Shown one piece after another: positions 1-64,000 of a stretch of 64,000 nt of DNA. The position numbers were made by a program, and so were the translations under genes. Under the pieces are notes generated by a model, which was given only the letters and a program-made list of their open reading frames with translations, did no database searches and was not told the DNA's origin. Every line of letters begins with the position of its first letter. The stretch's first letter is position 1. Source of the DNA: Phyllosticta citribraziliensis (Eukaryota); contig NW_027117338.1 of the NCBI RefSeq assembly GCF_038025025.1, forward strand, positions 248,001-312,000, given 5' to 3'.

Positions 1-1100
1 GGCGGATCCCAGAGTTCTGCTGCAGAAGGTGAGTGAACGGCCCTGGGCCCCACGTTGAGTCCTACAGGTGCTCATGCGCCATCCAGGCAGACAAAGCTGC
101 CGCATCGGCGGGTTCCGGCTTCAGCTTCTTCGGCGGTCGCTCCGAGAAGTACGAAAATGCCGTCGAACTCTACAAGGACGCCGCGAACGCCTTCAGGATT
201 CAGAAGCAGGGTCCGTCAACGTCTTTAGCTACTTTGAGACGTTCAACGTGCTGAGAGCTGCGTCACAGGCAAAGAAGCTGGCCAGGCATTTGAGCGCGCT
301 GCGGACCTCCAAGCCGACCCAAGCAAATTGAACGAGCCTGACGATGCGGCAAACACCCGCGCCGACGCTGCCAACGCGTATTGGAAAACCGACCCCGAAG
401 ATGCCGCGCGCTGCATGGACCAGGCCATAGAACACTACGTCAGAAAAGGCAACTTTCGACGAGCGGCGACCGCGAAACAGAAGCTGGCCGAGTTGTTCGA
501 GGTCGAGGTTGGCGACCAGAAGAAGGCGCTTGAGCAGTACGAGACCGCAGCGAGTTGGTACGAGGACGACAGGGCTGAGGCGTAAGTCAACTTCCCAAGC
601 CGTCCATTCTTGGTGCTTATTACGTGTCGTAGCTTGGCCAACAAGATGTGGCTCAAGGTCGCGGACTTGGCAGGTCTCGAGGGAGACTACTACAAAGCCA
701 GCGACATTTACGAGAAGGTCGCTCGTTCTAGTATTAACAATAATTTGATGAGATGGTCCGTCAAGGAGTACCTTTTCAAGGCTGGTATCTGCCAACTGGC
801 GACCAACGTACGTATTCGCGCAAATCTTGCGTAGGAATCACTAAACTAACGGGATAACAGGATCTGGTTGGCACCAACCGAGCCATGGAGCGTTTCCGTG
901 AAATCGACCACACCTTCCCAGCTCAAAGGGAGCACCAGCTGCTTGTGGACCTCATCCAAGCTCTTGAGCAGTCTGATGAGGCTGCCTTTTCCGAAAAGCT
1001 TTTCCAATTCGATCAGTTGTCGACGCTGGACAAGTGGAAGACGACACTCCTCTTGCGGGTGAAGAACAACATCCAGGAAGAGGAAGAGGACTTTTCTTAG
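1..1100 (+). CDS. SEC17: Alpha-SNAP, vesicular fusion protein Sec17. Exons <1-28, 87-210, 269-581, 633-807, 861-1100; the ATG straddles the window edge
   Basis: Spliced frame reads (M)ADPRVLLQK-ADKAAASAGSGFSFFGGRSEKYENAVELY...NNNLMRWSVKEYLFKAGICQL...LDKWKTTLLLRVKNNIQEEEEDFS. The four GT-AG introns (29-86, 211-268, 582-632, 808-860) all keep frame. Confidence 0.95.
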
Positions 1101-1631
1101 AGGCGCTCGTAGAGACTTGTTTGAATGCTGCACTGCTGGATCTGTTTTCTCTCTCCATTTCCGGGCGACTGAGATTGTGGAGGGGTTTCTTAATGTTTAC
1201 CTTACAATACGCAAATACCAATGAATGACATTGGATCAGGGCAAGCCACCACCTCGGACATACGCTCGTAGTACATTCACGACCACCACTCTGCTCTAGA
1301 CGATGATGTACCACGCAAGCGGAAGTGGTTGAGGCTTTTGAGGCTGTGCACGTGAAACGCTGCTTATGAAGATGCTGATGAAGTGAACATCCCAGACCCT
1401 GGAATTCGGGCACCGCCAAGCCGTCTACGTCATCGCAGTGCCGGTGCGTTCCTGCATCACTCACCAGGTGTTCACTTCGACCTTGCATCGCACCATCTAG
1501 AAAAGGCGAGCAATGTCCCTACACTAAGCTTCATTCAAAGCTTGTCCACCACCCACAGCACACCCTCAAAGAGCATAATTCAATTAACGTTTACGTTTCC
1601 AAGACCGCCCAATCGGGAAGCATATCCGGCC

Positions 1632-3774
1632 ATGTCGAAGAAGTTCGCCAAAAACATGCCGTGGTCTCACGGCAAGGACCAGAAAAAGGAGAACGAGCAG
1701 AGCTTGACGACGGTGCTCGAGACGCCGGAGCAGCGCGGCGACCTGACGCTCCTGCTGGCCAGCTGCACCGAGTCGATGCGCAAGACGCTGGCGGACGCGT
1801 TTGAAGTGCAGCTGGCGAGCCCCCAAAAGGCCGACGCCAGCGCCGAAAAGGGAAGCGACAAAGGCCAGAAGAGCAAAGCCGAAGCGGATCCCGTCAAAGC
1901 GGCAGCGGACGCAGCCGAGAGACAACGCAAAGAGCGCGACAAGCTCGAAAAGGAGCTATCAACGCCCAAAACGCAAGAGTTGAAGCTGGCGGCGCTGGAG
2001 TTCTTCGAGCAGTGGCGCGAGATGGTGCTGCATCGGGTCGGCGAAGCGGTCAACGCGACGGACGCGGCGAAGGCGCAGAAGAAGGAGGCGAGAGCGCAGG
2101 CGGAGCCGGAGCGCAAGACGCAAGAGAGGGAGCTGGAGCCCGAGGACGGCGACGAGCCAGCCGCTTCGGTGCTCAGCCAGCTGTATCCACCGCAGGAGAC
2201 GCCGTTGGCGCAGTTGCCGCGCGAGAAGCGCATCTTGATTTTGCACTCGTTGCTGCTGCTGTTGCTGGGGCTGGAGGCTTATTTGAGCCACTCCCGCGTT
2301 TTGCTGTTGCATGTCACGAGCAGTTTGAAGCTGGACCTCAAGCTGCTGACGGAGGATGAAGAAAAGATTGCTAAGGGGCTGTTGGAAGCGGCCAGTGAGA
2401 TGTCTGCGGACGACGAGACGAAGAAGAAGGTGGATCAAAACGCCACAAGTCGCAAATGGAAGGTTGGCATTGCCTCTGTCGCTGGAGCTGCCGTCATTGG
2501 TCTGACTGGCGGTCTTGCTGCTCCTTTGGTTGCTGCTGGTATTGGTGAGCCTTCTTCAGCTCTTTCACCCAACCGTAAACTGACAGATGCAAGGAACCGT
2601 AATGGGCGGTCTTGGACTTGGAGCCACGGCTGCTGCTGGGTACTTAGGCGCTCTGGCATCCAGCGGAGTTCTTGTCGGCGGCCTCTTTGGCGCCTACGGA
2701 GGCCGGATGACGGGGCAGATGATGGACCAATACGCGAAAGAAGTGGAAGACTTTGGCTTCATGCCATTGCATCAGCACAAGAAGCCGAAAGACTCGGAGA
2801 AGGACTTCCGACGACTGCGCATCGCCATCGGCATCTCCGGCTGGCTTACCAACAAAGAAGAAGTGGTCGAGCCCTGGCGTGTCCTTGACGCCAGCATCGA
2901 GGGATTTGGCCTGAGGTACGAGCTAGAAACCATGCTCAACCTGGGAACAGGTCTCGTCGGTATGGCCAAGAGCGCGGCATGGAACGTTGCGAAGAGCGAA
3001 GTGATAAAGCACACCGTGTTTGCCAGTCTCGCTGCGGCCCTGTGGCCTATCAGCCTTCTCAAGATTTCACGAGTCGTGGACAATCCGTTTAGCGTTGCAA
3101 AGTCGCGGTCTGACAAGGCTGGCCAGGTGCTTGCGGATGCGCTGATCAACAAGGCTCAGGGCGAGCGTCCTGTGACATTGATCGGGTACTCGCTGGGTGC
3201 GAGAGTCATCTACTCATGCTTGCAGTCTCTGGCAGACCGCAAGGCGTTTGGACTCGTCGAGTCTGTTGTCCTCCTTGGAGCTCCCACGCCCTCGACTGCT
3301 CCCGAATGGCGCCGGATGCGCGCAGTAGTCAGTGGGCGTCTCGTCAATGTGTACTCTGTCAATGACTACATCCTCGCCTTTTTGTACCGCACCAGCAGCG
3401 TCCAGTATGGTATCGCCGGACTGCAAAAAGTCGAGTGCGTCAAAGGCATCGAGAATGTTAACGTCAGCGACATGGTCAGCGGACACACGGCATACCGGTA
3501 CCTCACGGGCAGGATCCTGCGGAAGATTGGGTTTGAAGACGTGAATCTGGCGGAAGTGGAGAGGGAGGAACGAGAGATGAAGGAGGCCGAGGCTAAGGAC
3601 GCAAAGGAAAAGGAAAAGAAGAAGGGCAAAAATGAAGATGCGGAGAAGGAGGCTGCAGAGATTGAGGAGAAGGCTAGACAGAAGAGCAAGACGGGTAAGA
3701 TGGAGCATGCGACTGAGAAAATGAAGTTGGGGGGAGGGAAAAGCGCCAAGGGCACAGATGCGCCGGCAAAGTGA
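1632..3774 (+). CDS. DUF726 (TMCO4/Mil1-like) alpha/beta-hydrolase-fold membrane protein; intron 2545-2593
   Basis: KWKVGIASVAGAAVIGLTGGLAAPLVAAGIG-TVMGGLG hydrophobic segment, RPVTLIGYSLGARVI (GxSxG) and VVSGRLVNVYSVNDYIL. A 49-nt intron joins ORFs 1383 and 2587 in frame. Confidence 0.88.
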
Positions 3775-4266
3775 GGACGAGCAGCAACAAGACACTATGT
3801 AGATTAGCAATGACAGGACCGGCAATGAAGTAACGAATGATGTACCAGTAATGAGTGGTAAAACGCACCGACAGGCTCGTGCTCAAGGCCAGCAACAGGT
3901 GAGGACGGGATGCGCGTGGTGTTGACGTTGGGTCCAACCAAGGGACGTGACTTCCCTTTGTAGCCAGGCGACTTCCCAGGCTGGGCCAAAACACCAGGCA
4001 CCCACGCGCGTGGCCCAGCGCAAGCACAAGCACGGCAATCGCGTCTGGATCCGTGCTCAAACAGGTGCCATAAAAGAGTCCCCTCGCGGCGTCCTCCTCC
4101 ACTCCTCTTCACCACCCTCCTCTCAACTCTCAACTCTCAACCTCTGCCCTCCACCTCCACCCACCATCTTGCCTGCTCTTCCAACAACATCGTCTCTTAC
4201 CTGCTTCGCGCCACTCACCAAACACCAGCTCACCAATTCAATCGGTTTCTCCGTCGATCAGCCAAC

Positions 4267-5320
4267 ATGTCCGGATACCGTGCCAACTCTGCCTACCGTG
4301 AGGCCAAGTGAGTCACGTCTCACCCCAGGAATACTCCATGTCGAGACTCTTGCTGACTTTTCAAGTGTGAGGAACGTCAGTCTGCCCGACCAGTATGATC
4401 TCACCGCCTCAGCTTGTCATGGCATCCGCTCACTCTGCTTAGGATCAAGTGCCAGCGATGCAGCAAGCGCAAGGCCCAGCGCAACTACTCCAACAAGCAA
4501 CTCAACGATGCGAAAGAGAAGGTCCGTAGAGGACAGGAGGTCACTGCCGTCTGCATGACATGCAATGGCCAGCCGCCAGTGGAGCTTGAATGTCAGCGCT
4601 GTGACGCTTGGAAGCCTCTCGACGAATTCTCCAAGGTGCAGCGCAAGAACCCCGACCACGCTGTGAGTTGAGTCTTGAACACTTCAGAGAGATTGCGCTA
4701 AGCATACTGCAGGTTTGCGAGAAGTGCATGGCCGTCCAGGTGGAGATCGAACCGGTCGAGGCCAGTGGCATTCGTGGAGCGGAAGATAGCGATGACGACG
4801 GCGGCGAGGACGATGGAAATACTCATTTCACGCCTTGGGGTCCCACGACTGCCGCCCCCACCAACGAGGGCCAGAGTGTCGACCTCCTTGGAATGTCCAG
4901 TCGTCCTGCTGCGACCACCACGGCCCCCAGCAGCAGTGGTTTCAACCCAAACTCGTACGCTGCTACTGCCCGCGCTTCGTCCACCACTGGCTCCACGAGG
5001 GCCAATGCTGCTGCTGACACGGTCAAGAGCAGCAGTGGTTTCGGCGGATTCAACCCCAATGCGTACGGTGCTGCTTCCCGTGCTTCTTCCACCACGGGCT
5101 CCATGAGGGCCAATGTCCCGGCCAGTCGCAGCAGCGCCTTTCCGAAGGTCCCCGCCTACGTGAGTTTCCCTACCTACTTTTGCATACCATGAGACTGATG
5201 CCGCAGCAGAAGCCTCCCAAGCAGCAGCAGCAGGACGACGACTATGACAATGATCAAGATGCCTGGGCTGGAAACCAGCAGGACGATGATGAAAGCAGCG
5301 ACGAGGATACCAGGATGTGA
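4267..5320 (+). CDS. Stc1-domain (tandem zinc-finger, LIM-like) protein, about 282 aa. Exons 4267-4307, 4366-4392, 4443-4662, 4713-5159, 5207-5320
   Basis: IKCQRCSKRK..NYSNKQL...CMTC...ELECQRCDAWKPLDEFSKVQRKNPDHA-VCEKC (four CxxC pairs, FSKxQ motif) followed by an acidic, disordered tail. Four GT-AG introns keep frame. Confidence 0.75.
4928..5116 (+). repeat. Two-copy (about 100 bp) coding duplication inside the Stc1-like gene
   Basis: SSSGFNPNSYAATARASSTTGSTRAN versus SSSGFGGFNPNAYGAASRASSTTGSMRAN, also visible at DNA level. Confidence 0.85.
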
Positions 5321-5404
5321 TTTTCCATCAAGCAGTGTGCCTGAACTGACGGATGGATGCTCCTCTTGACGACAGCCTAGTGGGTTCTGAAAGGCACTGG
5401 TTTG

Positions 5405-5708
5405 TGGTCCTTACTTTCCTTGATTTTCATTGCTTGCAGTGGTAGCAAGCTGGTATGGGGGATTTGCCCGAGGGGCTCGGCTGGGCTGGTCTTTGCTTTC
5501 CTTAATTCTTCTTTGCTTGCTGTGGCAGCAAGCTGGTATGGGGGGTTTGCCCGAGGGGTTCGGCTGGGCTGGTCTTTGCTTTTCTTAATTCTTCATTGCT
5601 TGCTGTGGCAGCAAGCTGGTATGGGGGGTTTGCCCGAGGGGTTCGGCTGGGCTGGTCTTTGCTTTTCTTAATTCTTCATTGCTTGCTGTGACAGCAAGCC
5701 GGTACGGG
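5405..5708. repeat. 83-bp minisatellite, about 3.7 near-identical copies
   Basis: The AGCAAGC(T/C)GGTA anchor recurs at 5444, 5527, 5610 and 5693 (period 83). Confidence 0.95.
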
Positions 5709-6065
5709 AAGTTGCTTTAGGAACTCGGATAGCCAGAAAAGGAATGAGACAGACATTGTATTTTGATTGATGGCTTCACGGTGGGTGCAGCAATGAAGGA
5801 CAGCTCCCTAAGCGCGTCTGCCATGGCGGACGGTGGAGTGGAAAATTTGTGCACAGACCAGTCACCTGACTTCGCGATGGATTACGGAAGGCGCGTCGCC
5901 TTGACCCGGTGGCGTTACTTCGTCTACCACTTTACCTCCATCACTCTACACCTCTTGTCTTTCGCTGCGCTCTCTTCTTGAGCTTCTCCGTCCCTCGCTC
6001 CATCCTCTGAAGTCGAACGTTGAGCCTCCGTCGACGCAAATCCTCATCCCCCTCGCTACGCAGCC

Positions 6066-8178
6066 ATGTATGTGCCGTGTCGCTCATCTTGGACATTTCT
6101 GACAAGTTACAGGACGGGGAGGAGGCAGACTGGCAACCGCATCCGTGGCCCGTACGTTCTGCCCATACCCTCGCGATTGAAGCGCTCGGCGCTTTCAACT
6201 CTCCATTGCTGACCTTGCCTCAGAAATTCGGCCTTGACGGACTTTTTGGCAGTAAGTGACGCAATGTCCGAGACGAGCGTGGATATCTGACCAACGTTAC
6301 ATTCAGGCAAACAACATTTCTGCTGCGCAGATCAGAGATGACTACGAACGCCGCCGCAGAGAAGCTGCCGGTGAGCCAAATCCCGACGATACAAACGGCG
6401 ACGCCCAGGTCCCCGACGAGCCTACAACCGCACAGGCCTCGGCCTTACACAATAATGAGGAGGAGGAGGAGGTAGAAGAGGAAGAAGTGGAGGCAGAATC
6501 GTCAAGATCTTCAAAGAGAAAACGTAAGGCAAACGAGGCTGCAGCGGAAGCAAAGAAGCTGGCCAAGATCAAGAAGAGCAAGGCATTCCAGCGCCGCAAG
6601 GCTGCCCGTGACGCTGATGGCGGCGACAGCGACTCTGAGTACGACGATATCTTGGCCCGCGAGATGTACAAGAAGACTCAGCCGCCACCGGGCCAGTTAG
6701 ACAACTGCGAGATTTGCAGCAAGCGGTTTACCGTCACGTCCTACAGTAAGACAGGCCCCGATGGAGGCCTGCTATGCACCCCATGCGGCAAGGAGCTGGC
6801 GGCCGAAGAAGGCTCCAAGAAGCCGAAGAAGCAATCCCAACAGAAGAGGAAGCGCAAGCTCGAGAGCGACCGCATGGAAGCCTCACACAAGTCCCATGGC
6901 GCCAAATCCTTGCAACAGCTTTGCATCGAAAAGGTCGCGCAGCACCATGAAGACGTCGAGGAATTCGGAGAGCTGCCTGAAAAGGTGCTTGAGAGGCTTG
7001 GAGAAATCTTCTCGAAGCAGCGCGTCATGACACCTCGCACCTTGAGACTCTTCCTCCGATCAGACCTTGATGCTATCGCTGTTCATGATGCAGCATATCT
7101 TGAGACGGAGGACTACAACCACATGCTTGCCAGCGTCCCGCACATCGAAAAGATCGTCCTCAGGAACGCTTGCCAGTTCAAGGATGAAAACATCGAGTAC
7201 ATGCTGGACAAGTGCAAGAACGTACGCTTCCTCCACCTCTACGCTTCCAACCTCGTCACCGACAGGGTCTGGAAGGAACTGTTCCTTCGACAGGGTGAAA
7301 AGCTCGAGCACCTCAAGCTCGCCTGGCTTGATGCATCCTTTGACGACAAAGTTGTTGACGACATGGTCCAATTCTGCCCCAATCTGGTCGGCTTGAAGCT
7401 CAAGCTGTGCCGTCGATTCACCGCCGCTGCAATTGACTCGATCGCGCGCCTTAAAAAGCTTCAATTTCTCTCGCTCCAGACAAACGCGGATGTCGATTCG
7501 GAGTGCCTCATCAATCTCATCAAGTCTGTCGGCCATGGCTTGCAAACTTTGTCTCTTGAGCACTTCCTCGAAGCCGACGATGATGTTCTCAACATCATCC
7601 ATGACCAGTGTCGCAACTTGCGAAAGCTGCGCTTCTCAGAAAACGACTACTGTACCGACGCTGCATTCACGGCCTTGTTTACCGACTGGGCAAATCCACC
7701 TCTCAGGTTTGCCGATTTCAACTCTACCCGCGACGTCGACAACTCCAATCCAAAAGGTCCCGAGGAACCCATTGGCCTTGCGTCAAATGGATTCAGAGCG
7801 CTCATGAAACACTCGGGCGCTGGACTTGAAGTCCTCAACCTCGCGAGCTGCCGCCACATCACCAACAAGGCATTCTGGGACGTCTTTTGCGAGGGAAACT
7901 TCTACCCCAAGCTCAAGAAGATTGACATCAGCTTCTGCAACACGGTCGACACGATGATCGTTGCTGGCATTTTCAAGTCCTGTCCAAAGCTGGATCGCCT
8001 CATCAGCTTCGGCAACTTCAGCATCGAAGATGTCGTGGTTCCTCGCGGCATTGTGCTGATTGGCGTCCCCAAGGCCCAAGACGCGATTGAGCAGGTGGGT
8101 ACGGCCGTCGGCGACGATGTGGGAGGCTTCATGGACTCGCTGGGAGCCATGGGCTCGATGGTCGGCGCTGCCGCGTAA
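6066..8178 (+). CDS. RAD7: Nucleotide excision repair protein Rad7/Rhp7 (C4 zinc motif plus LRRs). Exons 6066-6067, 6113-6151, 6224-6251, 6307-8178
   Basis: Spliced N-terminus MTGRRQTGNRIRGPNSALTDFLAANNISA; PGQLDNCEICSKRFTVT...LLCTPC; SLQQLCIEKVA (BC-box-like); LRRs; C-terminal VVVPRGIVLIGVP. Confidence 0.9.
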
Positions 8179-9514
8179 GTTGATGACGCGGTGTGGACAT
8201 GACGTGGGCGTTGCACGGCGCTCGACGAATGACGGCGCTTATTTTCGCTCAACGGAACCTCAACGACAGGCTTTACGATTGCTTCTTTTTTTTGCTCTCT
8301 CGGCTTTTCGCTACAACGTGGGTTTGCTTTTCTTTGATGGTGGTGGGCTCATGGCGAAACAAACAGGACTTGCTTCTTTGCTTTCGTTTCTGGACAGGCG
8401 TAGTTTAGCACCAGCGCAAAAAGGGGTGGGATGCAATACTGCGGGCGGACCTTGAGGAGTATGGGAATAGCTTACTGGGTTATGAAAGTAGCTGGAATGG
8501 AAATTTGCTCCTTGTTCGCTTGCTCGTCGGTCTTGACGTCTTTGCCATCTCTTGAATGGGGTTCGCTCTGTGGTGGATGCTGATATGAAAAGATGCAAAT
8601 GGGTAGGGAGAAGCAGTACTGACGCTATTCCACGCAACGCCATCGATGGTGTTCAACATCATCGACCGATACTAGACTCCCTCACACTGGGAGCATCCAC
8701 GCGCACGATCAGAGCACTCACGGACAACAGACTTCCGCCCTGAAGCACGACAAAGACTGCACCTGATCCTCAACCCCGGTACCGGTACCTTCTCAGCATT
8801 CACATGCCATGCCAGCAGTCTCTGATGCCGGCACATCCACCATGACGGCGCTGTCACGCTTGTGTTATGCGTCACAGCTTGTCACACCACCACGTGCTCA
8901 CCACTTCTTCTAAGTCACCGCTGCTGCCTACCATGCCCCGTCGGTAGGTATATAAAGCCCTGCTCCCCGCCGCCGACGATGCAGCAAACCAGGGAGAAGG
9001 CGGCGGTGGCCTCCGGAAAACATTCGACAGACAAATCCTACTCGCCTGGCCTGCCCGTCTTCTACCCAGAAGAAGAATTCCACTGGCGTGGTTGGAGGTG
9101 GGCGGTTCTTGGGTGCGGCGCTTGGTAGGTGGTGTTGAGCTAGAGCGTCTGGTGGATGTAGTGAAGCAGCGTTATGGCGTGGTGATGATGTCTGACAACG
9201 TCACATTATTCCACTAATCTCTAGGTGTCTAGCTAGTTAGAGCGTGGTGCCGCCAACAGAACCAAAAAAGCCAGTCTGTAAGGCGTGGTTGCACCTGAGA
9301 GTATACCAGCTCTCTGAAAACTTTCTCTCTCACACAGATGGGAGCTGCAGTTGTCAAATTTTCTGGCGGAGGGATGATTAGCGCTTTTATTGATTTGATA
9401 GTTGGTCCGAGGGTTGCGGGTGCCTGGAGTGCTGGCCATGTGGTTGGTCTGAGTTAGTCATTTTGAGGTGTTGTTGACTGAGGTGTTGCGGTTACCTATG
9501 TTGGTGTGCGTGTA

Positions 9515-10202
9515 CACGTGGATGCTCCTACTGCGTGACGCTTCTATTGGAACCTACTAGGAGCTCATGGCTGCTGCACCTTCTTATGAAAGTAAAGAAT
9601 TCAAGCGGCTGGTCAAGAACTGTGCCTGACGTTGTAGTTAAAAAGAAGTTGGTGTGTAGTTCCCTGTTCCTAAGCCATATGGTACCGTACCAGATTAGGC
9701 AGTATCACGTGAAAATTTACCAATCAACCACTCACTAAAATAGAAGAGATCTGCAACCTCCAGCAAGCTCCAGATAACAAAGCTCACCATGCCCACAAGA
9801 ATTGATGAAATCCATCACGCCAACAAATTCACGTGCGTGAGCGCTCCCCCAACACCATTGGCGCTTTCCCTGTTTGCACATTTACCTTTTAGTTCCCCGC
9901 GGCGATCCCATCACGACATCGCGGGGCAAGATGATGGTATCCCGCCCATGTCCCGCCCTCGATGCAACCTGACGCGCAGCGCTTGTGGCGGCCGTTCGGC
10001 GACGAGAAGCCTAAGCGATCTGCTCCAAGCCTCGAGGGTCCAATTGAATGGCCGCAAAGGCAGAGGGTCTGGCTGCTGCGTGGAAAGACTGGTGCGAACT
10101 GACGACTGGGCGACTCATTGAGCTTCGGGACGGGAAATCAGGGTCCATCAACCCATCACCTCATAGCCTAAAGATAACACTTACAGTTCGCAAGTTGCGC
10201 AA
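9515..10202. promoter_or_regulatory. Putative sulfur-regulon elements upstream of the MDR-SfnG gene
   Basis: CACGTG 9515-9520, TCACGTGA 9705-9712 and TCACGTG 9829-9835 (Cbf1-type E-boxes); ATCACGCCAA 9814-9823; bZIP-type palindrome TTGCGCAA 10195-10202. Confidence 0.3.
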
Positions 10203-10411
10203 GCTCGTTCGCCATCCCAGTCGGCTTCGCGAGCTTTGATGCAGAGAGTTTTCGGAATAACCCTCCGCGCAGCTTCTCTCATCGACCATGGATCATGTTC
10301 CGACTCCTTGCTCCTCTGATCTTGCTTGTCGTCATTTGGTACATACTTAACGCACTCATTCTCCTCTGCCGTTGCCTGTTGCTCCTCTTGTCCAAACTCT
10401 GGTCTTTCGCC

Positions 10412-13140
10412 ATGCCTTCGCAAATCTCCAACGGCCCGTTCTTGGGACTGCGCCCAGACCCCGATTGCGGCAGGCAAGACGCCAACGGCCACACCAATGG
10501 TTATTCCAATGGCGTGAACGGAGCAGCTGCTACCAACGGCCACAAACCGGACACGCCGTTTGCGTCGTTGCGATCGGGCCCGACGACCCCCAATGGCTCG
10601 CAGTCAGCCAGCTGGGCTTCCCTGAACGGCCTTGGGAAAGCTCTCAACGGGCACGCAGACAAGACCAACGGAGCGCCCAATGGCGACGAATTTCTCCGCC
10701 TCGACACGCCCAAGCAGGACGTGCTCGTTCTCCACGGACCGCGCCAAAAGTACTCGCTCGAGCGGACCAAGGACATCCCCCCACTCAAGAGCGATGACGA
10801 GATCCTCATCCAAGTCCTCGCAATTGGACTCAACCCTGTCGACTGGAAGGGCCCGGACTACGGCTTTGGCCAGCCGTCGTACCCCTGGGTCAACGGGAGG
10901 GACTTTGCCGGCATCGTCGTCCGGCCGCCGCGCAAGTCGAGTCGCATTCAGAGCGGCGACGTCGTTTTTGGACCTTCGACCGACTACCGAGACGTGCGCA
11001 AAGCAGCCTATCAGGAGTATGTGGTGACGACGGATTCGAACGTTGCGCGGATCCCCAAGGGCTACAGCGTCAAGCATGGAGCCGCGCTGGGCGTCGCATT
11101 CGTTGCCGCTGCCATAGGGCTCGGTTCCTCGTTTGGATTGGATTTTGGCGATTTGGGCGCTGATGTGCCTTCTGGGCCAAATCTGCATGCTCTGTCGCGC
11201 GCTGTGGAGCGCAGTAAGATTCCCGAAGACATTCGCACCGAGGTGTTTGATAGCTTGCCATCCCACGAAAGGCCACAAAAAGGAGAATGGGTAGTTATTT
11301 GGGGAGGTTTGTCACCACTATTTGGTAGCACTTGTACGGCCGCTAAATCATCACAGGGTCTTCGACAACTGGTATCATGGCGCTTCAACTCGCCAAATTG
11401 GCAGGGCTACGCGTCGTCTCCGTAGCAGACATCGCCAAAAACGGCAAAAAGCTGCTGGACTTCGGCGCCGACATGCTCGTCGATCGATTCGACCAAAAGA
11501 GAGCGGCAGAAGTAATCCGCAGCATTACCGGAGACCAGCTGCGTTTCGCCATAGATGTGACTGGCCGAGAGTCCGCTGCAATCCTGCAAGACATTCTGGT
11601 CAAGTCGAAGAGTAGCCTGCGCCGTCATTTGCTCGGCTACACTGGCTTGCCTAAGCTCAAGAGCGCAGAGGTGCAGCAACACTTGGTCCCTATCAAACTG
11701 TTCCACAATGTGCCCGTCATCGGCGACTCCTTGATGGAATGGCTGGAGGACCTGTTGGCTTCCCAGTCGCTCAAACTGCCCGAGATAGAGGTCGCCGATG
11801 GTGGTCTCGCCGGAATCAACGCTGCCTTGGATAAAATGAGAAACGGTTTGGTCAGTGGAAAGCGAATAGTCGTTCCCGTCTCACGACCAGGCTCAGAGAA
11901 TGGCCACTCGACCCACCCCGCGACAAATGGCATCCCACCTGCTGTTGAGAATTCTTCTGATGAGTTTGCCTACGCAGACCAGCTCAATTCAGATCCGGAT
12001 CGGGTCAAGTTTGCTTACTGGGTCCCAAATGTTTCGGGTGGCCTTGTGGTTTCCAAGATTCCCCAAAGGACCGGCTGGGATCTCAAGTCCAATGAGCGAT
12101 ATGCACGTACGGCGGAACGCGTGGGTCTGGAGTACGGGCTCATGCAGATTCGCTTCATGGCCGGCTACCTTGCTGAGAATCAATTCGAGTCCGTCAGCTT
12201 CAGCCAGGCTCTGCTACACAGCACATCGCGCATCCGCATGATTGCAGCGCTGCTACCTGGTCCTTGGCAACCAGCACTTGCCGCCAAACAGATTGCCAGC
12301 ATCGATCACTACTGCGAAGGTCGCATCGACGTAAACGTCGTTTCGGGATGGTTCAAGGCCGAGATGCAGTCCATCGGGCACTGGTGGCTTGACCATTCTG
12401 AACGCTACCGTCGTTCTCGTGAGTTTATCGAATGCCTGCGTGGTGCATGGACACAGGAAAATTTCACCTATCGTGGAAACTTCTACCAGTTCAACGACTG
12501 GACGCTCAAGCCGAAGCCGCTGTCACTGCCTGGACGCCCTCATCCAGTCATTTTCCAGGGCGGCAACAGCAACGACGCTCGGGAGAACGGGGGCGCGGTT
12601 TCGGATGTTTACTTTATGAATGGCAACACACTCGAGGGCCTCATGGACCAGATCGCGGATGTAAGGGAGAGGGCGAAGAAGTACGGACGCGAGGGCCAGG
12701 TTAGGTTCGCGCTCAACGGCTTCGTCATCTGCCGCGACACGGAAGAGGAGGCCGTCCAAGTGCTGCGCGAGATCCAAGGCAAAGCGGACGTTGACGCGAT
12801 CGAAGCCTTCCGGGAGCAAGTCCAAAATGCTGGCGCCAGCACATCCAACAAGACCGGGATGTGGGCCGGGAGCGAATTCAACGACCTGGTGCAATATAAC
12901 GATGGCTTCAAGACCAAACTGATTGGCACTGCACAGCAAATCGCCGACCGGATAGTGATGCTCAAGAGCCTAGGCATCGACATCATCTTGACGGCCTTTT
13001 TGCACTATGATGACGAGATCCAGCTGTTTGGCGAAAAGGTGATACCGTTGGTGCGGCAGCTGGAGAGACAGGGCAGAGGAAAGGACAGAGATTTTGAGAT
13101 TCGCCTGACTGGAGATGTGTACAAGCAGGGGAAAAAATGA
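10412..13140 (+). CDS. Fusion of an N-terminal non-zinc MDR (enoyl-reductase/quinone-reductase-like) domain and a C-terminal luciferase-like flavin monooxygenase of the SfnG (dimethylsulfone monooxygenase) type. Intron 11307-11356; 892 aa, or 931 aa from ATG 10295
   Basis: MDR motifs AIGLNPVDWK..PWVNGRDFAGIV. Splicing restores the Rossmann motif VIWGGSSTTGIMALQLAKLAG. The frame continues without a stop into KFAYWVPNVSGGLVVSKIPQRT...QIRFMAGY.AENQFESVSFS...LPGPWQPALAAKQIASID...VNVVSGWF...DLVQYNDGFKTKLIGT, the SfnG signature (from about 12001). Confidence 0.9.
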
Positions 13141-13647
13141 CGGAGCGCCATTGTCGCGAGGTGATCGTGAGCGGCGATGGCGCATGGGTGGTGACCAAGT
13201 TCTGGAAGCGCTTTGTCCGCGTCTTGTTTGGATGCTTGTGAAGGTTGAAAATGCTGCGCTGGCTTGCTGCTTTTCTGCTGGTGTCGATAGGCTGGTGATG
13301 AGTGTTGATGAATGCGATGAGTCGAATCTCGCCAATGACTACAGTACTGTGAGAGTGCTTCATGATTGTGTGGCCAACGGTGGTGGACCAGGTGGTGGTT
13401 TTGGATTTGCCTGAGGCGACGCCAAGAGGCGAGCGCAAGCGAGTTCCGAATTTGGCGCTAGCGGGCAATCGCTTTCTTCAGCTTCGGTTTCCTCTTGTCG
13501 CGCAACGTCTTTCTCACCACCACCGACACTCCTTTCGCCCGATCGCAAAGCTCCCTCAGCTCTGAGATTCTGCCCTCGGTCGACACTCTCCCCTCTCGCG
13601 ACAAGCACCCCACTGCTTTTGTATCTCAGCAAGGGCATTCGTGTGCA

Positions 13648-15515
13648 ATGGCGGCTCAACCGGACATTTCGCAGATTCTCGCTGCGTTAGGTGCGATGAT
13701 CCGCCAGCCCAGCCTCACTTTTTCCAGAAAGCTGACATGCAGACCAGCGGCTACCAATCGAACTGGAAACACTCCATCGCAGACGCCTTCTCAACCGCCT
13801 CCTCAGCAGCAACCGCCGCCGAGTCTACCCCAGGGCTACCCGCCTGCCTACGTGCCCACCCCGCCCGCTGGCGTCCCCGCTTACGGACTGCCGCAACCCA
13901 CAAACTCTGGTAGCGTTGATTTGAGCTCCATCAAGCCTGTAAGCACCGGCTCAGTCAACTTCTCAGATGTCCTTGCGAGGGCACGCAACATTGCGACTGA
14001 GAAAGGACTGCAGCCCTTCAACGGCGGCAGGTCTAGCACCGGTAAGACTATCAAGCTCCTGCGCGTTGATTTCCAGCTGACCATGACCAGGTCCTCCTCG
14101 CGATGATCCCAGACTAGCAGGCCGACCCTATCGTCACTCGCGTTCGCGTTCGCGCTCTCCTCCTCGTCGCGACGCGTACCGCGACAACTACAACCCCTAC
14201 CGCGATGAGCGACGCGACGACCCGCGCAGATCCGGATCCGGATTCGTGCGGGACAGATCACGGTCACCTCCGGCTCGAGGCCGCGACACCTTTTCTCCCC
14301 AACGCAACTATGGCGGCAGGGACCGCTCGCCGCCCGACAGCGAAACCATCACCATCGAGTCGTCGCTCGTCGGCCTCGTGATTGGAAGGCAGGGTGAGAA
14401 CCTTCGCCGAATCGAGCAGGACACTGGCACGAGGATTCAATTCATCACTGGCCCAGAAGCGGGCGGACCGCAACGCCAGTGCAGAATTTCCGGAGCCCCC
14501 CGCGCTCGCATCGACGCAAAGCGGGAGATCTTCCGCATCATCGACGAGAATGGTGGCCAGGTTTCGCGAGACGCTCAAAGAGGCGGCAGCAGAGGACCCA
14601 AGGCTCAAGCTGCCCTCATGCATTCTGGAGAAAATAGCGTGCAGATCATGGTCCCGGACAGGACTGTCGGCCTCATCATCGGACGCCAAGGAGAAACGAT
14701 CCGCGACCTCCAGGACAAGAGCGGCTGCCACGTCAACATTGTTGGAGAAAACAAGAGCGTGAATGGCTTGAGACCAGTCAACCTCATCGGCAGCAGAGAA
14801 GCCGCCGCCAGAGCCAAGGAACTAATCCTCGAGATTGTGGACAGCGACACTCGCGCAGGCCCTCCTGCAAAGGAGAACAACCGTCCTGCGCAGCTTGACG
14901 TGGCAGGCCCTGGAAAGATCAATGACACCATCATGGTCCCGTCGGAGGCAGTGGGCATGATTATTGGAAAAGGTAAGCCTCCAATGCTGTCGTTCAGGTT
15001 CATTGCTCACACGCGCAGGTGGGGAAACAATCAAGGAGATGCAAAACTCCACAGGCTGTAAGATCAACGTCTCTCAGGCGTCTGGAGCCGACATTGAGCG
15101 TGAGATTGGTCTGGTTGGCACGCGCCAGTCGATTGAAGACGCCAAGCAGGCCATCTGGGAAAAGGTTGACACAGTGGTCAGTGACCCCGACTCCCATTCT
15201 TATTGACAACACTCTGACCGTGGACAGCGTGAAAAGAACGGCGGAGGCGGTAATAGGGGCCGTGGCCGTGACAACGATCCGTATAGTGACCGCTACTCAC
15301 AACCCCAGCAACAACCGTCGTATGCCCAACAGCCGGCGGCAGGAATGCCACCGCAGCAGCCCGCAGCCGCGGGACCGGGCGACGGTGCTGCCGCTGCAGG
15401 TGCTGACCCATATGCTATGTATGGCGGGTACCAAAACTACATGGCCATGTGGTATGCTGCGATTGCGCAACAACAACAAGGACAGACGCCAGGCCAGCAA
15501 CCTCCAGGAGCATAG
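13648..15515 (+). CDS. Three-KH-domain RNA-binding protein (FUBP/KSRP-like) with an RS/RD-rich region. Introns 13691-13747, 14042-14090, 14972-15018, 15177-15227
   Basis: KH GxxG loops VGLVIGRQGE, VGLIIGRQGE and VGMIIGKGGE; RSRSRSPP tract; C-terminal DPYAMYGGYQNYMAMWY. Confidence 0.88.
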
Positions 15516-16492
15516 ACGGCAGAGCGTGACGTCGTGATACCGTGACACCGATGCTTAGAGGACCGAACAACAGTGCATCTGGCACTCGACTATTGCTTGC
15601 ACACGTGCTTGACGATGGCTGATGGTCTCATGCTGCATACGTATGGCTTGCTCTCCGGATTCCGCCTCGACTTCGGATGCTCTGATTCTCACTCTGACAT
15701 GGTACCGTCGGCGCCGCCTAAAGCTTGCACGACCGAGTTTTGCATCTCATGCTTGATCTGATCGTCCTTCTGGATCGACGACTTGAACTGCTATGGCTAT
15801 GCGATGATGGCGATGCTACTCTCTTGATGCGCCCGAACGTCTGGTATCAAGCCCTCTGGTTCTCTCTTCTCTCGCCTACCAAAGACTGGGCAGCAAGCAT
15901 GCACCCGAGCACGAGCGGGTTTAAGCGTAATGACAAGGCCGGCGGGTATAGTGGATGCAACATGGCCCGTCTTGTCCTCCTCGGAATTCGAAAACAAAAA
16001 AAGCTACCTCTCCGACATGGTTCCACACCACGTAGTAATTGGCACCCGACACTCGTATAAAGAATTGAATACAAAAAAGCAGCCGGCATGGTCGGCGGCG
16101 GCAGCAGCCATTCCCGGCTGCTTTGACTTCATCTACTTCCCCTGGCTCCCTTGGAAACGTGGCAGACTGGCAACTGTTGATTCGTCGTTCTGGCTCGACG
16201 CGATGCTGGATGGCCGGCAGGGCAAGGTGTCGCTGGTGGTCATTGGTTGGGGCAGGTGGTTTAACCTTTGAGCTTTGGCAACGAGTGGTCAGTGGAACTG
16301 GTCTTTTCTGTACTGCTGGAGTCGGCTTCTTTCGTGTGCGGTCTTCTTTTCGTAGCTTACAAAATGGAGTTGATGACTTCTCTCACTTGTTTGACCCAGG
16401 GTGAGCCGGCTCGCGCGCTATGGCTAGCGGACAAGCATGGCGAGGGCACATCAGGGACAGACAGGACCCTTTTGGTCGACTAGGACAGCCAG

Positions 16493-16848
16493 TGATAATG
16501 TAGCCAAGACGCTGCTGACAGCTTGGACTCACGTGGGCCGGCGGCATGTGCACGAAAGCGTCAAGGATTGGCATGCCCCGCCCTGTCGGGCCTCGCCGCT
16601 CAGCGCCTCGATACATCGACGAGCTGCAACCATTGCACGTAAAAGACGAACAACCTCTTGATAAGACCTGCCTGGCGTTAAGCGACTTCTCACGCCTCCA
16701 GGTCTTTTCCTTCTCCGTTTCTTTCCTTTACTCACCTTCTTCTCCTGTGCCTTTTCCCTTTCTTTCCTACTTACCTTCCTCTTCTGCTACTAGGTCGCCT
16801 CTCATATCCCACCACATTCCCGCCACCCGGTAGCTAGACTTGCGATAA
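16493..16848. promoter_or_regulatory. Putative UaY-type site and AreA-type GATA sites in the xanthine dehydrogenase promoter
   Basis: TCGG-N6-CCGC at 16586-16599; HGATAA at 16493, 16659 and 16843. Confidence 0.5.
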
Positions 16849-16909
16849 TACTACTTTTTCCCTCTCTTGCCTTGTTCCTTCAGCTCCCATTTCCTTTCCC
16901 GCATTCGCC

Positions 16910-19900
16910 ATGGCTCCGGGCCTGGTTGACCCCGCCGTACCCGCGGCCAGCATAGGCGCCCTCGCCTCTTTAACAACAGAATACGATGACACGCTGCGCT
17001 TCTACTTGAACGGCACCAAGATAGTCCTGGACGACGCCGACCCCGAAGTCACCCTCCTGGAATACCTGCGCGGAATCGGCTTGACTGGGACGAAGCTTGG
17101 GTGTGCAGAAGGAGGCTGCGGCGCGTGCACCGTCGTCGTCTCGCAATACAACCCGACGACCAAGAAGATCTACCATGCCAGCGTGAATGCGTGTCTGGCG
17201 CCGCTCGTCAGCGTCGACGGCAAGCACGTGATAACCGTGGAGGGAATTGGGGATGTAAACGGCCCGCATCCGACGCAGGAGCGCATCGCGAAGATGAATG
17301 GAAGCCAGTGCGGGTTTTGCACGCCGGGGATTGTCATGGTCAGTTTTCTTGCTTCTGCGGCCTGCATGCCGAAACCAGATTCTAATTTTCGCAGAGCTTG
17401 TATGCGCTCTTGAGGAATAACCCCGAACCGTCCGAACACGATGTCGAAGAGGCGTTTGACGGCAACCTATGCCGTTGCACAGGCTACAGGCCAATTCTGG
17501 ACGCGGCGCAAAGTTTCAGCGTCAAAGGAGGTGGCTGCGGAAAAGCAACGGCCAACGGAGGCTCAGGATGCTGCATGGAGAAAACAAACGGGGCTGGCGG
17601 GTGTTGCAAGAATGGCGCGGCGGCAGAAAATGGAGACAGCCAACCCATCAAACGATTCACGCCGCCCGGATTCATTGAGTACCATCCGGACACTCAACTC
17701 ATCTTTCCTTCGGCACTGCGCAAGCACCAATTCAGACCACTGGCATTTGGAAACAAGAGGAAACGATGGTTCAGGCCAGTCACGCTGCAGCAGCTTCTCG
17801 AGATCAAGAGCGCTTATCCGTCGGCTAAAATCATTGGAGGAAGCACCGAGACGCAGATTGAGGTCAAGTTTAAGAATATGCAGTATACCTCGTCTGTGTT
17901 TGTAGGAGACATACCCGAGTTGCGACAATATTCGTTCAACGATGACCACATCGAAATCGGAGGAAACGTCGTATTGACCGATCTGGAAGACATTGCGAAG
18001 GAGGCGGTCGAGCATTACGGCGAGGTGAAGGGCCAACCGTTTGCCGCAATTCTCAAGCAATTGAGATACTTTGCCGGAAGGCAAATACGCAACGTGGGAA
18101 CGCCGGCCGGCAATCTGGCAACAGCCTCCCCCATTTCTGACCTGAATCCCGTCTTTGTTGCCGCCAACGCCACGCTTGTCGCAAAGAGCCTGGAGAAGAT
18201 TACGGAGATCCCAATGACCGAGTTCTTCAAGGGCTACAGAGTGACGGCGTTGCCTGCTGATGCCATTATTGCGAGTATCCGGATACCCGTGGCCAAGGAG
18301 ACGGGAGAATACATGCGCGCGTACAAGCAGGCAAAGAGAAAGGACGACGACATTGCTATTGTCAATGCCGCCTTGCGTGTATCGCTGAGTGATGCGCACA
18401 CTGTTGACGAGATCAACTTGATTTACGGCGGCATGGCACCCACTACAATTGCCGCTAAAAGGGCCGAGCAATATCTCCTCGGAAAGAAATGGACAGATCC
18501 TCAGACACTCGAGGGTGCTTTCGGTGCCCTCGAAGAAGACTTTGATCTGCGCTTTGGGGTTCCCGGCGGCATGGCTACTTACCGCAAATCGCTTGCATTC
18601 GGCTTCTTTTACAAATTCTACCACGAGACGTTGGCAAAAATCAGTGCAGAGGAAGAGGCCAGCGTCGATCATCAGGCTATTGGAGAGATTGAGAGGGAGA
18701 TATCGTCTGGACACAAGGACCACGACGCTTCCATCGCGTACGAACAGCAGGTGCTGGGCAAGGGGCGTCCACACGTTGCTGCCATGAAGCAAGTCACTGG
18801 TCAAGCCCAGTACACCGACGACATTCCCCTGCAGAAGAACGAGCTCTACGGATGCATGGTCCTCTCCACCAAGGCCCACGCCAAGTTGCTGAGCGTCGAC
18901 CCCTCCGCCGCGCTGGACATGCCCGGCGTCGTCGACTGGGTCGACCACACAGACCTGCCCAACCCCCAGGCCAACTGGTGGGGAGCTCCAGTTTGCGACG
19001 AAGTCTTTTTCGCCGTCGACAAGGTCTTCACCGCCGGCCAGCCCATTGGGCTCATCGTCGCAGACTCGGCGAAGCGGGCAGAAGCCGGCGCCAGAGCCGT
19101 CAAAGTCGAGTACGAAGAGTTGCCCGCCATCTTCACCATCGAGGAGGCCATTGAACAGCAGAGCTTCATGGACCACTTCCGTTACATCAAGAAGGGCGAT
19201 ACCGAGGAAGCGTTCAAGAGCTGTGACCATGTTTTTGAAGGAGTCGCCAGGATGGGTGGGCAGGAGCACTTTTATTTGGAGACCCATGCTTGCGTCGTCA
19301 TTCCTAAGCATGAGGATGGTGAGATGGAGGTCTGGAGTAGCACGCAGAATCCCACTGAGACGCAATCGTACGTCGCCCAAGTTACGGGCGTCCAAGCGAA
19401 CAAGATTGTGTCGAGGGTCAAGCGGATGGGTGAGTCCTGTCTCCAAAGATTTTTCTAGGAGAGAATTAAGTTGCTAATGAACGCAGGCGGTGGTTTCGGA
19501 GGAAAAGAAACTAGGTCGATACAGCTTGCTGGCATTCTTGCCGTCGCTGCGAAAAAGGCAAAGCGTCCTGTTCGCTGTATGCTCAACCGGGACGAGGATA
19601 TTCAGACCACAGGAGCTCGCCATCCCTTCCTTGGTGTGTGGAAGGTGGGAGTCAATAAAGATGGCAAGATTCAGGCACTCGACGTGGACATTTTCAACAA
19701 CGCCGGATGGACGCAGGACCTCAGTGGCGCCGTCATTGACAGGGCGTGTACGCACGCCGATGGAGTCTACAAGATTCCCAATGTCCACGTCAGGGGCAGA
19801 GTATGCCGGACAAACACCGTCTCGAACACGGCGTTTCGTGGGTTTGGCGGTCCTCAAGGCATGTTCATTGCAGAGAGCTACATGGAGGAGGTTGCGGACC

Positions 19901-21105
19901 ACCTCGGCATGCCCGTCGATGAGTTCCGCCGCATCAACATGTATCAACCTGGTGACATGACGCATTTCAACCAGGAACTCAAGGACTACTATGTGCCGCT
20001 CATGTACCAGCAGGTCAAGGACGAGGCAGAGTATGAGCGCAGGCGTAAAGAGGTGGACGAATTCAACGCGACGCACAAGTGGAACAAGCGTGGCCTTTCC
20101 ATCATCCCCACCAAATTTGGCATCTCCTTTACTGCCCTCTTCCTCAACCAGGCTGGTGCTCTGGTCCACATCTACCACGACGGATCTGTTCTTCTCGCTC
20201 ACGGTGGAACAGAAATGGGCCAAGGACTGCACACTAAGATGATCATGATTGCGGCCGAGGCGCTCAAGGTGCCAGCAGAAGACATTCTCATCTCCGAGAC
20301 AGCCACGAATACTGTCGCAAACACCAGCTCCACCGCCGCCTCGGCCTCTTCGGACCTCAACGGGTACGCCATTTGGAACGCGTGCGCGCAGCTCAACGAG
20401 CGCCTTGCGCCGTACCGCGAGAAACTAGGGCCCACCGCGACCATGAAGGAGATTGCGCACGCCGCGTACTTTGACCGAGTCAACCTCTCTGCCAACGGCT
20501 TCTACAAGACGCCCGACATCGGGTACACGTGGGGCGAGAACAAGGGAATGCCGTACTTCTACTTCACGCAAGGCGTGACGATGGCCGAGGTAGAAATCGA
20601 CACGCTGACGGGCGACTGGACGTGCCGACGCGCCGACATCAAGATGGACGTGGGGCGCAGCATCAACCCAGCCATCGACTACGGGCAGATCGAAGGCGCG
20701 TTCGTCCAAGGGCAGGGCCTCTTCACGACCGAGGAGATGCTGTGGCACCGCGCGTCCGGCTCCCTTTTCACCCGTGGCCCCGGCGCCTACAAGATCCCCG
20801 GCTTCCGCGACATCCCGCAGGTCTTCAACGTCAGCCTGCTCAAGGACGTCAATTGGGAGAATCTGCGCACCATCCAGCGCAGCCGCGGCGTCGGCGAGCC
20901 GCCGCTCTTCATGGGGTCGGCCGTCTTCTTTGCCATAAGAGACGCGCTCAAGGCGGCTCGCAAGCAGTGGGGCGTCGAGGATGTCTTGAATCTGAGAAGC
21001 CCGGCTACGGTGGAGCGCATTAGGGTTAGTTGCGCCGACCCCATCATTCGTCGCGCAATGGTGGAGCCGAGGGAAGGCGAGAAGAGCTTCTTCGTCAGTA
21101 TATAG
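16910..21105 (+). CDS. hxA: Xanthine dehydrogenase (2Fe-2S/FAD/Moco). Introns 17339-17394 and 19430-19486
   Basis: [90 protein letters not shown]. Confidence 0.97.
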
Positions 21106-22832
21106 GGCGGCTGTTGGTTGTCGTGGTGAGGCGTTGCATTCTGCTTTTTCCGGTCGAAAGTCGAAACATGTGCGATTTCTGGGGCCGTCTTGTAGGTGTG
21201 TAGGCGTCGTTGCCTTTTGGGAGCATTCATTCACCATTGCCACTGCGCTTGGGGAGCAGTCGTCCGCTAGTCCTGGGTTAAAAATAAAAATAAAGCAACG
21301 AATGAGAGAGCGCGAATGCTCTACTGGCATCTGATATTTCAAGCTTGGCCTCCGCTAGTACTGTCCCACAGCTTGCACTTATCAGGACCACCGTGACGTT
21401 TTGACGAATAATGCTCGACGGCGACAAGCAGCAGCGCGAAAAAGAAAGATAAGGCCTAGACATATCAACTTGGTCGGCTCCGGAGGCGCCTACAAATAGT
21501 CAGCGTCTCCCGCGCGCGCGCTTCGTCTTTGAGACAATGTGGACCAGCCGGCGCCGCTGATTGCCAACGTCTCTGCGCCACATGAAAGATGCGCACCCGA
21601 CCTCACCAGCCGCCCGCCCAATTCTATTCTTGTTGCTCGACCACCACCGCCTCGCATCTCGACAACTCCTCCTTCAGCCTGTGACGCACGTATTCCGTCG
21701 ACCAGCAAGTTTTGAAGCCGGCTTGCTTCTCGAGCCGTCCTTGACGCCATGTGGCGAGCCAACAAGTGGATGGAGGAGCAATACGAAGCTGTCCGGGGGA
21801 TCGCTCCGGACGTGTCGTGACGCTTGACGTCGGTCAACCGGTCCATCAGCGGGCGCACACACGTCATGCCGTGGGCGGCTCGTGTAAAGAAAGAGAGGGA
21901 ACGGTACGGATAATAACGCTGCGCACGTTATTAACGGCAGAGTTGACGGCAGAGGCAGCAGAGGGAGCAGCGGCGAGCTCGTATTTGCAACCAGCGAGGT
22001 GAGTGGCGATGGCGATGGTGCAAGGCGAAGCGACGAGAGGCCATGCGGGTAGCCGGCAATGTGGTAGCGAACGCCGCTGACAGCGAGCAGTCAGGACGTT
22101 CCATGCTGGTGTTGAGCACTGCCGCAACTAGGTCGGACAAGCGTGCGAGCCGGCCACTTTGTTGACCGCTGGATCGCGAAGAGACTACTCTGCAGAACGA
22201 CGTTACTCGGCAGCTCCCTCTCTCGACTGGCTATTCTCGACAACCGACCGACCGGCCGGCCTGCCACCAGACCATCACACCAGCCACTCGGCCTCGCTCG
22301 CCTCTATTTCATCCCCGAAAATAGAAACCAACCCACGGCAAGCCTAAATTCATTTCCCGCTACGTTATTGTACCTTACAGCGTGTCAGCGAGCCAACCGC
22401 ATGCGGGCGCGGCGGGCCGTCGCCCAGGAAGCCCGGCTCGAGGCGGAAGGGCTGTCAGACTGGCTAGTGGCTGGAGCGTTTTCGTATTGCAACGCTACAT
22501 GACAACCATTGCTGATCCAAGCGAGCCTGCAGACGGTAAACGTGCAGAAAAGAGGGAAGCTTGGGGGAAGGCCTGCCTCTCTCTCTTTCGTTCTCTCTGA
22601 CCTCAGGGGGCGGAGGTTCATCGTACCGACTGGCTGTGCTTCGACCATCCCATCCCTTCCACGTCCTATAAAGGCCGCCGTGCTGAACCCGTCTTTGTCC
22701 TTGCTACTGCACATCCATCCCTCTTCGACTCTGAAATCGTCTGAACGTCATTGCTTTAAGCATTTAACCTTAATCGATAATCTTATCACTCCACCTCCTT
22801 TCTCCGCAACTCCACCACCGCCAACAACAACA

Positions 22833-23341
22833 ATGCGTTTCCAATCCATCCTTGCCGCCGGCGCCTCTCTGCTCGGTCTCTCCGCCGCTCGCCTCGTCGG
22901 CGTCAAGGTCCCCTCCACCATCGCCCCCGGCGACTTGATCAACGTCAAGCTGGTCAGCGAAAACTACATCCAAAGCGTCTACGACGTGTCGGTAGCATTC
23001 GGCCTCGCACCCGACGCATCATACGGCTTCGCACTCGGCAGCGTCGCGGGAGCTCAATTCCTCGGTAAGACCAAACCCCCTATGTTCGGCCTCGTAAGTT
23101 CGAAATATTAACGTCACCAGGCCCCGGCAACTCAAACAAGCTCGAGGACATCCAGGTGCTCATCTCGCTGCCCAACGACGCGCCCACCGGCCAGCAGATC
23201 TTCGGCGCCGCCGTGACCAGCTTGTACGGCGCCAGCTCCAGCCCGGTCATTTCGAGCTTCAACGTCACCGTCACGGTTGGCGACAAGACGAGCGACGACT
23301 ACGTGCAGAGCGAGGGCTTCCAGTCTTTCTCGCCTTACTAA
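22833..23341 (+). CDS. NIS1: NIS1-like secreted effector, 150 aa; intron 23065-23120
   Basis: Signal peptide MRFQSILAAGASLLGLSAA; ARLVGVKVPSTIAPGD...ENYIQSVYDVSVAFG...LGPGNSN...SLYGASSSPVISSFNVTVTVGDKTS; TATAAA at about 22667. Confidence 0.88.
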
Positions 23342-24607
23342 GCTATGGCGTGACGAGAAAAGAAGCGAAAAAGGGGCTTGTTTCTGGCCGTGTCATGATT
23401 ATGGCGCTATGATTTGATCTGGAGGCTGCATGGCATTGCATGTGGCATACTACTCACACCCCTTTTGTGGTTCGTGGGGGAGAGAGAGGGGGAAGAACGC
23501 ATTCTTGTCGATATGATTGCTTGCTTGCTTGTTGTTTGGCGACCCTTGTGCTGGGTGCAAAAGACTTGCTTGCGACACTGTCCTTAGAAGCATTGCGCTT
23601 ACGCCACATTACGAATTGCATCACCATCACCATCATCACCCTTCGTCTTCCTGAAAAGTCGATCTGGTTTCTGCTTCTAAATTTGCGGCCTTGTCTTCTC
23701 CTCGCGTATCAGTATTTGACAGCTCTTATTTCTAATACTATACGCACTATACATGCGCTTCTACTCTGCGCATCATTCGCCGCCTAGCTTTCATCATCCG
23801 TAGGCCACCAGCTGTCCCGTTGCTTTTGCCTATGTAGCAACCATTTCTTCTCTCACTGGCAGCAGCAGCAGCAGCAGCGCCACCGCTGCCCATCCCGCGG
23901 CTGAGCGCGTAGGTGGCTGTAGCTAGCAGCGTAAGCATTTTGTCGATCAAGCACAAGCGCTGCGCGGGAGGGGCGTCCATAGCGGGTGGATGTAGAAAGA
24001 AAGGAAAGCTAGCACTGCGTATACGCTGGGAGCAGTCGTCCGCCAGCAGCACAGTCAGCGCTTAGGCAGCCAGGCTGTCGTCCATCAAAAAGAAACCAGC
24101 CAAGCGAGCAGCAGCACAGCCAGACTCGAACGCCGGCACGCGCACTTTCCTATTCGGGTAGCCGAGCGCCTGCGGCCGGTCACCGCACGCCGCGGTGCAG
24201 ACTAGTGGCAAAAGGCAAATGGCAAAAGGAAAGGTGAAAAAGGAAATGTACCAATTGGATAGGAACACCAATGTTGGTGCTCCTATCCAATATGGGGTTT
24301 GGTGTTGCGGAGGGGGGTTATATGGTGAGCTTTGGAGGTAGGAGGGAAGGAAGGAAGGAAGGAGTGGGGTAGGTGGTCTGCTGCTCTCTTCATCACTGTG
24401 CGTTTTGAGTTGGTTGGAGCTGCTGAGGCCCATGGTCTGTGGTGACAATAGAAGGGAGTCTGTAAATGGAACATCGTGACTTGTCCGCGGAAACTGTAAC
24501 GTGCGGAAACCGAGATTGGATGAGATGAAAGGCTGGATATTGCTGAAGGAGTCGCAGATACGGAGCATCCAGTTCCTGAAAGTAAGGAGGGTCGGATAGG
24601 ATCTAGA

Positions 24608-24633
24608 TTTTTTTTTTTAAAAAAAAAAAAAAA
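24608..24633. repeat. T11-A15 homopolymer junction (self-complementary)
   Basis: T at 24608-24618 is directly followed by A at 24619-24633. Confidence 0.9.
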
Positions 24634-25620
24634 TGGGCAGTGAGGTTTCGCACCCGCCCGACAATCGGCGGGGCCTGCCTTTGTAGTGATACATTCCGGG
24701 CATCAACGGTTGACGGAAACCAACGATGGTGGGCAGAACGAGAGCGGCAACCACACCCGCCGTTGGGAAACGGTGGTGTTTATAAGAGGAAGTCAAAAGA
24801 AGAATGGAGGAATATTAACTCGACAAACTCTCAACACGACGAATCCGTATTCGTATGCAGACGCGAAAGTGGTCGGTTGTGATGGTGTTGTAACTCGCCC
24901 TATCCCTGTGCGCATCCCATCCCGACTACAACACCTCCAGTCCGCTCCCGCCCCATCTCCCCACAAAACTGATCCACGTCTCGCAAGAATTTCCTATGCC
25001 AACCGCACCTTTCCTGCGCCGAATCGGACGACTCCACCGCCGCCGCTCCCGAGTCTCCGAGCGCAGAGTTCAGCCTCCCGCCGCCCGAGCAGCGGTGGCG
25101 CGATTGGCTCCCCGCGGTAAGACGACGTGCAACACCTGCACTCGAGTCAGAGAAGCGAACGCGACGTCCTGACAATGCGGAAGCAATCACGCGTCGCTCG
25201 AGAGCGGTAGCAACTATGGCCCGACTGCAAAGTGTAAGTGAGCCTCTGGCTGCGCGGTGTGTCATACGTTGCGAGGGCAGTTGGGCGCCATTGCAGCAGC
25301 GGTTAGGGCGGCGCGTCAGTCTTTTTTGGCTTTCATGGATGTGGATGTCTCTGCTTGTGGGTGCTCAGGGTTATCGCTTCCGGCTGGGCGATGGACGCGA
25401 TAACGCTTAATCGCGTTCGCACGACTGTCACTTCAAGCGCGTGGCGGCCATCCATGGGGTGATGCGGAGGCTTGGTCTTCCGCGCAGACCCAGAAGGAAA
25501 GACCCTGGTCAGAGTCATAGGTGAGTACGTAAATAAGGAGCAATCAGTCGAGCTGGAGGTCAATTTCGTACAACCTTCGCCGTACGCCTTTGAGAAACAC
25601 TCGGAATTTGCGTACCAATC

Positions 25621-26596
25621 ATGGCAGACATCTTCCACGCGATGCCTCCCGCCGCCAGCACTGTCGCCATCTGGTTCCACTACCGCCGCCTCGCCTCGAC
25701 GTGGTTCCCCAACTTCTTGCTCAACCAGGACTCGCTGGTGCCGACGCTCTGCGGCGTCTTGTGGATGGCTATCGGCGGTCACTTTGTCGGGAAGTCGCTG
25801 TTTGGGCGCAGACCCAGGATGGCGATGCGCTGCTCGGTCGACTCGGGCCCCAAGGTGCGGCCGTTGCCGGAGATGGTGCCAAAGGGCGTCCCTGGCGAGC
25901 TGTATCGCATTTTCAGACCGTATCTCGTTGTGGAAGGGGGATGCGCGCCGCTGCCGGTCGTGGATGAGGAGGGGAGTACGGGGTGAGACTACCAAGATCT
26001 TTCACGGAGGACGTCACCATCACTGGTACCTATTTATCTATTAGCGCAGGACTTGCTGACCATGTCATGGCAGATGCGGATTCGCGCCGCCAGACGAAGA
26101 GTCATCCGACTACTTCAGCGACAAGGAGGGACAGGTCTACGTGCGCTCCGGCTGGCACCGGCACCAGTTCGCCATCATGTACGCGTGGTACTTCCACAGC
26201 ATCAGCCACTGCCACGAATGGCAGGCCGCCGTCGTCTGGGTGCGCGGCCCCAACCACGACCGCCCGACCATCCGCGGCGTGGCCTTGACCAAGAGCGGCG
26301 AGTGGGTCAAGACGAGCACGCCGCACCTCGACGGCACACACGTCCTCGTCGAGCACTGCAATAATGACCCGCTGCGCGATGGTGACGGCGACCGCTTCCT
26401 CGAGTATCAGAGCAACCCGCTGCTGGGCCATGGACTCACCACCACTCCTGTTAGTGGCACATCCCATCCTATCGCTGCCTGGGAGTGTGTTCCGCAGGCG
26501 ACCAGGGATGCGCTGCAGAACATAGACTTTGGCCTCGCGCGGGTCCCTATCATAGACGGCATCTTTGAGAAGATGATTGAAGAAGCATTCTTTTGA
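25621..26596 (+). CDS. Divergent Nep1-like protein (NPP1 domain), about 294 aa; intron 25983-26073
   Basis: FRPYLVVEGGCAPLPVVDEEG, GQVYVRSG, AIMYAWYF, SHCHEWQAAVVW (degenerate GHRHDWE), HPIAAWE..PQATRDALQNIDFGLARVP. The branch point GCTGAC at 26055 supports the in-frame acceptor at 26073. Confidence 0.85.
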
Positions 26597-26755
26597 TTGT
26601 CTGGTATCAAAACTTCGTAATGACCCGCCTTCGACCGTCCTTCAAACCATCGCGTGCCAGGGGTATTATTCCGCCCCCAAAAACGAACCGCAAAATCCCT
26701 CCGACCCGCCGTCTAGAATCTTGCCGACCAACAAGTCGAACATCGTCGCTGCGTT

Positions 26756-28135
26756 TTAGCCAAGGGCGAACCAGTAGTGCTCCGGGATCGGGTTCATATA
26801 CTCTGACGTCTCGTCGTCGGCGTCGTAGTCCAGGTCGGCCATTCCGTCGTAGTATATCTGGAGTGAGTAGTACAGCTTCACGTCTTCTTCCGGCTCTCCA
26901 AAGAGGCGGCGCAGGTTGAACGAATCTTCGTCTTCCAGGTCCTTCGTCTTCTTCCGCGGGTCGTAGAGCAGGCCGAGGTAGTACGCCTCCTCGTCCTCCC
27001 ACGCGTCGTCCCTGACCTCCTTCCAGTCGGCCCTCGCCAAGGCGAACAGGCGTAGCAGGTGGCACGAGCGATCGCCAAACACGTCGCCGCTCTTGGTCCT
27101 CGGGCCGTACAGCAAGTCGAGGTAGAACGGCTCCTCCTCGTCTGTCTCGACGCTCGTCAGATCCGACACCGACTGCGAGCCCACGACGCCACGGCCGGGC
27201 ATGTTGCTCAGAGCCGGGCCCCAATTGCCATCGCTGTCCTCGTCGACGGGCTCCGGGACGGCGCTGAGGTCGTAGCCGGCGGCGCCGGCGCGGATGCAGC
27301 CCTCGACCCAGTCGGCAACGTAACCCATCCACTCGCAATAGCCGATCATCAGGTCCGACACGATGTAGCCGTCGGCGTGCGCGACCCAGTCGCCCGCGCT
27401 CGGCGGCGCCACGACGGCGCAGCGCGGCACCTCCGGGTACGCGCCGTGGTCGACGTAGTACTGCTTGTAATGGGATTCGAGGCCGCCGCCGCTGCGCCGC
27501 GCGCCGCGCCACGGGTACAGGTAGAAGCGGTAGACGCGGTTGGGTTCGCCGGGCGCCAGCTTCGGGACGTGCACGACGACGTCTTCGGACAGGCCGCCGC
27601 GCGCGTCGCGCAGGAGGGGCAGGTAGTGGACATGATTCTCCTCGCCGGGCTTCGTCTTCAGGTCCGGCAGCGGGGGGAGGTGGTACGGGTCGGGCTTTGG
27701 CGATGGATTGAAGTGCGGCCACTCGTCGCCACCCTCGAGGTCCTCGACGATGTACAACTCTGCGTTGTACGGGGTGTTGACGCGCGTGTGGATGGTCCAG
27801 ACCTGGCTGTGCCGGGGGATGAACTCGAACGGGTGGTAGAAGGCGCGCATGCGGTAGCTGTAGGGGTGGACGCTACGTTGGAACTCGTACTCGGGGAAGA
27901 AGTATATCATGTTCCGCGCTGAGGCGTCGGGGCCGATGGCAAAGAACGAGCGCACGCCGGCGTTGCTGGCAATCTGCAGTTGGACATGTTCTTCAATTTC
28001 CAGCTCCAGTCCGCCGATTAGAGCCGTGCTGGAATGGTCTGCAGGCTGGATAGCTGGAGAGCTGGGCGAAAGCGTCTCGGTGGACGTTGCGTCGCTGGTG
28101 TCGCTGGTGTCGGCTGAGGCGTCGGATGATGACAT
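26756..28135 (-). CDS. Hypothetical protein, 459 aa; paralogue of 28556-29860; acidic Tyr-rich repeated C-terminus
   Basis: Long intronless ORF with strong GC3 bias that shares four motif blocks with its neighbour. Confidence 0.75.
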   Translation of the reverse strand: MSSSDASADTSDTSDATSTETLSPSSPAIQPADHSSTALIGGLELEIEEHVQLQIASNAGVRSFFAIGPDASARNMIYFFPEYEFQRSVHPYSYRMRAFYHPFEFIPRHSQVWTIHTRVNTPYNAELYIVEDLEGGDEWPHFNPSPKPDPYHLPPLPDLKTKPGEENHVHYLPLLRDARGGLSEDVVVHVPKLAPGEPNRVYRFYLYPWRGARRSGGGLESHYKQYYVDHGAYPEVPRCAVVAPPSAGDWVAHADGYIVSDLMIGYCEWMGYVADWVEGCIRAGAAGYDLSAVPEPVDEDSDGNWGPALSNMPGRGVVGSQSVSDLTSVETDEEEPFYLDLLYGPRTKSGDVFGDRSCHLLRLFALARADWKEVRDDAWEDEEAYYLGLLYDPRKKTKDLEDEDSFNLRRLFGEPEEDVKLYYSLQIYYDGMADLDYDADDETSEYMNPIPEHYWFALG

Positions 28136-28555
28136 GATGGGCGCGTCGCGGAGGAGTGCTGGCGAGCAACGAGATGGAGAACGACGCTGGTTGAAGTTGA
28201 GAGGGATCGCAGAAGGTCAGGCAAAAGTTTCCAAGGAGTTAGAAGGGCGCATCTCTTCTCGGCGTTGTGGTGTCGTCAAGTGATGGGTTCGTGACGCACA
28301 CCGCTGGTTCCCACGCCGACGCGCGCACGACGACTCATACTCTTTCCCGACCCAAAACTCGAGACCGTGAACCAGCGCGAGAAGCGACAGCTATGCTGAG
28401 CTTTGCTGAAGGGCTTGCGCAACAGGAGATGCGCACGTAGGGAAAACGGGGTTCAGGGGTAAGCTGATCGAAGAGGCCAACCCATGGTGTTGACTTCTCC
28501 GCAAAACACCAAGACGCAAAGAGACAAGGCACCAGCCAGAAACACAAGCAGCAGC

Positions 28556-29860
28556 TCAAGACAACAAGCGATCCACGAAGAAAGCAAAAGGCTCAGCAGA
28601 CTCCAGGAAGCGCATCAAGGCTCCAGCAACGTGCATCAAGCCACCAGCAGCCAGAGCTCCCAGCACCACCGCCAACACACCCAAGCCCAACAGCACCACC
28701 GCCCGCGCAACCGCCGCACAAACCTCCAAAACGACTACGACGGCGCCGAAAACCGCGACGCCAAACGCCCACACTTCTTGCAGCGTGGCCCAGAAATCGG
28801 CCGCGGCCTCCGCGAGCGCGGGCACGACGTCGTCGACGATTTTGAACGAGCCGCGCGCGACGACGTCGATGGCCAGACTGCCCAGGGCGAGGAAGAGGAG
28901 GAGGTGGACGCCGCGGTTGCTCGCGACGGCGTCGATGGCGGCCCAGAATCTGCTCCGCTCGTCGTCCTTCTCGGCCATCAGCGGGAACGCGGGCTCCAGC
29001 CCCGCCGACACGGAGCGGTGCCAGGAGCCGCGAAGCGCGGCGTCGATATCTATGTCGGCCGGACGAAGCGGCAGCTGAAGCGGCAGCGCGTCTGGAGCGT
29101 TGCCTTTCGTGCCGTCGCTGCTTCTGCTGCGCTGCTCGTGCCACGACGTGACGCGCGCCCAGGTGCGACAGGCGTCGATAGTTGATCGGGGGAGGCGGAC
29201 GCCGCGCAGGTCGGCGAAGCCGTCGTATGCGGCAGGCGTTTTGTCTCCGAACGGGGCGAGCGGCGCGGTGGGCGCGACGACGGCGCCGCGGACGAGATAT
29301 TCGCCACGCAGCACGGCGCCAGTCGATAGGTGCGGGAACGCGCGCGCGACGCCGCTGTCTTCGTCCGCTGGGGCGCGCGGGTATTGGTAGATGCGGTAGA
29401 TGCGGTTCCATTCGTGCGGGGCCAGGCGCGGGACGACGACGTGGATCGTTTGGGAGGGAGCGTTCGCGGGCTGGTCTGCCTCGGTAGAAGTATTCGTCAG
29501 GCGGAAACGCAGGGAGCGCGCGGCCAGCAGGTCGTGAGGGTAGTCAAAGGATTGACGTATGTTCGCGGTGTTGCGGAGCAGCGGCCACAGAGCGGGCTCA
29601 ACGGCTTCGTGGATCAGCACGTCGATGGGGCCCTCTTGGGCGCGGATGTGAATGGTCCATATGGGGTGATTCCGGATTGGCTGTGGTAGTGTATCCGTTC
29701 TGTAGGTCGTATAGCGAGAGTTCGTGTAGTTGGACGACGAATATGGCACTTTGGGGAACAAAACGAAGTGGTGGCGTAGATGGCCATCGTGGCCGATGCT
29801 GAATGCTGGATCTGGGAGGGTCGTCAGATGGGAATTTGCGAAGCTTGCGAGTGAAGCCAT
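28556..29860 (-). CDS. Hypothetical membrane protein, 434 aa; paralogue of 26756-28135; hydrophobic C-terminus
   Basis: Long intronless ORF; shared WTIH and VVP(R/K)LAP.E.NR.YR.Y.YP motifs; predicted TM segments after about aa 325. Confidence 0.75.
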   Translation of the reverse strand: MASLASFANSHLTTLPDPAFSIGHDGHLRHHFVLFPKVPYSSSNYTNSRYTTYRTDTLPQPIRNHPIWTIHIRAQEGPIDVLIHEAVEPALWPLLRNTANIRQSFDYPHDLLAARSLRFRLTNTSTEADQPANAPSQTIHVVVPRLAPHEWNRIYRIYQYPRAPADEDSGVARAFPHLSTGAVLRGEYLVRGAVVAPTAPLAPFGDKTPAAYDGFADLRGVRLPRSTIDACRTWARVTSWHEQRSRSSDGTKGNAPDALPLQLPLRPADIDIDAALRGSWHRSVSAGLEPAFPLMAEKDDERSRFWAAIDAVASNRGVHLLLFLALGSLAIDVVARGSFKIVDDVVPALAEAAADFWATLQEVWAFGVAVFGAVVVVLEVCAAVARAVVLLGLGVLAVVLGALAAGGLMHVAGALMRFLESAEPFAFFVDRLLS

Positions 29861-30283
29861 GTTGGCTGGTCAGTGGCGCTGTGGAGTGTGATGAGACGAG
29901 GCCGCTGAAGCTTGGGAGACTTGACGACTCGACATCTCGGCTCTGGGTCTTGGACAAAGAGGGACGAAAGAAGCATCGCGAGGAACAAAGAGAAGTGACA
30001 AAGGATGGCTGGATTTAGCGACGAGCGGCAAGTTGGTGTTCTGAAGACGGAAATGGACGGGGTTCTTTGTTCGTGTTCAGACAAGGCGAACACGTCAACT
30101 CTGCCGACTCTGTTGGAGAATCAGCACAAACACGAGCGAAAGAAACACACAAGACCGTTTGTGAAATTGGAGTTGCTTTACTATTCAACAGGGTACAGCA
30201 TCTAGTAGCCCTCTACTCCAAGTATGAAAAACGATATGAAGGTTTGCGGATGACTTCGCAGCGTGTCGCAGCAAGACAACCGC

Positions 30284-31100
30284 TCACGACTTATCGAGGA
30301 CAAACCAAACCATGAAAATATGCCGTTCAGTTTCCCTATCAAACGTCAGCTTAACCGCAGGGGTAGGGGCTTACCTTTGCTTCCTCGGATTACAAAGAGG
30401 AAGAGCGACGCCGCGTTTTCCGTCGCTGTCTAATTCTTGATTCGGAAGCGCTAGGATGTCGTGCTGTTGTGGTATGCGTCAGCAGGAACAGAAAGAGGAA
30501 AGGAGAGAGGGGGGCGGGAGGTAATGGAGAGGGAGAGGGGGGTTCGATACAAACAAACACTTACCTGCTCCACTGCCCCATCCACGGGATACGACCACGC
30601 CGGTAGGATTATCGAATTAAGTGGTGGTCGACGATCGAAGCGTGTCAACCTACTCTCCGTCAGCTTTCTTTCAATTCAATCCGCTATCAAAGCAAACAGA
30701 CAAAGCGAGGGAGAGGAGGGGCGCGACTCGAGACTCACAATCCACTTGCCGACAGCTCTTTCGACGGCCTCCGACTAGTCTTCTTCGTGGAATGGAATTG
30801 AGTATCCTACACACGTTAGCATATCTCAGGGGCGGGGGCTTACCTTCTCTCTTTCTCTCATTTTCTGTCCTCGGTCCGGCGAATGCGACGTACCGTAGTC
30901 GACGTACAGGCGTTTACGCGTCGGTCGGTCGGCCAGGTCGTCGTCTCTACCTACGACACATTAGCCACAAGCACCGGGAGGGGGGCCTACCTTTTCCTTT
31001 TCCAGGGCGCAAGTGTCTACACTCAATCGAAGCGGGCGGCGTGGTGCAAGCTGTTGTGATGTTGTGAAGCAGCCAACGCGCAACCAGAGCGTACTTATAC
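30284..31100 (-). other. Cryptic five-intron transcription unit (lncRNA or 103-aa spliced ORF, 30861 to 30284)
   Basis: Minus-strand introns 30951-30990, 30807-30843, 30650-30738, 30464-30564 and 30336-30374, each with a GT donor, a GCTRAY branch point and a YAG acceptor; TATAAG at about 31094-31099. Confidence 0.6.
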
Positions 31101-31423
31101 AACCACCACCCACACATTGTTCAAGCGCATTGTCAACGCGACAAAGGAAAACCGCATTTTGTTCGCTATCCGCTACGGAAAGGAAAAAGGGAGAGGAAAA
31201 GCAACGCCATTGTTTTAGTCCGGAGCCGCACTCGCGTGCTTTCTTTGTCCAATTGCGCCGTGTCATGGACAAAGCCGGCTGTGGACTAGCTTGCTGGTGC
31301 TGGGATGATGGGTGAATGGGATGGGATGGATGGGCGACTTGATGCGCCCCGCTCGCTCAAATGCTCGCTCGGATGTAGTGCAATGCCACGCCACGCCACA
31401 AGATGCTGTGTGGGGTGGACCGG

Positions 31424-31464
31424 TCAAATCAAATCAAAATCAAATCAATCAATCAATCAATCAA
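31424..31464. repeat. (AAATC)/(AATC)n microsatellite
   Basis: tcaaatcaaatcaaaatcaaatcaatcaatcaatcaatcaa. Confidence 0.85.
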
Positions 31465-32049
31465 TGCAATGCCTTGTGAGTAGGAGTAAACCGCTGAAAA
31501 ACGCCATTGTGGAAGCGCCAGGTCGTCGGCCGGCCTGAGGTCGGCCGTTCACACGTCGTGAGAATGTCGCTCCGGGAAAACGAACGAACGCCAGTCGATG
31601 ATGAATAAAGAAAAGTCCGGTGGGCATTGGTCCAGTCCAGTCCAGTCCAGTCCGGTGATGCTGGATGTCGAGTTTCCAAGGAAAGTGAATCGCCATGTTT
31701 TGTGGGCCCAAGGTGTCTGTCCAAGACGAGTGGAGTCGCAAGTCGACACTCTGCTTGGGCGAAAGGAAGAAAAGAGAGTCGGAACGCAGAGACTAAAGGA
31801 AAATGCAAAGGAAAGGCAAGCGTGAAGACTCCTTGTTGGAAAGAGTCGCCGGCACACTTGCTGAGCAATGAGACTTTGAGACGAAATCGCGGGGATCCCG
31901 TTGGAGTTTTGGGTGCGCTAGATGGCCGTCCGTGTTGATCAGAACTTGTGCGGGTAGACGAAGCGAGGACGGGGCGGCGCGGGAGGGTCGGGGCTGGTGT
32001 ACCTGGTATTGTCAATCGCAATCATAGTAGTGGCAGAGGCTTATTCAAC

Positions 32050-34074
32050 TTACGGCTGAGACCGAAAAGCACCAGGCCTGGGGTCGAGGTCACCCTTGCT
32101 GTAGACGTCGCGCGGACCAGGCTCAAGGGCATCGATCAAGTCGGAAGGGAGAAGGCTGTGCTTGTCGCGCTCGGCCTCCTCGTCGATCTGGTGCATGGGG
32201 TACAAAATGTCGTACTCGGTCGGAATCTTCCACACCTGGTCGAGCGGCTGCTGATGGACCACGGGCAGGTGGTTCCAGGGGACAGCGCCGTTGGTGGGCT
32301 CGCGGGGCAGAGGCAAGAAGCGCTTGACACCTGTGCGCGCGCGGTCATCGCCCTCCCACTTCATCTCAGACAGCGTCGGCCAAGACGCGACGCGACGGTC
32401 TGGAGTCTTCCAATCCGGGCACCAGATGGTGGGCAAGCCGAAAACGGCACCGTGGCCAGGCTGCCTGTTCTTCATGTCCCAAGTCGGCATGACTGCCGCC
32501 ATCTGGTCTTGCCTCTCGTTCTCGCGCGCAAGAGCCCGCTGCTCCATGTCCGCAATCTTGCGCTTCTCTGCCTGGAGCCTGACGTTGTGCATGGCTGATT
32601 GGTGTCGAAGCCAGGAGCCAAAGTCCTTGATGGGCTCCATGATGTCCTTGTCGTACTTGCGAAAGTTGCGACGAACACCAATCTGAGCAACCTCGTACTG
32701 CTCTTCCTGACGGCATCTGTCCGAGACCCAGACCTTGCTCGAAGTATGACCGCCTCCATACTGAGTGTCATTGCCCTCACTGGAATTGTAGGGAACGACG
32801 GATTGAGCCGGCTCAGGTGTGTATGGTGCTTGAGGCATGCCGTCACCCAAGTCGAAAGCAAGGCGACGCTCAAGAGGCTTCTGGCTGGTCTTGTTGAACT
32901 CGTTGTGGTTGGTAGGCTGGCTATCCTGGACACTTGCGGTGTACGACTCGTCGCGGGCATAGGAGCTGTCGCGGCCACGGCTCATGTCCTGGGGATAAGG
33001 GAAGTCTTGGGCGATTGCAGAAAGCTGGTGCTGAGACTGCTGGGAGTTCTGAAGGTGCTGGGCGTTTTGGAGGCGCTGGGAGTTCTGAAGATGCTGCGAG
33101 TTTTGAAGACGCTGAGAGTCCTGAAAGCGCTGAGAGTCCTGAAGGCGCTGAGAGTCCTGAATGCGCTGAGAGCTCTGCATGTGCTGAACGGTCTGCATGC
33201 TTTGCAAGCGGTGCAGATGCTCCGTACCCTGCGTCGCCGTGGGCTGCGGAGTTGGAGTCTGGTTCCACGCCGTCGGGGAAGAGTACTTGCGGGGCGCAGA
33301 AACGACTTCATCAGCATGCATCTGGGTCAGACGTGCCTTGAGTCCACTGGCAACGGAATCGTAGTCGCGCCGAGGCGTTTGCGGATGCACGATCCTCTGG
33401 GCGTACTGCTGGGCGTACTGAGGATGGTCGGCACTGCCGATGCTCTCAGCGTGCGTCCTGTAGCTGGCGGAATCGTTGAACGGTGGCGAGATCTCGAATG
33501 CATCGAGAGACTTGGCAATGCCCTCAACTTCAGCTTGCATTCCATGATCCAGCGACTTGCCTGCGTCCTGGAGGTATCGCGGAAGGGTGTTCACCGCTGC
33601 CTGGGCAGTCGGGGTGTGATGAGCCTGGCGAGGATTGTAGATGCCCTGGCCATTCTGAATGCCGTGAAATTGATCAGACGGAGGAGAGTACTTGTAGGGC
33701 TGCTGACGTGGACCACCAGTCTGGCCGAAAGTGCTCTGTTCATGCTGTCCGCCGTGAAACTCGGAAGGGGCAGAGTACTTGCGGTACTGCTCCGCGTACG
33801 GATTGAAGGCTCCGGGGCCTCTCTGCAGGCTGCGAATCTGCTCAGAAGGAGTGTGTCTTTGGTTCTCAGACTGGGCGTCGCCGTCGCGGTACGAAGCCGG
33901 CTGAGAGTACTTGGCCTGCTGGGCCTGCTGGAGGGCGCGGATCTCAGGCAGGTATTGATTGAGCCTGACAGCGTCATAGTTGTTCGACATTTCAGTGGGA
34001 GGAGAGGGAGGCATCGCAAAGCCAAGCGGGGTGCCACCTTGAGCAAAGTTGTGGACTGGCTTGGAAAAAGACAT
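32050..34074 (-). CDS. Hypothetical protein, about 674 aa, with a Q/S-rich low-complexity N-terminus and an ordered C-terminal domain
   Basis: Long ORF with first ATG at 34074 (MSFSKP). The C-terminal ASWPTLSEMKWEGDDRARTGVKRFLPLPR resembles a conserved Pezizomycotina domain of unknown function (recollection). Confidence 0.8.
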   Translation of the reverse strand: MSFSKPVHNFAQGGTPLGFAMPPSPPTEMSNNYDAVRLNQYLPEIRALQQAQQAKYSQPASYRDGDAQSENQRHTPSEQIRSLQRGPGAFNPYAEQYRKYSAPSEFHGGQHEQSTFGQTGGPRQQPYKYSPPSDQFHGIQNGQGIYNPRQAHHTPTAQAAVNTLPRYLQDAGKSLDHGMQAEVEGIAKSLDAFEISPPFNDSASYRTHAESIGSADHPQYAQQYAQRIVHPQTPRRDYDSVASGLKARLTQMHADEVVSAPRKYSSPTAWNQTPTPQPTATQGTEHLHRLQSMQTVQHMQSSQRIQDSQRLQDSQRFQDSQRLQNSQHLQNSQRLQNAQHLQNSQQSQHQLSAIAQDFPYPQDMSRGRDSSYARDESYTASVQDSQPTNHNEFNKTSQKPLERRLAFDLGDGMPQAPYTPEPAQSVVPYNSSEGNDTQYGGGHTSSKVWVSDRCRQEEQYEVAQIGVRRNFRKYDKDIMEPIKDFGSWLRHQSAMHNVRLQAEKRKIADMEQRALARENERQDQMAAVMPTWDMKNRQPGHGAVFGLPTIWCPDWKTPDRRVASWPTLSEMKWEGDDRARTGVKRFLPLPREPTNGAVPWNHLPVVHQQPLDQVWKIPTEYDILYPMHQIDEEAERDKHSLLPSDLIDALEPGPRDVYSKGDLDPRPGAFRSQP
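33039..33200 (-). repeat. 18-bp coding tandem repeat, about 9 copies, encoding (Q-D/N-S-Q-R/H-L)n
   Basis: gctgagagtcctgaaggc-type units with period 18. Confidence 0.9.
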
Positions 34075-37000
34075 GTTCGTTTGATGAGGGTAAACTTTGT
34101 TGATAAGGTGAGACCAATGCACCCCGAGCAGGGAAGAGCGAATGTTGATGCTCGTGCCTTGCCAGATGGCGAAGAGATGCGTGGTCAGGTGGTAGAGGTG
34201 ACGTGGAGAGATGTGCGTGGTCAGTTGTGGTGAGCGTGATCTCGAGCTTTGGCTCAAGAAGCCTGCTGTCAAATGGCCCAAAAGTCAGTTTGATTTCCAC
34301 TTGGTCTTCAGTAGGCATGATCTGAGCCTGGCACCCAGCTTTGCTTCGGTTTGGGCCACTTACCTTCGATGTGGTTGGTGAATCAAGGCGACTGGATGCA
34401 AAAGAACCAAGCCGTGGTGGGTAAATCAAGTTGGATGGGAGGAGGAAGGAGTCTCAATGGTCAAGACTGCAGCAGTCGTATCTTGACAAGCAACCAATTC
34501 GTAGGGTTGCCCGCAATTTGAGCTTCGAGATGGTCAGCTCGCACTTCAAGTTTGCTCTTGCAGTGTACCTGCCTCAGTAATGCTGTGCCAGTGGATAGAG
34601 AGCCTTCCTTCGAGGGTGGTTGTGGGTTGAAGAAACAAGGCCTGAAGCTGGTTGGGATAGAAGCAATTATAACAGGTGCGAACAAAATTCCCTGGTAGAG
34701 CAGGTGGTGTCAGCCACGGCTTTGCGAAGTGCGGCAAAGCGCGATGATGCGAATTTCGCTTTTGCGGCTGGAGGAGGTGCAACTTACAACTACCACGCTG
34801 GTGCGTGAATACAACTCCAAAAGTCTTCCTGTCCAGCTCGTCAGCAACAAACCCTCTCGCACCTTGACACGACTCTGGCGCAGCGGTGAAGTCTGCCAGG
34901 GAAGAGATACTGAAGCGCAGCACGGTGTTGAGGTCACAGTAACGCGATGCCGTCAAGCCTCAGGAGTGAGCCGGCATGCAGAGACGACGCGCCAATAGCT
35001 TGCGGCAGGGCTTGGTGACCTCCTCGTGACACTCAGCGACAGCATCAAATGGGCTGCGCAACCCGGCAACTGCGGTGGTGAATGGGGGAGATTGGGAGAC
35101 TTGCAAGCACATGGCTGAATTGCAATCTGAAGAGGCACAGAGGAAGACACAGGGGCACGACTTACCACGCCGTTACAGAGGACCAAAGGTGGGAAAAGTA
35201 TTTTGAGGATGAAGGTCAAAGTCGATCAAGCAGACCAATATGTTGTTTACGCACAGTCCTCCCCTTGCGATGCAGGCGGTCGGATAACGGAAAAACTGGC
35301 CCGGAGGAAAATGCACGTGGATGGTGTTAAAAAAGGAGCAAATGTGGTAAATGTGACAATAGGTGCGCGAGACAAACAAGACAAGGTCATGACGACTGGA
35401 AAGATGGAAAAGGCATCTGGATGCTTGAGCAGATTCTTGCGCGATGGTAGTTCAGAGATGCCGTCCATTGGGAGGCTTCATCGTCTACCTTCTATAGCAG
35501 TGGTTGTGGTTCGCTGCAATGGAGACTTGACTTCCAACTACTTCAGCAGCCAAGTCGAGACTGCACCTTGGCAAAGGCATCGACTCGAGGTTTCAGGTGG
35601 GAGATAATCCACGGGTGTCTGGACCTTTCTCGAAAAGAAGAATGACGGAGAAGGAAACACAATCTTTTGTTGCTCCCGTGTGCTCGGTCCTTGTAGACAA
35701 AAAGTGACTTTTGTCGCGTAAGCATACTCGAAGGCGTGGTTACGAGGCATGGGACCGACGCCAGAAAAAGTCCATTCACCAGGAACGGCCCTCTCTTGGA
35801 CGAGGGCGTCTCTACAAATGGCCTTGGCTGAGCGAAGGACTCTCATGAGCAGCCGTGGCGGAAATACGGGTTGAAGGCTGCTGAAAGTCGGCGGAGCTCT
35901 TGTCGAAGAGGGCGACTGGAGCAGGGCGAGGCAGACAGCGGGCGACCTCGACTCGCGGAGCGACCGAGTGCCAAGTGGGTTTGAGTCGAAATGTCTCGTC
36001 TCATGACATGGGAAAGTTGGATGGGCCTTGAATCATTCATGGCCGCGTGAGTAGAAAAGGCTCGAAGGTCGATGATGAGCAGAGAGCGGGCGAGAGCTCG
36101 AGCAGGACAAAGAAGCAAGACATGTCTCTGGAAAAGGCGTCAGTCGACACGCCAGCACGATGGCCAGAGAGGACTGGTGGTGATGTTGCCCGTACGATGG
36201 AGTGCATGGTACAGGTAGCTGACGCGGCTGAGATGGAGGCTAGGTATGGGGAGAGATGCATGAGAGCGAGGGAGCGAGGTTGGGTTGGGTTGGGGTGCGG
36301 TCGAGGTGCAGCAACAGGATCTGCGGGCGGGCAGAAGTCACGGCCAATCAGCGACGTCGTTGCACAGAAGAGAAGGTCAGGGCAGCAGAGGGGAGCAAGC
36401 GCTGGGTCACTTGACGGAGAAGAGGAAAAAGAAAAGGCCTGGCTCCCTTGCTTCGCATACCGACACCTCCATCGACGACCAGCACCAACACCAGACATGG
36501 CATCGTGATTGTTGTAGCTACCTAGTGCTAGCAGAGGGTCAAGAGACGGCATCCCGGTCGCACTCCACTGGCGGCATGACGTTGGATTGGCGCCAAAACA
36601 GGGAAGCTCCACTCTCACCGCCGACATACAGTACGCCTTTAAAGGCCCTCGACGCCCACTTTTTGGCCTCCATCGCGGGCGGCTCTTCCAACGTGGAGCC
36701 CCCGCGCCCTCCCGTCAACACCAGGCCGACAATCAACAAAGGAACAGAAGCCGTCATGGCCGCCACGCAGCACCGCGACCCCGCCACTTGTGGTAGAGTG
36801 GTCCACCCGCTGTCGTGCTCCCACGACGCTTCACTTCCGCCCCATCACGCCTGGTCTGGAGCCCACCAGCAAGCAGACGACGACGACGACGACGACGACC
36901 TCAGCGCTTAGCAAATTAACCCTGTACACTCGCACTGGCGCTGTCTGCTTGCTGCACTGCTCCCTCTGGCCGACGCCAGACCGGCCGCTCCGCAGAGAAA

Positions 37001-37138
37001 TGGTTGGCTGTCGAGCCCCGTTCCGACCTCCGAGGGCGGCTATTTTGATGCCAGCGCTACCAAACATCCTCGACTCCCCAGAATAGAGACATGAATGACT
37101 GGCTGGTCTCTGAACCGACATGCCCGCGCGGACCCCCT

Positions 37139-37145
37139 TGTTTCA
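37139..37145 (-). promoter_or_regulatory. Putative Ste12 pheromone-response element (TGAAACA) upstream of PRM1
   Basis: TGTTTCA on the plus strand, about 400 bp upstream of the PRM1 ATG. Confidence 0.4.
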
Positions 37146-37542
37146 ACTCTTTCCAGCAAGCCACTGCTCCAAGGCTCCGCCATGCACCTCCACACGGTAC
37201 GTCCTTTAAACCGCTTCCTTCTTTCTCTTCACTCGCCGCTTATTCACCACTTCTTTCACTTCTTTATTCACTTTCGAGTCATGTGCTGCGCATCTTTCAC
37301 TCGCCATTGTCTTTTGTAATTAGAATAGATCCTCGCGCTTCCTTTGTCCTCGACTATTAGATTCTTGATTCACCTTCACCTTCACCTCGCCCGCTCCTCG
37401 ACTACCTCCACCTCTCAACCACTACCTTCTTTTCATCATCAACAACAACTACCACCACTCTCATTCAATTTGGCCACTGGTTGGCAAGTCTCCTATCCTA
37501 ATACACCGCTTCAGGCAAGCGTCTTCAATTCCCACCTTCATC

Positions 37543-39879
37543 ATGTCTTCCGCAACGAACCAGCACCCCACCCTTCCGGGCGTACCTCCATCTCTCTCCG
37601 CTGGCGACCATGAGATGCGGGACTACTACGCTGCGCAGGATGTACCGAGACCTTTGCCGAACCAGGCACCATACCTTACACCGTACCTCGGCCTTCGAGC
37701 CAGGCTTTCGCAGGTCTGGATTAACCGCTGGACCGTCCTTCTCTTTCTCATTCTCGTCCGCGTTCTCATCGCCACCAAGGATCTCAACAGCAACCTCGAC
37801 TCGGCCAGGCGCGAGGCCCTTTCAGCATGCACGAGCGTCGAGACCGCCGGCAGCGTCATGGCTTCCATGCCCCACTACATGGCGCAGGGAGTCAACGAAC
37901 TCACAGCTACCGGCATCGACAAGACCGTCGAAGGCCTCATGTCCATGCTCGACCTGACCGTCACGGCCGTGGAAGAAATCTTCGTTTTTTACATCAACTT
38001 GTTGACGTCCACCTACCTCTGCCTCATCACCTTTGCTGTCCGCAGCGGTTTGGACGTTGCCATTCAAGTCACCGAGGATGTTTCCGACGCGCTCAACAAG
38101 ACTCTGGACGCGATTGGAGACGACATCTCCAACGTCGCCGGCGACTTTCAAGACGAGGTCAACAAGCTCATCGACGGCATCAACAGCATTCCTGAAATCT
38201 TCGGCGGCAGCGGCATGTCCAAGCTCAACCTGACCAAGCAGATCGACGAGCTCAAGAACCTCCAGCTTCCTTCTGGCTTGGACGAGGGTTTGGACAAGCT
38301 CAATGCCTCGATGCCGACCTTCAGCGAAGTCAAAAACATCACCAACACTGCTCTGCGCTGGCCTTTTGAGCAAGTCAAGGATCTCATCAACAACCACACG
38401 GACACCTTCCAGGTGGACCGTTCCATGTTCCCCGTCCCTGCCAAGGAGCAACTCAGCTTTTGCTCCGACAACAATGGCATCAACGACTTTTTCGACGGGC
38501 TTGTTGATATCGAGATTACGGCCAGAAAGGTTTTCATTGCCGTCATTGTCGTCGCTGCAATTCTCGTCTGCGTCCCCATGGCGTGGCGAGAGATTCAGCG
38601 CTGGAGAAAGATGCAGCAGCGTGCCATGCTCATTAGCCAAAACCCCAACGACCCCATGGACGCCGTCTACATTGTCTCCCGGCCTTACACCTCGGACTTT
38701 GGCATCATGCTCGCCAACCGCTTCAGCTCAACCCGCCGTCAGACGGCTGTGCGCTGGGCCGTGGCGTACGCCACGTCCATGCCTGCTCTCTTTGTTCTTT
38801 GCCTGGGGCTTGCAGGTCTCTTTGCCTGTCTCTGCCAATACATCCTGCTCAAGACTATTGAGAAGGAGGTCCCGGCTCTGACGCAGCAGGTTGGCGAGTT
38901 TGCTGACAAGGTCGTCTTTGCGCTCAACAATGCCTCGTCCTCGTGGGCCAACGGTACCAACAAGGCCATCATCTCGGTCAATGACAATCTCAACGACGAC
39001 CTCTTTGGCTGGGTCAACACCAGCACAAAGGCCGTCAACGACACGCTCAACGTCTTTGTTGACGAGATGAGCGATGCCTTGAACTCGACTTTTGGCGGTA
39101 CCATTCTGCACGACCCCATCAAAGAAGTTTTGAACTGCCTGATTGGTATCAAGATTGAGGGCATTCAAAAGGGTCTTACCTGGGTCCACAACCACGCGCA
39201 CGTCGACTTTCCCACGCTGCCCAACGACACATTTTCTCTTGGAGCGGCAGCGGCATTGGGCAACGGTTCGGACACTGACTCGTTCCTTGCTTCCCCTGGC
39301 AGCGAGACTGCCGACCAAGTCTCTGGCACCGTCGAAAAGCTCGTGGCCAAGATTGCGGACGGCATCCAAACCGAGGCTCTCATCTCCACCGGCATCGTCC
39401 TCGTCTGGGTCATCATCGCCCTCGTCGGCACCATTCGTGCCTGCAGCGTCTTCGCCGGCCGCGGCAAGACGCGCGCAGAGGGTGGTCAAGCTTACATTGT
39501 CGATCCCCAGACCGACTACTTCCGCGGACACGACACTCCAGCCATGACAACGACTAGCAGGGCTCCGGCGCCGCCGCGTCCTGTCAGTCCCGAGGTCGCG
39601 CCCCCAGTCTACGAATACCACAACGCCAAGGTGGAGCCCTACGTGCTACAGCCGCGACCATTTCCCGCGTTCGGCACGCAGCATGACAACCGGTCAGTTT
39701 CGGACGTCAACCACGGCGAGAAGATGGGCAACGTCGGCGCCTCACGAGCCGTCAATTTGAGCGTGAGCCCGCCCTACAACCACGGCCGCAATAGCAGTCA
39801 CGGTTCTGTTGGAGAGACGACACCCGAGTACGAGAAGAGCTACGGATACGGCAACAGCAGCAAAAATCCATTCATCTGA
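37543..39879 (+). CDS. PRM1: Plasma-membrane fusion protein Prm1, 778 aa, apparently intronless
   Basis: TPYLGLRARLSQVWINRWTVLL, AREALSACTSVE..GSVMASMPHYM, STYLCL, VLNCLIGIKIEGIQKGLTWVH; multiple TM segments and N-glycosylation sites. Confidence 0.95.
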   Translation: MSSATNQHPTLPGVPPSLSAGDHEMRDYYAAQDVPRPLPNQAPYLTPYLGLRARLSQVWINRWTVLLFLILVRVLIATKDLNSNLDSARREALSACTSVETAGSVMASMPHYMAQGVNELTATGIDKTVEGLMSMLDLTVTAVEEIFVFYINLLTSTYLCLITFAVRSGLDVAIQVTEDVSDALNKTLDAIGDDISNVAGDFQDEVNKLIDGINSIPEIFGGSGMSKLNLTKQIDELKNLQLPSGLDEGLDKLNASMPTFSEVKNITNTALRWPFEQVKDLINNHTDTFQVDRSMFPVPAKEQLSFCSDNNGINDFFDGLVDIEITARKVFIAVIVVAAILVCVPMAWREIQRWRKMQQRAMLISQNPNDPMDAVYIVSRPYTSDFGIMLANRFSSTRRQTAVRWAVAYATSMPALFVLCLGLAGLFACLCQYILLKTIEKEVPALTQQVGEFADKVVFALNNASSSWANGTNKAIISVNDNLNDDLFGWVNTSTKAVNDTLNVFVDEMSDALNSTFGGTILHDPIKEVLNCLIGIKIEGIQKGLTWVHNHAHVDFPTLPNDTFSLGAAAALGNGSDTDSFLASPGSETADQVSGTVEKLVAKIADGIQTEALISTGIVLVWVIIALVGTIRACSVFAGRGKTRAEGGQAYIVDPQTDYFRGHDTPAMTTTSRAPAPPRPVSPEVAPPVYEYHNAKVEPYVLQPRPFPAFGTQHDNRSVSDVNHGEKMGNVGASRAVNLSVSPPYNHGRNSSHGSVGETTPEYEKSYGYGNSSKNPFI

Positions 39880-41769
39880 GCGGTGAGGGTTTATCCAGCG
39901 AGTGCGCCGCGCGGGTTTCACTGCGATCCGTAAATGCTCAGGACTCGAGGTGCGGCCTCTGAGGTCATTCCTTTGGAACCACTGGTTTGAGGCTTTTGTC
40001 TCGCCACTGGAAACTGGTGTTTATTCTCTTTTGCTCTGCTTTTCTGACATTTGGCATGGCATCGCGTTTGGTGGGCAGGGATTCGGCGCCTGGTTTGTCT
40101 TTTCGCATCGATATCCCAATCAAATTCACATTCTTGTCAAACCTCTCGTCTACTCCACGTCGTCATGCCAAGATGAGGAAGCACTGCATGTTAGTTCTCC
40201 TGGTTCGGTATTTGCGTCATTGTTGTATGCTCCTGTTTTTCCTATTTCTTTTCCTTTTAGCAGCGGTGTTGAGCTATCTCCACTTCTCCCCGTCCCCCTC
40301 TGCTGCCCTCGCATGAACGAGAGGCAGGATACAGAGGCTTGACGGCGGACAAGCAGTTGGCCCCGGGACTTTCGCCCTCTCCCTCCCGCCCCTCTCCATG
40401 CGCCGCCCTTGGGCGTGGCCGCCTCCCACCGCCGATCCCTCGCCTCTGGCCTCCCCGCCAATGCCGTCGGCGCACTGCGCCGCCGTTGGCCGCGAGCAGA
40501 GGGACGGACTCGGGGGTGTGCGTGCAGGCCGCCACGACAAGGCCCGCGGATGTGACGGACCGGACAAAGAGGGTATGGTCGTTCACTCGCCCGGTTGTTT
40601 GGAACATCGTCGGCGCACGAGCCCGCCTGCGCTGCATCTTTTAGACCCAGGCTTGTAAGTGGCAAACGTGCACATGCGGACGGTTGGGCCCGGCTGGGAT
40701 GACTGGTAACGAGCGTCTTGTGCCTTGCCTCCAGGCCCTTTGCCAATTTTTTAATATTGGCAGTTGCGTTGCCTGTGAGCTGAAGGCGAGCGAGATGCGC
40801 TGCTGTCACGCCTGAAGTGGGTGGAGGGAGCTGGTTTCTGCGCTATGCGACGGTGCGGCTCTTGTTGATATTATCCGGGAGGATTCAGGGAGGTCGAGGA
40901 TGGCTTTGGGGGGTTCGCTCGCTGCCGGCAGTCTTGGCTGGACTATGGCGACGAGCGGCCTCGTCGAGATGGAGCGGACTCGATGGACTGCCTTTTCTTG
41001 CTCTTTTATTGGCTTCGCGGTAGTAAAGGAAAATGGCGTGGAGCGGGCCGGCTGCGGTCTGCATTGGGGAAGATCAGATAGTATAAAGAAATGGCTTCCT
41101 CATGACTGAAACCGCATGGTGCCAAGGGGTTTAGGTGCAGCAAGTACTGCCAGGTACCGGACATGTGCCAGAGCGATAGACGACTTGGTGATCAACTGAG
41201 TGAGACATGCACAGGTGAAGTCGGACGGGCTGGGCTGACGTTGCGCCACACCCGCCGTCGAGTGGGCCAATCGGAGCCGTCGCAGTGGACATGCTGAAAG
41301 GCTACGCGTTGCGCTGCGCTGCGCTGGACTGGACTGGACCCTCTCACCAACCCAACCCACCCAAGCACCAAGGACCAAGGCCCGACGACGACACCTCAGC
41401 CACCTAATCTGCCCCCCAACATCCGTCGCCGCACCCTATAACTGCCCGAGCCCGTGCTCCCTCCTGTGGCTCTCTCCCACGTTTGGGGTCCACTTCGTCT
41501 CGCTCCCATAAACAACCGCGACTCTGGACCGCCAACGCCCCATCCGCTTGCCGTCCTTTTCCTCCGCGCCGCCTCCTCCCACCGACGACTTTGCCCTCCC
41601 ATCTCCCTGGCACCACAACGCCCTCGAGCTCCAGGACCTCGTTCCCGCCGCCGGGCACAACGCCGCCGCCAAACCCGCCCACCGCAAACCCTCTGCAGAC
41701 GCCCGCCGCCTCTCCCGACGCGAGCGCAAGCGGCGCGACAAGCTCGAGCGCCTGCTCGAAGACGCCGAG

Positions 41770-44445
41770 ATGAAGTTTTCCCACAGCATCCAGTTCAACG
41801 CCGTGCCCGACTGGAGCAGCAACTACATTGCCTACAGCAATCTCAAAAAACTGTGCGTGCCCACCACATCCCAGCCGGTCCACCACCCCACTTGGCCGAG
41901 CGAGGCGGAGCAGCTTGGAGCACCGTGGCAGTGTCGTCTTGTCCTGACTGACTGTCGCCAGAATCTACCAGCTCGAAAAGCAGGTCCACCAGCGCGCCGG
42001 CCCCGACCTGCCAGACGCCGAGTCGTCGCCGCTCCTCGCTAGCGCCGCAGATGACCCTGACAAGACGTTTGTGACGGCCCTAGACCATGAGTTGGAAAAA
42101 ATCACGGCCTTTTACGAGGCCAAGGAAATGGAGGTTTTTACCGAGCTCGAGGCTACCCTGCACGAGGTGGAGCGCTATCTGAGCACCCAAGAGGCTTTCG
42201 ATCTGGAGGAAGAGGATGGCGCGCCGCCCTCGAGGCAGAGCTCGGGAAAGCGCAAGGCTAGCGTTTTTGGGTTTGGCTTTGGCAAGAGGCGGAAAAGCTT
42301 CATGGGAAACTCGATTGCCGAGGACGGCGAGGCAGAGAGCGACGAAGATGCCGACGAGAGTGCTGCCCTGCGCAAGACGCGGTCAAAAGATGGGGTGAGA
42401 AGGAGCTCCATGTCGTCCAGCGGCGTGCGGAGACGGCGAAGCCTCGCGTTTGACGACGAAAACGACATGTCCTTTTCCGCCCTCTACGACTCCATCATCA
42501 CCATCAAGAAGCGCACCGTCGGTCTCTACGTCAACATTTGTGAGCTGCGGTCCTTTGTCCAGCTCAACCGAACTGGTTTCAGCAAAGTGCTGAAAAAGTA
42601 TGACAAGATCGTGGACCGCAGCCTCAAGAGCGCCTACATGTCGAAAAACGTCGACCCCGCTTACCCCTTTCGCCAGTCGACCATGGATAGGCTTGCTGCG
42701 AATCTGTCGCGCGTCGAGCAGGCGTACGCGGACCTGTGCACCGAGGGCGACGTTGCGACGGCCAAGCGCGAGCTGCGCCTCCACCTGCGTGAGCACGTCG
42801 TCTGGGAGCGCAACACGGTATGGCGCGAGATGATTGGCATCGAGCGCAAGGCGCAGGCCGCCAATCTGGGCATCCGCCAGACGATGCTGGGCCGGGACGC
42901 CGAGGGCAAGCCGCGGCTGCAGGGCGACGACCCAGAGATGGCAACGAAGGAAATTCAGACGCCCGTCGGCCGTTATACGTGCCCGCGATGGCTGGTCAGC
43001 TCGACGTTTTATACGCTAATTGCCATCTTGGCCATCTTTCTGGTGCTGCTCTTGGTGCCTATAATGGACGTGCCGGAGCAGCAGAATTGCCTGGCGCTGG
43101 TGATTTTTGTCAGTTTGCTGTGGGCGACTGAGGTGAGTTGACCTTGTTGTTGATTGATGGACGGCGGTTGACTCTGTAGGCTATCCCCCTTTTCGTCACT
43201 TCCCTGCTCGTACCTTTTCTCGTAGTGGTGCTTCGTGTGGTGCGCGCCGAATCGCCGCCTCACACGCGCCTCAACTCCAAGGCGGCCGCCTCGTACATTT
43301 TTGCGGCCATGTGGACGCCCGTCATCATGCTGCTGCTCGGCGGCTTCACGATCGCGGCCGCGCTGAGCAAGTACAACATTGCCAAGATGATGGCGACGTT
43401 TGTGCTGTCCAAGGCAGGCACGCGGCCGCGGACCGTCCTCCTGACGGCCATGTTCGTCGCCATGTTCGCCAGCATGTGGATCTCCAACGTGGCGGCGCCC
43501 GTGCTGTGCTTCTCCATCATCCAGCCCATCCTGCGCAACCTGCCCTCCGACTCGGACATGAGCAAGGCGCTGCTGCTCGGCATTGCGCTCAGCTCCAACA
43601 TTGGCGGCGCCGCGTCGCCCATTGCGTCGCCGCAGAATCTGATTGCGCTGCAGAACATGGCGCCGCAGCCGGGCTGGGGCGTGTGGTTCTTCGTCGCGCT
43701 GCCCGTGTGCATCACGTCGGTGCTGCTCATCTGGGTGCTGCTGCTCGTGACGTTCCGCCCCGGGCGCAACACGACCATCGTGCCCATCCGCCGCATGAAG
43801 GACCGCTTCACCGGCATCCAGTACTTCATCAGCGGCGTGACGCTCCTCACCATCGCGCTGTGGTGCGTGACGCACCAACTGGAGCCGTACCTCGGCGACA
43901 TGGGCGTCGTGGCCATCATCCCGCTCGTCCTCTTCTTCGGCACCGGCATCCTGACCAAAGAAGACTTCAACAACTTCCTGTGGACCATCATCATCCTGGC
44001 GGCGGGCGGGCTGGCCCTCGGCAAGGCCGTCTCGTCGTCCGGCCTCCTCGCCACCATCGCCGCCCGCATCACCACCCGCGTCGAGTCCCTCAGCCTCTAC
44101 GGCGTCCTCGTCGTCTTCGCGGCGCTCATCCTCGTCGTCGCCACTTTCATCTCGCATACCGTCGCCGCCCTCATCGTCCTCCCGCTCGTCAAGGAGGTCG
44201 GCCAGGCCATGGCCGAGCCGCACCCCAACCTGCTCGTCATGGGGTCCGTCCTCATGTGCAGCGCCGCCATGGGCCTGCCGACGAGCGGCTTCCCCAACAT
44301 GACGGCCATTATGCTCGAGAATGAGGTCGGGAAGCGGTATTTGCAGGTGCGGCACTTTATTACGCGGGGTGTGCCGGCCAGCGTGCTTACTTTTGCGGTT
44401 GTGATTACGGTGGGTTATGGGCTTATGCTTGCGGCTGGGCTGTAG
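41770..44445 (+). CDS. PHO91: SPX-domain low-affinity phosphate transporter (Pho87/90/91, SLC13 family), probably vacuolar Pho91-like. Introns 41853-41961 and 43133-43179; possible CUG start at 41524
   Basis: MKFSHSIQFNAVPDWSSNYIAYSNLKKL, LNRTGFSKVLKKYDK, LREHVVWERNTVWREMIG, SMWISNVAAPVL, ASPIASPQN, SAAMGLPTSGFPN; acidic dileucine ESSPLL. Confidence 0.92.
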
Positions 44446-44595
44446 TGGGCGCTGCTGTGGGGTGGGGTGGAGACGAGGAGATGAGGAGGGAAGGGGAGAG
44501 GATAAGAGGAGAGAAGAGCGTGCCGCGAGGCCCCCGTCAGTCAGTCAGTCAGTCGGCTGGGCTACATGTACACAAAACACATCTAGGTACTCCAT

Positions 44596-44660
44596 CTACC
44601 TACATACCTAACTACCTACCTACCTACCTACCTACCTACCTACCTACCTACCTACCTACC
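44596..44660. repeat. (CTAC)n tetranucleotide microsatellite
   Basis: About 12 perfect units at 44612-44660, between the convergent PHO91 and AAA genes. Confidence 0.95.
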
Positions 44661-44956
44661 CACCAATAACTCTACATAAATGCAAAACGGAAAATGGAAA
44701 CACTGAATGCAACGACTGCATCGTTTTGGAGTGGTGGACACGCTACACTCACTGTACACGCATAGATGACAGAGCGACGTTAGCTGGTGAACATATTAAA
44801 TTGCCGGCATACCATCCATCCATTCATCCATCTAAATCGCTATCCATAACCCCCCATCTCCCCCTCCCCTTCCCATACCCAACCTCCTCCATACCTCCCC
44901 CTCCCCCTGCCCCTCCCCCTCCTCTCCCTCTTCCTTCCCCCACCCCACCATCTCAT

Positions 44957-47900
44957 CTACTTCCTCACCCTAACAGCCTCCTCGCCCGCCTCCCACGCGT
45001 TGGTCTGGAACCCCCACGCGCTCTTCTTCTTCTTATTGCGTCGGTTGTCGCCGAACTGGTCGTCGAACTTGCGGATGGACACCAGGCTGGCCATGTCTTC
45101 GCTGATGCTGGCGCCGATCTCCTCGAAGGCGGCGGCGAAGTGGCGGGCGTGGAGCGTGCGGCGGGCGGGGTAGAGGGATGGAGAGGGTTGGGAGGGTTGG
45201 GGTTCTTTGGGGGGTGTGGGTTGTGAGGGGTGTGAGGAAGGTGTGGGGGGTGTGGAGGGTGTGGAGGATTGGGATTCGGGGGATGATTGGGGTTCTGGGG
45301 AGGCCTCCGCCTCCTGTTGTTTCTTCTTCTCCGCCGCCGCGACGTTCTCTTCTTTGACACAGTTGAGTGCGGCGGCAACGCACAAATTCTTCAAATCGCT
45401 GCCCGAGTAAAACGGCGTGCGCTTCGCCACGTCGCCCAAATCGAGCCCCTCATCCAGCAGCTCGCCCTTCAAATGGATGCGCAAAATCGCCTCGCGGTCC
45501 TTCTCGGTGGGCAAATCGACGAGCACGCGGCGCGGCAGGCGGCGCAGCACGGCGTCGTCCATGTCGAACGGGCGGTTGGTCGCCACCATGATGAACACCG
45601 ACAGGTCGTTCATGCCGTCCCACTCCTTGAGGAACTGGTTGAGCGTGTCCTTCTGGTGCGCCTTGTGCTTGCCGCCGGCGCGCGTGCCGAACAGCGAGTC
45701 GGCCTCGTCGATGAAGACGACGCACGGCGAGAGCTTGCGCGCGAGGCTGAACACCGCCCGCACGTTCTTCTCGCTCTCGCCGACCCACATCTCGTAGATT
45801 TCGGAGGCCGAGATTTGCAGGACGGTTGCGCCCGACTCTTTGGCGACGGCTTTGGCGAGCAGCGTTTTGCCCGTGCCCGGCGGCCCGTAGAGCAGGAGGC
45901 CCGGCATCTTGTCGTTGGCGAGGACGCCGTATTTGAAGGCGTCGGGCCGCTGCATCGAGAGGGATATCAGCGTCTTGAGGGCGTCCTTGGTCTCGTCGGG
46001 CACGTGGACGTCGTCGAAAGTCGTCTTGATGGCCTTGGGGTCGACGATGCCCGGGAGGAGCTTCTTCTCCGTCTTATCCGCAGACTTGGCCACGGCATCC
46101 AGAGTCGACTGCGACTCGCTCTTCGGCGTGGCGTTCATCGTCTTGAATGACAAGCGCGCCGACTCGAGCAGTCTTTCGTTCGTCGCCCACGACAGCTTGA
46201 CGTCGTCGCTGAGCCGCAGCAGCAAGATGGCAAGTTGGACGACCAGCCGGCTGGCGTGTTGTGTCCGGGTCGTGGCCCTGAGCAGCCCAACGATAGTCTG
46301 CGCCAGCCGGTGCACCTCGTGGAATGCAAGGACGCGACGATTCAGGTGTGGTCCCGTAAGCTCGATGGCCCTACCTTCGTTGTCGTACCAGTCTTTGCTC
46401 CTCTCGTACACATCGTGGCGACGGCTTTCGTCGGCGTACACCGGATCCAACGCGTTGGGGTCGAGCTGACCAATCATGTCGAAAATGTGGCGGACATTGA
46501 TATCTCGGACGCGCAAAAACTCTTCCTTGGTCAGATCGAGGCCTTCCCCAAAAGTCTCGTTCCGTCTGTCCACGGCCGAAGCGAGCGAGTCGATGGTGAT
46601 GGGACCAAGAGGCACCACAATCGTCCGCGCAAAGTCGGTTTCGTTTTCAGCTTGCATGCGGCGCACTCCGGCGCGCGAGACTTCGGGGAACAGTTCTGTG
46701 GATGATGTGATGCCGACAATCATGATTTCCTCGCCGTCCTCTCTCCTCTTGCGAACAATGTCGGTGAGCCTGTCGATGATGTGTCCTCCGTGCTGTGTTG
46801 TACTCAGCTCCTTGTAGTCCTTGATGAGAACAACGGTGCGCTTTCGCTCAGGCCCGGGTATCTTGGGAACATTCTGCAGGCTCTTATCCAGGGTCAGGCG
46901 GAAAGATTTTGTCTGGCCAAGAACAAGTTTCTCCTCCTCTCCTTCAGTCTGTGCCGTGTTCACTTCCGCTGGCTGGGAATTCTGACTCTCGGTTCCGGTA
47001 TTTGTCGATTTCAAGGTTTGGTCTTGTAATCTTGTCCGCTTGGTAGAGGGCGCATCAAGCAAGGCTTTCAAAGAGGCGTCGAGCTTGATTTCATCCCACT
47101 GGGGAGAAGAAGGGCGGTTGACACCAATTCCAGTGCCAAGCATCTCACCTGGCATTGGGCCATTCGGTCTTCGTCCGTCTATTGCTTTGAACAAGTCTGA
47201 AAATGAAGCTCTTGCGGGGAAGCCTTGGATTATGAAGGCTTGCCGTTTACCGTTGCCTCTTGGTCTAGGAACCGGATGCGTGTGCTCTTGAGATTCTTCG
47301 CCCTCTTCCTCTTCTGGTTCTTCAAATTCCTCCTCTTCCGCAATGTTTTCGAATTGTGACCGGTGCGTCTGGTATCCGAGGTATCTCAGGGACTGCGAAG
47401 CAAGGTCGGAGCCTTCGCCCACGTATTCACCAACAAGCTCGGCAATGTCCTGGGGACCAAGTGTGACCAAGTCAGCCTGTAACTTGTTCGAAATATCTTG
47501 GACCAAGTCTTCCAGTTGAGGAATACCACCGTCGACGGGACAGTGCAGGACAAGGTTGGACTTGGCGGCTGGGAAAGAGTTGGCATTCTCCGGATGTTTT
47601 GCGTGGAGACTGCCCGCCATCGCCGTGAGAGTCTCGAGGTAAAGGCTGAAATGAACACCCAGGTCTTCCTTGAGCTTCCACTTGGCCGGTCCAGAACCAT
47701 TTTCAGTCTTTGCGCCTTCAGCATCCCGATAGTATTTGTTGATAAGTTGCAAGAACCCAGAGTAGAAAGCAGCCGCGTTGGTTACATTTTCTTTCTGGTC
47801 CTGCTTTTCTTTTGCAGTGGTCTCGAGGGCGTCCCACAGCTTTGGAGGCATGGGCAGCGCTAGCCGAAGCAGCTCTTCTTCCTCTTCCGAGATACCATTG

Positions 47901-48397
47901 ATACACAAGCTACCCTCAATCTTCGGTTTCCCATCAGAGGGAGCACCAGGCTTCGCCTCATCATGGAGCGCAACGTTAAGGCGCAAGAACCAGGGTGGTA
48001 TGTGAACAGGCGGTATGCCGCTGGCTTGGTTAACTCCGTTGACCTTGCTCAACTGGCTCGAGAACCGCTTGATCTTCTTCCTGGCGGCTTGTATTTCCGC
48101 CTTCAAGTACTCAGCATTGTTCTCCGCAGCCTCGACTCCTCGCGCCAGCTTGACTGCTGGAGCGGGGTCCGGTTGGTTCTGGTCCCCGGTCGGGGCGACA
48201 TTGTCGTCTTTCGGTGGCGGGTCCGATGCTTGCGCGCTTGATTCGGGACCCTGCGAATCTTTGGAGGCGTCGTCCGCTTTCAGGGCTCGAGTGGTTCGGT
48301 GGAATGGTCTGTTGCGAAGCGGTCGACGCTGGCCTGCGACGAAGGCCGCTGGGAATTTGGGTCTGCAACGAACCGTTCTCCACGTAACGGCGTGCAT
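44957..48397 (-). CDS. Large mitochondrial AAA ATPase with a C-terminal Msp1/spastin-like AAA domain, about 1146 aa
   Basis: Arg-rich presequence MHAVTWRTVRCRPKF...RPFHRT; Walker A GPPGTGKT; Walker B VVFIDEAD; SRH VATNRPFDMDDAVLRRLPRR; YSGSDLKNLC. Confidence 0.88.
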   Translation of the reverse strand: MHAVTWRTVRCRPKFPAAFVAGQRRPLRNRPFHRTTRALKADDASKDSQGPESSAQASDPPPKDDNVAPTGDQNQPDPAPAVKLARGVEAAENNAEYLKAEIQAARKKIKRFSSQLSKVNGVNQASGIPPVHIPPWFLRLNVALHDEAKPGAPSDGKPKIEGSLCINGISEEEEELLRLALPMPPKLWDALETTAKEKQDQKENVTNAAAFYSGFLQLINKYYRDAEGAKTENGSGPAKWKLKEDLGVHFSLYLETLTAMAGSLHAKHPENANSFPAAKSNLVLHCPVDGGIPQLEDLVQDISNKLQADLVTLGPQDIAELVGEYVGEGSDLASQSLRYLGYQTHRSQFENIAEEEEFEEPEEEEGEESQEHTHPVPRPRGNGKRQAFIIQGFPARASFSDLFKAIDGRRPNGPMPGEMLGTGIGVNRPSSPQWDEIKLDASLKALLDAPSTKRTRLQDQTLKSTNTGTESQNSQPAEVNTAQTEGEEEKLVLGQTKSFRLTLDKSLQNVPKIPGPERKRTVVLIKDYKELSTTQHGGHIIDRLTDIVRKRREDGEEIMIVGITSSTELFPEVSRAGVRRMQAENETDFARTIVVPLGPITIDSLASAVDRRNETFGEGLDLTKEEFLRVRDINVRHIFDMIGQLDPNALDPVYADESRRHDVYERSKDWYDNEGRAIELTGPHLNRRVLAFHEVHRLAQTIVGLLRATTRTQHASRLVVQLAILLLRLSDDVKLSWATNERLLESARLSFKTMNATPKSESQSTLDAVAKSADKTEKKLLPGIVDPKAIKTTFDDVHVPDETKDALKTLISLSMQRPDAFKYGVLANDKMPGLLLYGPPGTGKTLLAKAVAKESGATVLQISASEIYEMWVGESEKNVRAVFSLARKLSPCVVFIDEADSLFGTRAGGKHKAHQKDTLNQFLKEWDGMNDLSVFIMVATNRPFDMDDAVLRRLPRRVLVDLPTEKDREAILRIHLKGELLDEGLDLGDVAKRTPFYSGSDLKNLCVAAALNCVKEENVAAAEKKKQQEAEASPEPQSSPESQSSTPSTPPTPSSHPSQPTPPKEPQPSQPSPSLYPARRTLHARHFAAAFEEIGASISEDMASLVSIRKFDDQFGDNRRNKKKKSAWGFQTNAWEAGEEAVRVRK

Positions 48398-48671
48398 TCG
48401 GTGCCAACTGGGGTCAGACGAGCTCGCAGATGGGCGAGGCTCGTAATCCTTTGAAAGAGGGGGAAAGGAAGAAGGTGGTGGCGGTGGAAAGATGGTTCTT
48501 GAGAAATGTTCGCCATTGAGGCTCGCCGGATGACAAACACGACAAACGTGCCAAGTCACTAAGCCCTACGCCCGGACCCGGACCTCGTCGCGAGTCCGCT
48601 CGGTCCTCCGCCGGGGAACTTTTCTGAACATTTGCGCTGCATCTCCAGCTTCAACAGTCGAATGCTCCACC

Positions 48672-50381
48672 ATGGCAAGGACCGCAGCTCTCGACTCCGC
48701 CAAGCACGCGCCCACCGACATCCTCGGCCCTCCTCCGACCTCTGAGGGCAAGGAACTTGCGCCACCCAAAAACAAAAAGTCAAAATCCGAAGCCTCCACC
48801 GCCGACCAAGATGCTGTCGCAACAGCAGTCCGCCTCCAAGCCGCCGAAAAGACCTATGGCCGCGAGGGGCCCAAGGTCAAATCCCGGGACATCAAGGACA
48901 AGAAGTTGAGGGCCGAAGTCCGGCGGCAGGAGCAAAAGCGCAAAGATGCAGCACTAAAAGCGCACGACGCCGAGATTTTGTTGGAAAACCAGTCTGGATT
49001 CCTCGAGGCCGAAGGCGATCTGGAAAGGACGTACAAGGTCAAGCAGGGCGACATTAAACAAGATGTTGCGGTAGAGACTGCGAAAAAAGGCTTCGAGCTG
49101 CGATTGACCGACCTTGGGCCGTACGCCTGCGATTACACGCGGAATGGCCGAGACTTGCTGCTGGCAGGAAGAAAAGGTCATATTGCGACGATGGACTGGC
49201 GAGACGGAAAGTTGGGCTGTGAGCTACAGCTCGGAGAGACCGTCAGAGACGCCAAATGGCTGCACAACAACCAGTACTTTGCTGCAGCACAAAAGAAGTA
49301 CGTCTACATTTACGACGCCCAGGGTGTTGAAATCCACAAGCTTCAAAAGCACATCGACGTCACCCATCTCGAATTCTTGCCCTACCATTTCCTCCTCGCA
49401 TCAGTCGGGAATGCTGGCTACCTCAAGTACACGGACACTTCGACCGGCCAAATGGTCATCGAGCTTCCAACCCGACAAGGCTCTCCTACCGCATTCGCGC
49501 AAAACCCTTACAACGCAATTGTTCACGTCGGACACCAAAACGGCCAAGTCAGTCTGTGGTCACCCAACTCGACGGAACCACTGGTAAAATTACTGGCACA
49601 CAAGGGCCCTGTAAGATCAATGGCAATGGATAGAGAAGGGCGATACATGGTCACGGGAGGTCAAGATATGAAGATGGCCGTGTGGGACATTCGAATGTTC
49701 CGCGAAGTCAACAACTACTACACGCGGCAACCAGCGTCTTCGATTGCAATTTCAGACCGGAACCTCACAGCCGTCGGCTGGGGCACACAAACTTCCATTT
49801 GGAAGGGCTTGTTCGACAAGGCGGTCGAAGATCAAGAAAAGGTGCAGTCGCCCTACATGGCTTGGGGCGGCGAGGGCAACCACATTGAGCGCGTGCAGTG
49901 GTGCCCATTCGAAGATATCCTCGGCGTTTCTCACGACAAGGGCTTCTCGAGCATCATCGTTCCAGGCGCTGGAGAAGCCAACTTTGATGCCCTCGAGGCA
50001 AACCCGTACGAGACTGTGAAGCAGAGGCAGGAGTCCGAGGTCAAGTCGCTGCTCAACAAACTCAAACCTGAAATGATTTCACTCAACCCCAACTTCATCG
50101 GTGACGTCGACCTAGCGTCAGCCGAAACGCGGAGGCGCGAAAAGGATCTGGATGCAAAGCCCGAGGACCACGTGGCAAAGCTGAAGAATAAAGGACGCGG
50201 CAAGAACAGCGCGCTGAGAAAGTTTTTGAGGAAGAGAGGAAACAAGAACGTCATTGATGAGAAGAGGATGCGGATGCAGCAGGCGTTGAAAGAGCAAAAC
50301 AAAAGGGTCAAGGCTGGTTTGGAGAGGGAAAAGGAGGCCTATGGCCCGGCTCTTGCACGGTTTGCTAAAAAGCCGACTTGA
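48672..50381 (+). CDS. UTP7: U3 snoRNA-associated WD40 protein Utp7 (WDR46/BING4), 569 aa
   Basis: YTRNGRDLLLAGRKGH, LEFLPYHFLL, QNPYNAIVHVGHQNG, CPFEDILG, IIVPGAGEANFDALEANPYE..KQRQESEV..LLNKL. Confidence 0.96.
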   Translation: MARTAALDSAKHAPTDILGPPPTSEGKELAPPKNKKSKSEASTADQDAVATAVRLQAAEKTYGREGPKVKSRDIKDKKLRAEVRRQEQKRKDAALKAHDAEILLENQSGFLEAEGDLERTYKVKQGDIKQDVAVETAKKGFELRLTDLGPYACDYTRNGRDLLLAGRKGHIATMDWRDGKLGCELQLGETVRDAKWLHNNQYFAAAQKKYVYIYDAQGVEIHKLQKHIDVTHLEFLPYHFLLASVGNAGYLKYTDTSTGQMVIELPTRQGSPTAFAQNPYNAIVHVGHQNGQVSLWSPNSTEPLVKLLAHKGPVRSMAMDREGRYMVTGGQDMKMAVWDIRMFREVNNYYTRQPASSIAISDRNLTAVGWGTQTSIWKGLFDKAVEDQEKVQSPYMAWGGEGNHIERVQWCPFEDILGVSHDKGFSSIIVPGAGEANFDALEANPYETVKQRQESEVKSLLNKLKPEMISLNPNFIGDVDLASAETRRREKDLDAKPEDHVAKLKNKGRGKNSALRKFLRKRGNKNVIDEKRMRMQQALKEQNKRVKAGLEREKEAYGPALARFAKKPT

Positions 50382-51356
50382 AGGGATAGTTCTGTCTACA
50401 TTTTCTCTGAAAGGAGCTAGGAGCTTTCAGGAGCTGGAGTCTGAGCAGTCGCAAATGCGCACAGAGCCACCACCTATGATTGCTTGCAAGCGCATGGAAT
50501 CAGCAAAACTTGGGCAACTATTACAGCTCAGGCGCGTGGCCAGGCCGCATGCCCGAAGAAGCTGTCAACGTGTGGATATGGCATCGGACGCTGTTGCATC
50601 AAAAATTATACCCCTTTGACAGGAAGACGGCAGGGAAAAGTACCTATAGAACGAATTGATGTTTGCTGGACCATTTCCGTCACGGCATGGAACTTGTGGT
50701 GAATATCAATCACGCACTCCGGATTATGGATCTGTCCAAGTCCACGCGTGAGAAGATCAAGCCAACCGAACCAACCCCTCGGCCCCGACGCGATCCAAAA
50801 TCTCGACCGAAATTAGGTCGAACTTTGGACGAGCAAGACGTTTGAAGTTGACCTGTTGCTGCAGTGTGCCGAAAAGGGTTTAGTTTCAAAAATGTCCACG
50901 CTCAAACTGTAGGCAGCTTTTAGTGATCGTGGCTTTCCTCATTGTTGTTGAGATGGCGTCATAGAGAGGCCCAATTCATTCTGTCTTTCGGATTTTTAGG
51001 ACATGCATTGGTCTTGGCCTGCTCATGGTTTCTGTCTATTAGATGAATGGTAGATGATGTCACGGAATTCAAGCTTAAGAGCTTATGCAGTTCTTCGTTC
51101 GCGCGGTTGTTACCGAATCTAGGTATGTAGCTGACGGAAGCTGGTGCGAATTCGCAATTTCACTCAGCAAGCTCAAAGTCGCGAAACAAGGTCGACAAAA
51201 TCCCGAGGCATAGAGTTGAGGACCAACGAAGTAAATGGAGCAGGCAGCAAAATGATTCCGCCCCGACGAAACTAGTATGCTTTGGGGGCGGACAGAGTTG
51301 CTCTTCGGATTCGTATCGCAACCCGTCGCTCCACCACCGTTCCTCACCACGACAAC

Positions 51357-52486
51357 ATGGCCGCCCAGAAGAAATCAGTGTTGATCACAGGGTATGCATA
51401 GCTCCAATTGATTCTCTCATTCCATGGCTAATACATCAACAGCTGCAGCTCAGGCATCGGGCACAGCCTGGCCCTCGAGTTCCACCAAAAAGGTGCGCAA
51501 CCCCGCAAACCACCAGTCCTCCGCGCCCGTCTCTCGCGTCTCGTGCTCACAACAGCTCCCTCGCAGGCCTCCGCGTCTTCGCCTCTGCCCGTCGCGCCGA
51601 ATCGCTCGCAGACTTGGCCGAAGTCGGCATCGAAACGCTGTCGCTCGAAGTCGACAAGCCCGACTCGGTGCGCCAGGTGCGACGCGAGATTGAAGAGTTG
51701 ACCGGCGGCACGCTCGACTACCTCGTCAACAATGCTGGACGCAATTACACAATGCCAGCGATTGACGCCGATATGGAACAAATCCGGCAGACGTTTGAGG
51801 TCAACGTTTTTGCCGTCATGCACATTTGCCAGGAGTTTGCGCCGCTGTTGATTGCGGCCAAGGGCACGATTGTGCAGATTGGAAGCGTGGCTGCGGAAAT
51901 GTGAGTCTTACATATATTCTATCGCGGAGTTGGATGCTGACGGCAATTTGACAGGCCCTACGTCTTGGGAAGTGAGTGGTTCCAGAGTACATGCTGGCGC
52001 CATGAGGCTGACGCATCCAGGTATCTACAACGCATCCAAGGCCGCGCTCCACCAGTACAGCAACACCCTCCGCGTCGAGCTCGCTCCCTTTGGTGTCAAG
52101 GTCGTTACCATTGTGACTGGCGGCATCAAGTCCAACATTGCGCGTGAAGCGCGACAGCTCCCAGAGAACTCGTACTACATTCCCATTTCGCAGGAATACC
52201 AGAGGCGGTTGACGCACAGTCAAGAGGGCGCAATGCCCAACGAGGAATACGCAAAGAGTGTGGTTGCGAAGGTTCTCAAGCCTAACCCGCCCAAGTGGGT
52301 TTGGGAGGGCAACATGGCGTGGATCGTGTGGTTTGCGACCAGCTTCTTCCCAAAGACAATTTTGGTGGGTCTATGCTTCGATGAAAGGCTTTGCTCTTGA
52401 CTGACACGGTCTAGGACTCCATTTTCTGGCGCATGTTCAATCTTTGGAAGCTAGTCGGCACCACCAAGACGAAGAAGGACGACTAA
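51357..52486 (+). CDS. AYR1: Short-chain dehydrogenase, Ayr1-like (1-acyl-DHAP reductase). Introns 51392-51442, 51493-51566, 51901-51954, 51972-52020, 52365-52414; 17-nt micro-exon 51955-51971
   Basis: SVLITGCSSGIG, LDYLVNNAG, YNASKAALHQYSNTLRVELAPFGVKV. Confidence 0.87.
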
Positions 52487-54068
52487 TTCTGGTTATTCCT
52501 TGAGTAGTTGTTTGATCTATTGAGTAAGTCGTGGAGATATCCTGTACAGCCAATATGCAGAGGCGATCAAAGTAGTCGAATACCAGTTCGTTGAATGTCG
52601 TACAAGGGTTTTCGTCCTTGATTCCACTTACTGTCCAGATCCGACGTCTACAACGGGCCCAAGTCCCCCAGTGAGAAGAAGATGAAGAAATATTGGATTG
52701 TTGGGATTCAGCATTGAGACATGGTCGAGAAGCACACTGGCTAGAAACACCCTAGAGACAAATCGACGTCACACCACGCCTTCCCTCTCCGCCTTACGCC
52801 GCCAGCTACCACATGGTTGACATTGGCGCTGATTCTTCCCTGCCACCGCAGCGTCCATCAATTGGGCTGGCAGAGATAGTCTCAAAATAAGACTGGCGCG
52901 GCTCTCCGAGGCCGGCCCGGCGTCCCTGCGGCGTTTCCAGCCACCCCAAACGAGACGCGACTAGCGCCGCCCAACCCGAAGCCTTTGCCTATTCGACGTC
53001 ATCACTGGTCTGCGGAATCCTGCGGAGTCAGTGGAAGAGGAGAGGGCTGAGGACGTGGCGGAGCAGACAGGCGGATGGTCAGGATCGGTGTGCGAGTACC
53101 CCGCCATGTCTGCACAACCATCACGAAAATTGTGAAACAAACAGAGACCATAATGTACGGAACCCCTCTCGTGGCGGGCCAGGCTCGGTGGCTGCATTGG
53201 GCTGGGGCGAGCTCGGTGTGGTCATCGCTTGGACGCTACTGGGACTAGTTTGCCATTCGGCCGTGAAGAACTCGAATTGATCCAGTCGAGCGAAAGACGT
53301 GAGTAATCGGAATTGAGAGGTGCAACCACTTGGTAGAGTTGTAGTACCACGGTTGAAAAATTGCAGGGTTTACCGCATCCGCCGACAGTCGCGTGCACTC
53401 TGCACGCACAGTGCAAACGACGACTACTTGACTGTTTGGCCTAGCTGAACCACGGGTCTCTCCCCTCGCTTCTCCATGTTGTCCAGGCCAAGCCCGCCGG
53501 TAGGCGCAAGCCGCCAGATGTGCCTGGCACCCCGGCAGCTGCGGCTGGAAAGCCGCCTGTAAGCGTCTCTCAACAAGTCTGAGAACATGGCTCGCTTTGT
53601 CTTGACGCTTCGACAAGCTACCAAAGTCTTCAATTCGTCGTGCTGGCTATCATTTTACCGGTTCCAACGGCTCCCTGCATTGTGGCAGCTGACATGGCTT
53701 CAGAGCCGCTGTATCCAGCCTCTGGTTCTACAAACGTCTAGCCCTTGGAGACATCGATAAGAACCATCAGCTCCCACTTGCTTCCTTTTTGGTCTGTTTG
53801 CAGCTCCTCGTGCGCCACTTTCAGCGAAGACAACCTCGCTTTTTATCTCTGTCTCTACTATCTGCTTCCATCCGAGAGCTCCCGTCAGCAATTGGCTCGC
53901 CCGCCATCAACAGACTCCCTCAAGCCATAGCTTCCGGCTGACGGCTCACCGGTTGAGACGAGGTCCACCTGCGCTTTACTAGCTCCTGTTGACATATAAC
54001 AAACCGCGCGGTTCCATTCCTCCCCGTTTGACATTCCAATCTCAAGTGCCCAACCAACTTTACGCACC

Positions 54069-64000: not shown

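Follow-up and report, generated by a model that had tools for sequence, protein, structure and literature searches.

Two stop-to-stop frames on the + strand of the window (the whole 64-kb stretch of DNA that was analysed), at 10178..11425 and 11347..13140 in the ORF listing, raise the question of whether an MDR reductase and a bacterial-type SfnG monooxygenase are made here as one protein and, if so, what the first does for the second. The preliminary description of the locus had joined the two frames by removing an intron. This arrangement is confirmed by an RNA-derived contig of 4821 nt from run X1, which matches the window with no mismatch over 10100-11304 and 11355-13300 and has roughly 1.1 kb more upstream of 10100. 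Between these segments lies a 50-nt GT..AG gap that, after shifting of ambiguous bases, coincides with 11307-11356 (GTTTGT at the start, CAG at the end); the contig is unbroken over both halves of the gene and removes exactly the intron drawn across 11306/11357. Excision of this spliceosomal intron (11307..11356, + strand), situated between IWG and GSSTTG, fuses ...VVIWG to G-SSTTG with the frame kept and restores the MDR nucleotide-binding motif IWGGSSTTG, as had been predicted. Public Phyllosticta model P0269 has the identical splice (98.3% identity over aa 40-510), and a contig from run X5, a declared RNA-seq of a relative 90-95% alike, begins at 11355 with a loose end of 16 nt, 14 of which agree with the end of exon 1.

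Exon 1 (10295..11306, + strand) carries the N-terminal region and the first half of the MDR and ends one base into codon 338. Exon 2 (11357..13140, + strand), contained in the single open frame 11347..13140, carries the second half of the MDR, a linker, the SfnG domain and a tail, and ends with a TGA stop codon at 13138-13140 (+ strand). The spliced coding sequence of 2796 nt has no internal stops; its product would measure 931 aa if translation starts at ATG 10295, and 892 aa if it starts at the conserved position 10412.

In public Phyllosticta annotations the locus appears as two models, a "partial" MDR and an LLM (P0269/P0270 versus P0001/P0006), as if the two halves were separate proteins, arising from separate messages or from an internal start, with no fusion in the cell. 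The depth of the X2 contig, which climbs toward the 3' end, could be taken in the same sense, but it is a weak measure that 3' bias explains equally well; neither this gradient nor the uncovered bins in X2, X5 and X6 carry evidential weight. The split models, however, overlap each other or have no stop codon, whereas a single intron-free contig covers both halves and the C-terminal half of the MDR shares one stop-free frame with SfnG. Furthermore, of 25 fused-type metagenomic loci, 24 read through the junction in an open frame although the linker varies freely (the 25th has an intron immediately behind the beginning of the SfnG domain), and fused proteins are annotated in other genera: both parts are found in 58 of the 120 best public relatives (best 120 of 3714), and MDR+LLM proteins account for 79 of the 86 "longer" relatives of a bacterial SfnG. 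For all these reasons the locus is a single spliced fungal gene joining a zinc-free MDR to a bacterial-type SfnG, and two separate products are extremely improbable. The data show that the public Phyllosticta gene models divide this gene wrongly.

The N-terminal region comprises two segments. Residues 1-39 (10295..10411, + strand) form an optional hydrophobic, transmembrane-like extension, with Kyte-Doolittle 19-residue means of up to 2.6. The start in most annotated homologues is not ATG 10295 but the next Met; a similar in-frame hydrophobic extension is present in Pseudocercospora and Fulvia models and in 6 of 14 distinct metagenomic loci, and translation from ATG 10295 may yield a membrane-anchored isoform. 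It is followed, at aa 40-135 (10412..10699, + strand), by a start motif, MPSxxSxxPFLxLRxDxxCGR, conserved in an alignment of the window protein with 30 fused homologues, and by an Asn/Gly-rich low-complexity spacer. In the alignment, the motif was not found in free-standing MDR orthologues; the matching N-terminal part of one such orthologue (residues 1-47) is disordered in its AF2 model, with pLDDT under 50. Between the two domains, the variable Pro/Ser/Asn-rich linker (11890..12003, + strand) ends with a conserved Y(A/H)DxxNSDPxR sequence leading into the SfnG domain.

Profile searches gave matches to ADH_zinc_N and to ADH_N, Bac_luciferase and TIGR04021, the last three being of the kinds that the preliminary description had proposed to look for. 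The SfnG-type luciferase-like monooxygenase domain, of the class C two-component flavin monooxygenases, occupies 12004..13065 (+ strand). It scores 547.5 bits with NCBIfam TIGR04021, the SfnG equivalog, over model positions 1-349 of 350, well above the curated cut-off of 382.95 bits, while the runner-up family, SsuD, scores merely 131-133 bits; the match to PDB 8t0u has an E value of 1.9e-135. The SfnG identity originally assigned to this domain is therefore upheld. As described for the SfnG structure (PMC11588060), DMSO2 is bound by W121, R55 and N297 together with an aromatic cage made of W11, Y60, F267, W285 and Y296. The window protein has all eight unchanged; among the fungal rows none of them is retained in fewer than 46 of 49 fused or 56 of 58 free-standing sequences, and in the bacterial SfnG rows the count is 80 of 80. 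Also identical are Q53, N116, H136, Y140, S189 and F204, a set that includes the O2 pocket (N116 and the Q53 network). The FMN phosphate/ribityl site (H136, Y140, S188, S189, N284) is identical except for S188N and N284M, changes common to all or nearly all fungal rows and found as well in 15 of 80 bacterial SfnGs, mostly from Actinomycetota. The C-terminal half is a true member of the SfnG family and, judged from these residues, has an intact DMSO2 and FMN site.

Beyond this domain, the protein carries a C-terminal tail, GRGKDxxxEIxLTGDVY... (13066..13137, + strand). In the translation of exon 2 (593 residues), the TIGR04021 match stops at 569 and the 8t0u alignment at 573; the tail that follows is conserved in the alignment of fused homologues and also in the consensus of an alignment including free-standing fungal SfnG. 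Such a tail, specific to the fungal clade, would suit a domain that acts on another sulfone, on a sulfonate or on a non-sulfur substrate, with the MDR helping in a fungal-specific pathway. So would the long branch on which the fungal clade sits (0.36-0.68 substitutions per site) and the range of dialkylsulfones reported to be accepted by P. fluorescens SfnG (PMC11588060); moreover, fungal FMNH2-dependent sulfone/sulfonate monooxygenases are flagged as uncharacterised by Linder (2018, PMC5857272), in whose words the family "has yet to be characterized". We nevertheless consider a different substrate distinctly unlikely, given the identity of all the DMSO2 contacts and of the Q53/N116 oxygen-site residues, their retention across fused and free-standing fungal rows, the TIGR04021 score, and the sulfur-related genes (DszC/SfnB-like, MsrA, TauD) that neighbour related fungal loci.

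The MDR domain (aa ~136-515; 10700..11889, + strand, interrupted by the intron) is recognized by Pfam ADH_N in exon 1 (E 1.2e-10) and by ADH_zinc_N in exon 2 (3.7e-10), where Bac_luciferase (6.7e-57) comes next without any break in the frame. Ahead of the Rossmann motif the family has an insert of its own, about 50 aa long. The nearest solved structures are zeta-crystallin (1yb5) and LovC (3b6z), and a Foldseek search with the AF2 model of an orthologue (pLDDT 81, pTM 0.82) placed LovC at the top (E 1.7e-23, TM 0.79). At the positions which we take to be those of the zinc ligands of ADHs, GRD replaces GHE and NPVDWK replaces the Cys-containing motif, as in alignments of zeta-crystallin and LovC. 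By these sequence marks the MDR half is of the zinc-free enoyl-reductase/quinone-oxidoreductase (LovC/zeta-crystallin) type, in agreement with the zinc-ligand loss noted earlier.

The domain had been described as a host NADPH oxidoreductase. The zinc-free reductase type stands, but the cofactor is put in doubt by Asp362 (codon 11428..11430, + strand; invariant column D271 of alignment A2), which closes Rossmann strand beta-2 and, in the orthologue model, comes immediately behind strand E265-270. The corresponding residue is Cys in the NADPH-using LovC and an invariant Asp in the MDR family of the window. An Asp in this place commonly marks enzymes that prefer NADH, which hints that the cofactor is NADH and not NADPH, with Asp362 as the candidate determinant. 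A profile search with FMN_red (PF03358) and Flavin_Reduct (PF01613) gave no match in either half of the protein; thus, the MDR may work like a canonical flavin reductase yet belongs, by profile, to neither family.

One could imagine that the MDR is catalytically silent and only scaffolds the monooxygenase, promotes its oligomerisation or senses nucleotides for it; its substrate cannot be named, and the predicted substrate loop of the orthologue model (residues 95-111) has pLDDT under 50. The conservation pattern argues otherwise. Across fused, adjacent and solitary orthologues that share about 50% identity overall, the Rossmann motif, NPxDWK, GRD and dozens more columns are invariant, as is typical of an active enzyme, and the invariant charged residues include those of STDYRD and VPIKxFH; we argue from this for a working active site. 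Solitary orthologues, besides, would have nothing to scaffold. A silent MDR is accordingly viewed as highly unlikely.

The fused architecture, which the preliminary description had thought might exist in other fungal annotations, proved to be common there. Fused forms, among the best 120 of 3714 matches, come from Dothideomycetes, Arthoniomycetes and Lecanoromycetes, while Leotiomycetes and some lichen fungi have MDR and SfnG as two genes lying next to each other. Consecutive locus tags or accessions were found for the two genes in seven unfused species (Hymenoscyphus, Chaenotheca, Candelaria, Mollisiaceae sp., Stipitochalara, Phlyctema and Xylogone), and three metagenomic loci show the MDR followed in tandem by SfnG, at a spacing of about 0.9-1.1 kb. 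By gene content, adjacent pair and fusion make up a Rosetta-stone pattern. The MDR-SfnG pairing is thus widespread in fungi and not unique to this locus. Solitary MDR orthologues, 47-58% identical to the window MDR, occur in six Eurotiales-like metagenomic loci (L083, L084, L103, L108, L109 and L110), in which no SfnG lies within 6 kb on either side; the MDR therefore has, or is able to have, a role of its own apart from SfnG. The best 120 of 3714 SfnG matches include no protein from Eurotiales.

Bacterial SfnG sequences for phylogeny were drawn from the related-loci search, clustering at 50% having reduced the family, at E <= 1e-30, to 152 representatives, which included many fragments and were of little use for a tree. 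The 108 fungal rows, whether from fused or free-standing proteins, all group in one clade. When outgroups were included in the tree, this clade (support 100) falls within a 73-row SfnG clade (support 97) that also holds Actinomycetota and Pseudomonadota clades, without a resolved branching order among them. The nesting among bacterial SfnGs, proposed earlier as a check on horizontal acquisition, was thereby recovered, and since the fungal sequences form one clade inside a bacterial family, the transfer from bacterium to fungus is likely to be old and to predate the fusion. What does not hold is a recent transfer tied to the fusion, as the single 108-row clade indicates. This clade, and the neighbouring position of the genes where they are unfused, suggest an order of acquisition, gene pair and then fusion.

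Gene context offers a hint as to what the MDR contributes. Among 111 neighbouring ORFs of 30 bacterial sfnG loci, there is no MDR; FMN_red is present at 8 of the 30 loci and Flavin_Reduct at one, usually directly upstream of sfnG. In 12 related fungal loci the situation is reversed: none of 92 ORFs matches FMN_red or Flavin_Reduct, whereas an MDR is found in 12 of 12, upstream of or fused to SfnG in the eight that have one. Some of the fungal loci contain additional oxygenase genes, of the DszC/SfnB-like type in L104 and L122 and of the NtaA/DszA-family LLM type in L085, L100 and L135. In the bacterial DMS pathway, as reported in PMC13352529, a single NADH:FMN reductase, MsuE, drives all such oxygenases. 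The window itself, screened through frames of about 130 aa or more and by tblastn, contains no flavin reductase, msuC or ssuD, as had been observed at the outset, nor any other sulfur-scavenging gene; the gene's neighbours are housekeeping genes (DUF726, an Rhp7-like gene, a KH-domain protein and xanthine dehydrogenase). With such neighbours here and sulfur-related ones at related loci, a secondary-metabolite role is not favoured.

Because the bacterial reductase contexts and the fungal MDR contexts complement each other, it is plausible, at somewhat less than an even chance, that the MDR serves SfnG as its NAD(P)H:FMN reductase. This role is further favoured since the fungal clusters add more FMNH2-dependent oxygenases and since none of the 86 longer relatives of a bacterial SfnG carries a canonical reductase fused to it. 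A more specific proposal, which we put forward tentatively and with less assurance, is that the MDR belongs to a new, flavin-less class of flavin reductase, which would move hydride from NADH directly onto FMN, either free or shared, and supply the resulting FMNH2 to the SfnG domain tethered to it. We know of no MDR that is a flavin reductase, and found none acting as one in the literature; likewise, the literature gave no biochemical study of the MDR-SfnG architecture, as the preliminary description had supposed.

The main competitor of the reductase role is that the MDR reduces or oxidises a pathway metabolite, with FMNH2 coming from a general cellular flavin reductase. It might reduce an activated C=C bond beside a sulfonyl group, convert an aldehyde, or carry out an NAD+-linked sulfinate oxidation. 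Several observations lend themselves to this reading, and some of them count against flavin reduction. Carbon compounds or quinones are the substrates of all near relatives of the MDR (LovC, zeta-crystallin, MECR and PKS enoyl reductases), the nearest solved ones reducing C=C bonds or quinones; the lysine of NPxDxK aligns with Lys54 of LovC, mutated in PDB 3gqv ("K54S"); the invariant charged residues of STDYRD and VPIKxFH could accommodate a ligand that is small and polar or anionic; some MDR orthologues have no SfnG neighbour; and ordinary FMN reductases are described elsewhere in fungi (Linder 2018, PMC5857272). The lack of another sulfur-scavenging gene in the window also counts against the reductase reading. 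The CYS3/MetR-type motif ATGRYRYCAT, matched twice in the window and equalled in 14 of 100 shuffles, has no match upstream of the gene, a result that points neither way. On the other hand, the zinc ligands of known MDR aldehyde/formaldehyde dehydrogenases are absent, on which ground a formaldehyde or aldehyde dehydrogenase was rejected; the SfnG pocket is conserved for a substrate of the size of DMSO2, which has no C=C; MsuC-type sulfinate oxidation is already covered by a DszC/SfnB-like gene in the tandem clusters; and the place held by the MDR upstream of sfnG is usually that of an FMN reductase in bacteria. On balance, a metabolite-directed MDR appears somewhat unlikely.

Returning to the reductase partnership as the preferred reading, we infer from sequence and gene context the DMSO2 substrate, the flavin-reductase role of the MDR and its NADH preference. 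The SfnG domain, C-terminal in a protein of ~900 aa, would be an FMNH2- and O2-dependent monooxygenase that most likely cleaves the C-S bond of dimethylsulfone or of a similarly small dialkyl sulfone, DMSO2 being converted to methanesulfinate and formaldehyde for the purpose of sulfur scavenging. The N-terminal MDR would most likely fill the role of the bacterial SfnF/MsuE flavin reductase, taking hydride from NADH (perhaps NADPH) to reduce FMN, which the tethered monooxygenase domain would then use. Following an old transfer of sfnG, the two genes would have been neighbours until they were joined in an ancestor shared by many Dothideomycetes and lichen-forming fungi. That the enzyme might be "self-sufficient", as originally hypothesized, is suggested circumstantially by the complementarity of its gene context with bacterial reductases.

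The repeated occurrence of one particular MDR fused to or beside SfnG is a clean genetic hint as to how reduced flavin is supplied in fungi. If the hint proves true, two-component flavin enzymology would gain a new class of reductase and the first self-sufficient class C two-component monooxygenase, with a route for powering SfnG, DszA/NtaA-like and DszC/SfnB-like oxygenases in a large part of the Ascomycota; biocatalysis would gain a single-chain C-S-cleaving oxygenase, and fungi (lichens, rock-inhabiting and plant-associated Dothideomycetes) would enter the terrestrial DMS/DMSO2 sulfur cycle. Should the MDR not be a flavin reductase, the pairing would even then suggest that sulfone use in fungi involves a so far unrecognised NAD(H)-linked step.

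Compared with P. fluorescens SfnG (PDB 8T0U/8T0W; PMC11588060), the window domain shares the TIGR04021 family, ~60% identity over its whole length, and like residues in the DMSO2 cage, the FMN phosphate site and the N5-oxygen pocket. Unlike its bacterial counterpart, it is the C-terminal domain of a ~900-aa protein and has an extra C-terminal tail, as well as S188N and N284M, found in Actinomycetota SfnGs. Whereas the SfnG two-component system has a separate SfnF/MsuE-type reductase nearby, the window gene has none in its vicinity (frames of at least ~130 aa over 64 kb). The reductases SfnF/MsuE/SsuE (FMN_red, PF03358) and those of the HpaC type (Flavin_Reduct, PF01613), whose bacterial position upstream of sfnG is that of the MDR in fungi, would be functional analogues of the MDR, although unrelated to it in fold and family. 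The best matches of the MDR in sequence and fold are instead LovC (3B6Z/3B70) and zeta-crystallin-type quinone oxidoreductases (1YB5; Zta1, 3QWB), zinc-free like the window MDR and bearing the same NPxDxK and GxDxAG motifs, but at an identity of merely ~20%. The window MDR family differs from LovC by the ~50-aa insert, a long disordered N-terminus and the Asp (Cys in LovC) after beta-2, and is tied to a flavin monooxygenase where LovC is tied to a polyketide synthase. Among two-component flavin monooxygenases there are natural fusions of reductase and oxygenase, such as StyA2B, in which one chain combines the oxygenase with the partner that uses NAD(P)H. MDR-SfnG would embody the same "self-sufficient" concept; however, StyA2B-type fusions combine a recognised flavin reductase with an oxygenase of another class, whereas the gene described here combines an MDR with a class C TIM-barrel monooxygenase.

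The forward strand carries two stop-to-stop frames at this locus, 10178..11425 and 11347..13140; ATG 10295 is the first in-frame ATG of the upstream frame and TGA 13138-13140 ends the downstream one. Removal of a 50-nt intron at 11307-11356 (+ strand; 5' GTTTGT, 3' CAG) joins codon 337 (GGA, Gly) to a split Gly codon (G/GG) followed by TCT TCG ACA ACT GGT, restoring the motif ...VVIWGGSSTTG..., and gives a stop-free coding sequence of 2796 nt for 931 residues. This intron, and with it the single gene proposed in the preliminary description, was borne out by RNA. In sequencing run X1, a contig of 4821 nt (depth 596, zero mismatch) spans 10100-11304 and 11355-13300 and skips 50 nt bounded by GT..AG, a gap that corresponds to 11307-11356 after shifting ambiguous bases; the contig joins the exons across 11306/11357 and is continuous over both halves. 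The library type of X1 is a guess only, but the contig is transcript-derived, as the intron is missing from a sequence otherwise identical to the window. It continues for about 1.09 kb upstream of 10100 (window positions about 9011-10100) and about 0.58 kb beyond 13300; the upstream part is either a very long 5' leader or a merger with a neighbouring transcript. In X5, a declared RNA-seq run whose source is a relative 90-95% alike, one contig begins at 11355 and bears a 16-letter loose end that fits the end of exon 1 at 14 of 16 positions; the relative thus uses the same splice. Quite apart from the RNA, one open frame holds both the latter half of the MDR fold and the entire SfnG domain. The same passage, from the MDR C-terminus (…GKRIVVPV) to …NSDPxRxKFAYWVPNVSGG, is open and in frame in 24 of 25 fused-type metagenomic loci, the 25th being in frame until an intron just within the SfnG domain; the linker across these loci is Ser/Pro/Thr-rich and varies freely. 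Within what contigs can show, the MDR and SfnG halves are one spliced message.

The Pfam Bac_luciferase profile matched exon 2 residues 217-541 (+ strand, E 6.7e-57), in the same uninterrupted frame as the preceding ADH_zinc_N domain. The NCBIfam SfnG equivalog TIGR04021 scored 547.5 bits against a cut-off of 382.95, covering model positions 1-349 of 350, while the next families, SsuD-type alkanesulfonate monooxygenases, reached only about 131-133 bits. Alignment to P. fluorescens SfnG (PDB 8t0u) was domain-wide (E 1.9e-135), and identity to 80 bacterial SfnGs from reference genomes was 56-62%. Active-site residues described in the structure paper (PMC11588060) were mapped through the pairwise 8t0u alignment and a 188-sequence alignment. 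The DMSO2 contacts named there (R55, W121 and N297, with the cage W11, Y60, F267, W285 and Y296) are all unchanged in the window, and Q53, I54, N116, V118, G120, H136, Y140, G186, S189 and F204 are identical as well. With this score and these contacts, the assignment of the C-terminal half to SfnG stands. Four mapped positions are changed: T52M (variable everywhere), I88L, S188N and N284M. N188 and M284 are found in every one of the 58 free-standing fungal rows; of the 49 fused rows, 47 have N188 and 48 have M284, and 15 of 80 bacterial SfnGs are in this state too. The two are thus natural family variants, not decay. Twelve of these 15 are labelled Actinomycetota; the others are a Rhodococcus record (labelled Cyanobacteriota by the taxonomy look-up), Alicyclobacillus and one Burkholderia scaffold. 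The latter, a 17.9 kb scaffold filed under Burkholderia multivorans (L021), holds the only Pseudomonadota-labelled SfnG in this state, which elsewhere marks Actinomycetota, Alicyclobacillus and fungi; it possibly reflects transfer or a mis-binned scaffold. On sequence grounds, the window domain would be a functional SfnG whose pocket has the right size for dimethylsulfone or another dialkyl sulfone about as small.

In the N-terminal half, ADH_N matched exon 1 residues 167-255 (+ strand, E 1.2e-10) and ADH_zinc_N exon 2 residues 5-72 (+ strand, E 3.7e-10). Among solved structures it is closest to human zeta-crystallin (1yb5) and to LovC (3b6z), the lovastatin trans-enoyl reductase; both were also retrieved with a profile of 14 free-standing MDR orthologues (LovC E 2.2e-21). 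An AlphaFold2 model of one free-standing orthologue, P0275 (pLDDT 81, pTM 0.82), returned LovC first in Foldseek (E 1.7e-23, TM 0.79), followed by quinone oxidoreductases, enoyl reductases and alcohol dehydrogenases. GRD occupies the GHE site of zinc alcohol dehydrogenases and NPVDWK the NPSDTK site of LovC; as previously stated, the zinc ligands are absent. Peculiar to the family are an N-terminus that is disordered, about 50 extra residues inserted ahead of the Rossmann motif, two invariant motifs (STDYRD and VPIKxFH), and an invariant Asp right after Rossmann strand beta-2 (window Asp362, codon 11428-11430). An acidic residue at this place commonly contacts the hydroxyls of the adenosine ribose and makes NADH the preferred cofactor. 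By contrast, LovC, which uses NADPH, has a Cys where Asp362 is invariant; the MDR would, from this residue, favour NADH. Altogether, the feature is real, its limits are correct and both halves were correctly named.

The best 120 of 3714 relatives of exon 2 (E <= 0.001) comprised 34 proteins with ADH_N, ADH_zinc_N and LLM (one of them with ADH_N and LLM only), 24 with ADH_zinc_N and LLM, and 62 with LLM alone. The architecture thus does exist in other fungal annotations, as had been surmised, with 58 of these 120 carrying an MDR part and the LLM. Fused carriers among the matches listed include Botryosphaeriales (Neofusicoccum, Lasiodiplodia, Diplodia), Mycosphaerellales/Capnodiales and rock-inhabiting black fungi (Pseudocercospora, Fulvia, Peltaster, Friedmanniomyces, Cryoendolithus and others), lichens of the Arthoniomycetes/Lecanoromycetes (Chrysothrix, Coniocarpon, Teloschistes, Gyalolechia) and one species of Chaetothyriales. 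When long relatives of a bacterial SfnG were sought, 79 of 86 matches were MDR+LLM proteins and none of the 86 carried FMN_red or Flavin_Reduct; carriers gained in this way were Zymoseptoria, Cercospora, Zasmidium, Lecanosticta, Elsinoe and the basidiomycete yeast Sporobolomyces (fused forms P0400 and P0402). Some relatives are auto-named "FMNH(2)-dependent dimethylsulfone monooxygenase" in public records. No paper on the fusion architecture or on an assayed fungal SfnG was found in the main texts of open-access literature and preprints, in line with the earlier remark that no biochemical characterisation was known. The window gene is a member of a large, conserved, uncharacterised fungal family, which makes the single locus less surprising and the question more valuable.

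Several records stand apart. Three Mycena (Basidiomycota) proteins (P0064, P0103, P0271), which between them represent both halves, nest in the Botryosphaeriales clade, and a 977-aa fused protein (P0014) is filed under cork oak ("Quercus suber"); contaminating ascomycete DNA or recent transfer probably accounts for these. Rare other SfnG fusions (P0394, 840 aa; P0401, 665 aa; P0404; P0435) involve a Cys/Met-metabolism PLP enzyme, an ACAD-fold domain and ABC-transporter ATPase domains, and may be real fusions or merged gene calls.

Among the best 120 of 3714, the closest relatives are from Phyllosticta: a P. citrichinensis model is 98% identical over aa 40-510, and those of P. citricarpa and P. 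capitalensis are 94% and 90% identical. Public annotation in this genus presents the locus as two overlapping or "partial" models (P0269, P0270, P0001, P0006), with a "partial" MDR model ending at ...GKRIVV with no stop and an LLM model that takes an internal Met (aa 345 or aa 498) as its start. The split models are wrong and the RNA contig is a single spliced message. What is new here is that RNA directly supports the fusion in a genus where public annotation divides the gene.

Most annotated homologues start with MPSxxSxxPFLSLRxDxxCGR, corresponding to Met40 of the window protein (ATG 10412). Residues 1-39 (10295-10411) form a strongly hydrophobic segment, in which Kyte-Doolittle means over 19 residues reach 2.6. 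Comparable in-frame extensions ending just before the MPS start are found in models of two annotated genera, Pseudocercospora and Fulvia, and ones of 38-54 aa ending exactly at it in 6 of 14 distinct metagenomic loci (L085, L087, L088, L096, L099, L100), the remaining 8 being without an in-frame upstream ATG. Translation may begin at either ATG 10295 or ATG 10412, and a long membrane-anchored isoform could possibly exist alongside a short soluble one.

The two halves also occur as separate proteins. Free-standing MDR orthologues (420-460 aa, 49-57% identical, with the insert and all motifs kept) were found in Leotiomycetes, Eurotiales, Onygenales, Xylona and several lichen fungi. In seven species, MDR and free-standing SfnG bear consecutive locus tags (Hymenoscyphus 7131/7132, Chaenotheca 2651/2652, Candelaria 7117/7118, Mollisiaceae sp. 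13457/13456) or accessions (Stipitochalara KAE9362609/610, Phlyctema KAL3419900/899, Xylogone KAH8802680/681). The two are five tags apart in Diplocarpon, and in Oculimacula the best MDR match lies on a different contig from SfnG. In metagenome contigs, an MDR-profile scan of 456 stretches gave relatives in 290, and 80 loci were retained. Where the MDR was at least 60% identical to that of the window and enough downstream sequence was present, SfnG followed 112-218 nt downstream on the same strand (fused type) in 22 of 22 loci; in the other 12 of this class the contig ends within about 500 nt past the MDR. Twenty loci with 46-59% identity comprised 3 fused, 3 tandem with a separate SfnG about 0.9-1.1 kb downstream (L095, L104, L122), 7 lacking SfnG in at least 1.5 kb of downstream sequence, and 7 with too short a flank. 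Six of these 7 loci without SfnG (L083, L084, L103, L108, L109 and L110), which are closest to Penicillium (Eurotiales-like), have no SfnG within 6 kb on either side of the MDR. No SfnG was seen in 26 loci with identity of 45% or less (12 with at least 1.5 kb downstream). At L103 and L108 the solitary MDR lies between a UNC-93/MFS-like gene and an aconitase, and at L110 a TauD-like gene and another MDR are nearby. The MDR-SfnG association is old and recurrent, not universal. This Rosetta-stone relation, adjacent in some classes and fused in others, is likewise new.

SfnG trees were made with FastTree (108 fungal, 30 bacterial and 10 other rows) and IQ-TREE (quick, 76 rows, LG+C20+F+G4), with agreeing results; these are quick-search trees without a clade test, and their bacterial sample, the 80 loci closest in sequence to the queries, is biased to near relatives. 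All fungal SfnG domains fall into one clade (support 100, stem 0.36-0.68), which meets an Actinomycetota clade (100) and a Pseudomonadota-plus-Myxococcota clade (94-97) in an unresolved trichotomy; outside these are an Alicyclobacillus sequence and one unnamed representative. The single fungal clade fits one old bacterium-to-fungus transfer from a donor that the trees leave unresolved. The horizontal acquisition originally proposed is compatible with this, although the transfer would be old and earlier than the fusion, with fused and free-standing fungal SfnGs in the same clade. In the SfnG FastTree, a subclade of 75 rows (98) takes in the fused forms as well as some free-standing sequences from Chaetothyriales and lichens. 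In the MDR tree (FastTree, midpoint root), the fused forms make up one clade (98), whose sister is the adjacent-pair group of Leotiomycetes, Chaenotheca and Candelaria, with the Eurotiales-type solitary group outside both. A single fusion event is the simplest reading, although later fissions or mis-annotated models may also play a part.

The window gene is solitary and outside any cluster. Its neighbours are a DUF726 gene (1356-3774), a Rhp7/Rad7-like gene (6256-8178), a KH-domain gene (14087-15061) and a xanthine dehydrogenase gene (16838-21105, + strand, at least three frames with introns). Farther genes encode an SPX protein, an AAA ATPase, a BING4/WD40 protein, a short-chain dehydrogenase and an aromatic amino acid ammonia-lyase (54313-56298, + strand); the xanthine dehydrogenase and the lyase are ordinary metabolic genes unrelated to the fusion. 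No second LLM, ACAD-fold gene or flavin reductase was found in the 64 kb by tblastn or among frames of about 130 aa or more, confirming the reported absence of flavin reductase, msuC and ssuD.

The bacterial comparison covered 30 sfnG loci, a single one from each genus except Pseudomonas and Burkholderia with two each, and 111 of 167 ORFs within about 3 kb. FMN_red lay beside sfnG in 8 loci and Flavin_Reduct in 1, mostly as the gene immediately upstream; 15 loci had ACAD-fold genes of MsuC/SfnB/DszC type and 5 a second LLM, and none of the 111 ORFs had an MDR domain. In 12 fungal loci the MDR was present in all, and none of 92 ORFs was FMN_red or Flavin_Reduct. The MDR is the sole nicotinamide-site component of the fungal clusters and fills the reductase's place; these observations point one way. 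That it acts as the flavin-reductase partner of SfnG is, on the sequences, a tentative proposal to which we give a little less than an even chance. Quinone- and enone-reducing MDRs give hydride to conjugated systems, and transfer to the isoalloxazine ring, also conjugated, would be plausible chemistry. However, we know of no MDR flavin reductase, and none was found in open-access literature or preprints. The nearest MDR relatives act on carbon substrates, and solitary orthologues indicate that the MDR can function without a neighbouring SfnG. A further point against the reductase role is that fungi possess ordinary FMN reductases, according to one report (PMC5857272). A role in metabolite processing seems less likely to us than the reductase role, and that of a silent scaffold highly improbable.

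Other sulfur-related genes accompany the pair in fungi. An NtaA/DmoA/DszA-family LLM (TIGR03860) lies within about 2 kb of the fused gene in 3 of 5 fused loci with long flanks (L085:9484-10695, + strand; L100:9327-10130, - strand; L135:3833-5189, + strand), MsrA (PMSR) genes near it in L091 and L100, and TauD is also among fungal-locus neighbours. In a gene table from Exophiala spinifera, a DszC-like protein and "SfnG" are two accession numbers apart (PMC11778650), a spacing that would be compatible with one cluster. In the bacterial DMS-to-sulfite pathway, as presented in PMC13352529, TIM-barrel and ACAD-fold oxygenases are all driven by one NADH:FMN reductase, MsuE. The mutual exclusion of MDR and canonical reductases beside sfnG, in 12 fungal and 30 bacterial loci, is new. 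Upstream of the MDR and SfnG genes, 2 of the 3 tandem loci carry a DszC/SfnB-like ACAD-fold gene (L104:1898-3377 and L122:354-1913, both - strand), forming three-gene clusters reminiscent of the bacterial sfn/msu operons.

Follow-up and report, generated by a model that had tools for sequence, protein, structure and literature searches.

The minus strand between position 29861 and about 31000 of the 64-kb window (the whole stretch of Phyllosticta citribraziliensis DNA analysed here, 64,000 nt) probably specifies a long, spliced 5' leader that belongs to the mRNA of a downstream 434-aa gene and in which three ultrashort intron-like elements stay unspliced. The arrangement belongs to a known kind, the long, spliced leader rich in upstream ORFs, of which this locus is an unannotated case, and its residual curiosity is that three related modules with perfect splice signals are left in place. 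An earlier note, made from the sequence alone, had described positions 30284 to 31100 as an apparently empty region hiding a transcript of its own with five introns, either a young orphan gene or an intron-rich lncRNA. The outcome is a caution for annotation: a perfect intron grammar and an open frame obtained in silico failed to predict the RNA, and what had looked like a hidden gene is, on the reading we favour, the leader of the next gene.

Intron-like segments on the minus strand

Reading the sequence from 31100 down to 30284, we found five GT..AG segments, all on the minus strand, and a TATA-like box (TATAAG, 31094-31099, minus strand) that is a putative promoter element; the segments, the box and the lengths of the short introns are all as the earlier note had listed them. 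Three of the segments are very short. Element 1 (30951-30990, minus strand, 40 nt) reads GTAGGC...GCTAAT...TAG, element 2 (30807-30843, minus strand, 37 nt) reads GTAAGC...GCTAAC...TAG, and element 3 (30336-30374, minus strand, 39 nt) reads GTAAGC...GCTGAC...TAG. The two longer segments, also on the minus strand, are one of 89 nt (30650-30738, GTGAGT...GCTGAC...TAG) and one of 101 nt (30464-30564, GTAAGT...GCTGAC...CAG).

All three short elements share one design, in which a GA-rich run ending in AAG is followed by GTA(A/G)GC, a C-tract, GCTRAY-GT and a terminal TAG. Their splice signals are near consensus, each lies at an AAG/G site (the slash marking the 5' boundary), and a GCTRAY branch box stands 9-10 nt before the TAG, giving every element both the GT..AG ends and the branch box by which a spliceosomal intron is recognised. 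The spacing from the donor to the branch A is only 27-29 nt.

The longer introns are removed and the short elements retained in RNA contigs

The RNA evidence consists of assembled contigs from two public runs (X1 and X2) that come from two studies; neither run is recorded as RNA, so that the type is a guess for both, and the spliced joints in the contigs are its sole support. Such contigs show the dominant path, so that they report presence and not absence and minor isoforms are invisible in them, and a contig that spans two genes, or a leader and a CDS, is no proof of a single molecule, as overlapping transcripts assemble alike.

Four joints were present in the contigs, all of them CT..AC on the plus strand and hence GT..AG on the minus strand, and these spliced contigs of X1 and X2 support the transcription of the minus strand that the earlier note had proposed. 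The 89-nt joint 30647/30737 ("skips 89, CT..AC (cut +2)") and the 101-nt joint 30463/30565 ("skips 101, CT..AC") occurred in both X1 and X2, marking the 89- and 101-nt segments as true introns. Another joint, of 72 nt (30109/30182, "skips 72, CT..AC"), occurred in X1 only, and the X2 piece 29274-30463 was colinear across it. It defines a further intron at 30110-30181 (minus strand, GTAAAG...GCTGAT...CAG), which is spliced in X1 and retained in X2 and is therefore alternative or inefficient. The last joint, 51 nt at 32003-32053, was found in X1 and X2 and belongs to the upstream gene.

Excision of a short element, by contrast, was seen in none of the covering contigs: three of three elements were retained in X1 and two of two in X2. 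X1 was gapless over all three (pieces 30737-31999 and 30182-30463), and X2 was gapless over elements 2 and 3 (pieces 30737-30944 and 29274-30463), element 1 being outside its cover. The proposal of five introns thus stands for the 89- and 101-nt introns, removed in both runs, and fails in the contigs for the three short ones. Two GTACGT sequences that had been offered as alternative donors at about 30893 and 30907 are the product of a 14-nt tandem duplication (CGACGTAC..., 79% identity) at 30886-30913, and no joint in the X1 or X2 contigs uses either of them.

At its 5' side the X2 contig (1481 nt, depth 19, running from 30944 to 29274) starts at 30944, with the TATAAG box about 100-150 nt upstream of this first X2-covered transcript base. 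Element 1 is at or upstream of the contig's 5' end and may coincide with or precede the start site. The X2 depth is 0 over 30980-31381, which is no evidence of silence.

Element size offers a candidate reason for the retention. Introns seen in the RNA measure 51, 72, 89 and 101 nt (a small sample), and those that reading frames suggest in coding sequence in other parts of the window, 12 heuristic candidate rows, are all at least 51 nt, against 37-40 nt for the short elements. We infer that the small size makes spliceosome assembly inefficient: with so short a distance from donor to branch, the spliceosome would rarely or never complete on the 37-40 nt elements, which would consequently remain in place as pseudo-introns or very weak introns. 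Such a size-limit account of retention draws on what is generally known about spacing in the spliceosome and on very few introns of the present organism.

RNA contigs run into a conserved downstream ORF

The X2 contig is unbroken from 30944 to 29274 and so comprises the leader plus 587 nt of CDS; this contig sets the minimum extent of the transcribed 5' leader at 29861-30944 (minus strand). The 72-nt joint of X1 bridges the end of the region first described (30284) to the proximal leader. That region is accordingly neither empty nor self-contained, as had been assumed, there being a sixth intron at 30110-30181 beyond its end and a transcript that continues into the downstream ORF. Measured from 30944, the leader is 894 nt long with two introns out (the X2 form) or 822 nt with three out (the X1 form). 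It carries seven upstream ATGs, and its upstream ORFs range from 6 to 50 codons, one of them overlapping the main ATG. The leader is unusually long and rich in upstream ORFs, and it has three true introns, compared with one at most in the majority of the window's genes; together, these features suggest post-transcriptional control of the 434-aa gene. From the seven upstream ATGs and the upstream ORFs, the long leader isoform would be expected to be poorly translated, and the retained elements would keep the leader closed in all frames.

The gene that follows is an intron-less ORF of 434 codons on the minus strand (28556-29860), with its ATG at 29860, its stop codon at 28556-28558 and a GC3 of 0.77, and the X1 contig is colinear over all of it. 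Aligned along 100% of its length as the query, the protein shares 56% identity with P0001, an uncharacterised Phyllosticta citriasiana protein; its identity to a protein derived from Logan is 50%. A search of 1.84 billion representatives yielded only two relatives, so that the family is a very narrow one of Phyllosticta type, with a hydrophobic C-terminus. Pfam returned 0 families for the three neighbouring proteins searched (the 434-aa protein, its 459-aa paralogue and the product of the upstream gene), and the ESM Atlas gave no usable match with the 434-aa protein. Judged by its homologues and its composition, the 434-aa ORF can be called a real, conserved, lineage-restricted gene. A second intron-less minus-strand ORF, of 459 aa (26756-28135, also given as 26759-28135), stands in tandem with it, and the two are diverged paralogues (26% identity, E 2e-11) whose common motifs include VVVPRLAP..NRIYR.Y.YP.

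Homology to P0001 begins at M106, which aligns with M1 of the 434-aa ORF, and a stop codon is found directly upstream of the ATG-bearing frame of this ORF. In a tblastn comparison with the N-terminal extension of P0001, residues 18-56 matched a segment of the proximal leader at 29967-30089 (minus strand) with 51% identity (E 4e-8) and an in-frame stop in the window, and the remaining parts of the extension gave weak matches in other frames. Given the in-frame stop and the shifting frames, the proximal leader is conserved as DNA and not as protein, and residues 1-105 of P0001 may be an artefact of the gene model rather than protein.

The same contigs can be read in another way, which we regard as unlikely. 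An independent spliced lncRNA would start at about 31000 and overlap or read through into the gene's promoter and 5' portion, the mRNA of the gene would start proximally, and the lncRNA could possibly regulate the downstream gene by transcriptional interference. This would accommodate the X2 data at the 3' side, where the depth-19 contig ends at 29274 and the depth is 0 over 28434-29237, inside the CDS; a full-length mRNA of leader plus CDS is unsupported in X2, and the abundant RNA need not span the CDS. The break at 29274, however, falls where the sequence is very GC-rich and is often poorly covered by short reads, although a genuine 3' end there is possible. The stretch of about 250 nt that precedes the ATG is conserved with the P. 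citriasiana locus, as would suit a proximal promoter or UTR, and a transcript with seven upstream ATGs makes a poor mRNA. Set against these points are the unbroken continuation of the contig for 587 nt into the CDS, the 72-nt intron that joins the distal and proximal parts, and the colinearity of the X1 contig with the whole ORF. This X1 contig is a single assembly of 11,050 nt at depth 184 that covers the window from about 24400 to 35800 and bridges several minus-strand genes and their spacers with the introns removed, which suggests overlapping or read-through transcription of co-oriented neighbours in that sample. Since it bridges neighbouring genes, its continuity says little on transcript units. 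Of the lncRNA that the earlier note had considered, what survives is that the stretch is non-coding; a free-standing transcript is not supported, as an RNA contig joins the stretch to the downstream CDS.

The four leader exons and the three short elements showed no secondary structure beyond that of shuffles (z -0.77 to +0.63), and the short exon stems to which attention had been drawn (CGACCAC/GTGGTCG) are no better than shuffles on the same measure. A scan for bacterial promoters and terminators gave counts equal to those of shuffles and is irrelevant to a eukaryote.

The short elements resemble one another beyond chance

The motif GTARGCCCC occurs three times in the 64 kb, both strands counted, and each occurrence is one of the short elements; 0.44 were expected, and one of 100 shuffles reached three. 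Within 29800-31500, the 26-nt 5' part of the three elements forms the top direct-repeat family (73-77% identity). A loose grammar for introns of 35-44 nt had seven matches in the window, none on the plus and seven on the minus strand, four of which (at three loci) are the short elements. Mean pairwise identity among the elements was 0.706, compared with 0.642 +/- 0.027 in shuffles that preserved the splice signals and composition, and 16 of the 2000 shuffles reached the observed value. Finally, the five intron-like segments account for 306 of the 817 nt of 30284-31100 but contain all eight of its runs of at least four C. These five tests agree that the look-alike design of the elements is beyond chance. 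The similarity extends over about 10 GA-rich bases of upstream flank and no further.

Such mutual similarity suggests local duplication of one intron-like module, and the three elements are probably paralogous copies of local origin, in keeping with the shared design and possible duplication that the earlier note had put forward. The C-tracts might alternatively be STRE/CreA-type DNA sites serving a proximal promoter; this is less likely, as the conserved letters are splice signals. With three unspliced modules of 37-40 nt, the leader offers a natural experiment, if a small one, in how short a fungal intron can be and in the local duplication of intron modules.

The 103-codon frame depends on excision of retained elements

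Removing the 37-, 89-, 101- and 39-nt segments in silico gave a 103-codon ORF, reproducing the 103-aa frame that had been reported to open when introns 2-5 are taken out. With element 2 retained, as in both RNA-supported forms, this ORF stops after 11 codons, and the retained sequence also brings in another upstream ATG, the second. When the spliced model was shuffled 5000 times, 98 of the shuffles gave an ORF of 103 aa or more, so that the length of the frame is slightly unusual yet unremarkable given the choice among splice options. Its composition differs from that of coding sequence nearby: GC3 is 0.52, against 0.77, 0.87 and 0.70 in three neighbouring ORFs, and the codon log-odds is -0.157, against a minimum of 0.214 over all 104-codon windows of three neighbouring genes. 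On the plus strand, the stop-to-stop frames at 30621-31067 and 30455-30778 (GC3 0.52 and 0.56) are not coding-like either. A contiguous 74-aa frame that includes one of the exons found no candidate sharing words with it among proteins of 40-130 aa. As the ultrashort elements stay in the RNA, the 103-residue protein is most likely not made. If the region is a leader, splicing out elements 2 and 3 now and then would turn the first upstream ORF into the fused 103-codon ORF, a by-product and not a gene.

We consider it quite improbable that the short elements function as minimal introns with low-level or conditional splicing, which would switch the length of the first upstream ORF from 11 to 103 codons and back and thereby tune translation or decay. 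Near-consensus splice signals at three AAG/G sites would be expected of such introns, as would C-tracts like those of the two true introns, and the frame that opens for 103 codons upon their removal is one that the shuffles matched at the frequency given above. The contigs are blind to minor isoforms, and the 72-nt intron, removed in X1 but kept in X2, shows that splicing within the leader varies. Retention in every covering contig of two studies, from which the adjoining 89- and 101-nt introns have been removed, speaks against working introns, as does a size below that of all further introns that the window's RNA joints or reading frames indicate; element 1, moreover, possibly lies at or before the X2 start site. 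If the elements did work in this way, the leader would hold a translational switch operated by splicing, in which an upstream ORF of 11 codons becomes one of 103. It is similarly doubtful that they are newly multiplied minimal introns, one module having been copied locally into AAG/G sites, which stand at the organism's lower size limit for splicing and are excised at a low level or conditionally. Were that so, the locus would present intron birth free of coding constraint and a natural series for the minimal spliceable intron of a filamentous fungus.

A young orphan gene of five exons and 103 aa can be set aside as very improbable: four removals do yield the ORF, of a length that only 98 of the 5000 shuffles reached, but neither X1 nor X2 contigs contain the splices 30807-30843 and 30336-30374 that it needs, retention leaves a stop after 11 codons, both GC3 and codon log-odds fall outside the range of the neighbouring genes, the exon-bearing frame has no words in common with any candidate of 40-130 aa, and the RNA goes on into another gene.

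Comparison with known systems

A spliced leader of the 434-aa gene, the reading that we prefer, has its closest architectural likeness in the LUTI-type leaders of budding yeast. In PMC8829799, LUTIs are mRNAs extended at the 5' end that are translated poorly and are able to repress the promoter proximal to the gene. Here, too, a leader of several hundred nucleotides precedes a normal ORF and contains many upstream ATGs (seven), the leader and CDS are contiguous on RNA contigs, and the upstream ATGs and ORFs lie in the extension. Unlike those leaders, the present one has three spliced introns, and the likeness is one of architecture alone.

Intron retention and introns in UTRs are described for Cryptococcus neoformans (PMC5006051) and Fusarium graminearum (bioRxiv 10.1101/2021.11.08.467853). 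The locus shares with these the presence of introns in an untranslated leader, of which the 72-nt one is spliced in X1 and retained in X2. It differs in its three mutually similar segments of 37-40 nt, which the dominant RNA keeps in X1 and X2 alike; these may never be spliced, and would then be pseudo-introns rather than retained introns. Our literature search found no figure for the minimal intron length of filamentous fungi that applies to this group.

Introner-like elements (ILEs) of Dothideomycetes were a further comparison, since the earlier note had suggested that the short introns might be of this kind. As described in 2012, ILEs are reportedly multi-copy families spread across many genes and have a stable predicted structure. 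The short elements come from the same fungal class and are likewise self-similar, intron-shaped sequences at AAG/G-type sites. They are, in contrast, 37-40 nt long, number three copies in one leader and are unexcised in the contigs. No structure signal was detected in the three (z 0.00, 0.20 and -0.33), no further GTARGCCCC copy occurs outside the leader in the 64-kb window, and a metagenome scan with a pattern of 23 specified bases that matches elements 2 and 3 returned 0 loci. PMC4457414 calls ILEs long compared with regular fungal introns of 50-55 bp, whereas the elements are shorter than these. By these tests, with copies sought in the 64-kb window and in the metagenome scan, the term introner-like is not supported for the elements.

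Host genes of snoRNAs resemble the locus in being non-coding, multi-intron transcripts with short exons. The snoRNA scan that the earlier note had advised for the longer introns was run, and an Rfam E-value scan of 27000-35000 contained no snoRNA; by eye, no C/D box was seen in the 89- and 101-nt introns. Matches to MIR528 (E 1.7) and NPPA-AS1_3 (E 4) are at chance level, with 16-21 bits against gathering scores of 55-62, and were rejected.

The upstream gene and adjacent repeats

On the upstream side, the 51-nt intron at 32003-32053 (minus strand) has a GTAAGT donor that supplies the in-frame TAA ending the plain ORF at 32050. After splicing, the upstream gene gains 21 more residues and stops at 31939, for a length of 694 aa from its first ATG at 34074. 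This leaves the space from 31939 to about 31000 for the 3' UTR of the upstream gene and for a promoter. Between the upstream gene and the promoter of the leader lies a microsatellite-like (TTGA/TTTGA)n run (31424-31470), which was left out of the read mapping as a repeat. Inside the upstream gene, an 18-nt tandem repeat (33039-33177; 7.7 copies, 82% matches) encodes a glutamine-rich peptide repeat of the Q(D/N)SQRLQ type.
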